This document shows positions 1 to 41,680 of a stretch of DNA of 41,680 nt, piece after piece. This DNA comes from a virus. Its lineage: Duplodnaviria > Caudoviricetes. Numbering within the stretch: the first letter of the stretch is position 1; each line of letters starts with the position of its first letter. Under the pieces are notes generated by a model. It ran no database searches, had not been told where the DNA came from, and saw nothing but the letters and a program-made list of their open reading frames with translations. The translations under genes and the position numbers were made by a program. The stretch is from positions 1-41,680 of IMG/VR virus record IMGVR_UViG_3300037604_000083; one strand, 5' to 3'.

Positions 1-918
1 ATGACTTCTGTCATCGATCTTTTCGCGGGAGCCGGTGGCTTTTCGACAGGGGCAGCAATAGCGGGCTGCGAGGTTTTATGGGCAGCCAACCACTGGCCAG
101 AGGCGGTGGAGTGGCACGCAAGAAACCACTCCGATGCACAGCACCTGTGCCAGGACTTGCACCAGGCCGACTGGTCGCAAGTGCCCGCACACGACATAAT
201 GCTTGCCAGCCCCTGTTGTCAGGGTCACAGCCGGGCAAGGGGAAAGGGTGCCGGAAACCCACAACATGACGCCAGCCGGTCTACAGCCTGGGCTGTCGTA
301 TCAGCCGCCGAATACCATCGCCCGCCCATTGTGATTGTTGAAAACGTGCCGGAGTTTTTGAGGTGGGAACTTTACCCTGCCTGGGCATCGGCCATGCGCG
401 CACTGGGCTACACTGCGTCCCCCCACATCATCGATGCCGCCGATCTGGGCGCGCCTCAGAACCGCGTGCGGCTGTTTCTTGTACTCACGCGTAGTGACAA
501 GCCCCTAACGTTAAGCCTTGCCACATTGCCGCACAGGCCAGCCAGTGAGTTTATAGACTTTGGGGCGGGCAGATGGTCGCCTGTTGAAAAACCCGGCAGG
601 GCGGCTGCGACGCTCGAACGAGTGCGGCATGGAAGGCAGTCATTCGGTGAGCGATTTTTAATCTCCTACTACGGCAACACAAAAACCGCTCGAAGCCTTG
701 ATCGACCAATCGGCACGATCACGACCCGGGATAGATGGGGCATTGTGGACGGCGACAGGATGCGGATGCTGTCGCGCTGGGAGTGCCGGGACGCCATGAC
801 ATTCCCGGGTAGCTATCAAATGCCTGAAAATCACCGAGCCGCCGTGCACTTGCTGGGTAATGCCGTCTGCCCAGTGCCGGCGGCCCGGATAATCGAAGCG
901 GTTAGGGCTGCGGCCTGA
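1..918 (+). CDS. DNA (cytosine-5)-methyltransferase, orphan
   Basis: Motif I DLFAGAGG, catalytic SPCCQGHS, ENV, Q-R-R (QNRVR), C-terminal LGNAV. Confidence 0.95.
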   Translation: MTSVIDLFAGAGGFSTGAAIAGCEVLWAANHWPEAVEWHARNHSDAQHLCQDLHQADWSQVPAHDIMLASPCCQGHSRARGKGAGNPQHDASRSTAWAVVSAAEYHRPPIVIVENVPEFLRWELYPAWASAMRALGYTASPHIIDAADLGAPQNRVRLFLVLTRSDKPLTLSLATLPHRPASEFIDFGAGRWSPVEKPGRAAATLERVRHGRQSFGERFLISYYGNTKTARSLDRPIGTITTRDRWGIVDGDRMRMLSRWECRDAMTFPGSYQMPENHRAAVHLLGNAVCPVPAARIIEAVRAAA

Positions 919-945
919 ATTGGACGCCACCACTATGGAGATCAT

Positions 946-1020
946 ATGACCACCCACTTCGGAGATTGCCGGAAACCAATGCATCTAGAGCGCACCGCGC
1001 AGCAAGGGCTTGAGCTGTGA
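946..1020 (+). pseudogene. Possible internally deleted amino-methyltransferase relic (24 aa)
   Basis: GGAG RBS; MTTHFGDCR resembles the N-terminal GDC motif and ERTAQQGLEL resembles the C-terminus of phage N4/N6 MTases. Confidence 0.35.
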
Positions 1021-1131
1021 AGAACAACCCGAGGAGCGTCTGCCAGTCCGTGACGACGGAGCCAGACAACGTGAGCCGGACGCCTACTGGCAGGGGTATG
1101 GCCGGACATTTATGCAAGGGAGAAATAGAGC

Positions 1132-1629
1132 ATGAGTGAAAAGTGCTTCGTCATCAAAGACGGGCTTTATTACCGCCCGAATTCTGTGGGCTATACGGCG
1201 GTCATGTGCCGAGCGGGTTTGTTTGACGTCGAAACAGGCCAACGCTGGGCCCAGCAATCAGGTGGCGAGTTGAAGGTTCTCCCGCTAAGTGACCTAGAAA
1301 AACATGAGATCAATCGCCTTATAGCTGACTCCATTAATCTGTCTCAGATAATGGATCAATTGGCGATCAGCGATGAGGCAGTTCTTTTACCGCGAAAACT
1401 GACTGCCGAGAACGGCGCCAAGTCACTGCTGATGGGTGAATTCTCAGAGAAAGTCCAAGTAGCTTGCGCCCAGTGTGCCGACATTCCAGAAGACTCTTGT
1501 CCTGACTGCAATGGAACTGGCTACGTGGATGGTGAGGTTCCGGTAAGTTGGGACACGCTTAAGCGCATCTACGCGATGGTGGTGGAGCACCTTGGGGCCT
1601 CGGAGCTGGAGCACGGTCATGGTCGATAG
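1132..1629 (+). CDS. Hypothetical phage protein with CxxC...CxxCxGxG zinc finger
   Basis: RBS GGAG; CAQC...CPDCNGTG. Confidence 0.75.
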   Translation: MSEKCFVIKDGLYYRPNSVGYTAVMCRAGLFDVETGQRWAQQSGGELKVLPLSDLEKHEINRLIADSINLSQIMDQLAISDEAVLLPRKLTAENGAKSLLMGEFSEKVQVACAQCADIPEDSCPDCNGTGYVDGEVPVSWDTLKRIYAMVVEHLGASELEHGHGR

Positions 1630-1960
1630 CGACACTCCCGACCAGCCCATATTCATAGAAGGCGAAACCGGTGCCGACCAGTCACAAAGGCTCGGCCTAC
1701 TACCCTGCCCGTTCTGCGCCGGCCCACCCGCACTATTCTGCGAAGAAAAGACATTCACGTTCAATGGCCGGAGCGACACCTATTGGGATTGCCATGTGTT
1801 TTGCCATGAGTGCGGGGCAACCGCTGAAAATAGCCACCTGGCATGGGATCTCGACATTGATGCAAGCAAAGATGACTCCGCTAGGTATGCAATAAAGGCC
1901 TGGCAGCAGCGCGATAGAAGGAATTCTCATATGTACCCCATTTTATCGGAGAAAAACTGA
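1619..1960 (+). CDS. Lar family restriction alleviation protein
   Basis: LLPCPFCAG...CHECGA...AIKAW pattern; ATG at 1619 overlaps the upstream gene. Confidence 0.75.
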   Translation: MVDSDTPDQPIFIEGETGADQSQRLGLLPCPFCAGPPALFCEEKTFTFNGRSDTYWDCHVFCHECGATAENSHLAWDLDIDASKDDSARYAIKAWQQRDRRNSHMYPILSEKN

Positions 1961-1961
1961 A

Positions 1962-2150
1962 ATGAGCACAATGTCTCGCCGTTCGTTCTTGAGGACCACC
2001 CTGTCCAGCGCTGTTGCAATCGCCGTATTGGAAAGCCGATATGAATCCCAGTATCAAGGAGTCGGACGGAGCCGAATCCATCCACTAGACCCCGGTAACG
2101 CAAAAATGGAGTTTATGATTCGGTTTGACTATCTGGTGCTGGAGCGATGA
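1962..2150 (+). CDS. Hypothetical protein
   Basis: Tightly packed ORF; SRRSFL near the N-terminus. Confidence 0.5.
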   Translation: MSTMSRRSFLRTTLSSAVAIAVLESRYESQYQGVGRSRIHPLDPGNAKMEFMIRFDYLVLER

Positions 2151-2362
2151 CTATTTGTAGCGTATGCCTAGTAGAGGTGCGCCACGCAGACGATATCCGA
2201 CACCTGGCAATCTATTGCAAAGGCAGCGAGGGAATCAACGTCTGCAATGACTGTGATCTCGCTATATCCAACCACGTCTCAGCTATGAGAAGCGTTGCCG
2301 CAAGGTCGAAACGGCAAGCACTGATACCCCATAGGCGAGGCTCTCATGGCCGATATAGATAG
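2147..2362 (+). CDS. Hypothetical zinc-binding protein
   Basis: ATGA overlap; CSVC...CNDC. Confidence 0.6.
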   Translation: MTICSVCLVEVRHADDIRHLAIYCKGSEGINVCNDCDLAISNHVSAMRSVAARSKRQALIPHRRGSHGRYR

Positions 2363-2687
2363 TTTGAAGGACTTCTCGACTCAGGAACTGCTCGAAGAAG
2401 TATCGCGTAGGAAGCGCACAGCAGAAAATGCTGGAGATGTCGTCGAGAACTGGTGTGCTGATTGCGCAAACTTCAATGCAGCGAAAGCGATTCCGGAAAA
2501 AGACCTCGACAAATACAACCCTTGCATAAAGGGGCACACGATGGATTTCAAGATGCCCGAGGGTTACTGTGATGATTTCGGATTTTACAGAGTTTTGTGC
2601 TCTGATCGAGAGTCGTTACCCCAGCCCACACAGCCCGAGCCGCCAAGAGGATCGCCAGACTGGTCAAGCCACCGCCTGAAGCTCTAA
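2346..2687 (+). CDS. Hypothetical Cys-containing phage protein
   Basis: GAGG RBS, coupled ORF. Confidence 0.65.
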   Translation: MADIDSLKDFSTQELLEEVSRRKRTAENAGDVVENWCADCANFNAAKAIPEKDLDKYNPCIKGHTMDFKMPEGYCDDFGFYRVLCSDRESLPQPTQPEPPRGSPDWSSHRLKL

Positions 2688-2743
2688 CCCCGTAGCCTAT
2701 AAACAAACGCCATTTTAAAAAAGGCCTGCTCTCCCACTATTGC

Positions 2744-2772
2744 ATTATAGGGCCTTTGGCCCTTTATGTACA
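2744..2772 (-). promoter_or_regulatory. Leftward sigma70 promoter with operator AGGGCC-N3-GGCCCT
   Basis: Minus strand TGTACA-N17-TATAAT; palindrome at 2749-2763. Confidence 0.6.
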
Positions 2773-2814
2773 GCCCTATAGAGAAAAAATCCCCATATAA
2801 ATTAAATTATAACA

Positions 2815-2843
2815 TTGACTTTAAGGGCCGTTGGCCCTATTAT
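2815..2843 (+). promoter_or_regulatory. radC promoter with operator AGGGCC-N3-GGCCCT
   Basis: TTGACT-N17-TATTAT; palindrome at 2824-2838. Confidence 0.8.
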
Positions 2844-2894
2844 ACTCACATGCCCGGCGATAACCGCAAGGGCGCAACCCGAAAGGAAGATAGC

Positions 2895-3332
2895 ATGAAC
2901 GACGATCAGATAGTCCAAAAAGCTCGCGAAATCCTCGCCGCGAGAATGTGTAAAGGTGCCGTGATAGGCTCGCCATCGGACTCAGTAGATTTCTTGGTCT
3001 TACAACTGGCCGAGCACGAGTCCGAGGCCTTCTGCGTCATCTACCTTAACTCACAGAACCAAGTGATTGAGTTTGCAGAAGAGTTCCGAGGCACTATTGA
3101 CGGCGCGGCCGTCTATCCCCGCGAGATTGTGAAAGCTGCACTGAGCAAGAATGCCGCCGCCGTCATCTTTGCGCACAACCACCCTTCCGGCGTCGCCGAG
3201 CCTTCTGCGGCTGATCAACGCATCACCGACCGGTTGATCGCTGCGCTGGGCTTGATCGACGTACGCGTGCTCGACCACATCATCGTGGCAGGGAACAACA
3301 CGTTTAGCTTTAGAGAGCATGGCCTTTTATAG
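2895..3332 (+). CDS. radC: RadC-like JAB domain protein (short MGE form)
   Basis: E..., VYPREIV, AHNHPSG...S..D, VLDHIIV; AGGA RBS before ATG 2895. Confidence 0.92.
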   Translation: MNDDQIVQKAREILAARMCKGAVIGSPSDSVDFLVLQLAEHESEAFCVIYLNSQNQVIEFAEEFRGTIDGAAVYPREIVKAALSKNAAAVIFAHNHPSGVAEPSAADQRITDRLIAALGLIDVRVLDHIIVAGNNTFSFREHGLL

Positions 3333-3366
3333 GCCATGCTACACCCCCCAACCTGGAGATTTAGAC

Positions 3367-3657
3367 ATGACAGAGAAACGAGCCGAATACAAATCAGGCG
3401 CAAGCCCTGGAACGCTTCCCAGCGCTACACTTTTGCGCTTCTCACATCCAGAGTACGAGCACCCTACCCCGGCCGATGTCCGCACGCTCAAGGATATTAG
3501 TGGATTGACTGGCAAGGAACTGTGTGAAATGGCCGGCGTGCTAGACGCACGAACGTGGCGGCGATGGTCGCAAGAATCGGACAAGGCCGGAGCCAGGCCT
3601 ATTCCATATTCGACGTGGCGGCTGCTGTTGCTTGAGCTGGGGATCGTAGACTACTGA
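3367..3657 (+). CDS. KorC-like HTH transcriptional repressor
   Basis: PTPADVR...GLTG...RTWRRW...IPYSTWRLL...GI parallels IncP KorC as recalled (PTGAEIR...GLTG...RTVRRW...IPYAAWAIL); GGAG RBS. Confidence 0.7.
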   Translation: MTEKRAEYKSGASPGTLPSATLLRFSHPEYEHPTPADVRTLKDISGLTGKELCEMAGVLDARTWRRWSQESDKAGARPIPYSTWRLLLLELGIVDY

Positions 3658-3668
3658 AACGTTTTTAC

Positions 3669-3697
3669 TTGACAATGCGGGCCTATGGCCCTATTAT
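3669..3697 (+). promoter_or_regulatory. Sigma70 promoter with operator GGGCC-N3-GGCCC, facing the 3' end of the tail gene
   Basis: TTGACA-N17-TATTAT; palindrome at 3679-3691. Confidence 0.75.
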
Positions 3698-3763
3698 GGT
3701 ATTGTGAAAAGAGAGACCGAGTTTGCGGAAATGCCGTTTATCTTCGAAACTAAGCATTTATTC

Positions 3764-6700
3764 CTAGTCACCGTTGTACATTAGCGCGCACAGCACATAA
3801 TACTCGGGCTCGAAGGTCTCTGATTCCTCTACACGGTGCCGGTGAAGTACGCCGTTTTTGTGGTGCAGCTGCTCAATCTCGAAGTTTTCGACAGTTGTGC
3901 TTTCGTCGTCGTGATCGTGCGATCGATAGGCGGACCATTTGTCGATAGACAGGGTATTGTCACCCAGCAGCCTGCTCTCCTTACCCAGGGGCGCCACTTC
4001 CAGATATCTGTCACGCAGATCATCGGTGCCGTTATTTCCATTACAGAGATACCACCCGGTGAAGGGCTGCTCTGCCGGGTCTCCTGGGGATAACCACAGC
4101 ACGCACATGCCGTTACCCACCTGGAAATCACCCCCGCTACCGCTGTAGAACGCCATACGGGCTCTTTTCAGGCGGCGTACGACCTCTATGGTGTAGTCGT
4201 GCGTGTGTGCACCACCGCCCGCAGCATCGCCGTTAACCTGGTTGTCGAAGTCCAGGGGGTTGACGCCGTTTTCGAGTGTTTCTGTCCAGTGGTTGTGAAA
4301 GTCATTCGCGCTATCGACTGTAAAGCTGATATTGCGCTGGCCTACACCGGCATTGGCGTTTGAGGCCGCCGCCATGATCAACCGGTTTTGATTCGCCACG
4401 GTGCGCACCAGGTTGGCAACCTGGATGTTGTTCTGGCCAAAGATCGTGGCCACTTCGGGGAACGTCGAGCTACTGGAACCCGTCTTGCGAATCAGTACAG
4501 ACTCTCTGCGGTAGTAGTTGGGGTTAAAACTGCCGGTGTCGAAGGTATGCGCATGCCCGCCCTTGCTGCCATTGTCGGGCACGAACCGGGGTATTAATGG
4601 CGAACCGCCGCGGGCCTCAAACTTGCGCACGTTGAACGATTCCTGTCCGGCAGTAGTGTGCGCGCCATCAGTTGACGTGCTGCCTGAAAAACCTGCGAAA
4701 GTGGCAGCGCCGCCCGTATCTCCTGCATCGCTTGCATCACCTAACAGCTTGATGTATTTGCCGTTGGCGGCGCTGAACAACTCCCACCCACTAGGCACAG
4801 TGCCATCGCTCGAAATGACTATCATGCCCGCATGCACCTGGCCATTCGCCGGTGGTACGGTAATCTCGTCGGGGTGGTGGGATTCGTAGTATCGGATGCC
4901 AGAGACCTGGTAACGGCCGGGCTCATAGTTATCCACAGACTCCACCCGCGCATACACGGTGAGGCCATATTCAAGATCGGGGACCTCGACCACAGTGCCC
5001 TTCTGCAGCGCGATGCCCAGGTCAGTTGTTTTCCAGCGAACCCGGGAGCGGTTGCGCATACGCTGCACACGGGTGTTGCCCTTGTTCGCCGCCTCTTCGA
5101 CCCGATAGACACCCTCCATATCGACCTTGGTTTCGATGAGGGGAACATCACCGGTGTCTACGCCGGGCAAGCGGACTGTAGAGGGCGTCTTTTGCCAGTT
5201 CGGGCTGTTGATCTCCTCCTGGGTGTAATCAATCGTGACGCTGGTCGGCGAGTCGGTATCTGAAAGACCGGTGATCTCCAGCGAGCCGGGGAGGATATCA
5301 GCGTCTTTCCAGAACTTGCGGCGCACCGACACCCGCGTGATCACCCCGGTATAGCCCGCATCCTTGTACGCCTGCAGCGTTGCGCCATTTTCGCTGCCGT
5401 CGGCTACAAACTCGACTGAATGAAAAACACCGGTCACCGCCGTATAGTCAATCAGCACTGTGCCACCGAGTTCCAGGCGCACGCTGCCACCGCTGGCAGT
5501 CAGCAGGGCAAGCTGTGCGACGTAGGTCACGCCGGGCTCGAAGTCTTTGACGACGGTCTGGCTGATCGCGCTAGCAGTGCCTGCACTGGCAGCCATCAAG
5601 CTCAGTGACGGGACGTATGACCACCCCGCGCCCAATGTCCAGCCAGTAGCGCCTTCCTGGAAGCTGGGATACTCGCCCATTTCCCAGCCGGACGGATTAA
5701 GCGCGCTCACCTTGCGATCGGGCACAACCTTAACGCCGGAGCCGTCCATGAACCAGAAGCACTCGGCATAGGAAGCAAGCGCATCGAGCCAGGCTTCTGT
5801 CGAGCGAACCTGTGAAACCGATAGCGCGAGTCTGGCACGATCCACACCACCCACTTGCTCGCGGTTCCACGCGGCGGCGTCGAATATGCCGTCATACGAC
5901 GTAGCGCCCAGCCCAATCACAGGGTCTGTGGATAAGTCTCTATGGCAGAGAATTGACAAGTCATCGTAAACCCGGCCAGCCACCTCGGCAGCGGTGTCGG
6001 TGTACGGTTGCCCGTCCGAGCCAGCGCGCTGGCCACCGTAGCGAACCGCGTTTTTAGTGAGCCGGGCGCACAGAAAAAGGCCATTGAAGCCCGAAGCGCC
6101 ACCCGCCGCAGTGCCGAACTTGGGCGTGACGCCCGAGGCGTCGTTGATCGAGTCAGTGCTGGCTATGCGGTGCTCGATTTCGTCGTCGACGTGGAAAATG
6201 TATTCTCGGCCGGTCCATTCGATGCAGATATCGATCAAGTCGAAAACGACGATTGCTCCGGCTTTGATGGTCACGCCGCTCGCAATGTCCCAGGTTGTGC
6301 CATCGCTGGACATATCGACTTTGAGGTCTGCGCCGTCATGAAACAGTCGCAAGCCCCTGGAACTGGAGCCGTCGCCCTTGGTGTAGATATACCGCATACC
6401 GGTCACGCCGATGGGCGCGGCCTTGATCTCGAACGTGAACGGCTCGGAGCCAAACCGGGTGGCAGTAACGTCCGGTATCTCGATGTAGTCGCCGGTGCCG
6501 TCTGTGATGGCATAGCCATTGAGCATGGCGGCGTTGGCGTACCAGGTCGTGCTGTGGTCATGCGTGCTGAAATCCAGCCCGGTCGTCGGTGTAGTGCCGT
6601 TATCCCCACTAAACCGGATATCAAAGCCCAGGTCTTCCAGGTAGGGATCGGTCTGGGTTTTCAAGGGGTCTACAATCTGGCGACCCTTGCCGATCACCTG

Positions 6701-7135
6701 GAACCTTGGGGCGCTGGTAAAGGTGCCGCTCGGGATCTTGAACACCGAGTAAGCAATGCCGACATCGCCATCAGGCGTGCGCAGTATCATGTCATCGGTG
6801 AGCGTGGGCTTTATTTCCAGCAGGAAGGGATCAACGCCCTGGCTTAGCGTACCGCGATAGGAGTTAACCTGGACGCCAGCAGGCAGGGCCGCACCGTTGA
6901 TGTAGTATTTTTCGTACTCATGAATGACGCCATAGCCCCAGAACACGCAGACAATGAAATCACCCGCGCCGTTGTAGCCATTGAGCCCGATGAACGGCGC
7001 CCAAGGTTTGCGGCCGTAGTGCACGGGAATAGGCGCATCCTGCGCGCTCATTTCAAGTGACAGGTCAGCAGGGGTACTTTTGAAGGTGTTTTGCTCTTTC
7101 GCGGTCAGGCGGCCGCGTGCGCGGGAGGTCGTCAT
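3764..7135 (-). CDS. Central tail tip/host-specificity protein with LamG-like, CBM-like and three collar-like domains
   Basis: Last tail gene; IPVHYG and GIAY motifs of J-like hubs; LamG-like segment; VPSGW and GWYLCNGNNGT collar motifs. Confidence 0.85.
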   Translation of the reverse strand: MTTSRARGRLTAKEQNTFKSTPADLSLEMSAQDAPIPVHYGRKPWAPFIGLNGYNGAGDFIVCVFWGYGVIHEYEKYYINGAALPAGVQVNSYRGTLSQGVDPFLLEIKPTLTDDMILRTPDGDVGIAYSVFKIPSGTFTSAPRFQVIGKGRQIVDPLKTQTDPYLEDLGFDIRFSGDNGTTPTTGLDFSTHDHSTTWYANAAMLNGYAITDGTGDYIEIPDVTATRFGSEPFTFEIKAAPIGVTGMRYIYTKGDGSSSRGLRLFHDGADLKVDMSSDGTTWDIASGVTIKAGAIVVFDLIDICIEWTGREYIFHVDDEIEHRIASTDSINDASGVTPKFGTAAGGASGFNGLFLCARLTKNAVRYGGQRAGSDGQPYTDTAAEVAGRVYDDLSILCHRDLSTDPVIGLGATSYDGIFDAAAWNREQVGGVDRARLALSVSQVRSTEAWLDALASYAECFWFMDGSGVKVVPDRKVSALNPSGWEMGEYPSFQEGATGWTLGAGWSYVPSLSLMAASAGTASAISQTVVKDFEPGVTYVAQLALLTASGGSVRLELGGTVLIDYTAVTGVFHSVEFVADGSENGATLQAYKDAGYTGVITRVSVRRKFWKDADILPGSLEITGLSDTDSPTSVTIDYTQEEINSPNWQKTPSTVRLPGVDTGDVPLIETKVDMEGVYRVEEAANKGNTRVQRMRNRSRVRWKTTDLGIALQKGTVVEVPDLEYGLTVYARVESVDNYEPGRYQVSGIRYYESHHPDEITVPPANGQVHAGMIVISSDGTVPSGWELFSAANGKYIKLLGDASDAGDTGGAATFAGFSGSTSTDGAHTTAGQESFNVRKFEARGGSPLIPRFVPDNGSKGGHAHTFDTGSFNPNYYRRESVLIRKTGSSSSTFPEVATIFGQNNIQVANLVRTVANQNRLIMAAASNANAGVGQRNISFTVDSANDFHNHWTETLENGVNPLDFDNQVNGDAAGGGAHTHDYTIEVVRRLKRARMAFYSGSGGDFQVGNGMCVLWLSPGDPAEQPFTGWYLCNGNNGTDDLRDRYLEVAPLGKESRLLGDNTLSIDKWSAYRSHDHDDESTTVENFEIEQLHHKNGVLHRHRVEESETFEPEYYVLCALMYNGD

Positions 7136-7656
7136 TATCGCTTGCTCGCGAGGGGATACTGGTCACCCTCATGCGTGATGATCGTGCCAGGCGAAGGGAT
7201 CGTCGAAGTTAGCAGGGTGAAGGTGTGGCGAGGCGTGAATTTGCCGGACAGATCCTTGTGCACCACTTTGACAGTGACGCGGCCGCCGGCGAGCTGTGAA
7301 CTGTCGATCACGCCATCGATTTCCAGATACGCCTGAGACTCTGAATAATCCTCCTCGGCAACAGGATCACCCGCAATTGAGTATATCTGGCACATTTTGC
7401 CACCGCGCCACGTCTCGCCATCCACCTCCTCAGCACGCTCAACACTGGCGGCCAGCGTGATTGTGGCGCTCTTGTCGCCATTGATCACAATCGAGGTGAT
7501 GTCGCCGGTGACGTAGCTTTCGCCGTTGAAAACCACACCCCCGGACGCTGACAGCGTTTCAAGGATTCCGCCATGCTCCCAGCGAACCACCTTGATCGGG
7601 CGCGTGACGGGCGATGTGAGGCGCTCAAAGGCCTGTGTGCTTACCCCCCGGGTCAT
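7135..7656 (-). CDS. Minor tail protein
   Basis: Position between the Dit-like and tip genes; coupled. Confidence 0.65.
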   Translation of the reverse strand: MTRGVSTQAFERLTSPVTRPIKVVRWEHGGILETLSASGGVVFNGESYVTGDITSIVINGDKSATITLAASVERAEEVDGETWRGGKMCQIYSIAGDPVAEEDYSESQAYLEIDGVIDSSQLAGGRVTVKVVHKDLSGKFTPRHTFTLLTSTIPSPGTIITHEGDQYPLASKR

Positions 7657-8000
7657 ACGATTCTGGCTCGGTATTCAAAAACCACGCTGTAGTAGGATGC
7701 ACCCACCCGCTGGGTCTCGTAGCGGCCACGCCACAACGACCCCTCAAAGTCGATGCCGTCGATCGTCCAGGTGATGGTGTTGAGCTTGTTCGTTGTCAGG
7801 AATGAGACCAGCGTGTTTTTCTCGGTCTCAGTCAGCACAGGAAAACGGCAGGCGATCAGCGCCCAGTCGTCAGTGGTGAGCACGCGTGAACGACTGGCGC
7901 CACCCGCTACAATATCGCTCTCGACACCCTGATCGATGGGAATGGGGGTCTCTCGGAGCATCTTGTCGCCAATGCTCGTGGGGAATGCGACCGTGGCCAT
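7653..8000 (-). CDS. Distal tail protein-like (gpM position)
   Basis: Immediately after the tape measure gene; 115 aa, beta-rich. Confidence 0.6.
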   Translation of the reverse strand: MATVAFPTSIGDKMLRETPIPIDQGVESDIVAGGASRSRVLTTDDWALIACRFPVLTETEKNTLVSFLTTNKLNTITWTIDGIDFEGSLWRGRYETQRVGASYYSVVFEYRARIV

Positions 8001-11000
8001 TATGCCGCCCTCTCACTGGAATCCGCCGCGGGCAGCTGCTGCACCCAGTTTGCGAAGTTCTGAGACGCCACCAGCTGGATGTTGGCCGCCTGGACAGAGT
8101 CACTGGCTGCGCGCTGAAACTCCGCCGCTGCATCGCGCAGTAACGTGTTCACCTGGCGGTTGATATCCGCCTGATCGGTCGTGAGGCCGTCCAGTGCGCG
8201 CTTCAGGATGCTTTGGGTCTCTGAGCCGACGAACTCCGCCACGCTGGCAAACTGGTCTGCCTGACGGCGCTGCTCGTCTTCCGAGAGGCTGTTAAACACC
8301 TGCCGGTTCAGGTCGAGGATTCTTGCCGCAGTGGCTTCGACTTCCTGGGGATCCACCAGCGATCCCAGTGCCTCGGTCAGGTCGTTGCGCTCTTTCAGGC
8401 GTTTTTCGCGCAGCTGCTCTTCTGACAATATCGATTCGCGGATGTATTCCGCCTGGTCTTCTGAGGCCAGGCCTATCTGTGTCCCGATTTCCTGAATCGC
8501 CAGAGCGTACTCGTACGCCAGCACCTTGTTTTGCTGCAACGCATTGGCGAGGCGATCGGCCGACTCCGCAGATCCATCGTAATCGCGTATCAGGTTGTTG
8601 ATGGCAGTGGTCTGAAACGCGTAAACCTCCAGCAGCGAGGGCTGCACCGCCGTGAACTCCTCGATGGCCTGCGCCGCCGTATTAACACCACTGAGACCAC
8701 TGAGGGCCGCGATGGCGCTCCCGAAGGTGACCAGCTGCTCATTCGTGCCGCTGAAACCGAACACCAGGTCACGCAGGCTCTGATCAAGATCGACAGTCAA
8801 CCCATCAACAGCCGTGAGAGCCTGCGCGTGCTTGACCATTTCCTCCGTGGAATCGGAGTAACTGAAAGCGAGCTCGCGGGCCTGGTCGGACGCATTCGCG
8901 GTGATGTCGTCGATCTGCGCGATCGCAGTGGCATACTCTGCCAGCTCCTCAGCCGAGCCATCGAAATCAAGGGCCAGTTCTTTGACAACATCGCTGACGT
9001 TCGTGGCCTGCTTAATGACCTCCTCGAACGCAAAGCGGTTGAACGCTTCTTCATCGGTGCCGAAATTGCGGTCACCGAATTGGATGCCCGATCGGTTGCC
9101 GACCTCAAACTCACCCGCGAAGTTGGAACCACCGATCGCCTGGGCAAACTGCGCGATTTGCTGCACAGAGGCCGCGACCTGGTCAACGTTCGCCTGGTCG
9201 AAGGACTTACCCACCCCCTGGGCGGACAGTTCGCCAGTGGCAAGATCAAACGTTGCTCGCCCTGAGTTGTTGCCGTTGTTTTGGCCGAACCCGAAAACCT
9301 CACTAAGGCCCTTTTCTATGCCCGAGCCGACGAAGCCACCTATTGCAGCACCGACTGGTCCACCGAGGACAGTGCCCACAAGGGCACCGCCGGTAGAACC
9401 GAGGCCCGAGGTGTCGCCAAACACGGCATCACCCGCGATACCACCAACAATTCCCGCGCCGGCGCTCAGGCCCGCACCAGCAAGCACCTGCGTAGTCCCC
9501 TGAGCGCCAGGAAAAAATACTGCACCCGCGTCCTTGAGAATCGAGGCGGTGTTATCAAGCCCAAACTGGAAAAGGGTCTTAGTCAGGGTATCTCCAAGCC
9601 CCGAGATACTGCCCTGAAGAATTCCTCCGATCGAAGAGAGTAAATCGCCGCCCGCCGGGCCTGCACCCCCACCGGGTATCTGCGGAACTCCAATTGACTG
9701 AAAGGCCGCATTTGCGAATCCGCTAAAGCCCATGCCACCCGCTGCAGTGCCAATACCCAATATGATGCGATTCGCAGCGGCCTCGGCGATCATCTTGACG
9801 ATCATGGCCTTGAAGCCATCGACCAGGGTGTCAAATGCCCCCAGGCCGTCACGGGCGAACTCAAAGAAGAAGTCTGACAGGGTGTCGCGTGATTCTTCCC
9901 ACGCCGCAGTAGCAGCTTTGGCCGCATCCTGGTTTCCCTTCGCCAGATCATCAATGGATTTCTTGGCCTCGGCCTCGGCCTGTTGCTTGTCGTAAAGCAC
10001 GCCGGTAAGCCTGAGTATTTCTTCACGCTCGGCCGCGGTCGCATTAGTGCTCAGCTGGCGCTCCGCAGTGGCCAGTGCAAGCGCCCGGCCCTCTAGCTCC
10101 AGCGCCTCAATCTCAAACTTCAGATCAGAGATCAGCCCCTGCGTTTCGGCGCGCATGGCATTGAGCGTACGATTGCCCTTCTCAATCTCCTCGCGGTTCT
10201 TGAGCTGCTGGGCCTTGCTGGCCTCGAGCGTGCTGATGTAAGTCTCGGTGGATTTCGTGACTTTCTTTTTACTGTCGGCGGACCTCCCTTCCGCAGCTGT
10301 CGTGCTATTGATCAGCTCGAGATTAAGTTCGTACACGGCCTCCAGCTCCGCGAGCTCGGTGCGCATCTTGCGGATTGCGGGCGTCACTCTCCCCCTCGAT
10401 GTAGCTTCAAAAGACTCGAGGCGACTTCTTAATTCATCTATCCTCTCGGCCATTCTTGGCATGTCGTCAGCGGCAAGGCCAGAGAGCGAGGCAAAGGATT
10501 CGGAAACGAACCGAGTCACTCCAGTCACTGCGGTAATGGCTTTCGCGCCCGCAGTGACGATGCTCAACAAAGCAGACGAAATGTCTGTGATGCTTCGCTT
10601 GAACTCCGGCGTAGAGATCACCTCGCGGAGATCCTCAATGCCATCAGTGAGCTCGCTGGTATCTACCTGCCCCAGGGCGTCCTGAACATCGTTGGTCACT
10701 GCCTGCCACACACGGCTGATCGTGACGGGCATCTTGTTGAAGTCGGCCTCGATGTCGTCGGACATACTCAGGATAGCTTTTGAGACAACCTCAGCAGACA
10801 GCTTGCCGTCGGCACCCCACTGCTTGAGCTCGCCACGGTTGATGCCCAGCGCCTCGGTGAGCGCAGTCGTCAGTGCCGCGTTGTTCTCCATCACGGACTT
10901 CAGCTCTTCGCCCTGCAGCGCGCCGGCCGCCAAACCCTGTGACAGCTGAAGTGCAGAGCTGGCTGCTTCTTGGGCGGATGATCCGGAAACGACAAACGAC

Positions 11001-11476
11001 TGATTGACAGCCTTTGTGATGGTGAGCAGCTCGGCGTTGGTGAGATTCAGCTCCTCAGTGGAGCGGGCCAATCGAGCGTAGAGGTTGACAGTCGCCTCAG
11101 TGGCAACGCCTGTCTCATTTGAAAGTCGCAGAGCGTCAGAGTAGACCGCGTTGAGCTCTTCCTGCGAGTCGGTGACAAGGCGCAGCTGGCCTTGCAGTGA
11201 TGCGTAGGTATCTGCCGCCTGGATAGTTTCAGAGACCAGTTTCCCGAGACCGAGCGCGCCGATAAGGCCTTGCAGCCCCGAAAACGACCGAGTGGCCTTG
11301 CCAACAGCTTTGTCAGCGCGGCCGAAGGCGGCCGTAAACTTTTGGGAGGCGGTAGCGGACTGGGTACTTGCGCCTGTCAGGCGCTCGAGTTCCTTACGCG
11401 TGAGATCAATCGAGCGTACAGCGTTCTTGCTGTCACCCCGAATGAGCAGCGTTGTTTGATACGTCTTCTCTGGCAT
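8000..11476 (-). CDS. Tail tape measure protein
   Basis: 1158 aa, Ala-rich and helical; tape-measure domain (LQLSQGLAAGALQGEEL); Gly-rich hydrophobic stretch. Confidence 0.95.
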   Translation of the reverse strand: MPEKTYQTTLLIRGDSKNAVRSIDLTRKELERLTGASTQSATASQKFTAAFGRADKAVGKATRSFSGLQGLIGALGLGKLVSETIQAADTYASLQGQLRLVTDSQEELNAVYSDALRLSNETGVATEATVNLYARLARSTEELNLTNAELLTITKAVNQSFVVSGSSAQEAASSALQLSQGLAAGALQGEELKSVMENNAALTTALTEALGINRGELKQWGADGKLSAEVVSKAILSMSDDIEADFNKMPVTISRVWQAVTNDVQDALGQVDTSELTDGIEDLREVISTPEFKRSITDISSALLSIVTAGAKAITAVTGVTRFVSESFASLSGLAADDMPRMAERIDELRSRLESFEATSRGRVTPAIRKMRTELAELEAVYELNLELINSTTAAEGRSADSKKKVTKSTETYISTLEASKAQQLKNREEIEKGNRTLNAMRAETQGLISDLKFEIEALELEGRALALATAERQLSTNATAAEREEILRLTGVLYDKQQAEAEAKKSIDDLAKGNQDAAKAATAAWEESRDTLSDFFFEFARDGLGAFDTLVDGFKAMIVKMIAEAAANRIILGIGTAAGGMGFSGFANAAFQSIGVPQIPGGGAGPAGGDLLSSIGGILQGSISGLGDTLTKTLFQFGLDNTASILKDAGAVFFPGAQGTTQVLAGAGLSAGAGIVGGIAGDAVFGDTSGLGSTGGALVGTVLGGPVGAAIGGFVGSGIEKGLSEVFGFGQNNGNNSGRATFDLATGELSAQGVGKSFDQANVDQVAASVQQIAQFAQAIGGSNFAGEFEVGNRSGIQFGDRNFGTDEEAFNRFAFEEVIKQATNVSDVVKELALDFDGSAEELAEYATAIAQIDDITANASDQARELAFSYSDSTEEMVKHAQALTAVDGLTVDLDQSLRDLVFGFSGTNEQLVTFGSAIAALSGLSGVNTAAQAIEEFTAVQPSLLEVYAFQTTAINNLIRDYDGSAESADRLANALQQNKVLAYEYALAIQEIGTQIGLASEDQAEYIRESILSEEQLREKRLKERNDLTEALGSLVDPQEVEATAARILDLNRQVFNSLSEDEQRRQADQFASVAEFVGSETQSILKRALDGLTTDQADINRQVNTLLRDAAAEFQRAASDSVQAANIQLVASQNFANWVQQLPAADSSERAA

Positions 11477-11834
11477 TGAGTTCTCGCAACGCCCCTGCCT
11501 CTAGCAAGCGGAGCTGGTGAAATACCTTGTCCTGGTTAGAGTTGCGCCGTACGCCCATGCGGGGCATGACGCGCTCTACCGCCGAATAGTCGAGGCCAAT
11601 CCAAAACAGGCCAGCAAGGCCCACAGTCACACGCCACTGCGTGCTGCAGGCCTCGAAGATTTCCAGTGCTTTCCAGTTGGATGGGTGAACGACGACCGGG
11701 CCGGGTGCCGGTGGCGGAGCTGGCTTATGAGAATCAGGCAGGGAGAGATACTCGCTGCCTTCAGGCTCCATGGTGTCTGGTGATTCGGGGCGTCGCAGTA
11801 GCGCCCACCCTCGCCCGGCTTCAATCAGTTTTTT
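11433..11834 (-). CDS. Tail assembly chaperone, frameshift (gpT-like, DUF1799-like) portion
   Basis: NWKALEIF...TQWR...GLDY...LE.GAL motif; entered by -1 frameshift. Confidence 0.8.
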   Translation of the reverse strand, partial: KKLIEAGRGWALLRRPESPDTMEPEGSEYLSLPDSHKPAPPPAPGPVVVHPSNWKALEIFEACSTQWRVTVGLAGLFWIGLDYSAVERVMPRMGVRRNSNQDKVFHQLRLLEAGALRELNAREDVSNNAAHSG

Positions 11835-12181
11835 GTGAGCGCAGTCCCGTTGACCATGTCCAGGAAACCGGAGTACAGCGCCTCGCAATACTCAACCGCA
11901 TCAAGGGCCACATCGAGGTTCTCGGGGCTGAACTCCACCTCCTCACCCGTTGGGCCTTTGAGGTCACGCCAGCCCAGCAGCCATTCACGAACATGCTCGG
12001 CCTGGTCGTGCTTTTCTGGGAAGGTGCGCAGCCTTTCTGCGGTCTTCTCGCGCCATTGTTGCCGCTGCGTCTGGGTCATTTTCCGGTACGTCGCAACAAA
12101 GCAAACGCTGCCAGAATCATCCCCTACAGGGACCTCAATCTTTACGTCGATCTCAGATCGAACGCCTTTCAGTAAACTCAT
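11825..12181 (-). CDS. Tail assembly chaperone (gpG-like)
   Basis: Between tail tube and TMP; LLGW...FSPENL; ends KN at the slippery site. Confidence 0.85.
   Translation of the reverse strand: MSLLKGVRSEIDVKIEVPVGDDSGSVCFVATYRKMTQTQRQQWREKTAERLRTFPEKHDQAEHVREWLLGWRDLKGPTGEEVEFSPENLDVALDAVEYCEALYSGFLDMVNGTALTKN
11828..11834 (-). other. -1 programmed ribosomal frameshift site A AAA AAC
   Basis: Canonical X XXY YYZ in frame directly before the TGA of 11825..12181; the -1 frame is open to 11433. Confidence 0.85.
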
Positions 12182-12201
12182 AGTATTGCCCTATGCCTTG
12201 T

Positions 12202-12285
12202 CATTGCCTGGTTGAGTAGATCGGCCCACCGCCCACCCGGTTACCCGGGCCGCCAGGCAATGGAAGCGAAAGAGCGGCAGGCCGA
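12202..12285 (-). other. Intergenic structured RNA element (pseudoknot or switch)
   Basis: 14-bp stem 12285-12272/12234-12221 crossing a perfect 10-bp stem 12262-12253/12211-12202, plus a CCCGG-GTAA-CCGGG hairpin. Confidence 0.55.
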
Positions 12286-12291
12286 AAGCGG

Positions 12292-13221
12292 TTATTTGTA
12301 GGTGATGGCCAGTTCGTCGTCGCCCGAAGCCGTAGGCAGCAGGCGGAACGGCAGGCGGTAGCCCTGCTCGCCATTCAGATCAACTTCCTCGATGCCCGAC
12401 AGCTGCATCGCAGGGGCGTCAAACTGGATGATGTCCGGAGTCGCGCCGTGGATGAGCTGGAACGCTTCGGTGGTCACGCCGTTGTTGCTCTCAGCCAGGG
12501 CAAAGAGATCCTTCGCGCTCACGAGCGGGGCCTTGATCACCATGCTGCCTGACATCGCACGATCGGTAATCAGCACCTCTTCGTAGTTCACCAGGTTCAT
12601 ATGGTTAACCGAGTTGCCGAAATCAATCTCCAGCGACTGCAATTCCAGGTCATAGGACCCCAGCGTCGCGGTCGGCGTGTTGGCCTTGTTCACCGGCACC
12701 GGCTTGCGGCTGGGCGTTGGGGCCGGGGTGATCAGCGATGAGGCGATCGGGCGTTGGTAGAAGCCTGTCAGCGTGAAGTTCAGCAGCGGAATCGCGCCGG
12801 CATTGATCGAAATGCCCCCCGTACCGCGCACCCCGAACGTGCGCTGACGCTCACCGTCGCGGTCATAGTAGGTCGAAATCGACTCATAACCACCTGATAC
12901 CGGTTCGTACGCAACACTCACACCCGCGCTGATCGTTTGCGCGAAACCGCAGGCGCGCAGGATCGTTGCAATGTTAGGAGGCGTGCCCAGCGTGCCAGAG
13001 CCTGACATTTCAGCAGAGAACGTGCGCGTCACGTAGGGCGCCGTGTTGATCTCTTCGCGAGCGCCCAGTTCGGAACGGTCATTTTCCCGGGTAACTCGCG
13101 GGCCGCTGTAGATTTCACGGCTCAGACCCTGGGTAATAATGGCATCGGAGTCCGCAGGCGTTGGGTCGGTGCCGTACGTGGATTCGATCTTGCTCAACAA
13201 ATAGAGTTTACGCGTTTTCAC
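12292..13221 (-). CDS. Major tail tube protein
   Basis: KIESTYGTDPTP N-terminus, LRACG, position. Confidence 0.85.
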   Translation of the reverse strand: MKTRKLYLLSKIESTYGTDPTPADSDAIITQGLSREIYSGPRVTRENDRSELGAREEINTAPYVTRTFSAEMSGSGTLGTPPNIATILRACGFAQTISAGVSVAYEPVSGGYESISTYYDRDGERQRTFGVRGTGGISINAGAIPLLNFTLTGFYQRPIASSLITPAPTPSRKPVPVNKANTPTATLGSYDLELQSLEIDFGNSVNHMNLVNYEEVLITDRAMSGSMVIKAPLVSAKDLFALAESNNGVTTEAFQLIHGATPDIIQFDAPAMQLSGIEEVDLNGEQGYRLPFRLLPTASGDDELAITYK

Positions 13222-13366
13222 TGTCAGCTACCTCGCCCTTGGTGTCGGCCTTCGTGTTCTCCGCGACCGTCGTTTGCTTTTGAGGCTGCGCAGGCTGCGT
13301 GCGGTGCACGAGCTTGGGCTCACCCCCCTTCTTGTCAATCAGATAACTGCCGCCTTCTCGTGGCAT
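13208..13366 (-). CDS. Small hypothetical protein (GGSY motif)
   Basis: AGGAG RBS; MPREGGSYL. Confidence 0.6.
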   Translation of the reverse strand: MPREGGSYLIDKKGGEPKLVHRTQPAQPQKQTTVAENTKADTKGEVADSENA

Positions 13367-13379
13367 GACTGTCTCCTGT

Positions 13380-13766
13380 TTAAATGGTTTGCCTGAGATA
13401 TTCCCGGGTGGAGTAGACTTCCTTCCACCAGATATAGCCGCCCTTGATGCCAACGATCGACGCACCCGAAAGCTCAAAAGCGTCATAGTCACCGGTGGTC
13501 CAGCCAATCAGCGCGCTGCGCAGCTGCCCGAGATACGTTTCGTAATCGTCGATGGCGCAGCCCAACAGGCACACCACATCGATTGTCATTGTCTGGTTGA
13601 TGAAGTTGTCTGTAGAGCTGGCTGCCGCACTGTAGCTTTCGGGATAAACCATGATTGTCGGCAGGCCCGTCGACATATCCTCGACCGGCTCGCTGGTAAA
13701 GGCGAACCGCACAGACGGGGTGAGCGCAGAAACCCCCTGCAGGTAAGTAATCAGCTCGGTGATCAT
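13380..13766 (-). CDS. Tail terminator protein
   Basis: Position; LRSALIGW motif. Confidence 0.7.
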   Translation of the reverse strand: MITELITYLQGVSALTPSVRFAFTSEPVEDMSTGLPTIMVYPESYSAAASSTDNFINQTMTIDVVCLLGCAIDDYETYLGQLRSALIGWTTGDYDAFELSGASIVGIKGGYIWWKEVYSTREYLRQTI

Positions 13767-14386
13767 AGAACTCCCGCCCTTCGACCGAGGAAGAAATCAA
13801 GGTTTTTGGCCAACAGCGTATCGGCCTCGCCGCGCATCAGATCGTTGATCTCTTCGAGTACGCCGTCACCGCGCACCATCTGCGCCACGGCCGGCCCCGT
13901 CAGTTTCTTAAGACCCAGCCTGCTGATACCGACGCGCTTAAAAATGTGCCACCCGCCGCCGCCGTCACGACCACCGGCGCGGCCGCGACCCCAGAAAGCC
14001 CCCTCGGGAATGTGGGCTTTTCGGCCCTTCACCACCCGCACACGAGCACCTCGACGGCGACCTGCACGGCTTTTCACCTTCGGGCGTGCGTTCTGCTTTG
14101 GCTCGCCCTGACCGCTGTAACTGGAAAAGCGGCGCAGTGAAATTCGCTCACTCGTGTACACCAGGAAGCCGACAGGGACGCCGTTTTGCACCACAACGCG
14201 CTTTTTCAGCACCGCAGTAATGTCGCGCTGCTTGATGTTGTACCGATCACGAACCGCCCGGTTTACCCGGGTTGCCGCCTTGTTGTGCAGCTGGCGCACT
14301 GTAGAACGCGCCGCCTTCTCAACCACCAGCGGGTCATAGAACTGCATGACCTCGTCCAGGTTGCTGAAACCAACTTCCAGCCTCAC
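13763..14386 (-). CDS. Minor tail/tail completion protein (gpZ-like)
   Basis: Basic protein; GAF...IFKR...GPAVAQM. Confidence 0.75.
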   Translation of the reverse strand: MRLEVGFSNLDEVMQFYDPLVVEKAARSTVRQLHNKAATRVNRAVRDRYNIKQRDITAVLKKRVVVQNGVPVGFLVYTSERISLRRFSSYSGQGEPKQNARPKVKSRAGRRRGARVRVVKGRKAHIPEGAFWGRGRAGGRDGGGGWHIFKRVGISRLGLKKLTGPAVAQMVRGDGVLEEINDLMRGEADTLLAKNLDFFLGRRAGVL

Positions 14387-14682
14387 GTCGAGACCTCATA
14401 TTCCAGACTGTAACCATCGTCAGAAATTCGGCGCCCGATCGTGTAGGTCGTGCCGCCTTCCTCGACGGTGTCGCCCCGCTGTGGGACGAACGTAATATCT
14501 TTTTGCGCTATCCGAAGGGTGTGCACACGGCCCACGACCTGCCCGTTGTCATCGAAGGTCTCGACATCCCTTCGGATAACGCAATTGACGTACCCAGTGA
14601 ACGCACTCGATGTGTACAAAAGGTTGTCGCCGAACACGCCCGTGAGCGTGCTGGCGACATCCTTTGCAAGATCATCAAACAC
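14383..14682 (-). CDS. Head-tail joining protein (gpFII-like)
   Basis: Position; PQRGD...Y.I....DDG. Confidence 0.7.
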   Translation of the reverse strand: MFDDLAKDVASTLTGVFGDNLLYTSSAFTGYVNCVIRRDVETFDDNGQVVGRVHTLRIAQKDITFVPQRGDTVEEGGTTYTIGRRISDDGYSLEYEVST

Positions 14683-14690
14683 CGTCGTGC

Positions 14691-15065
14691 TTACGTGGTG
14701 TACGTGCCCAGGCGAGCGCCGAAATCGACATTCACCAGGGTGACACCGTTGCCGGCTGCGCTAACAGCCACGACCGCATTCTCGATATCACCTGACGCCG
14801 CTGTGCCGATGGCTTTGACGAACTCAGAAGCCGAGGCATCCCAGTCCAGTACATCGCCCACCGCAATCACATCGGCCGATTTACAGGCCACTTCGAAAAC
14901 ACCGCGAACGTGCACAGTGCCTACTTCACCATTGGCCAGGGTGTTGGCTGAAATGCCCACCAGACCGCCGGTGCCCACTGCAACGACTGCGCCAGAAGCC
15001 ACGCTTCCACCGGTGCCGTTGGTCCACTCGACAGTGTTGCCAAGCGCTTTAAAATTAGCTGACAT
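14691..15065 (-). CDS. DUF2190 family capsid cement/decoration protein
   Basis: VASGAVV...G.....GVFE...GD.L.WD; directly after the capsid gene. Confidence 0.85.
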   Translation of the reverse strand: MSANFKALGNTVEWTNGTGGSVASGAVVAVGTGGLVGISANTLANGEVGTVHVRGVFEVACKSADVIAVGDVLDWDASASEFVKAIGTAASGDIENAVVAVSAAGNGVTLVNVDFGARLGTYTT

Positions 15066-15090
15066 AGCTAAATCCTCTTTTCAAGAAATG

Positions 15091-15110
15091 AAAAAGGCCC
15101 CGAAGGGCCT
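15091..15110 (-). terminator. Rho-independent terminator after the capsid gene
   Basis: AGGCCC-TTCG-GGGCCT-TTTT. Confidence 0.75.
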
Positions 15111-15130
15111 CAAGGTAATGCTGGGTTAAC

Positions 15131-17119
15131 CTACGCGCCCGGGTTCTTGTACAGGCCGCGGTAGTCGATCGCCTTGGCCGCGAAATCGTGACGGGCCTTG
15201 ACCTTCACGCCGTCAACATCGAAGCCCATTGCAGTCTCGATGTAGACGCCTTGCTCGCCCTCCAGGTAGCAATACTCAATGGTATCGACCTGGTTGTAGT
15301 CGGCGGCCAAGTACCAGGCGTTACCAGACAAGCGGGGCTCAATCACAGGATTCAGCGAGCGCAAGGTGCTGGGCTGCGCATTGGCCTGGGTATTGGGCGT
15401 GATGTTCGTCAGGAACTGATCAAGCTCAGTTTCCTTGTCTGCACCCACAATCAGGTGTGCAGGCATGACGTTGATCAGGCGGCCCTCGATGCCGGTCTGC
15501 ACGCGCATTGCACCACGACCAGCGCCGACAGAAGCGACGGTGATTGCAGCACCAGAGCCTGCCAGGTTGCCATGGTCACTGTGGAACAAGGCCGTGCCAT
15601 CGCCCAAGGCGGCGTTGGCTGGCAGAATACCCCAGACCAGATCCGACTCCAGGTCAGCCGCAGCACGGCCAAACATCATCGGAATACGGCTGAGCGCATC
15701 CAGGTCGTCGTTGATAATGCTCTGACGGGTAAACGGCAGAATCTTGCCGTAGGTCGCGAGAGAGTATGTCTCTTTCTCGTCGCTCACCTTGCCGTACTTG
15801 AACTCGCCGTCTTCCTTGACCTCTTCAAGCGTAGGCGCGCCACTCAAGCGCACACGATTGATGTCACGGAAATCAGCCGAGGACGAACGGCGGAAAACAC
15901 CCACGAAGGTGCGCGGCGCCGACTCATACCCGGACAACAGCGAACGGTTCATTGCTGAGCCAGTGATGTTGGGCAGGTCGCTGGTAGTCAGCGCACGAGT
16001 GGCGATCTCACGAGACGACAACCCGCGAACTGAGACACCCTCACCGACCAGCAAGTCCTCGCACAGTCGCAGCAGGCTCATGCCAGCATACTCCCGGGCG
16101 CCCTCAGCCAGCTGGTTCTGCGGATCTGCACGATGCAGAATTGCAGAGACGACCGCTTCGCGCTTTGCAGTCACGACAGAGTGGTCGACACCGGTACGAA
16201 TAGTGCGAGTTTCCTCGCTTTCGTCCTGGTCCGCCCACTTGTCAATGATGCGCTGACGAGCATCGTCGATCTCAACACCCTCACGGATCATTTCATCGGC
16301 AAACTCGGGCGGCAGTTTCGCCGTGCGAACTGCGCGCTGAATCTGTGTCACGCGCTCACGCTCTGCGCGTGTGGCCTCAGTTTCGGTGTTGCCGCGAGCC
16401 TCTGCCAGCGCCGCATCAACACGGGCCTGCACTTGCTCCTCGGTCAACAGACCTTCCTGGTTACCTTCATCCGACCGCGTCTCAGCCGCCGGCTCCTGCT
16501 TTGCTTTGGTAGTCATAGCTGACCCCTCTTCAGTTGTGGACGCGACGGCCCGATAGTTAAATTTTGCCTGGCTTGTTTCTCTTTCAGCGGAGCGAGATAC
16601 CGCATCATCGTCGAAGGCGATGGGGACGATTGAAAGCTCAATAGGCTCCCAGTCAACCGCACGGCGTACGTCGATCTCGCCCGTTTTCTCTGTGATGTCC
16701 CACTCGTGGACGTTGTACCCCACGCTGACGTGCCGAAGAATGCCGTCTGCGATGTCCGCAAGGATCGGCGCAACGGCTTCGCGCTGGCTGAAGCGAACCT
16801 CAACCATCAGGTTGCTGTCTTCAATCCAGGCACGCTCCACCACCCCCAGAACGTCGTCAACATCCCAGTTGTTGTGACTGTTCAGGAACGGCGCGCCGTT
16901 GTTGAAGCGGTCCATGCGGACAGCTGACTCGGAAACCTCGAGCTCTTCGTAATAATCCTCATCCCAGTACCGCCGACGCAGGCCGCGGGCACCGGTAGAC
17001 GCAATAAACGTCACCGTTCGGCGCTCCTGGTTGTAGCTGTCAGGCACCGGCGCGGCACGAACGTCCAACATGGGCACTGCCCGGGTTTCAGTCTTCCTGG
17101 CTATTGCCGTCATCGTCAT
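15131..17119 (-). CDS. Prohead protease-major capsid protein fusion
   Basis: N-terminal protease (FLNSH, VSVGY, ELSIVPI); C-terminal capsid (TTSDLP...DYRGLYKNPGA). Confidence 0.92.
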   Translation of the reverse strand: MTMTAIARKTETRAVPMLDVRAAPVPDSYNQERRTVTFIASTGARGLRRRYWDEDYYEELEVSESAVRMDRFNNGAPFLNSHNNWDVDDVLGVVERAWIEDSNLMVEVRFSQREAVAPILADIADGILRHVSVGYNVHEWDITEKTGEIDVRRAVDWEPIELSIVPIAFDDDAVSRSAERETSQAKFNYRAVASTTEEGSAMTTKAKQEPAAETRSDEGNQEGLLTEEQVQARVDAALAEARGNTETEATRAERERVTQIQRAVRTAKLPPEFADEMIREGVEIDDARQRIIDKWADQDESEETRTIRTGVDHSVVTAKREAVVSAILHRADPQNQLAEGAREYAGMSLLRLCEDLLVGEGVSVRGLSSREIATRALTTSDLPNITGSAMNRSLLSGYESAPRTFVGVFRRSSSADFRDINRVRLSGAPTLEEVKEDGEFKYGKVSDEKETYSLATYGKILPFTRQSIINDDLDALSRIPMMFGRAAADLESDLVWGILPANAALGDGTALFHSDHGNLAGSGAAITVASVGAGRGAMRVQTGIEGRLINVMPAHLIVGADKETELDQFLTNITPNTQANAQPSTLRSLNPVIEPRLSGNAWYLAADYNQVDTIEYCYLEGEQGVYIETAMGFDVDGVKVKARHDFAAKAIDYRGLYKNPGA

Positions 17120-18590
17120 CGTCCTCTATGTTTTTGTTACCCGCCATGCTGAACTTGGTCGGGTCCCAATCGAAATACATGCCTTTGCTGTTGAGCTTTT
17201 GCGCCCACTTTTCCCATGACTCGACCACTTTTTCCGGGTCGCGGCCACGCATTCTCACCATGTCGGGGTATGCCAGGGCGCCCAGGCGCATTTCCTCGCG
17301 CAGCGCCTGAATCTCTTTCGAGGGATCAAGCAGATCTCGGTGAGGGGCCGTCCAGTTGACCCTGACCGGCTGGTTGATGTCTGCCTTGAGTGCGATGCCA
17401 TCAAGAAACCACCTGAGCTCTGGCTTGCAGAGCTTGGGAATGACAATTTTCGCGCGCCAGCTGTCAATATTTCGGTAGAACGCCAGCCAACCCATGCGTC
17501 CGCTCAGAAAGTTGACGTTTTTCAGATCACCCGTGAGCTCCTCATAGGGAATACCGAACCCGGCCGCGATGGTGAGCAGCTGCGCTCTGTCAAAATCTGA
17601 AAGACCATCGACGCCCGGCGGGTTTGCAAAGCTGACCTCTTTACCAGGGGGCAGCGATTCAACGCGCCCTGGCTCAATCCTGTCCGATATGGGCTGGCCC
17701 TTGTTTGTCGTGTTACTGCCTGGCTCGGACTCGTGAACGAAAACAGCAAAACAGGCGGCGATTTTTTGACGCAGCTGGTAAGCGTCCCGCGTATCAGCGA
17801 GATCGCGAAGATCCGTCATGATCGGAGCGAACCAGGAAACCCCGTCCGACTGCCCGGGCCGATCCATGCGGAATGCGTGACTGAAATTGTCCGCATTGAT
17901 CCGCACACTATTGAATTGCTTGCGCACGCCCAGAAGATTGTCGCCAGGGTGAACGGTGTGCAGCCAGGCCGCTACCAGCTCACCCTGGTTGTTGTACTCT
18001 TTCCCGCCGATGATCGCGCCATTTTGTAGCGCCGCGTCCTGCGTGTGGTCCAGGTAATCCGGCTCCAGCAACTGCACCTGGTAGGGCAGCACATACTTGG
18101 CTTGCCGGCGGCGGCGGCGGCGAGAAATCACCGAACCACTTTCGACAATGGCACGAAAAGCCAGACCCTGCCGGGTGTAAAAGTTGCCTACCTCTTCGGC
18201 CCCGCTGCTCTCATCGTCGACGTGCTGCTCCCACAACTCCTCGATGCGACGTTCCAAGGCATCCGATCCGACTTCGAAGCCTGGGCGGACACCGGTGCCG
18301 ATCACATTTGCTTCAAGCGAATTGACCGCCTTGATCGCATGCCCGTTGTCACGAACCAGCTGGCGAGCACCGTTGCGCAGCGCAGCGGCACCCGCAAGCA
18401 CCTCTGTGCTGGCACTGGTGCCGGGCCGGAACCAGCCCTCTGTGCGCCGGCCCTTGCTGGCAGCCTCATAGGTGCGCACCGCCTCGCTTGCTGCCTTGTG
18501 CTGCAGAAACTCACGCTGTGCAGCGGCTCTGTTAGCCGCCCACCGCGGCGCCAGCGCCAGCAATGTGCGCTCAATTCGAGTGACAGCCAT
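17088..18590 (-). CDS. Portal protein, lambda family
   Basis: YEAA, RPGQ.DG, IAAGFGIPYE.LTGD...VNF.SGR, DP.KE. Confidence 0.95.
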   Translation of the reverse strand: MAVTRIERTLLALAPRWAANRAAAQREFLQHKAASEAVRTYEAASKGRRTEGWFRPGTSASTEVLAGAAALRNGARQLVRDNGHAIKAVNSLEANVIGTGVRPGFEVGSDALERRIEELWEQHVDDESSGAEEVGNFYTRQGLAFRAIVESGSVISRRRRRRQAKYVLPYQVQLLEPDYLDHTQDAALQNGAIIGGKEYNNQGELVAAWLHTVHPGDNLLGVRKQFNSVRINADNFSHAFRMDRPGQSDGVSWFAPIMTDLRDLADTRDAYQLRQKIAACFAVFVHESEPGSNTTNKGQPISDRIEPGRVESLPPGKEVSFANPPGVDGLSDFDRAQLLTIAAGFGIPYEELTGDLKNVNFLSGRMGWLAFYRNIDSWRAKIVIPKLCKPELRWFLDGIALKADINQPVRVNWTAPHRDLLDPSKEIQALREEMRLGALAYPDMVRMRGRDPEKVVESWEKWAQKLNSKGMYFDWDPTKFSMAGNKNIEDDDDDGNSQED

Positions 18591-18793
18591 TAGTTAAAAC
18601 CGCGTGAGTGGGTCGGATAGACCACGTTTTTGTGGGTCGGTGTCGTCAGCGAGCCCTTGATCTCGTTGATGATCTTTTTCATGTCATCAACTGAACGAAA
18701 CTCGAGCTTTGACCCGTCCGGAAGCCAAACGGTGGTGACGCCACGGGCGTACGCTGCCTCTAGCTCTGCAAGCTGTGTTTGCGTGTAGGCCAT
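18590..18793 (-). CDS. Head-tail joining protein (gpW-like)
   Basis: MAYTQTQL..LE.A...G...V.....FRSVDD, between terL and portal. Confidence 0.85.
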   Translation of the reverse strand: MAYTQTQLAELEAAYARGVTTVWLPDGSKLEFRSVDDMKKIINEIKGSLTTPTHKNVVYPTHSRGFN

Positions 18794-20772
18794 TACTTAT
18801 CCCAGTACGTGCTGCGGCGGAATGTCACGCCGTTCATTGTGCTTGTCTCTTCGTCGCGCCTTGGCGGCGACTCATAACCCAGCGACTCACGAAGTGCCGT
18901 CCACTCATCATCACCCCAACGATCGAGGCCTTTGATGGCCGCTGCGGCTCTTGCGTAATTTCGACAGTCAAGCGGTTCGTTACGCTCGACCAGCTTTTCC
19001 CACTGCATCACTGTGTAACCCGCCCGGTTCTTCTTGCGGGTCAGTTGCTCCGAACATAGTCCCCTGAAGTAGTCCTCACCATATTCAGGAAAATCGCACC
19101 AACCCGGGGGCAGGTCTTCGCCGCTCTCCTGGGTCGGCCTTTCCAGCTTCAAACACGAGTACAAATCGTTTTTCAGCAGGTTTGTGCCGAGCGTCCATAG
19201 CATGGCGCCACGCCTGATCTTGCGCCCCGATGCGGTGACATCAACAGGCTTTGGCACGCCGACCATCGTGACCTGCTTATCACTACCCTTGATCGCCGCG
19301 ACCTGCTGTGATGAAAACTCACGACAGAACGCGTAAACGACCTGCGTCTGGTCGCCAGAGTCAATGCACGTCAAAGCCGCCGGCACTTTCGCGCCGCTTT
19401 CATGCTCCCAGGTCTCACTGCGGATGATCTCTCGCAGTACCTGCCAGGGCCCATCTGGGCCAAGATCAGCGGTATCGCCAGGGATTACCCGGTAATCGAT
19501 GCTTTGCGAGCGCTTGCGCGGGCCCCAGCCGACTATTTCCAGTTCAAGGCGGCCCGGTGACCGCTGCACGTCGACCCCAATGGTGATCATGGCCACCCAT
19601 TCGGCAATGCGGTTCGTTTCGAACGCAGCACCGCGGGTCCGGTCATACAGCCGTTTCCAGTCGGGCGCCTCACCCTTCTCGCGCCACACTTCGCCGCGAG
19701 TCTGGTTGACCCAGGTTTGCAACTCGAGCGGGTTATCCTTGCGCGACAGAAAATCGCGCATGATGTCCGCCCAGGTGGTCATCGGGCTGTACGCCGACCA
19801 GATATGCAGCGCCACCCGCCGTGGCGTCGGTATCAAATCCCCGTTCTTGTCGAAAAACTCCAGACCGTCTTTTGTCGACACACCGGACTCAGGGTCCTGG
19901 TAAAAACAATCGGCCTGCGCCTCTTGCGATTGCCGGTAGTCAAAGTAAGCCCCGCAGCCCTCACAGGCATACTCGGTACTCTCTGGCACCCCTTCCTTGA
20001 GCATGTGCATGTTGTCAAAAACTAGATGCTGCGCATGCCCACAATGGGGGCACGGGATGTAGCACCGCAGCAAGCAGTCTGCCGAATTGGCACGGCTGCT
20101 GATCAGCGAGCGATTCTCTGTCGTTGGCGTGCTGCCGCTCACCAGCTTGCGGTAGTAACTGCCCTCGGTGCGCTTGTTGGCAAGGTGGTCCGGCCTGCCC
20201 TCGCCCTCGATGTTCTCGTCAAATCCGTCGAGCTCGTCCAGGTAGACGGTATCGACTGACTTTTCGCGATAATTCTTTGCCGAGGTGCCGCCCAGCACCC
20301 ACACCTGGCGTCGATTGTCGAACGTCTTGGCCTGGTTGGTGTTGCTGGGATGGCGCTTTCCAAACCACCCGGCGAGCATGCGCACTGGGCGCACGTCGCG
20401 AATCATCGGCTGGACATGGTCTTTCATAAAACCTTTTGCGCCGGCGTCGGTCGGCTGGTAGATGATCTGATTTCGGCGCTTGTGCTCTACCTGGTAGGCC
20501 ACGGACGCCATGATCATCTTTGTGTAACCGACCCGGGCACTTTTCAGTATGTCCAGCTCGTGTACTTCGTCGTTGCCCATGAGATTCATGGGGACGCGTT
20601 GAAACGGCCGAGTATGCCAGGGGCCCTCGACATACGAGGACTCTGCGGACATGAAAAAGTGCTGGTCTGCCCAGTCCGACAAGCTGACTGGAATCGGCCT
20701 TGACCAGATATCAACAGCAACCTGGCGGGCCCGTGACCAGTTATCCGCCTGTTTCTTCGATAAAATCGTCAA
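18793..20772 (-). CDS. Terminase large subunit (GpA family)
   Basis: KSARVGYTK, LDELD, GSTPT, GVDVQ, RNEPLDC; probable TTG start at 20772. Confidence 0.95.
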   Translation of the reverse strand: MTILSKKQADNWSRARQVAVDIWSRPIPVSLSDWADQHFFMSAESSYVEGPWHTRPFQRVPMNLMGNDEVHELDILKSARVGYTKMIMASVAYQVEHKRRNQIIYQPTDAGAKGFMKDHVQPMIRDVRPVRMLAGWFGKRHPSNTNQAKTFDNRRQVWVLGGTSAKNYREKSVDTVYLDELDGFDENIEGEGRPDHLANKRTEGSYYRKLVSGSTPTTENRSLISSRANSADCLLRCYIPCPHCGHAQHLVFDNMHMLKEGVPESTEYACEGCGAYFDYRQSQEAQADCFYQDPESGVSTKDGLEFFDKNGDLIPTPRRVALHIWSAYSPMTTWADIMRDFLSRKDNPLELQTWVNQTRGEVWREKGEAPDWKRLYDRTRGAAFETNRIAEWVAMITIGVDVQRSPGRLELEIVGWGPRKRSQSIDYRVIPGDTADLGPDGPWQVLREIIRSETWEHESGAKVPAALTCIDSGDQTQVVYAFCREFSSQQVAAIKGSDKQVTMVGVPKPVDVTASGRKIRRGAMLWTLGTNLLKNDLYSCLKLERPTQESGEDLPPGWCDFPEYGEDYFRGLCSEQLTRKKNRAGYTVMQWEKLVERNEPLDCRNYARAAAAIKGLDRWGDDEWTALRESLGYESPPRRDEETSTMNGVTFRRSTYWDK

Positions 20773-21322
20773 GCGACTCTTCCAGCCATTCTCTATCCGA
20801 CAACTGGGAGACACTGTCCAGCGCGGTGGCCGTGATGGCCTTTACCTTTTCGACCTCCTTGGGCTTGAGATTGAGCTTGCGCATCATTTCGACAGGCAGC
20901 GAGTCAATCATGCCGACCAGCACAGACGCGGTTTTCGAGAATACCCACGCGTGCCATTCAAACGGTGCGACCTCATGCCGCGCCATTTCGTTTTTCATCT
21001 CCTGGGCTTCTGCCTGCGCTTCGAGCAATCGAACGCGCCGCTTTTCGACTTCCAGTTTTACAATGTTGGCGTCGTCCGGCAGCTGGTCAGGTGACGCAGT
21101 CTTTGCCAGATCTGCCTGAATCTCCCTTCTCAGCTCACGCTCGAGCTCGCGGCGCACACGGGCCCGATAAATCTTGAGAACGTCCTGGAGCGCATAAAGA
21201 TTCTGGCGCCCCTTCGTCCCTCGGACCGGCACCTTCCAGTCTTGAAAGGCCCTCTGCGAAATGCCGATACTTTCGGCGCACTGCCGCCCATTAAGTAACG
21301 CGTCCTCTCTGACTTCTGCCAT
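20741..21322 (-). CDS. Terminase small subunit (Nu1-like)
   Basis: N-terminal wHTH, coiled coil AQAEAQEMKN, upstream of terL. Confidence 0.88.
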   Translation of the reverse strand: MAEVREDALLNGRQCAESIGISQRAFQDWKVPVRGTKGRQNLYALQDVLKIYRARVRRELERELRREIQADLAKTASPDQLPDDANIVKLEVEKRRVRLLEAQAEAQEMKNEMARHEVAPFEWHAWVFSKTASVLVGMIDSLPVEMMRKLNLKPKEVEKVKAITATALDSVSQLSDREWLEESLDDFIEETGG

Positions 21323-21344
21323 TGCCTGACCGGTAGTCTTGATG

Positions 21345-21460
21345 ATGAAGAACCTTGACCCCCCGAACCCCCAAAAAATAGAGAAGTTCCGCGGAGCCCG
21401 CCACCCGTACGCTCAGGCCCAAATCGGAGTACCTTTGCAGGGGGTACGGGGTACGGGTTC
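21345..21460. other. Probable cos/packaging initiation region
   Basis: Non-coding GC-rich stretch upstream of terS, the lambdoid cos position; GGGGTAC repeated; exact cut site not determined. Confidence 0.4.
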
Positions 21461-21466
21461 AATTAT

Positions 21467-21694
21467 CTATACTTCGGTGCGCTTGCCAGCCGGTGGACGC
21501 GATCGCGGTGCACTATCGACATCAGATTCGTGCCACCACCCGACGGACATGCCCCCGGGCGTCTTAATGTCGTACCAGGTGCCCGCTGTGTTGACGTAAT
21601 AGCCCGCAATCACACCCGATTCGTTGAGGTGTCGGTTTCGAATCTTCGCGCCGAGCTGTAGCGCCGCATCTTGCTTGTCAGCCTTGCCTGCCAT
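21467..21694 (-). CDS. Hypothetical protein
   Basis: GGAG RBS, 75 aa. Confidence 0.6.
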   Translation of the reverse strand: MAGKADKQDAALQLGAKIRNRHLNESGVIAGYYVNTAGTWYDIKTPGGMSVGWWHESDVDSAPRSRPPAGKRTEV

Positions 21695-21761
21695 TGCCTG
21701 TCTCCATTGCTATGCCTCAGCCCTGTAACGACTGAGGGGTTATCCGTTGGGCTGCTCTTTG

Positions 21762-22208
21762 TCAGCCGCAGTCTGCCTGCACAATATTGAGGTAATGATC
21801 GCCCTTGCCGATCTCTTGCAAGAGGCGCTCCATCGCATTCCTGGACCTGCCTACAGCCCACTGCCCAGCCAGTGACGTCAAGACCTCGCCCACGCCGACA
21901 CAGCCGCGCACATCTGCGGATGTATTAGCGACGTGGAAAGCACACCGAGTGCGTGCCTTCGCGCTCTCGTGCAGCGCGCTGACCGTATCGCCCTCGAGAT
22001 ACCAGGTGTGTCCTCCGTAGCTGGCAGGGACATTGGTGGTCGTTGGCTGCCACAACAGCAGGTACTCGCCCAACGGCACACAGGACTGCCCTTTGCGGTT
22101 GTCATTCCAGATCTGCTCGATGGTATAGAAAACCTGGTCACCCGCAGTGATATCTCCAAAAACGCCGTAAGGTGTTGAGCCGTAGCGCGTGAGTGTAAGC
22201 AGCATCAC
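21762..22208 (-). CDS. DUF5675-like protein, candidate endolysin
   Basis: YTIE..W.DN....SCVP.GEY and H.AN...D..GC..VG motifs; follows a holin-like gene. Confidence 0.75.
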   Translation of the reverse strand: MMLLTLTRYGSTPYGVFGDITAGDQVFYTIEQIWNDNRKGQSCVPLGEYLLLWQPTTTNVPASYGGHTWYLEGDTVSALHESAKARTRCAFHVANTSADVRGCVGVGEVLTSLAGQWAVGRSRNAMERLLQEIGKGDHYLNIVQADCG

Positions 22209-22714
22209 TTGATCGCCATCTGAGCAGTCTTCTGTTTGGAGCCCTCGCTACTTCCAAACCAGAAATTGAGTATCTGGGCGATGGCCCCGGACAGAATGCC
22301 CAGCATGTAGATGGCCGTATCCCGCATACTTTCGTGTATAGCGTTTTCGCCGCTGAATACCGTTGTGATAATCCAGCCAAAGGCGATGACAAACACAGCA
22401 GACAGTATGGCCTGCACTGCAATGCCTTTCGTTTTGGCCAGTCCCCTTGCGGAGTCCCTGTCCTGAGCATTGATGCGCTCAAGATCAATATCGAGCCGCC
22501 GCATCTCTACCTTGAAGTCTTGCTCAGCTTTTTTCAGAGCCGCCATGACTTCAGGTTTACCGGATGTGATCGCAGCTATAAGGTCATCCTCACCACCATC
22601 GATGCCGAGCGCATCCAAGGCGACCGACACAGCGACACCCGCGACCGGCGTACCCAACGCACTCGCAATGACAGGCGCTACAGTTTTGAGAGTTTCTTTC
22701 CAGTCGAAGCTCAT
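22205..22714 (-). CDS. Holin-like membrane protein
   Basis: DRDSAR, two C-terminal TM helices, FWFGSS. Confidence 0.7.
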   Translation of the reverse strand: MSFDWKETLKTVAPVIASALGTPVAGVAVSVALDALGIDGGEDDLIAAITSGKPEVMAALKKAEQDFKVEMRRLDIDLERINAQDRDSARGLAKTKGIAVQAILSAVFVIAFGWIITTVFSGENAIHESMRDTAIYMLGILSGAIAQILNFWFGSSEGSKQKTAQMAIK

Positions 22715-22739
22715 AGCACCCGCTCCCATCTTTTAGTCA

Positions 22740-23042
22740 TCACCCCACCCTCTCAGCGGCCTGAAGGGAGAACTTCCAGAAACCCTTTGTGCTGCCAGAT
22801 ATCGCCGTGACCCACGCTGTATAGTCCCCCGTCGCGAGCGGCAGAGTGTCTTCAAAGGCCACCCGATAGGTGCCGTCACCAACGTGCGCCATTGCAAGAT
22901 CGACCACACCTGTCACGTTCTGATTGTCGCTATCCTTAAGAGTGACCGTGACCGTCGCGCCCGTGACAGCGGCGCCCGTAAGCGCGTCCTTCAGAGCACG
23001 AAGCTCGAAGATCATGTCGTTGTCGATGTATAGAACTTTCAT
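22740..23042 (-). CDS. Ig-like putative virion protein
   Basis: AVTGATVTVTL...GTY...GDY beta-sandwich pattern. Confidence 0.55.
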   Translation of the reverse strand: MKVLYIDNDMIFELRALKDALTGAAVTGATVTVTLKDSDNQNVTGVVDLAMAHVGDGTYRVAFEDTLPLATGDYTAWVTAISGSTKGFWKFSLQAAERVG

Positions 23043-23314
23043 CGCGTACAGTCATACAGCCGAGGCAGGCCGCCCAGTGAGAGTGAGGCCAACGCCGTGG
23101 CATCGAGCGTGATGCCGGCAGCCATGGCGCCAGACAATGCCGGCGAAGCGTCGAACTCGGCATTCAGTAGTTGTGTTACATGAAGCTCTGCTGTGAATCT
23201 CGTTGTGATTTCGACGCCGGTCGAACAAAATTGACCGACGGTCTCGACAATCTCACCCGCGAACAACCAATAGGCGTTATTTGCAATGGCGCTTGCAGCA
23301 ATGCCCTGGCTCAT
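23039..23314 (-). CDS. Hypothetical putative virion protein
   Basis: ATGA-coupled on both sides. Confidence 0.55.
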   Translation of the reverse strand: MSQGIAASAIANNAYWLFAGEIVETVGQFCSTGVEITTRFTAELHVTQLLNAEFDASPALSGAMAAGITLDATALASLSLGGLPRLYDCTR

Positions 23315-24960
23315 GACGATATTTTTACCGTGCCGTTATCGTTCCAAAAAACATTGGGGTCTGTTGGCTGCGACGTTGGCAACGATGCCGTCATGTTGCC
23401 ACCTAGAACAGTAAAGCCGTTAAAGTAGGCTGCGATTCGGTCATAACGTATGATGGGAATTCCCAGAAATACGCCGTTTGTGTTAAAAACGCCGGCGATG
23501 TTGGCGTGCCCTGTTACGTCGAGGGTTCCGGCCACTGTCGCATCGCCCCCGATATCCAAATCTTTAGCGGTAGCAACGTCCTCAGTAAATAGCATTTCGC
23601 GCAAAAAGAAGGCGACGCCGGTTGCCAAGTAATTGCTAACCATCCAGGGCGTAACGATGTCGTCATCCCAATCAAGGTCAGCGGCAATACCGCTGAATAT
23701 GTAAGTGATTTCTTTCCAGCGTGCCACGCCGCCGCCGGTGTTGTTGTTCGTGCAAACAAATATTTTTTCGGTGGTGGTGTTTATCCAGAGACTTCCCCGG
23801 CTGTAACCCCTAAAAATGCCGTCCCCGCCTGCAGGGTCGACTGTGGCGTTCAAATTGTTCTGGCGCGTCGTCGGTGTATCCTTAGTGCCCAGGCCAGCAA
23901 TGTAACGATCTGCTGTATCACGCCCGAGGCGGTTGTCGTCGTCGCCTGCGTAATGATAAGCATCGACCTTGCTATATCCCCGCGTGGAAATGCACCGCAA
24001 ATCATTGGCCGTGGCCTGGTCTACCAGTTTGTGCCCTTCAAAATCCGGAAAAAATCCAGCGGCCGACTCCATAAGTAACCATTGCGCTTTACCCTTGCCG
24101 CCGAACTTGGTTTCGAAGTTGTTTTTTACCGCTAGAAAGTTGTCGCGGTATTCGATTGCACTCGTGTCGTTGATTGCTTCCGTGCCGCCCTGACTCACAT
24201 ACCAAATGTGCGGATAATCAACGTCCGCCAGTTCTGGCGATGCCAGGGCCTGCGCGTAGACCGCCGAAAGTGAAACTTCGAACGGTGCATCTTTCATGAA
24301 GCCAGTGATGGGCTCGCCACCGCGGCCGCCGCCGACCATATGCACGATACAGCCTGTTACGCGCTGCAATCGGTCGCAAAATGCCCAAAACGAATTTGCA
24401 TATCCATCGCCCTGCAGCCCGATGATGTAATTCGGCTCGGTTCGATCAAAATTTGTTACCCGGTTCGGGTCAGCTACTTGCCAGCTATACGTTGTGGGGT
24501 TGTTAACATCGGGCGTTTGCATTTCAAAAACAAACGGGTTTGCTACCATTGGGGTTGCAGCCTGCGAGAAGCCCACGAAGTTGCTTTGACCCCAGCCAAA
24601 AACAAGAATTTTGCCGCCAGGCTTAACCTCTCGGTTAGGAAAATACTTAAACAGGTCGTCCGCATTAAACGTCACTGTGACGATCTTGTTGCCAGCCGAA
24701 AAGTTAACCAGGTTGCCGCTGTTGCTTGAGGTTTCAACTGTGCCGGTTGCCCGCTCCAGCACCGTGCCGCTGGAACTCACTGCACACACACCCGTCTCGA
24801 ACTGAACGGGCGGCGCCTCAGACTCTATCCGATACGCAACAATAGTGCCGTTAGGGATGCCTGACATGCTGCCAGCACGCTCCCAGGTGCCGGAGATCGT
24901 CGCGTTACCCGTTCCCGTGACCGTTGTGCGCCCGCCTCGATTGTTGTACAGCGTCGGCAT
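23311..24960 (-). CDS. Fibre-like protein with SGNH/sialate O-acetylesterase-like domain
   Basis: N-terminal fibre anchor (TTVTGTG...SSNSGNLVNFSAG.K); GQSN, QG and DxxH (DAYH) motifs. Confidence 0.75.
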   Translation of the reverse strand: MPTLYNNRGGRTTVTGTGNATISGTWERAGSMSGIPNGTIVAYRIESEAPPVQFETGVCAVSSSGTVLERATGTVETSSNSGNLVNFSAGNKIVTVTFNADDLFKYFPNREVKPGGKILVFGWGQSNFVGFSQAATPMVANPFVFEMQTPDVNNPTTYSWQVADPNRVTNFDRTEPNYIIGLQGDGYANSFWAFCDRLQRVTGCIVHMVGGGRGGEPITGFMKDAPFEVSLSAVYAQALASPELADVDYPHIWYVSQGGTEAINDTSAIEYRDNFLAVKNNFETKFGGKGKAQWLLMESAAGFFPDFEGHKLVDQATANDLRCISTRGYSKVDAYHYAGDDDNRLGRDTADRYIAGLGTKDTPTTRQNNLNATVDPAGGDGIFRGYSRGSLWINTTTEKIFVCTNNNTGGGVARWKEITYIFSGIAADLDWDDDIVTPWMVSNYLATGVAFFLREMLFTEDVATAKDLDIGGDATVAGTLDVTGHANIAGVFNTNGVFLGIPIIRYDRIAAYFNGFTVLGGNMTASLPTSQPTDPNVFWNDNGTVKISS

Positions 24961-24964
24961 AACC

Positions 24965-25597
24965 TTACTCGGTAAATGACATTGATAGGCCCTTCAGCCG
25001 CCCGACCATAAGCCTGCACGCGGTCAGCGTTTCTTCGTCGAACCCATCTGGGTGGTGTGTGGCGAAAGAAACATACTCGATCGCCCGGCTCTCTGTGCCC
25101 GGCACGTGATAGCTTGCCAGGTGCGCCCAAAGCGAATCAGTGACGCCCTCTCGCTTGTAGATGCTTGCCGCGAGCGAGTCGTCTGACAGTTTGTTAACCT
25201 CAAATCGCTTGTAACCGCTGCTCACTACACTGCGCAGCTTGTCGATATAGTCAGTATCCAGCTCGACGTGTATATACAACATCGGCGTCTGTCCGACCTC
25301 CCGGATCTGGTGAACCGCGGTCGTCCACTGCGGCGATAGCTCGCCATTCCAAGCCCGTAGTACCATGAAACGGTCAAGCCGCGTTTTGTCGATCGCGTCG
25401 GTCACCATCTCGCTGATTTCTGCCCACTCACCGACTAGCTCAGTAAACCGCAATGCAGCGCGCTGAAAAGTCACCTCGTTTTCAGCCTGAGTTCTGCCTG
25501 CCCGCTCTATCTTCAACTTAAGCCAAGCGATTCCGGCAGTGAGAAATATGCCGATAACGCTGCCAATCGCGGTTAGCATTTCGGCACTCATAAACAT
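24965..25597 (-). CDS. Single-TM protein with soluble GAF-like domain (possible T4 T-like holin)
   Basis: First late gene; N-terminal TM followed by an alpha/beta domain; function inferred. Confidence 0.6.
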   Translation of the reverse strand: MFMSAEMLTAIGSVIGIFLTAGIAWLKLKIERAGRTQAENEVTFQRAALRFTELVGEWAEISEMVTDAIDKTRLDRFMVLRAWNGELSPQWTTAVHQIREVGQTPMLYIHVELDTDYIDKLRSVVSSGYKRFEVNKLSDDSLAASIYKREGVTDSLWAHLASYHVPGTESRAIEYVSFATHHPDGFDEETLTACRLMVGRLKGLSMSFTE

Positions 25598-25606
25598 CCG
25601 TATCGT

Positions 25607-25643
25607 AAAAAGCCCGCACGGCGTATGCAGTCGCCGGCGGGCT
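25607..25643 (-). terminator. Late-leader terminator 3
   Basis: AGCCCGC...GCGGGCT-TTTT with inner CGGCG/CGCCG stem. Confidence 0.6.
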
Positions 25644-25688
25644 ATCATCAGGCCGCCCGCCCTTCCCAAGGCACGTACCTAATTCATT

Positions 25689-25725
25689 AAAAGAAAAAAG
25701 CCCGGCGGTATTCCGGTAGCCGGGC
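25689..25725 (-). terminator. Late-leader terminator 2
   Basis: GCCCGGC-N12-GCCGGGC followed by a long T tract. Confidence 0.75.
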
Positions 25726-25826
25726 AAGGTCCTGGGTGTGGCAGGATTTAGGACCGGCAGCGGTCTCGACCTTTCGCGTAGTTCGCTCTGTGGTTTGAGT
25801 CGGAGACTTGCCGGTATTTCGGGCAC

Positions 25827-25852
25827 AAAAAAACCCGCTCAAAGGCGGGTTT
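25827..25852 (-). terminator. tR'-like terminator 1
   Basis: AAACCCGC-CTTTGA-GCGGGTTTTTTT. Confidence 0.8.
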
Positions 25853-25889
25853 ACAGATGCTTTAGGGGCAAAGCCCCAGATTTCCATAA

Positions 25890-25918
25890 AATCTACGCTT
25901 TCACTCCGGAGTTGTCAA
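25890..25918 (-). promoter_or_regulatory. Late promoter pR'-like
   Basis: TTGACA-N17-TAGATT overlapping the Q stop codon. Confidence 0.8.
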
Positions 25919-26280
25919 CAGTGTTCCGGGTGCATTATGTAATCGATCGCGGTTTCTGCGCTCGCCAATAACCTGGCTGTGGTTTCGTAGGACTCGTTGA
26001 TTCTTGCTCTCACTCTGTATAACGGCATGCCCTCCAGGTAGTACAGGACCAGCACTGTGCCCTGGTCCTCGCAGCGTGACATCAATCGACACACTGCCCT
26101 GTCCACCCGCTCAGCCTGCTCGGTGTCAATTGCAGCTGAGGGCAGAGAGCTGCCCAGCAACCGCCTGAAGGGAGTCTGGCTGGGATATCCCTTCGCCTCA
26201 CCAGATTCTATCTTGCGCCACCTGGCCCACTCTGCGAGCAGCCACTGTACCTGTGTCGTCTGTGTCATTGGTTGCCCCAT
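25915..26280 (-). CDS. Antitermination protein Q
   Basis: LLAEWARW...GYP...VDRAV..L...LVLYY; immediately upstream of pR' and tR'. Confidence 0.85.
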   Translation of the reverse strand: MGQPMTQTTQVQWLLAEWARWRKIESGEAKGYPSQTPFRRLLGSSLPSAAIDTEQAERVDRAVCRLMSRCEDQGTVLVLYYLEGMPLYRVRARINESYETTARLLASAETAIDYIMHPEHC

Positions 26281-26302
26281 GCTTACACTCCGAATTGCCT
26301 TT

Positions 26303-26407
26303 TTATATGCTGCAGCTGATACCTATGCCCGCCAAAACCAGCAGTGCGCCAACAAAGACGATGGCAATAATGGTGCCGACGATTACCAGTGTTTCCATAT
26401 TGCCCAT
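26303..26407 (-). CDS. Small single-TM peptide (34 aa)
   Basis: GGAGG RBS; MGNMETLVIVGTIIAIVFVGALLVLAGIGISCSI. Confidence 0.55.
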   Translation of the reverse strand: MGNMETLVIVGTIIAIVFVGALLVLAGIGISCSI

Positions 26408-26425
26408 CACCCACCCTCCGCAGCG

Positions 26426-27049
26426 CTAAGGCTCACCGTTGTTGTACTGATTTCGGAAGACGTCGCAGCTCTCGCCCTTTGGGCAGTTCCGGTTGCGGAT
26501 GTTCAGCCAGTAGTTATGGTTTCGCTCGAGTGAGCAGTAGCCTTTGATACGATATTGGGCCCACCTGACGACCGTGCTGCTCGTGCCTTTGTCCTGGCAG
26601 GCAGGTGCGGGTATCGGATCACCCCCCTTGCACTGGGATATCCATACCTCGCGCTGGATGCCCGAAGTGCCTGTGGTGGCGGCAAAGCTCAGCTGCCCGG
26701 CGTAGTTCTTGCCCCGTGTGGTTTTGAAGGGGTACGCATACGTGCGATTGCCTGACAGCTCAATCCGGGTCTGCCCTGGTGGTTTCTCCCAGGACAACGC
26801 TGCTCGAGCAATGGCACTGCTGTCCGGCTTGCAATCCCGCTGCACAGGATCTGGCTGAGGTGTCGGCCTGGGGTCTGGTTCTGGGGCCGTCGACTGATTC
26901 TCGGTGATTACAATCTCGCAGCCCTCGCATGAAATCGTTGCAGTGTCACCGTCGCGCTTTACCTGTAAATCAGCAAGCGTGAACGTCGCGGCGATGCTCA
27001 GCGAAAGGACAACCGCAACAATCAATATCAGTGGGTCTTCGTTTCTCAT
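26426..27049 (-). CDS. Secreted Cys-rich protein with Pro-rich linker
   Basis: Hydrophobic N-terminus, PEPDPRPTPQPDP linker, several Cys residues. Confidence 0.75.
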   Translation of the reverse strand: MRNEDPLILIVAVVLSLSIAATFTLADLQVKRDGDTATISCEGCEIVITENQSTAPEPDPRPTPQPDPVQRDCKPDSSAIARAALSWEKPPGQTRIELSGNRTYAYPFKTTRGKNYAGQLSFAATTGTSGIQREVWISQCKGGDPIPAPACQDKGTSSTVVRWAQYRIKGYCSLERNHNYWLNIRNRNCPKGESCDVFRNQYNNGEP

Positions 27050-27087
27050 GTCTGATCCCTCTCAGTTAATGGCCTTCTGGCCCTTGG

Positions 27088-29118
27088 TTAGCACCCCACT
27101 GGTACATACTTGGTATCGTCTGCCGATTTCGCCGCCTGCGTTTTCTCAAACTGCTGTTCTGGCGTGCCCTTCTTCAGCAGCTCCGCAGCCCTGCGCTCGC
27201 TGTGCCCGCCATGACAGCCCAAGCAGGTCAAGGTTTCACCGGCAGACAGTGGCGAGATTCCGCGGGCTATCTTGTTCAGGCCCTTGTCATAGCCAAAGTG
27301 AAAAAAGGGCGCTCCACATGGAACCTTCAGTCTCACTGAGCCGTCCTCTTGAATCTGGGCAAAGTAAGTGCCTGTAGCCTTGGCGGGGCCTTCCTTGGTC
27401 GGCACCCTGTCCCAGTGATCAAAGGTGTCCACGCCAAAGTATTTGAGCTTTTCCGGTAGTTCGTCTTGGTGGACAGAATTGCCCTGAAAGGCTACGCGCA
27501 GTTCCTTGCGCTTTTCCGGCGTCCTGTTGCGGTTAGTGGGGTTTTCGTCAAGCTCGCCTTGCTTGGCGTTCACCACTTGCAAAAAGCATTCCTCTGCCGG
27601 TGGCTTGATCTTGGCTATCGCTGGCGCTGGGATGCCGTACAGGTCGCTGTAGGGGCCTGCATACTGAGCGTCGAAGGCGTGTACGTCCAAGTCACAGCCT
27701 GCAATGCACCGCGTCTGCTTTTCGTCGAACGGGTCTAGCACTTGGAGTACCAGATTTTCGTTGATCTGCTTCTTGCAGGTGGGCTCACCTCCCATTGCCT
27801 TCACCGTGGCCATGCCGGGGCCTGCTACGCGATAGCACCACCCGCGTGAGGTAGTCGATCCCCATCGCTTGCCGTCCTTGTCTGGGAGTGCAAAGGGGTT
27901 GCCGCTGCGGCCTGTTGCCCTGCCGTTTTTGTGATACTTGGGCAGGCTTTGGTCTTGATCCTGCGCCCACGGGGTCAGCACCTGGAGCGTACAAGGGGCG
28001 AACTGGCCTGATCCCTGCTCACTGCTCTTGTACTGACTGCCGATCATATCTGACTGCCGGGAGCAGCCCTCAGCATCCCAGTTGGCCTCAAAGCCCAGCG
28101 TTACCCCATTGGGGCCTATGCTGTTGGATCGGTAGTAGCTGCCTACTGCGATGTAATCAGCCCACAACTCGCCTATACCCCGCAAACCCTTAATCTTGGT
28201 TGATCCCTCACCCCGGCGTAGTGGGTCTAGTATGTCCCTTACCAAATCCCATGTTTTCAGCGTAGGCGAGCCATGAGCGCCCAGCAGGGCATGATTCATG
28301 GCCTTGCCGTTAATGTCCCGGCAATCCAGCCACCATTGATTCTGTGGCGTGCTGCCAAACTCTCGCGGTGCCTCACCATGCCACGACGAATAGCAGATCA
28401 AGCCGTTGCTCATGACTTCAGGCGTCATGACAAAATACTGGTCAGGCGTCAGGTTGTACCAGTCAACCAGCTGTCCCTTGTCCAGCGCCGCCCGCCATAG
28501 CTGGGTAGCCGGGAACTGGTAGAAGTTGCGGCCCTGTGTGCTCATTGGCGGATAGGTGCCTGCCCTGGTGCTGGCGAATACCAGCAGGTCATTACTTGCC
28601 CAGTCCGGCTGTCGGTGCCTGCCCTTTTCGCCCTCGGTCGCGTTCCAGCACTCGCCGCCGATCTCACATATCCAAATGTCAGAATCTGTCGGGTCGAAAG
28701 TCCATAGGCCGGAAATCATTGGGCCGTTCTCAGCCTTTACGGGTATCTTGGGCGCGTCTTTCGGGGCGGTGAATAGGGTAAATGCCACCCGCTTACCGTC
28801 GGGTGACATTCGGGCCTCTTGCGCTGCGCAGACTTCCTCAGAGGTCGTGCAGTTGTACAGCGTGGTCACTGTGCAGTCGGCCGCTTGATGCATGACGTCA
28901 TGCTCAGTCGTGCGCCAGACGTTGCCTATGTCCGTTGTGAGTTGCCAATTTGCCCCATCGTCAATATCAAACTGGCGCGGGTCTGCTGGATCCGCCTTGA
29001 CCGGGGTTGTGTGCCGGGGCTGCTGTGTGTAGATCAGGGGTTCGCATTCCTTGGCCACTACTGGCCCTGCGAGTGAAAGCAGTAAAATCAGCGCCAGGGA
29101 TGGGAAATTAATCGGCAT
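27088..29118 (-). CDS. Secreted HzsA-related beta-propeller/heme c protein
   Basis: Signal peptide (..VVA-KE); PD40/TolB-like SPDGKRVAF; DGS...VP...PF....D...GE..TCLGCH. Confidence 0.75.
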   Translation of the reverse strand: MPINFPSLALILLLSLAGPVVAKECEPLIYTQQPRHTTPVKADPADPRQFDIDDGANWQLTTDIGNVWRTTEHDVMHQAADCTVTTLYNCTTSEEVCAAQEARMSPDGKRVAFTLFTAPKDAPKIPVKAENGPMISGLWTFDPTDSDIWICEIGGECWNATEGEKGRHRQPDWASNDLLVFASTRAGTYPPMSTQGRNFYQFPATQLWRAALDKGQLVDWYNLTPDQYFVMTPEVMSNGLICYSSWHGEAPREFGSTPQNQWWLDCRDINGKAMNHALLGAHGSPTLKTWDLVRDILDPLRRGEGSTKIKGLRGIGELWADYIAVGSYYRSNSIGPNGVTLGFEANWDAEGCSRQSDMIGSQYKSSEQGSGQFAPCTLQVLTPWAQDQDQSLPKYHKNGRATGRSGNPFALPDKDGKRWGSTTSRGWCYRVAGPGMATVKAMGGEPTCKKQINENLVLQVLDPFDEKQTRCIAGCDLDVHAFDAQYAGPYSDLYGIPAPAIAKIKPPAEECFLQVVNAKQGELDENPTNRNRTPEKRKELRVAFQGNSVHQDELPEKLKYFGVDTFDHWDRVPTKEGPAKATGTYFAQIQEDGSVRLKVPCGAPFFHFGYDKGLNKIARGISPLSAGETLTCLGCHGGHSERRAAELLKKGTPEQQFEKTQAAKSADDTKYVPVGC

Positions 29119-29200
29119 CGCGGTATTCCTCGATAAGGTCACACAGCCGGTGTATCGCTTCAGCCAGGTGCTCGATGGCTTCGATGGCGCGTTCAATCAC
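29108..29200 (-). CDS. Small helical peptide (30 aa)
   Basis: GTG start overlapping the ninG stop; MIERAIEAIEHLAEAIHRLCDLIEEYRDAD overlaps the next start. Confidence 0.45.
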   Translation of the reverse strand: MIERAIEAIEHLAEAIHRLCDLIEEYRDAD

Positions 29201-29832
29201 GAGCCCACCCCCATTGCTTCCAGCTCCCTCACCCGAAATGCACAACGCGCTCTGAAGCGCTTAAGGTCCTGCCAGCACCAGTCGGTAATACCGGTGAAGT
29301 GCTCCAGGTAATCAATGCGCTGCGATCCCACCCGCAATCCAAAGCGATCGATCAGTCCCTGCTTGTATCCACGGGTGTACTGGTTGCCCTCAATGTTCCC
29401 GCTCAGGTCGCAATTACACAGCTCCAGGCACTGCAGCGCGGTGTTGGCGCGGGAGTACCTCAGCTCCGATCGAGCACCCACGGTCTTGTAGTGCCCGCAA
29501 GACCAGGTGGCGTTCTCCATGCCGCAGGAAATGCACTCAGGCCTCAGCCCGCGCCGCTGGAACCAGTGCAGCTCTTCGAGCACCCGCATGCGGTTGAAGA
29601 CTCTTTGAGTCAATCGATGTTGTGACGACAGCGCGTCTTTGGCCGATGATCCGCTCAGGCGATAAGCCGTGGACGTCCCCATGTTCTCGTCAGCAAGCCG
29701 GCGGGCCGCCACTTTCATGCGCGTGAAATCCACCGTGCAATCAAACCTGCCGCACACTTTCTGGAAAGAATCACGAGGGCTGAACGCGCCACCACACACG
29801 GCGCACTGCTTGGCTTTTCTACTTGCCAGCAT
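29197..29832 (-). CDS. ninG: NinG/Rap family recombination endonuclease
   Basis: C.VC...F......QKVC, CISCG, GHYKTVGA..ELRY...N...QC...CN...SGN. Confidence 0.9.
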   Translation of the reverse strand: MLASRKAKQCAVCGGAFSPRDSFQKVCGRFDCTVDFTRMKVAARRLADENMGTSTAYRLSGSSAKDALSSQHRLTQRVFNRMRVLEELHWFQRRGLRPECISCGMENATWSCGHYKTVGARSELRYSRANTALQCLELCNCDLSGNIEGNQYTRGYKQGLIDRFGLRVGSQRIDYLEHFTGITDWCWQDLKRFRARCAFRVRELEAMGVGS

Positions 29833-30250
29833 CGCGCTTCGCCTCCACATGCAGCAGCTCGTCCATCCAGGCGCGCGCCGGCCGCAAGTGATCCCGGCTC
29901 GAAGAGTCAGCGAACAGAGTGATATACCGGATCACGTGCGCAGCAGGCCCCTCAATGCCGTTGGCTTCACAATACTGCTCAGGGGTAACGCGAGATTCCC
30001 AGCGGGGCATGCTTACCTCCAGGCGCTGCTTCTGGCCGCGCAGCACGTAGGATTCGTTTTCCTCGATGAACTGTATGAAATGGCTGGCCTTCTCCAGGTC
30101 AATCAGGCCCTGCTTCCTGGGGTAACGGGTGACGTACTTGATCACTGAGCCCTCGCAGAAGCCCATGCGGTGCGACATGGCAAATTCCACAGGCTGGATT
30201 GCCAGGTCTTTGTAGTGACCACCCGCGACCTGTTTATCCAGGGCGCTCAT
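29819..30250 (-). CDS. DUF3310 domain protein
   Basis: QVAGGHYK...IQP.EF...G.VIKYV.R...K.G..DLEKA. Confidence 0.88.
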   Translation of the reverse strand: MSALDKQVAGGHYKDLAIQPVEFAMSHRMGFCEGSVIKYVTRYPRKQGLIDLEKASHFIQFIEENESYVLRGQKQRLEVSMPRWESRVTPEQYCEANGIEGPAAHVIRYITLFADSSSRDHLRPARAWMDELLHVEAKRDAGK

Positions 30251-30666
30251 GCGGTGCGTTCCACCCACGCCTTGACCGCGTCTTCATCCCACGTCAGAGG
30301 CCGAACATTGCTCAGTGGCTTCGGGAAACCCTCCATGCGAACAATGTTTCGGGCGCCCTGCTCGGTCTTTCCGAGCAACTTTGCCAGGCCAGGCATGCGC
30401 ACCACCCACCGCCCGGCGATAAACTCCCTGGGAGGAAAAATGGCCTTGCCGAACTTCTCCAGCGTCGCTGCGCAAGTAGGGTTGAAGCTGGGCAAACTGT
30501 CTCGCTCGCAGGTGCTGACGGCATGGGAGGTGATCTCACCACCCCGGGACAGATACTCTCGGGTCTGGCGCTCGATCTCTTCGCGCTGCCGGGTCTTCAG
30601 AGTCGTTGACGGTGGCGGCGGCCCCGGAAATCTCGATACTCGAATCACGTTGTCTTCACTGATCAT
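30247..30666 (-). CDS. Hypothetical protein with C-terminal AlpA/Xis-like HTH
   Basis: EYLSRGGEI; GFPKP......WDEDAVKAW. Confidence 0.65.
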   Translation of the reverse strand: MISEDNVIRVSRFPGPPPPSTTLKTRQREEIERQTREYLSRGGEITSHAVSTCERDSLPSFNPTCAATLEKFGKAIFPPREFIAGRWVVRMPGLAKLLGKTEQGARNIVRMEGFPKPLSNVRPLTWDEDAVKAWVERTA

Positions 30667-30725
30667 GCCTTGCTTCCTCCTCGTGCTTCACGCGCGCGTT
30701 TCACATGAAACTGCCAAGTACAAAA

Positions 30726-30908
30726 TTAAACGGTGTTCGCCCTCTCCAGCTTCTTGCCGATCTGCCCCAGAATGCGGTCCTGCTTCTCACTGAGATCGGC
30801 ATTGACCGGTCGGCGGCGCAGGCCCTCGATGAAACCGTTTTCGAAATCACTCAAGTGCGGGCGGTTCAGGTCTGCGTCCGCGATGATGTTCAGCTGCTCC
30901 TGGGTCAT
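30726..30908 (-). CDS. Hypothetical protein
   Basis: ATGA-coupled; LSDFE..FI...LSEKQ...L..I. Confidence 0.65.
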   Translation of the reverse strand: MTQEQLNIIADADLNRPHLSDFENGFIEGLRRRPVNADLSEKQDRILGQIGKKLERANTV

Positions 30909-31258
30909 ATCGCCTGGCGCTCCAGTCGCCACTGGGTAAACGTTTTGCACTGCGTCTCTTTGAAAAACAGGTAGAAGCTCTGCGTCTCAGCGAAGCCGAG
31001 CAGATCTGCAGCCTCGTCGGCATTGGGCTTGCCTTGCATCGGCATGAAGAAACTTTCCAGGCGCCGGATACGCTCCTCCCGCTTCAGGGCAGTGAAACTG
31101 GTCCCGGCCATCTGCAGCCGTCCCGCCAACGTGGTGCGCTTGACACCCTGATGCGCGGCAAAGCTATCGATCGTGCAGCCGTACAGATCGGCGGTGGCAA
31201 GAAACGTCTTGGCCGCGCGCACGGTCCTGGTCGCAATCATGCTCGTCGGGCGGCTCAT
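30905..31258 (-). CDS. Stand-alone AraC-type HTH protein
   Basis: TL..RL...GTSF...A.LLGF....SF..FFK....T..QWR. Confidence 0.8.
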   Translation of the reverse strand: MSRPTSMIATRTVRAAKTFLATADLYGCTIDSFAAHQGVKRTTLAGRLQMAGTSFTALKREERIRRLESFFMPMQGKPNADEAADLLGFAETQSFYLFFKETQCKTFTQWRLERQAI

Positions 31259-31557
31259 TGCGCGTACCACCGGGACACTTTCTGGTTGCTGATCGGGCAA
31301 TGCTTCACGCCGCGCCGGACAGCGCACTCGCTCAATCGGCGCATCAGCGAGGGGGCATCCTGAAAAACCAACTCACACCCGCGCTTTTGGCAATCCGCCT
31401 GGTGCCGCTGGAACAGGTGCCGGTACGTGTACCCGGGGTATTTTTTTACCAGGGCGAGCGCTGCCAGTGTCTGCCGGCCATGTGCGCCAGACTCCACCAC
31501 CCGCCTCGCGGCCGTCTTCGATGTGTTCGGGTCTTTCTTGCGAGCCATTGCCGTCAT
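31255..31557 (-). CDS. Hypothetical wHTH phage protein
   Basis: AR..DP.TS..AA and RRLSE motifs. Confidence 0.7.
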   Translation of the reverse strand: MTAMARKKDPNTSKTAARRVVESGAHGRQTLAALALVKKYPGYTYRHLFQRHQADCQKRGCELVFQDAPSLMRRLSECAVRRGVKHCPISNQKVSRWYAQ

Positions 31558-32633
31558 GCCAGGCACCCTCCTGCAGGTTCATGAAACTCTTGCGCCTTCG
31601 CGTTGCCGTACCAGCCTGCCTGCCGGTTGACGTCACACTCGGCGTCTTCAAAATCGCGGATACACCACTCGACAAACCATCCGTCGAAATCATTGCTGGC
31701 GATCGCACGGTCCAGCACCCACAGCTTGAAAAAAGCCCGGGCGTTGTCGATCACCGGCATCGGAATGCCCAGGCCCTGGAGCGTGGACACCACCCCCGGA
31801 GACGGTTTCCAGTCGGCAGGCATTTCGCGGCGTTCAGATTTCAGCAGCGTTTGCAGCCAGCCAATGGGATTTGAGGACGGCTCTCGGCACACAAGCTCGG
31901 TCAAAGCGTCCAGGGTGGGGCCCTGACCGTGGTCAGCCTTGAGCTTGGCCAGCATGGATCTGGCACGGGGCGATTCGATCCCGTACTTGCCCAGCACCCG
32001 CACCCCCACCGTGAACAGATTTTCCTGTGGTGAGTCGAGGTCCTGGTCAGGGAGATCGTAGAAATTTCCAAATCTTGCCAGTCGAGAGTTATCCACAGGC
32101 TTCACCGCGGAAGCGGCAGAGCCGTCAGGCTCTGAACTGGTCTGATAATTGGTATGATCTAAACTGGTATGTTCTGGATCGTGTTGGTAGTTTCTGCCAA
32201 CTTGACAGTTGGTAGTTTCTGCCAACTTGGTAGGTGCGGTTTTGCCAACTTGGTAGTTTTTACCAACTTGGAAAGATTCACCCTCTTCAGACTTACCAAC
32301 TTGGCAAGTTTTACCAACTTGGGAGATTTCGCCAGATTGCAGCAATCTTTCAGGGATCGTGAGGCGGTAAATCTTCGGGCCATGAAAGGATTTTTTCTTG
32401 GCCTTGGAGAGCCAACCCTTGCTCTCCAGACGCGTCGTGATCTTGGATACCTGGGTCTTTTGTTTGAACCCAGCGCGCTCCGCAAGGGTGTCGATTTTCG
32501 GCCAGACAGTGTCCGCATTCTGGTCTCTGAAAGAATACAAGGCGACCAACACCTTGAACTCTGACGGGGTCAGCAAAGCATCGGAAAGGGCCTCTATGGG
32601 GACGATGGCAAACTGTAGGTTGACCGCGCTCAC
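31554..32633 (-). CDS. Replication initiator (O-like; N-terminal HTH, DnaT-like C-terminus)
   Basis: WPKIDTLAERAG...LESKGWL; internal iterons; MPADWKP. Confidence 0.85.
   Translation of the reverse strand: MSAVNLQFAIVPIEALSDALLTPSEFKVLVALYSFRDQNADTVWPKIDTLAERAGFKQKTQVSKITTRLESKGWLSKAKKKSFHGPKIYRLTIPERLLQSGEISQVGKTCQVGKSEEGESFQVGKNYQVGKTAPTKLAETTNCQVGRNYQHDPEHTSLDHTNYQTSSEPDGSAASAVKPVDNSRLARFGNFYDLPDQDLDSPQENLFTVGVRVLGKYGIESPRARSMLAKLKADHGQGPTLDALTELVCREPSSNPIGWLQTLLKSERREMPADWKPSPGVVSTLQGLGIPMPVIDNARAFFKLWVLDRAIASNDFDGWFVEWCIRDFEDAECDVNRQAGWYGNAKAQEFHEPAGGCLA
32197..32321. repeat. Replication origin iterons, six CCAACTTG copies
   Basis: Copies at 32197, 32222, 32245, 32263, 32296 and 32314 inside the initiator gene. 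Confidence 0.85.
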
Positions 32634-33031
32634 TCAGAAACGGCCTTGACTGTCGGCAGCTGGATCCGTTGCATTTGATGGAGTATTTGCTGCTGGAGTT
32701 TCACAGACTCATTGAACTGGCGCTGCAGTTTGGCGGCCTCGTCTTCAGGCTCGATCGGTATGGGCTCAGCGAAACCGCACACTTGGCTCTCGTATCGGTG
32801 GGCTGCAAAGCTACCCACCTTTCGCGCTTCTGATTTGATCCAGATGATCTGCGAGTAGTCGAGCTTCTCACGACGATCGGCGTTTAAGCATGCACCAAGG
32901 TACTCACCTGCCGCAGGCGGCGTTTTATCTGGGTACAACGACGCGCCCACCACCTTCATTCCTCCAAGGCGCGCAATATCAACCTTTAAGGCTTCGAGCT
33001 CGTCTTCAATAAAAAGGGCTTCTTGCTCCAT
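32630..33031 (-). CDS. CII-like regulatory protein
   Basis: Between cro and O; GG.K.VG..L.P......L..CLN.DRREKL. Confidence 0.7.
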   Translation of the reverse strand: MEQEALFIEDELEALKVDIARLGGMKVVGASLYPDKTPPAAGEYLGACLNADRREKLDYSQIIWIKSEARKVGSFAAHRYESQVCGFAEPIPIEPEDEAAKLQRQFNESVKLQQQILHQMQRIQLPTVKAVSE

Positions 33032-33083
33032 TCCAATTCACTCCAAGATGCTTGGACAGACATGGACAGCCTGTTTTTGTTAT

Positions 33084-33113
33084 AAAAAAACCCCTGTCAA
33101 CAGACAGAGGTTT
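33084..33113 (-). terminator. tR1-like terminator after cro
   Basis: CCTCTGTC-TGTT-GACAGGGG-TTTTTTT. Confidence 0.7.
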
Positions 33114-33117
33114 GGAG

Positions 33118-33324
33118 TTATGCGACGGCTGTTTTGGCTGTCAGTAACGCAACAAGGTCTAACCTTCCGCCAGAGGCTTCTACCAGGGCTTGCGCGAGCT
33201 CTACGGATGGCCTGCGGTGCCCAGTAGCGATCTGGTGGAAGTACGCATAGTTGGTCTTTGCGGCCGCTGCCACGGCCTCACACTCAGCTATCCCAAATTT
33301 GTCTTTAAAAGTCTGTGCGTCCAT
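33118..33324 (-). CDS. cro: Cro-like repressor
   Basis: 68-aa HTH, QIATGHRRPS.ELA..L...SGG; divergent from cI. Confidence 0.85.
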   Translation of the reverse strand: MDAQTFKDKFGIAECEAVAAAAKTNYAYFHQIATGHRRPSVELAQALVEASGGRLDLVALLTAKTAVA

Positions 33325-33331
33325 GCACCGG

Positions 33332-33397
33332 ACATTAGCAAACTGCTTAAATTAAAGTCAAGCATTTAGCTAATTCTATTTGTTAGCATTTTGCTAT
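33332..33397. promoter_or_regulatory. OR operators (three AGCA-N3-(T/A)GCT boxes at 24-bp pitch) and pR
   Basis: Boxes at 33335, 33359 and 33383; minus strand TTGACT-N18-TAATGT. Confidence 0.8.
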
Positions 33398-33408
33398 GGA
33401 ATGGGCGC

Positions 33409-33828
33409 ATGAACAGAAAAGAAAGAAGACGAGCACACTTGCTCGCTCACCTAGACCGCTATGAGAAAGACACTGATTGCCTGAAGGCAATTAATGAAAA
33501 ACTTGCCAGCCACCCAGAGTATGAGCAGTTATCTGAGAGCTACTTCAGTCAACTCAAGGGCGGTAAGAGAAATATCGGCGACGCGGTGGTGGGCAAGCTC
33601 GAATATGGGCTTTGTTTACGCGACGGGGCCTTGGACTTCCCTCTGCCAGATGAAGTACAGCAGATCATTGATTCTGGTGGTGCAGACGCCACTTTAGAGG
33701 CGGCGCTCTCAATTATGGATGGAAGCTCTGACATAGAGACAATCACCATTATTGCGGATCGCGCCTCTCCGAAAGCAGCAATTTCTTACGCAAAGCTGCT
33801 ACTTGATCGGGCCGAAACTGGCCTATGA
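33409..33828 (+). CDS. CI-like repressor lacking an S24 peptidase domain
   Basis: RR..L...SYFSQLK.G.RNIGD....KLE..L.L..G.LD; 139 aa. Confidence 0.8.
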   Translation: MNRKERRRAHLLAHLDRYEKDTDCLKAINEKLASHPEYEQLSESYFSQLKGGKRNIGDAVVGKLEYGLCLRDGALDFPLPDEVQQIIDSGGADATLEAALSIMDGSSDIETITIIADRASPKAAISYAKLLLDRAETGL

Positions 33829-33910
33829 GGTCGTGAAGAAATCGGATTTTTTCTTCGTAGGAGAACGTTTTAAATAGCGCTCGCACTTGCTCTTTTTGTT
33901 GCTCATTCAC
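33749..33910 (-). CDS. Small hypothetical protein overlapping the cI 3' end
   Basis: GAGG RBS, GTG start, MNEQQKEQVRALF... Confidence 0.45.
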   Translation of the reverse strand: MNEQQKEQVRALFKTFSYEEKIRFLHDLIGQFRPDQVAALRKKLLLSERRDPQ

Positions 33911-34148
33911 AGCAGCACCTCTCGATAACATGAGTGATACGGATGTCATGGGGTGGCGCTTATCACGCAAGGACTGCCCACCGGCAGCGAACCTAAAGCG
34001 ACATGGTGTTCCGTGGAGAACTAAGACTAGACGTTCAATTGACTATTGCGAGATTTTGGCCGCATTTGAATAATGCACGTGGCTGGAAAAGCTACAGGTA
34101 GCCAATTCAATTTTAGGCAAAACGGCCTAACTCTCAAGGAGGAATATC

Positions 34149-34661
34149 GTGGAAAAACTAAAAGTTCTCGCGTTTACTGCACTGGGCGTTTTGGTCACGG
34201 GCGGCTGTGACGTTAACGCCGAACCCGAGTTATCAACTTCAGAGATAAATGGCCTTAAGTCCTACGTGTTAGGCAGCGATGCGGGCGATATTGATCCCTC
34301 CAACTGTTCAGGGCTTGAGCATTACAGCGAAGCTGTGGTCGGGTGCGAATTTGATGACACGATAGTTCACACGACCGCGTCCATTCTGCTCTACTTTGTA
34401 AACGACAAGCTAGCAAAAATCGATGCAAACCCGGGGCCACTGGGTCTGGCTTCCGATACCAGGACCAAGCTCGAGGCCTTGACTAGAAAATACGGGCCAC
34501 CCTCAATGAGTGACTATGGTGTTCATGTTTGGAGGTCTGGTGAGAACACCCTCATCATGAGGGCCAAGCCGCCATATTCTGGACGCATCATTGTTACGAA
34601 TGCAGTTTTGAAAAAGGAGCTAGAACAGGAAATGCTTGAGTCCCCAATAGATGATATTTAG
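34149..34661 (+). CDS. Lipoprotein (moron)
   Basis: AGGAGG RBS; lipobox-like VTGG-C. Confidence 0.75.
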   Translation: MEKLKVLAFTALGVLVTGGCDVNAEPELSTSEINGLKSYVLGSDAGDIDPSNCSGLEHYSEAVVGCEFDDTIVHTTASILLYFVNDKLAKIDANPGPLGLASDTRTKLEALTRKYGPPSMSDYGVHVWRSGENTLIMRAKPPYSGRIIVTNAVLKKELEQEMLESPIDDI

Positions 34662-34702
34662 CCAACCACCTGAACATTGCCGTTCTCCTCAGTGCTTTGA
34701 GC

Positions 34703-35116
34703 CTATCGGGCCCGCTCGAAAAAATAACCACAGTTTTTGCAGATCCACACCTTGGATTTTTTGTAGCCTAGCCTGGCTGCGACGATCATCACTATGATTC
34801 CCATTACCAGGCCGAATGGCGGCACAACGAAGCAAAGCGCTACACCAACGAAAAACAGCAGAACACCCAGCAGCTGCAGCCCCATATTGCGCTCTGCCCT
34901 GGAGGTTTTTTTCATGCCACTTCCGCACTGTTGGCACTTGAGCTCTCCGCTCGCATTTTTCACAGTATCCACTGCCTGAACGGCATCCGTCTTGGGCTCG
35001 GTCGAGGGCGTGTAAAGCTCGGCGCATGAGTTGTGGAGCACTGCACCATCTTTCGGGTGAACGTAGCGGTCTTTTTCGGTTGTTGGTTTGGAGCATAATA
35101 CGCACTGCATTGGCAT
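34703..35116 (-). CDS. Zinc-ribbon membrane protein
   Basis: CxxC...HxxC, then CQQCG-two TM helices-CKNCG. Confidence 0.8.
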   Translation of the reverse strand: MPMQCVLCSKPTTEKDRYVHPKDGAVLHNSCAELYTPSTEPKTDAVQAVDTVKNASGELKCQQCGSGMKKTSRAERNMGLQLLGVLLFFVGVALCFVVPPFGLVMGIIVMIVAARLGYKKSKVWICKNCGYFFERAR

Positions 35117-35160
35117 TCTCCGATAACAGTAAGTGGGTGGGCTCTTACTTTTGCGCTGTG

Positions 35161-35361
35161 CTAAAAGGCTTTTGGCAACCCCGCATCTTTGAGGGTTCCG
35201 TTCGCTGTGTGGCGGGACTTGATTTTGCCGTCAACAGTAAAGTAAACACCAGATATTGGGCTATGCCAGATCTCATGGTCGCCCCTGCCTTGTCGATGGA
35301 AACGACAGCCGGCCTGCTTAAGTATTTGTTTGATCTCCGGCGTGAAAGACTGCGGAGGCAT
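35161..35361 (-). CDS. hicA: HicA family toxin
   Basis: L..AG..F.RQGRGDHEIW.SP...TAN..LKDAGL. Confidence 0.9.
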   Translation of the reverse strand: MPPQSFTPEIKQILKQAGCRFHRQGRGDHEIWHSPISGVYFTVDGKIKSRHTANGTLKDAGLPKAF

Positions 35362-35591
35362 TACGCACTGATTTCTAGACGTTGCTCGCTCTGTATCAAG
35401 AGGTCAAGCGACACCTCGTGCGGGTGGGGATAGTTCAGTTCCAGGAGTTCAGGAATCATGGCGAGTAATTTCAGCCTGAGCTCTTCCTGCGACTCAGCTT
35501 CTGCATTGAGCCCGGGCACATCGCTATCGTTGACGAACCACACCTGTGCTTCTTCGTCGTAGGCAACCAAGACTCTAAATTCCCTGTTCAT
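35361..35591 (-). CDS. HicB-like antitoxin (DUF1902-like)
   Basis: DEEAQVW....DVPGL..EAES.EEL......IPELLELN; TAATG-coupled to hicA. Confidence 0.85.
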   Translation of the reverse strand: MNREFRVLVAYDEEAQVWFVNDSDVPGLNAEAESQEELRLKLLAMIPELLELNYPHPHEVSLDLLIQSEQRLEISA

Positions 35592-35628
35592 CGAATTATG
35601 GTAACACCAATATCTATTGAGATATCTA

Positions 35629-35644
35629 CTGTTTATCCAACCAG
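35629..35644. promoter_or_regulatory. Putative LexA (SOS) box
   Basis: TA-CTGTTTATCCAACCAG-TT fits CTG-N10-CAG. Confidence 0.55.
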
Positions 35645-35734
35645 TTCACACAACTTGTACACAAATATGTGTAGCTATTTCATACCGGTTAAAAGCGCCC
35701 ACTTTAGCAAACCCAGGAGTAGGATCATTTGATT

Positions 35735-35776
35735 TTAGCATTTTGCTTGACTTATAGTTAAGCATTTTGCTAACGT
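35735..35776 (+). promoter_or_regulatory. OL operators (two boxes, 24-bp pitch) and pL
   Basis: TTAGCATTTTGCTTG at 35735 and TAAGCATTTTGCTAA at 35759; TTGACT-N18-TAACGT. Confidence 0.8.
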
Positions 35777-35811
35777 CTATCCGTCGCTAACTCAAAGGCA
35801 GTGGATATCCG

Positions 35812-36021
35812 ATGACCCTATTCACCCACACCCAGATTTCAGCCGCCTGGCACAAAGTCCGCTCAGAGCACGGCGTGTTCTTCGGCTACACCGCCGAGCA
35901 GGCCCACGAAAAGGCCCGGGCTCACAGCCGGCGCATGGCAATCAAAGCAGCCGCAGCTGGACGGATGCTCCCCCTCACCCACTCACAGCGCCAGGTGCAG
36001 TCCTCCCTGGGCAACCGCTAG
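35812..36021 (+). CDS. Hypothetical protein, first pL gene
   Basis: ORF directly after pL. Confidence 0.6.
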   Translation: MTLFTHTQISAAWHKVRSEHGVFFGYTAEQAHEKARAHSRRMAIKAAAAGRMLPLTHSQRQVQSSLGNR

Positions 36022-36031
36022 GGAGTCAGCT

Positions 36032-36298
36032 ATGTCAGCCATGCCGCAAACCTCAATCTACGCCATCCGTTCCCAGGACATTACAGGCCTGCGGCAACTG
36101 ATCAACGGTGAGCAAATGACGCTGCAGCAGATCGCAGAGCAGGTCATGCGCAAACCCGTGGACGTTCGAAACGATCTGAGCTGGCTGCTCATGAATGGCG
36201 ACATTTGTCGTCTGTGCGGCCTTGGCGCTGCGCCGGCCAAGTATTTCCTGCCTCCCCGCGGAGTCAGTAGGTCACCCAGGAGAAGCCAGCATGCCTAA
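36032..36298 (+). CDS. Hypothetical wHTH-like protein
   Basis: GGAG RBS; MTLQQIAE......VRNDL..L...G. Confidence 0.6.
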   Translation: MSAMPQTSIYAIRSQDITGLRQLINGEQMTLQQIAEQVMRKPVDVRNDLSWLLMNGDICRLCGLGAAPAKYFLPPRGVSRSPRRSQHA

Positions 36299-36407
36299 TC
36301 GACGGACAAGCCTGGAACCCTCGCACGCTGAGCACCTTGCGTTGTTGTTTATCCGAACCTTCTTCGGTCTCGCGTGCCTGGCAATCATAGTGGGCTACTC
36401 ACTGTGA
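36291..36407 (+). CDS. Small membrane peptide
   Basis: AGGAG RBS; hydrophobic C-terminal half. Confidence 0.45.
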   Translation: MPNRRTSLEPSHAEHLALLFIRTFFGLACLAIIVGYSL

Positions 36408-36521
36408 CAGTTTACGACCCCTGCCCTTCACTCCTACCCCTTAGTCTAAGAGGGGCAGTGGGTCTCTTTTCAGCCTGCGAACTATCGTAGCCCCTTAAAA
36501 CATACCAAAGGAAATATAGCG

Positions 36522-36698
36522 ATGCTTGGACTGATCAGCACTGGACAAATCGTTTACCCAATTCGCGCCAACAACGTCCGCGAGGGCTACATGAGAGTAC
36601 TGCGCCCATTCCTGCCGCACGAGGGCCAGAAATGCAGCCACCGCGGGGAGATTATTACGGTGCGCAAAGATCGACTCAAAGATTCCGAGAAGGAATAG
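36522..36698 (+). CDS. Hypothetical protein (58 aa)
   Basis: AAGGA RBS; fills the gap; below the ORF track size range. Confidence 0.5.
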   Translation: MLGLISTGQIVYPIRANNVREGYMRVLRPFLPHEGQKCSHRGEIITVRKDRLKDSEKE

Positions 36699-36724
36699 CA
36701 GCCACCCTATAGGAGAGTGAGAAA

Positions 36725-36943
36725 ATGGATGTAAGGACTGGAGATATTTTTTACGCAGACAAAGTAGGTTTGCGTCGAAAAGAAAAAGAGATAGGTCGGC
36801 CGCTTGCCCCGCTCCGTCCCTCGCAAGTTGAAGAGCTGCGAACCCTCGGAGCTGATAGGCGTAAAAACTATATGCGCAATCAACCTTGCGTGTGCGGTTC
36901 GGGCAATAAGTTCAAGAAATGCTGCTGGAGTGATTACGCATGA
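36725..36943 (+). CDS. SEC-C motif protein
   Basis: RNQPCVCGSGNKFKKCC. Confidence 0.85.
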   Translation: MDVRTGDIFYADKVGLRRKEKEIGRPLAPLRPSQVEELRTLGADRRKNYMRNQPCVCGSGNKFKKCCWSDYA

Positions 36944-37188
36944 GCTTGCCCCCTGAGATTACAGTTTCGATGGCTATGCAGCCTTTAGCCGATCAGATCG
37001 ACAAAATCCTTGAAGAAATCGCCGGTGAGCGGATGGGCTTTAGTCTTGTCGTTTTTAACACTAAGCCAGGCTCCCGAATGAACTACGTGTCCAATTGCGA
37101 CAGGGAGGAAGTGATTAACGCCCTAAGCTCACTACTGGATGGCTGGGAGCAAGGAATGCCGGATATTCCAGCGCACAAAGTCAGTTAG
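36940..37188 (+). CDS. Hypothetical phage protein
   Basis: ATGA-coupled; GF.L.VF.......NYVSN..R. Confidence 0.7.
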   Translation: MSLPPEITVSMAMQPLADQIDKILEEIAGERMGFSLVVFNTKPGSRMNYVSNCDREEVINALSSLLDGWEQGMPDIPAHKVS

Positions 37189-37210
37189 CCAACTTATAGG
37201 AGAGTGAGAA

Positions 37211-37396
37211 ATGCGTTTAATCATATTGGCGATTGTGCTCTTTCTAGCGGGATGCAGCAATGATGAGAAAGTCAGGGCTATGCAAGATTTGTGTGAGGGA
37301 AAAGAGACAGTTTACAAAATGGAATTCACGCCGTTCGGCAGAAGCTTCAGCATTAGTTGTACGCACCCTGAGCCAGTCATAGAAGGGAGTGAGTAG
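37211..37396 (+). CDS. Small lipoprotein
   Basis: Lipobox LAG-C. Confidence 0.7.
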   Translation: MRLIILAIVLFLAGCSNDEKVRAMQDLCEGKETVYKMEFTPFGRSFSISCTHPEPVIEGSE

Positions 37397-37768
37397 ATGC
37401 CTAGAAACATGAGCTTTGCGCTGACAACAGCCCAGATTCAAGACCAGAGCAAAACCGTTACGCGACGGTTTGGCTGGAAGTTCTTGAAGCCCGGCGATCT
37501 GCTTTGGGCTGTCGAGAAGGCAATGGGGCTGAAGAAAGGCGAGAAAGTTCGAAGGCTGGCTTTGATACGCGTCGTAAGCACGCGCTGGGAACCTCTGAAC
37601 GCGATCACGCAATCGGACTGTGTCAGGGAAGGATTTCCAGAGCACGACAAGTACACGTTCGTTGACATGCTTCAAGACCATTACGGGGGCGATCTTGAGC
37701 CAGACGCATCAGTCAACAGAATAGAGTTTGAGTATGTTTCTGACCACGCTTTGTTGGGGAGTGAGTAA
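37397..37768 (+). CDS. ASCH domain protein
   Basis: KTVTRR.GW..LKPGD...I...D..REGF...IEF.Y. Confidence 0.85.
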   Translation: MPRNMSFALTTAQIQDQSKTVTRRFGWKFLKPGDLLWAVEKAMGLKKGEKVRRLALIRVVSTRWEPLNAITQSDCVREGFPEHDKYTFVDMLQDHYGGDLEPDASVNRIEFEYVSDHALLGSE

Positions 37769-38146
37769 ATGAATAGCAATACTGATGTGTACCCATCTTC
37801 AGAATGCCTGATCCACAACCTTAGGCGTCACGTTTACTGCCTTGGCCCTAAGTGCGAAAACAGAGACACAATGCTTCATGCTGCCGATCGGATTGCTGGT
37901 CTGGAGGCCAGGGTGCAGGAGCTTGAAGCCGCACAGCGCCGGAAAGCCGCCAGTGAGACGCTGTCGGACACAGGCCAGGTCGTGGCATTTGGCGACCAAA
38001 TAAAGCTGCAAGTAACCGATGATGATGAACTATTCGCGGTGAAAAACGTGCTAGTGACCCGGTACAAGTCAGTAGGCGATTTGAGAAGGGCAGTTCTGTC
38101 GACACAGAGCGATACTGCGCCACCCCCACCAGAGGTAGAGCAATGA
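37769..38146 (+). CDS. Hypothetical protein
   Basis: Coupled ORF; AADRIA.LE coiled coil. Confidence 0.65.
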   Translation: MNSNTDVYPSSECLIHNLRRHVYCLGPKCENRDTMLHAADRIAGLEARVQELEAAQRRKAASETLSDTGQVVAFGDQIKLQVTDDDELFAVKNVLVTRYKSVGDLRRAVLSTQSDTAPPPPEVEQ

Positions 38147-38550
38147 GAAATTTAAAATTCAGAGCTTGGGATGCGCTGCACAAAAAGATGCTTACAGGTG
38201 GTGAAACGCTTTCCCAGTTCCACCCAGACGGCTCTATGTATGCCGTGGTTTACGACAGCGAGGGCTGCTCGGCACACATTCCGCTCATGCAATACACCGG
38301 CTTAAAAGACAAAAACGGTGTGGAGATTTACGAGGGGGATATTGTACGCATAAAAGACTGTCACCCGCGTGGTGATGGCTTTTTTGATGACGAACTGGTG
38401 CGTATTTATTGGAGCGAAGGCGATCTGGCCTACTTTGCGTCTGGAGCAAAGTTTTCATGGCACAACTTTGCAGCCGCGCTATCAGATGAGGAAATTACTG
38501 TTATCGGCAACATTTACCAGCACCCCGAACTACTAGAGCAGGGAGAGTAG
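38143..38550 (+). CDS. YopX family protein
   Basis: KFRAWD, MQYTGLKDKNGVEIYEGDI, VIGNIYQHPELL. Confidence 0.93.
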   Translation: MRNLKFRAWDALHKKMLTGGETLSQFHPDGSMYAVVYDSEGCSAHIPLMQYTGLKDKNGVEIYEGDIVRIKDCHPRGDGFFDDELVRIYWSEGDLAYFASGAKFSWHNFAAALSDEEITVIGNIYQHPELLEQGE

Positions 38551-38586
38551 GCCCAGCCATGCTATTGAGTAACGAGGCATAGTGAC

Positions 38587-38814
38587 ATGAGCAAGCCGAA
38601 ATCCTGGCACGTTTTCAAGCACGAATATCTCGACCGGCCCAGGAACATCCGAACCGCCAAACTGTGGCTGGAGAACGGTACGATTCGCGGCAAGGCCATC
38701 AAAAATGAACACGGCGAAGTTGTTGACGTGCTGGTCGATGTCGATCACTGGCGCGCGAGCTTTAACCAGAGCGAATGCGACCTCGAATCTGAGGCGCTTG
38801 AACTGCTCGTATGA
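38587..38814 (+). CDS. Excisionase-like protein
   Basis: Small, upstream of int; RT...W...G.I.G motif. Confidence 0.55.
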   Translation: MSKPKSWHVFKHEYLDRPRNIRTAKLWLENGTIRGKAIKNEHGEVVDVLVDVDHWRASFNQSECDLESEALELLV

Positions 38815-38828
38815 GGGGGGTAGCTTTG

Positions 38829-40004
38829 ATGCCAGATAACAAACGGAGCATCGACATGAGCGTGTGCCTGCACACAGGCAAGCCCCTGCCTGACAACCTG
38901 GTGAACGACAACCGCAAGCGGCCCAACGTCTATCGATACAAGCGGCCAGACGGGACGTACAAGTACATCCGCAAGCCCTATGCACAAGCATGCCTCTTGG
39001 CTGAAATGGCCAACAGCAAGCGCGAAGCGAGCCCCATGTCGTCTAAATCTACCCTCTACTGGTGTGGGCAATACATCGAGTGGATGGAATCCCAAAATCC
39101 CGAACTACTGGCGAAGCGGGGCTGGGTGGATCGCAAGGCCATGTTGAGAAAGTTTGCTGGCGAGTTCCCGGTGCTTCGCGAGGCCACCCTGGCAACCCTG
39201 TCCACCTGGTGGGACGCGCTCACCTACGACCAGCAGCACTCGCGCCGATCTGTGCTCAGCCAGTTTTTCCAGTGGTGCATGTCCAAGGGCGTGGCCAAGC
39301 AAAACCCGTTCAACACATCGGACGCCCTGCCCCACTTGATCGAGAAAAAGAAACCCGCCAAAAGACGCCGGCCGATCAACAACATGGCTGAGTTTAACGC
39401 GATCTATGAGCATGCGGAGGACTATGTCCAGGTTGCAATGATGATATCGCTCACCACCACCATGCGCGCCGGCGACGTCGCCGCGCTCAGGTTTAGCGAT
39501 GTGGTAGACACCCCCCAGGGCAAGAAGCTCTGCAGGACAATCGCCAAGTCTGCAAACCAGAGGGGCGCCATGGCCGCCACCCACGGCGGATGGAATCTAT
39601 CCCGGCACGTCAAGCTGGCCCAGGCGATCAACCACGGGCGAAAGCTCGCAATGATGCGTCCAGACTCACCCCCATACATCGTTAACAAGCGGCCGCAGCG
39701 GCGGCGCATTCGGGCGGGTTGCGATAACGTCTACCAGGTCACCAGCAAGGATCTGTCCAGGGGGTTCACCAAGGCAGTCGCAGCAGCTGGTCTATGGGAG
39801 AACTTGAAGGATGCCACACCACCCACTTTCCACGAGGTCCGCGGGCTGGCGATAGACTTGCTCTTAAAATCGGGCATCGACATCAAGCAAGTGCAGCGCC
39901 TGGCTGCACACACCGACGAATCCATCACCAGCGGCTATACAGCGAACCATCCGCCAGCCTATGTTGACCTGGGAATAGTTGTCAATGATGAGGTGCTGCG
40001 ATGA
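38829..40004 (+). CDS. int: Tyrosine recombinase/integrase (lambda Int-like)
   Basis: N-terminal YRYKRP arm-binding-like region; MRAGD, K, FHEVR, AAH, ITSGY. Confidence 0.92.
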   Translation: MPDNKRSIDMSVCLHTGKPLPDNLVNDNRKRPNVYRYKRPDGTYKYIRKPYAQACLLAEMANSKREASPMSSKSTLYWCGQYIEWMESQNPELLAKRGWVDRKAMLRKFAGEFPVLREATLATLSTWWDALTYDQQHSRRSVLSQFFQWCMSKGVAKQNPFNTSDALPHLIEKKKPAKRRRPINNMAEFNAIYEHAEDYVQVAMMISLTTTMRAGDVAALRFSDVVDTPQGKKLCRTIAKSANQRGAMAATHGGWNLSRHVKLAQAINHGRKLAMMRPDSPPYIVNKRPQRRRIRAGCDNVYQVTSKDLSRGFTKAVAAAGLWENLKDATPPTFHEVRGLAIDLLLKSGIDIKQVQRLAAHTDESITSGYTANHPPAYVDLGIVVNDEVLR

Positions 40005-40717
40005 GCAAGGATAATCGGCTGGAGCGACAGCCAACAACATCTGTGCACCGATGCAAAAAATGCGGAAAAGAGAGGCCCAATAAAAACTTCGCGGTACAAA
40101 AGAAGACCTCTAGCTGCGGTGCACCATACTCATTGAGGCGCACTACATGCACGCATTGCGAATATACTGCAACAAAAGAAGCGCAAAAGCGTCGCCTACA
40201 GCAGCCAGAGGCGAGAGCGAGAGCTGCCGCCAGGAAAAAAGAGTGGAGTCGGCGGCCCGAGGTTTTGGCCAAGAGGCGTGCAGCATACGCGGCCATACGC
40301 GATACTCCGGAATTTAAGAGGGCGCGGTCAGAGACGCACAAAAAGCGATGGAACCACCCAAATGGCAGGGCCATTGCCGCGCAAAAGGCCTATGAGTCGG
40401 CAAATCGCGAAAAGATACGAGAGTACAGATCCTCCTGGGCAAGGAAAAAGTATAGAGAGGACCCGGAATTCAGGGCCCGGTCAATAGATCGCAAGAAAGA
40501 GAGAAGGAGGTCCGATGATCTGAGGATGCGGGAAAGAGATCAAGCAAACCACCGGAACGCGGTAGCGCGGGAGGAACTACGCGACAGCTATGTCGCCAAA
40601 TGCATTTCCATCCGTACCCGGCTTTCGCGCGCACAAATCCCTCCGGAGCTAATAGAAATGAAACGACTACAGATTCAGATTCGACGTGAACTACACAGGA
40701 GAAACACCAATGCTTAA
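40001..40717 (+). CDS. Basic helical protein with N-terminal CxxC...CxxC
   Basis: CKKC...CTHC; R/K-rich; L.DSYV...IPPELIE.KR. Confidence 0.75.
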   Translation: MSKDNRLERQPTTSVHRCKKCGKERPNKNFAVQKKTSSCGAPYSLRRTTCTHCEYTATKEAQKRRLQQPEARARAAARKKEWSRRPEVLAKRRAAYAAIRDTPEFKRARSETHKKRWNHPNGRAIAAQKAYESANREKIREYRSSWARKKYREDPEFRARSIDRKKERRRSDDLRMRERDQANHRNAVAREELRDSYVAKCISIRTRLSRAQIPPELIEMKRLQIQIRRELHRRNTNA

Positions 40718-40931
40718 CTTGCAGGAACTACGCACCGAACTTTCTGAAGTATTTGTCAGGCTCAAAGAGGGCGACTTGAAAGCTGCTGACGCAAAAGAAA
40801 TGAACAATGCTGCCGGAAAGATAATCAACTCCGCGAAGGTCGAGCTGGAGTATTACGCTCTGCGAGATGAAAAGCCGAATATACCATTCATTAGCGGCGA
40901 CATGGGCGAAGGCAAGCCTGGCGATGAGTAG
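40710..40931 (+). CDS. Hypothetical phage protein
   Basis: AGGAG RBS; LR..L...F..L.......A..M...AGKIINSAKVEL.Y. Confidence 0.75.
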   Translation: MLNLQELRTELSEVFVRLKEGDLKAADAKEMNNAAGKIINSAKVELEYYALRDEKPNIPFISGDMGEGKPGDE

Positions 40932-41286
40932 CCGGGTGGACGCCTACAGCCATATCGGGCCTGTTTTAATGCGGTGCATTGAAGCAATGGTCGATGCCGA
41001 GATGACGCTTTCACGCCTAGAGGCCGATGCTGAAGCTACAAGGCATCTGAAGGTCGAGTTCCAGGGAATAGACCTTCTCGATCAGGCGCTAACGGCGGCA
41101 GGATTCCCAGAGGACAATACAGCTGAGTTTGAGGCGGCAGGAGACAGGGATCATCCTGATGTCTATTGCAGAGACTGGCTTTATGTTGCTTTTCTTGAGC
41201 ACGTAGAGAAGCGGAAAACCGCAAAGGAGTATTTAGCCGAGGTTGGTCGTAATTTGCCGAGCGCGTTGCGGCCGGTCCAAACATGA
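40924..41286 (+). CDS. Hypothetical protein
   Basis: Overlap-coupled ORF. Confidence 0.6.
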   Translation: MSSRVDAYSHIGPVLMRCIEAMVDAEMTLSRLEADAEATRHLKVEFQGIDLLDQALTAAGFPEDNTAEFEAAGDRDHPDVYCRDWLYVAFLEHVEKRKTAKEYLAEVGRNLPSALRPVQT

Positions 41287-41414
41287 GCCATATCGACACT
41301 GATAAAAACAAGCCCCTGCACGGAGGACGAGGGCTCTACGCGGGATGGGAAGCCACGCTAACACCGGAGTTTTTCGACCTTGGGGTAGTGGTCAGTGATG
41401 AGGTGTTGAAATGA
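41283..41414 (+). CDS. 43-aa ORF ending in a copy of the integrase C-terminus
   Basis: ATGA-coupled on both ends; ends DLGVVVSDEVLK versus Int DLGIVVNDEVLR. Confidence 0.5.
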   Translation: MSHIDTDKNKPLHGGRGLYAGWEATLTPEFFDLGVVVSDEVLK

Positions 41415-41680
41415 CCAATGAGCAGGCCAGCTTGTTACTGGCATTAGTCGGGCGATCGCTGGACGCAGCGGTTGATAGGCTGGAAAACAACATCGAGATG
41501 GCCATCGCGGATATGCCTGAAACTGACCTGCCATTAGTCTTTCGAGAAAGACGGTCCCAACCTATATTTTTCCCTACAAGCGGGGAGCACTCCAAAACGA
41601 GGCTGTCGGTGCTCGATGATCTACGCCAAGAAGTGGGAGTGATTTTTGAAGATGCAAAGAATCTTAGACAAGAGCCGTGA
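41411..41680 (+). CDS. Hypothetical protein
   Basis: GAGG RBS; ORF ends at the window end. Confidence 0.6.
   Translation: MTNEQASLLLALVGRSLDAAVDRLENNIEMAIADMPETDLPLVFRERRSQPIFFPTSGEHSKTRLSVLDDLRQEVGVIFEDAKNLRQEP

What the first reader, a model, noticed from the sequence alone, without database searches (positions are those of the whole stretch)
26303..29200. Phage-encoded secreted heme-c beta-propeller (HzsA-related) module in the nin region
Seen: a 676-aa protein between ninG and Q has a signal peptide, PD40/TolB-like repeats, many Cys residues and a C-terminal DGS..VP..PF...GE..TCLGCH segment. It is followed by a secreted Cys-rich 207-aa protein and a 34-aa TM peptide, and preceded by a coupled 30-aa ORF. 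Established: CxxCH is the c-type heme attachment motif, and this domain order is that of hydrazine synthase alpha-related proteins, which also occur with unknown function in non-anammox bacteria. Inference: this is a phage-borne periplasmic redox/heme module, translationally wired into the delayed-early transcript rather than an autonomous moron. I know of no described phage example.
Basis: partly seen in the sequence, partly recalled or inferred. Interest (0 to 1): 0.85.

Follow-up and report, generated by a model that had tools for sequence, protein, structure and literature searches.

The report
Phage-borne hydrazine-synthase-like heme enzyme
This bacterial virus carries a gene for a likely exported, one-heme protein predicted to fold like the alpha subunit of the anammox enzyme hydrazine synthase; related genes recur in many unrelated phage genomes, where they likely act on the infected cell's surface or surroundings during lytic growth rather than make hydrazine.

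Summary
The 676-aa gene (27088-29118, minus strand, between ninG and Q) is real. It is a true HzsA relative: its AlphaFold model (pLDDT 90) best matches hydrazine synthase alpha (Z 29; residues 56-639), covering the propeller and heme-alphaI domain but not the second heme domain. CxGCH is invariant. It belongs to a well-supported one-heme clade (57 sequences). Of 12 loci with DNA, 10 have phage genes (lambdoid, Mu-like, podovirus-like) and 2 are too short to tell. Two are prophages in Halieaceae, whose chromosomes hold the closest two-heme relatives. Two other lineages sit in phages independently. His282 aligns with the HZS zinc ligand Cys303 and co-occurs with a second His after CxxCH, suggesting a His/His version of the odd alphaI site (inferred). 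The four-gene module is not supported: the 207-aa and 34-aa neighbours reassort in close relatives, and the recurring partner is an esterase-like domain absent here. It is not hydrazine synthase (no beta/gamma subunits, no Tyr591). Best guess (0.4): an exported lytic-phase heme enzyme remodelling surface or matrix glycans. Heme binding, expression and substrate are untested. My searches found no paper on a phage example.

The parts
27088..29118 (-). HzsA-related one-heme protein P0001 (676 aa): signal peptide, beta-propeller, heme-alphaI-type domain
29053..29118 (-). Likely Sec signal peptide, residues 1-22 (hydrophobic core, VVA before the likely cut; read by eye)
   Evidence: 52 of 57 clade members have an N-terminal hydrophobic stretch
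27643..29046 (-). Beta-propeller, about residues 25-492, TolB/HZS-alpha type
   Evidence: VIA Z 24-25 to TolB over model 21-492; Z 29.2 to 5c2v_D
28273..28275 (-). His282 (GAH), aligned with HZS-alpha Cys303, the zinc ligand
   Evidence: alignment llgah/IYGNC; 55 of 57 in clade, 173 of 175 overall
28129..28137 (-). Tyr328-Tyr329-Arg330, conserved propeller motif, candidate active-site residues
   Evidence: 57, 57 and 55 of 57
27115..27606 (-). HZS_alpha middle (heme) domain, about residues 505-668
   Evidence: Pfam PF18582 at 587-636, sub-threshold; 21 of 25 alignment members hit it at E<=0.05; profile to 5c2v_A
27202..27225 (-). CLGCH heme-c motif (632-636) followed by His639
29108..29200 (-). 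30-aa ORF coupled to ninG and overlapping the start of P0001; relatives diverge at 29139
   Evidence: no family hit
26426..27049 (-). P0002, 207-aa likely exported protein (8 Cys, Pro-rich linker, likely beta-rich C-terminal domain); neighbour, not a fixed partner
26303..26407 (-). 34-aa hydrophobic peptide; travels with Q in related contigs
29197..29850 (-). ninG (context)
   Evidence: Pfam PF05766 E 1.8e-23
25915..26280 (-). Q antiterminator (context)
   Evidence: phrog_79 E 6e-13
25831..25918 (-). pR'-like promoter (TTGACA-17-TAGATT) and tR'-like terminator (context)

Best explanation
The gene encodes a one-CxxCH relative of hydrazine synthase alpha that is likely exported to the periplasm, likely heme-loaded by the host Ccm system, likely made during lytic growth from the delayed-early transcript, and likely acts as a stand-alone heme enzyme on an organic cell-surface or matrix substrate, most likely a glycan, which would help the phage by altering its receptor or freeing progeny. 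Shown: ORF, motif, phage context, clade, loss of the second heme domain, conserved residues, Halieaceae lysogens with CcmF. Predicted: fold. Inferred: export and heme attachment (about 0.9); a non-canonical alphaI-type site in which His282 and the CxxCH His bind a metal and His639 ligates the heme, leaving an open face (about 0.55); enzyme activity (about 0.85); lytic-phase expression here (about 0.75); glycan or surface substrate (about 0.4, the weakest step). In relatives the enzyme comes with an exported esterase-like (GxSxG...D...H) module; this phage lacks it and would rely on the host's copy or work alone.
For: Fold: AF2 mean pLDDT 89.9; Foldseek top hit 5c2v_A E 1.3e-13; VIA Z 29.2, rmsd 3.4, 459 aligned, model 25-676 on chain 56-639. 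Selection: H282, N260, R313, Y328, Y329, R330, E350, D389 and CxGCH are kept in 55-57 of 57 clade members that are only about 30-50% identical; 21 of 30 listed allele differences inside the gene are synonymous, against 23% expected at random (a partial list). Site: H282 aligns with Cys303; His282 and the second His co-occur in 73, are both absent in 14 and split in 1 of 88 locus ORFs. Phage clade: SH 100 in FastTree, 57 of 175 rows, SH-aLRT 100 in IQ-TREE, 14 of 43 rows. Host: prophages in two Halieaceae genomes; 9 of 56 other window proteins hit the G204 prophage; CcmF over cut-off in G204, G005, G001. Substrate hint: esterase-like module fused in 13 of 57 clade and 14 of 48 Halieaceae-type rows, or as a nearby gene in 8 loci (motif-based, best Pfam chlorophyllase E 0.0018); host neighbours are GSDH-type dehydrogenases, sulfatases and hydrolases, with polysaccharide genes at L043, L044, L089, L099 and an acyltransferase-type cluster at L116/L120/L124/L037; tail-region proteins of these phages carry glycan-acting domains (SASA, weak; GH5).
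Against: No heme, expression or activity data. Most chromosomal neighbourhoods are not polysaccharide clusters and vary widely. The window lacks the esterase-like partner. His639 is at +3 from the CxxCH His whereas HZS Tyr591 is at +4; 6 of 57 have the His at +2 and 3 have none. The two His mark largely one large clade against another, so their co-occurrence is not many independent events. Hagglund et al. 2025 (PMC12758564, sections 7-8) found a canonical heme site in the non-anammox homologues they modelled. Only 9 of the 57 clade rows are tied to DNA context; the rest are unplaced. In the Mu-like prophage and podovirus L002 the gene lies in late or end-of-genome positions where lysogenic (moron) expression is not excluded.
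Confidence: 0.4

Rival explanations
1. A periplasmic scavenger of reactive oxygen or nitrogen species (catalase/peroxidase-like, or NO/hydroxylamine-consuming) that protects the infected cell or released virions in algal habitats.
For: The homologous HZS alphaI heme is five-coordinate, catalase-like in ligation and handles hydroxylamine without net electron exchange (bioRxiv 2023.01.22.525020 passages). Loss of the second heme fits chemistry that needs no electron relay. Near-identical DNA is held by pond, algae and aquatic metagenomes (four further runs of studies P2 and P4 laid).
Against: No nir, nor, nos, hao or cytochrome c peroxidase gene was seen among the scanned neighbours of host copies (selected ORFs only). 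It does not explain the recurrent esterase-like partner. A 650-aa propeller is costly for simple detoxification.
Confidence: 0.25
2. A classical auxiliary metabolic gene: it boosts the host's own periplasmic breakdown of an organic nutrient (ester, lipid or sugar) during infection, doing the same job as the chromosomal two-heme paralogues.
For: Both identified lysogens also carry chromosomal paralogues (G204 three matches, G005 two). Close homologues occur in a subset of Halieaceae (55 of 301 at E<=1e-20) and in none of 400 other sampled genomes of the order at E<=1e-40. Neighbours are catabolic: P450, SDR, sulfatase, TonB receptors, GSDH.
Against: The phage clade has lost the second heme domain that all 48 Halieaceae-type rows keep, and has longer branches, which suggests a changed rather than copied function.
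Confidence: 0.2
3. A non-catalytic decoy or inhibitor: the truncated protein binds the partner or substrate of the host's two-heme paralogue (or a receptor) and blocks it, for example for superinfection exclusion.
For: C-terminal truncation that removes the relay heme; hosts carry the intact paralogue.
Against: Candidate catalytic residues are as conserved in the phage clade as in host copies. Two other phage lineages keep both hemes (L039, L068), and 13 of 57 clade members keep the hydrolase-like module.
Confidence: 0.1
4. A phage hydrazine synthase subunit, i.e. an anammox auxiliary gene.
For: Top structure and profile match is HZS alpha.
Against: Tyr591 and Cys303 are not kept, heme alphaII domain is missing, identity is 12-14%, no NF052339 hit for P0001 and relatives score 18-48 bits against a cut-off of 800, no hzsB/hzsC-like gene in the window or among scanned neighbours, and the hosts found are Halieaceae, not Brocadiae.
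Confidence: 0.02
5. A neutral hitch-hiking piece of host DNA.
For: The nin region is mosaic and the gene swaps in and out.
Against: One old clade spread over several phage types, strong residue conservation, synonymous excess, GC3 0.676 like the phage core genes (0.60-0.75).
Confidence: 0.03

Closest known systems
Hydrazine synthase alpha subunit (HzsA, Ca. Kuenenia stuttgartiensis, PDB 5C2V/5C2W chain A; NCBIfam NF052339)
   Same: Propeller plus middle c-heme domain in the same order (VIA Z 29.2 over chain 56-639); CxGCH motif; a potential metal ligand at the Cys303 position; exported.
   Different: 12-14% identity; His in place of Cys303; His at +3 instead of Tyr591 at +4; no heme alphaII domain; no beta/gamma subunits; phage-encoded; probable aerobic gammaproteobacterial host.
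Non-anammox HZS-alpha homologues (Pfam PF18582; clades I-IV of Hagglund et al. 2025, PMC12758564)
   Same: Heme-binding exported homologues of unknown function; some of that paper's clades also lack the second heme site.
   Different: The paper's clades were chosen for a neighbouring beta-gamma gene and lack both Cys303 and Tyr591 equivalents, with a predicted canonical heme site. This subfamily stands alone, has GxH and CxGCHx(1-2)H, pairs with an esterase-like module and is phage-borne. 'phage', 'viral' and 'Halieaceae' occur 0 times in its main text.
Chromosomal two-heme paralogues of Halieaceae (Halioglobus, Haliea; undescribed)
   Same: 30-34% identity over the full length; same conserved residues including His282 and CHGCHDGH; same optional N-terminal hydrolase-like module.
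   Different: They keep a second CxxCH 55 residues downstream and a C-terminal domain, lie among metabolic genes and evolve more slowly.
Viral nitrogen-cycle auxiliary metabolic genes (nirK, norB, amoC, glnK, focA, nirA; PMC8115048)
   Same: Metallo-enzyme genes of host origin in aquatic phage genomes.
   Different: Those are 57-70% identical to enzymes of known function and were found on single scaffolds (passages); this is a divergent, truncated, c-type heme clade of unknown reaction spread over several phage types.
Exported cargo of lambdoid phages (bor, lom, O-antigen conversion genes; late-region cargo released at lysis) - recalled, from no call
   Same: Exported accessory proteins in variable slots of a lambdoid genome; L039 carries its copy directly after a Q-like gene.
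   Different: None that I recall is a c-type cytochrome; here the slot is upstream of Q in the nin region.

Membership tests
HZS-alpha-like superfamily (PF18582 with propeller) | HZS_alpha middle domain with CxxCH | tested here: met
   P0001 alone is sub-threshold (18.9 vs 26.6 bits), but close members pass (P0008 33.9, P0027 33.8 bits); profiles hit 5c2v_A at E 5.7e-5 and 1.6e-21
HZS-alpha-like superfamily (PF18582 with propeller) | N-terminal TolB-type beta-propeller packed with the heme domain | tested here: met
   Predicted model; Foldseek and VIA top hit 5C2V over both domains, TolB next
HZS-alpha-like superfamily (PF18582 with propeller) | Export signal | tested here: met
   Hydrophobicity scan only: P0001 2.7; 52 of 57 clade members pass; 4 misses look N-terminally truncated, 1 scores 1.75
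c-type cytochrome | Covalently attached heme | not testable with these tools
   Motif invariant; CcmF present in both lysogen genomes; needs heme stain or mass spectrometry
Hydrazine synthase alpha subunit (HzsA proper) | Tyr591 proximal ligand four residues after the CxxCH His | tested here: not met
   HZS CSGCHYGSY aligns with CHGCHDGHS; P0001 has Ser at +4, His at +3
Hydrazine synthase alpha subunit (HzsA proper) | Cys303 zinc ligand | tested here: not met
   His282 at this position (local stretch E 0.57, whole hit E 0.004). PMC12758564 notes Cys303 is not universal in anammox bacteria either
Hydrazine synthase alpha subunit (HzsA proper) | C-terminal bis-His heme alphaII domain | tested here: not met
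   Protein ends 45 residues after the start of its only CxxCH; structure match ends at chain residue 639
Hydrazine synthase alpha subunit (HzsA proper) | NF052339 score above 800 bits | tested here: not met
   No hit for P0001 at E<=0.1; relatives 18-48 bits
Hydrazine synthase alpha subunit (HzsA proper) | Adjacent hzsB/hzsC (beta-gamma) genes | tested here: not met
   No other CxxCH protein among 57 curated window proteins; no CCP/MauG family among scanned neighbours
HZS-type non-canonical alphaI site (works-like claim) | CxxCH His diverted to a metal, downstream residue ligating iron | tested here: inconclusive
   Alignment and co-occurrence support it; no model with heme or metal, no coordinates available
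Autonomous moron | Own promoter and terminator | tested here: inconclusive
   No sigma-70-like site between ninG and Q and only a weak hairpin inside the gene (2 promoter-like sites in 7.9 kb vs 2.8 by chance); genes overlap; no RNA run available
Alpha/beta-hydrolase (partner module in relatives, not in the window) | GxSxG nucleophile elbow with Asp and His; hydrolase fold | tested here: inconclusive
   G167-S169-G171 and H280 invariant in 33 rows, D251 in 90% or more; Pfam chlorophyllase best E 0.0018 in 3 of 33; no PDB profile hit; not folded

The most novel reading that the evidence does not exclude
Phages of several unrelated types have captured, at least three separate times, a c-type heme enzyme with a His/His version of the hydrazine-synthase alphaI active site. 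One lineage became a phage-specific one-heme enzyme that is exported during infection to chemically remodel the host surface or matrix: an undescribed class of phage enzyme, and a stand-alone model for the chemistry from which hydrazine synthase arose.
Probability: 0.3. Interest if true: 0.9.

Novelty: new variant of a known kind. Interest (0 to 1): 0.75.

Why it matters
Phage-encoded c-type cytochromes that depend on host periplasmic maturation are, to my knowledge, hardly described (recalled; searches found no paper on a phage HzsA-like gene). Recurrence in temperate, transposable and podovirus-like phages implies a general benefit that is not yet understood. The function of non-anammox HzsA homologues is an open question (PMC12758564). 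A soluble, single-chain, one-heme member with no obligate partner and a phage phenotype to assay makes it directly testable. It also warns that automatic 'hydrazine synthase' labels on viral contigs would be wrong as evidence of viral anammox genes.

Tried and rejected
No hit for P0001 in PHROGs, single-sequence PDB search, 50,697 GenBank phages by tblastn or the first IMG/VR scan; BFVD gave only generic propellers, TMq at most 0.31. The IMG/VR scan with P0005 confirmed no relative. P0002: no homologue among near-length proteins (longer or shorter forms not searched), single-sequence AF2 failed (pLDDT 33), atlas gave unnamed clusters only (feature score 0.90; structure TM 0.55). I ran no complex prediction, because the report makes no binding claim and P0002 has no alignment; P0001-P0002 binding is therefore untested. 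Expression: no RNA holder listed, which is no evidence either way. Contig depths were not used to rank genes. ARAGORN's tRNA-Leu at 28385-28477 (antisense, inside P0001) has no Rfam support at E<=1; rejected as a false call. The longer in-frame TTG start (29196, 702 aa) was rejected: the ATG at 29118 has the SD and is followed by the hydrophobic stretch. No close capsid relative in 301 Halieaceae genomes (best 44%, 8 of 301), so the host is inferred from early genes, not shown. Direction of transfer was not settled: the phage clade sits in a polytomy with Halieaceae rows, and host copies lie within about 1 kb of tRNA genes in 5 of 40 genome loci scanned (L104, L108, L115, L118, L125). Earlier findings: none by sequence or place. 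My notebook says 10 window genes are shared with the G204 prophage; one search shows 9 besides P0001. Supplements of PMC12758564 were not read and could list further homologues.
Full report
Setting. The window is a whole IMG/VR provirus record (41,680 bp) with lambdoid gene order: CI/CII-like genes, a replication initiator, nin genes, Q, a pR'-like promoter and tR'-like terminator (25918-25831), then lysis, head and tail genes. The finding lies between ninG (29197-29850) and Q (25915-26280), all on the minus strand.

Observation. The four ORFs are as described. ninG overlaps a 30-aa ORF by 4 nt; that ORF ends 11 nt inside the 676-aa gene, which has its own SD. GC and GC3 of P0001 (0.577, 0.676) match the phage core. 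The scan found no sigma-70-like promoter between ninG and Q. Co-transcription in the delayed-early, lytic-phase operon follows from lambdoid biology (recalled) and is inferred, not shown; no RNA holder was listed.

What the protein is. Pfam hits on P0001 alone are sub-threshold. 24 homologues were found, and their profile hits only HZS alpha in the PDB at a clear E-value (5.7e-5; 1.6e-21 with 68 sequences). The ESM atlas returns HZS_alpha clusters at 0.95. The AF2 model is confident (pLDDT 89.9, pTM 0.89). Foldseek ranks 5C2V first (E 1.3e-13). VIA gives Z 29.2, rmsd 3.4 over 459 residues, model 25-676 on chain 56-639: propeller plus heme-alphaI domain, without the C-terminal heme-alphaII domain.

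The heme site. In HZS alpha the CxxCH His587 binds zinc together with Cys303, and Tyr591 ligates the iron (PMC12758564 section 8; bioRxiv 2023.01.22.525020 passages). The family's GAH aligns with HZS GNC, putting His282 on Cys303 (numbering offset). CxGCH is followed by a second His at +3 (48 of 57) or +2 (6 of 57), none in 3. Among 88 locus ORFs both His are present in 73, both absent in 14 (the CLGCHE type) and split in 1; this is mostly one clade against another. N260, R313, Y328, Y329, R330, E350 and D389 are kept in 55-57 of 57. I infer an enzyme with a His/His version of the alphaI site. This differs from the homologues in PMC12758564, which lack both residues and were modelled with a canonical site. 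No model with heme or metal was made.

A phage clade. The profile search found 147 representatives at E<=1e-30. Of 206 near-full-length rows, 175 remained after removing near-copies at 90%. 57 one-heme rows, including P0001, form one clade (SH 100; SH-aLRT 100 on a 43-row subset). Twelve distinct loci of this clade have DNA (partial genes placed by best hit): the window; L002, a 36.6-kb IMG/VR phage, after an endolysin; L004, after Erf, Gam and SSB; L036, before a Dda helicase and DNA polymerase; L064 and L142, after a DNA polymerase and near virion genes; L128, beside terminase genes; L130, a Mu-like prophage; L136/L140, a lambdoid prophage; L005, with an HNH gene only; and L003 and L038, too short to tell. 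None lies among host metabolic genes. 48 of the 57 tree rows have no context. Two more phage-associated proteins lie outside the clade and keep both hemes: L068, in a virion gene module, and L039, directly after a Q-like gene and before lysis genes. AU tests reject joining them to the clade (p 7e-15 and 0.003). A second small one-heme group (7 rows) is separate; its two loci lie in polysaccharide clusters.

Host. 34 of 45 genome loci are titled Halioglobus, Haliea or Halieaceae. They are two-heme genes. 55 of 301 genomes of that family match, and none of 400 other sampled genomes of the order at E<=1e-40. Two family genomes carry the one-heme form in prophages (G005, G204) plus chromosomal paralogues, and both have CcmF. 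Nine of 56 other window proteins hit the G204 prophage (RadC-like 60%, Rep 49%, integrase 34%), where the gene also sits in the nin region. A Halieaceae-like host is therefore likely, not shown. Two hemes are ancestral on the tree, but the direction of transfer is open: the clade is in a polytomy with host rows, and some host copies sit beside tRNA genes, one at the same tRNA-Pro(GGG) that flanks the G204 prophage.

Not a four-gene module. P0002 has no detectable relative. In contigs of related phages from two studies, P0001 alleles (about 90% identical) run on into other sequence at 27058/27077 (X6, X7). P0002 is preceded by other sequence at 27085-27089 (X2, X3, X7), the TM peptide at 26407 (X6, X7), and the 30-aa ORF diverges at 29139 (X2, X3). 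21 of the 30 listed differences inside P0001 are synonymous, against 23% at random (only 40 of 439 differences were shown). The recurring partner is another one: a roughly 400-aa exported module with GxSxG, Asp and His, fused in 13 of 57 clade rows and 14 of 48 Halieaceae-type rows, or a nearby gene in 6 host-type and 2 clade loci, with fragments in L130. It is not in the window. Its hydrolase fold is a motif-level inference.

How it most likely works. The protein is likely made in the lytic phase, exported, heme-loaded by host Ccm, and active in the periplasm or after lysis. The alphaI reaction in HZS needs no net electron exchange, and alphaII has no assigned role, so losing the second heme is compatible with a working first site. 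For the substrate, the esterase-like partner, host neighbours (GSDH, sulfatases, hydrolases, several glycan clusters; no nitrogen-cycle genes among those scanned) and glycan-acting tail-region domains tilt me to an organic surface or matrix substrate (0.4). Rivals are ROS/RNS scavenging (0.25), nutrient catabolism (0.2), a decoy (0.1), neutral cargo (0.03) and hydrazine synthesis (0.02). Unchecked earlier notes on cellular HzsA-like genes near glycan functions prompted the glycan test and are not counted as support.

Literature. PMC12758564: abstract and sections 7-8 read, term search. bioRxiv 2023.01.22.525020 and 2026.02.25.707902: passages. PMC8115048 and PMC9978346: passages; neither reports a viral hzs gene in what I saw. 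Other papers: search listings only. Searches for a phage HzsA-like or CxxCH auxiliary gene returned 0 papers or listings with no relevant title. The library omits most subscription papers.

Verdict. This is a new, phage-adapted variant of the HZS-alpha-like superfamily, not hydrazine synthase and not a fixed multi-gene module. Interest 0.75: recurrent phage capture of a c-type heme enzyme is surprising and makes an open question testable, but heme, timing and substrate remain unmeasured.

Noticed in passing
L068:9269-12082 and L039:8117-12775: Two further phage-associated HzsA-like proteins with both hemes and signal-like N-termini: one inside a virion gene module (SU10-type portal, capsid, adaptor), one fused to the hydrolase-like module directly after a Q-like gene. 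AU tests reject a common phage clade with P0001.
   Followed up: partly
L083:8152-9444, L064:6116-7363, L003:3-632, N-termini of P0008/P0012/P0028: An unannotated exported family of about 430 aa with GxSxG, Asp and His (37 relatives), fused to or beside HzsA-like genes in both hosts and phages; likely an alpha/beta-hydrolase.
   Followed up: partly
L104:8784-12433, L108, L115, L118, L125: Chromosomal two-heme copies lie next to tRNA genes; L104 is at the tRNA-Pro(GGG) after pheST-ihfA that also flanks the G204 prophage, so some host copies may have been delivered by mobile elements.
   Followed up: partly
L095, L101, L102, L111, L115, L122: Several MAG copies of the two-heme gene are in two or more ORFs; these may be long-read frameshift errors or real decay.
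   Followed up: no
window 23311-24960 (-): 549-aa late protein with a weak SASA (sialate O-acetylesterase) match (E 0.00086, below cut-off), placed before the lysis genes; a possible receptor-deacetylating tail protein. The G204 prophage has a GH5-like protein in the same region (L136:4054-5205).
   Followed up: no
window 30247-30666 (-): Phage gene with a SutA RNA-polymerase-binding domain above the Pfam cut-off (E 7.7e-8), also present in the G204 prophage; a possible host-transcription modulator.
   Followed up: partly
window 38811-40004 (+) and record ends: The integrase is internal and the record starts and ends within the early operon; the longest contig listed for P0001 is 49,956 bp, so about 8 kb trimmed as host may be phage, or the record is permuted.
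   Followed up: no
window 2766-3657 (+): RadC-like gene and a small HTH-like gene at about 60% identity to the G204 prophage, at the end of the early operon in both.
   Followed up: partly
window 24965-25669 (-): First late gene after pR': an N-terminal hydrophobic helix plus a domain of unknown family (phrog_29276 E 0.0038).
   Followed up: no
window 28385-28477 (+): ARAGORN tRNA-Leu call antisense inside P0001; no Rfam support, taken as false.
   Followed up: yes
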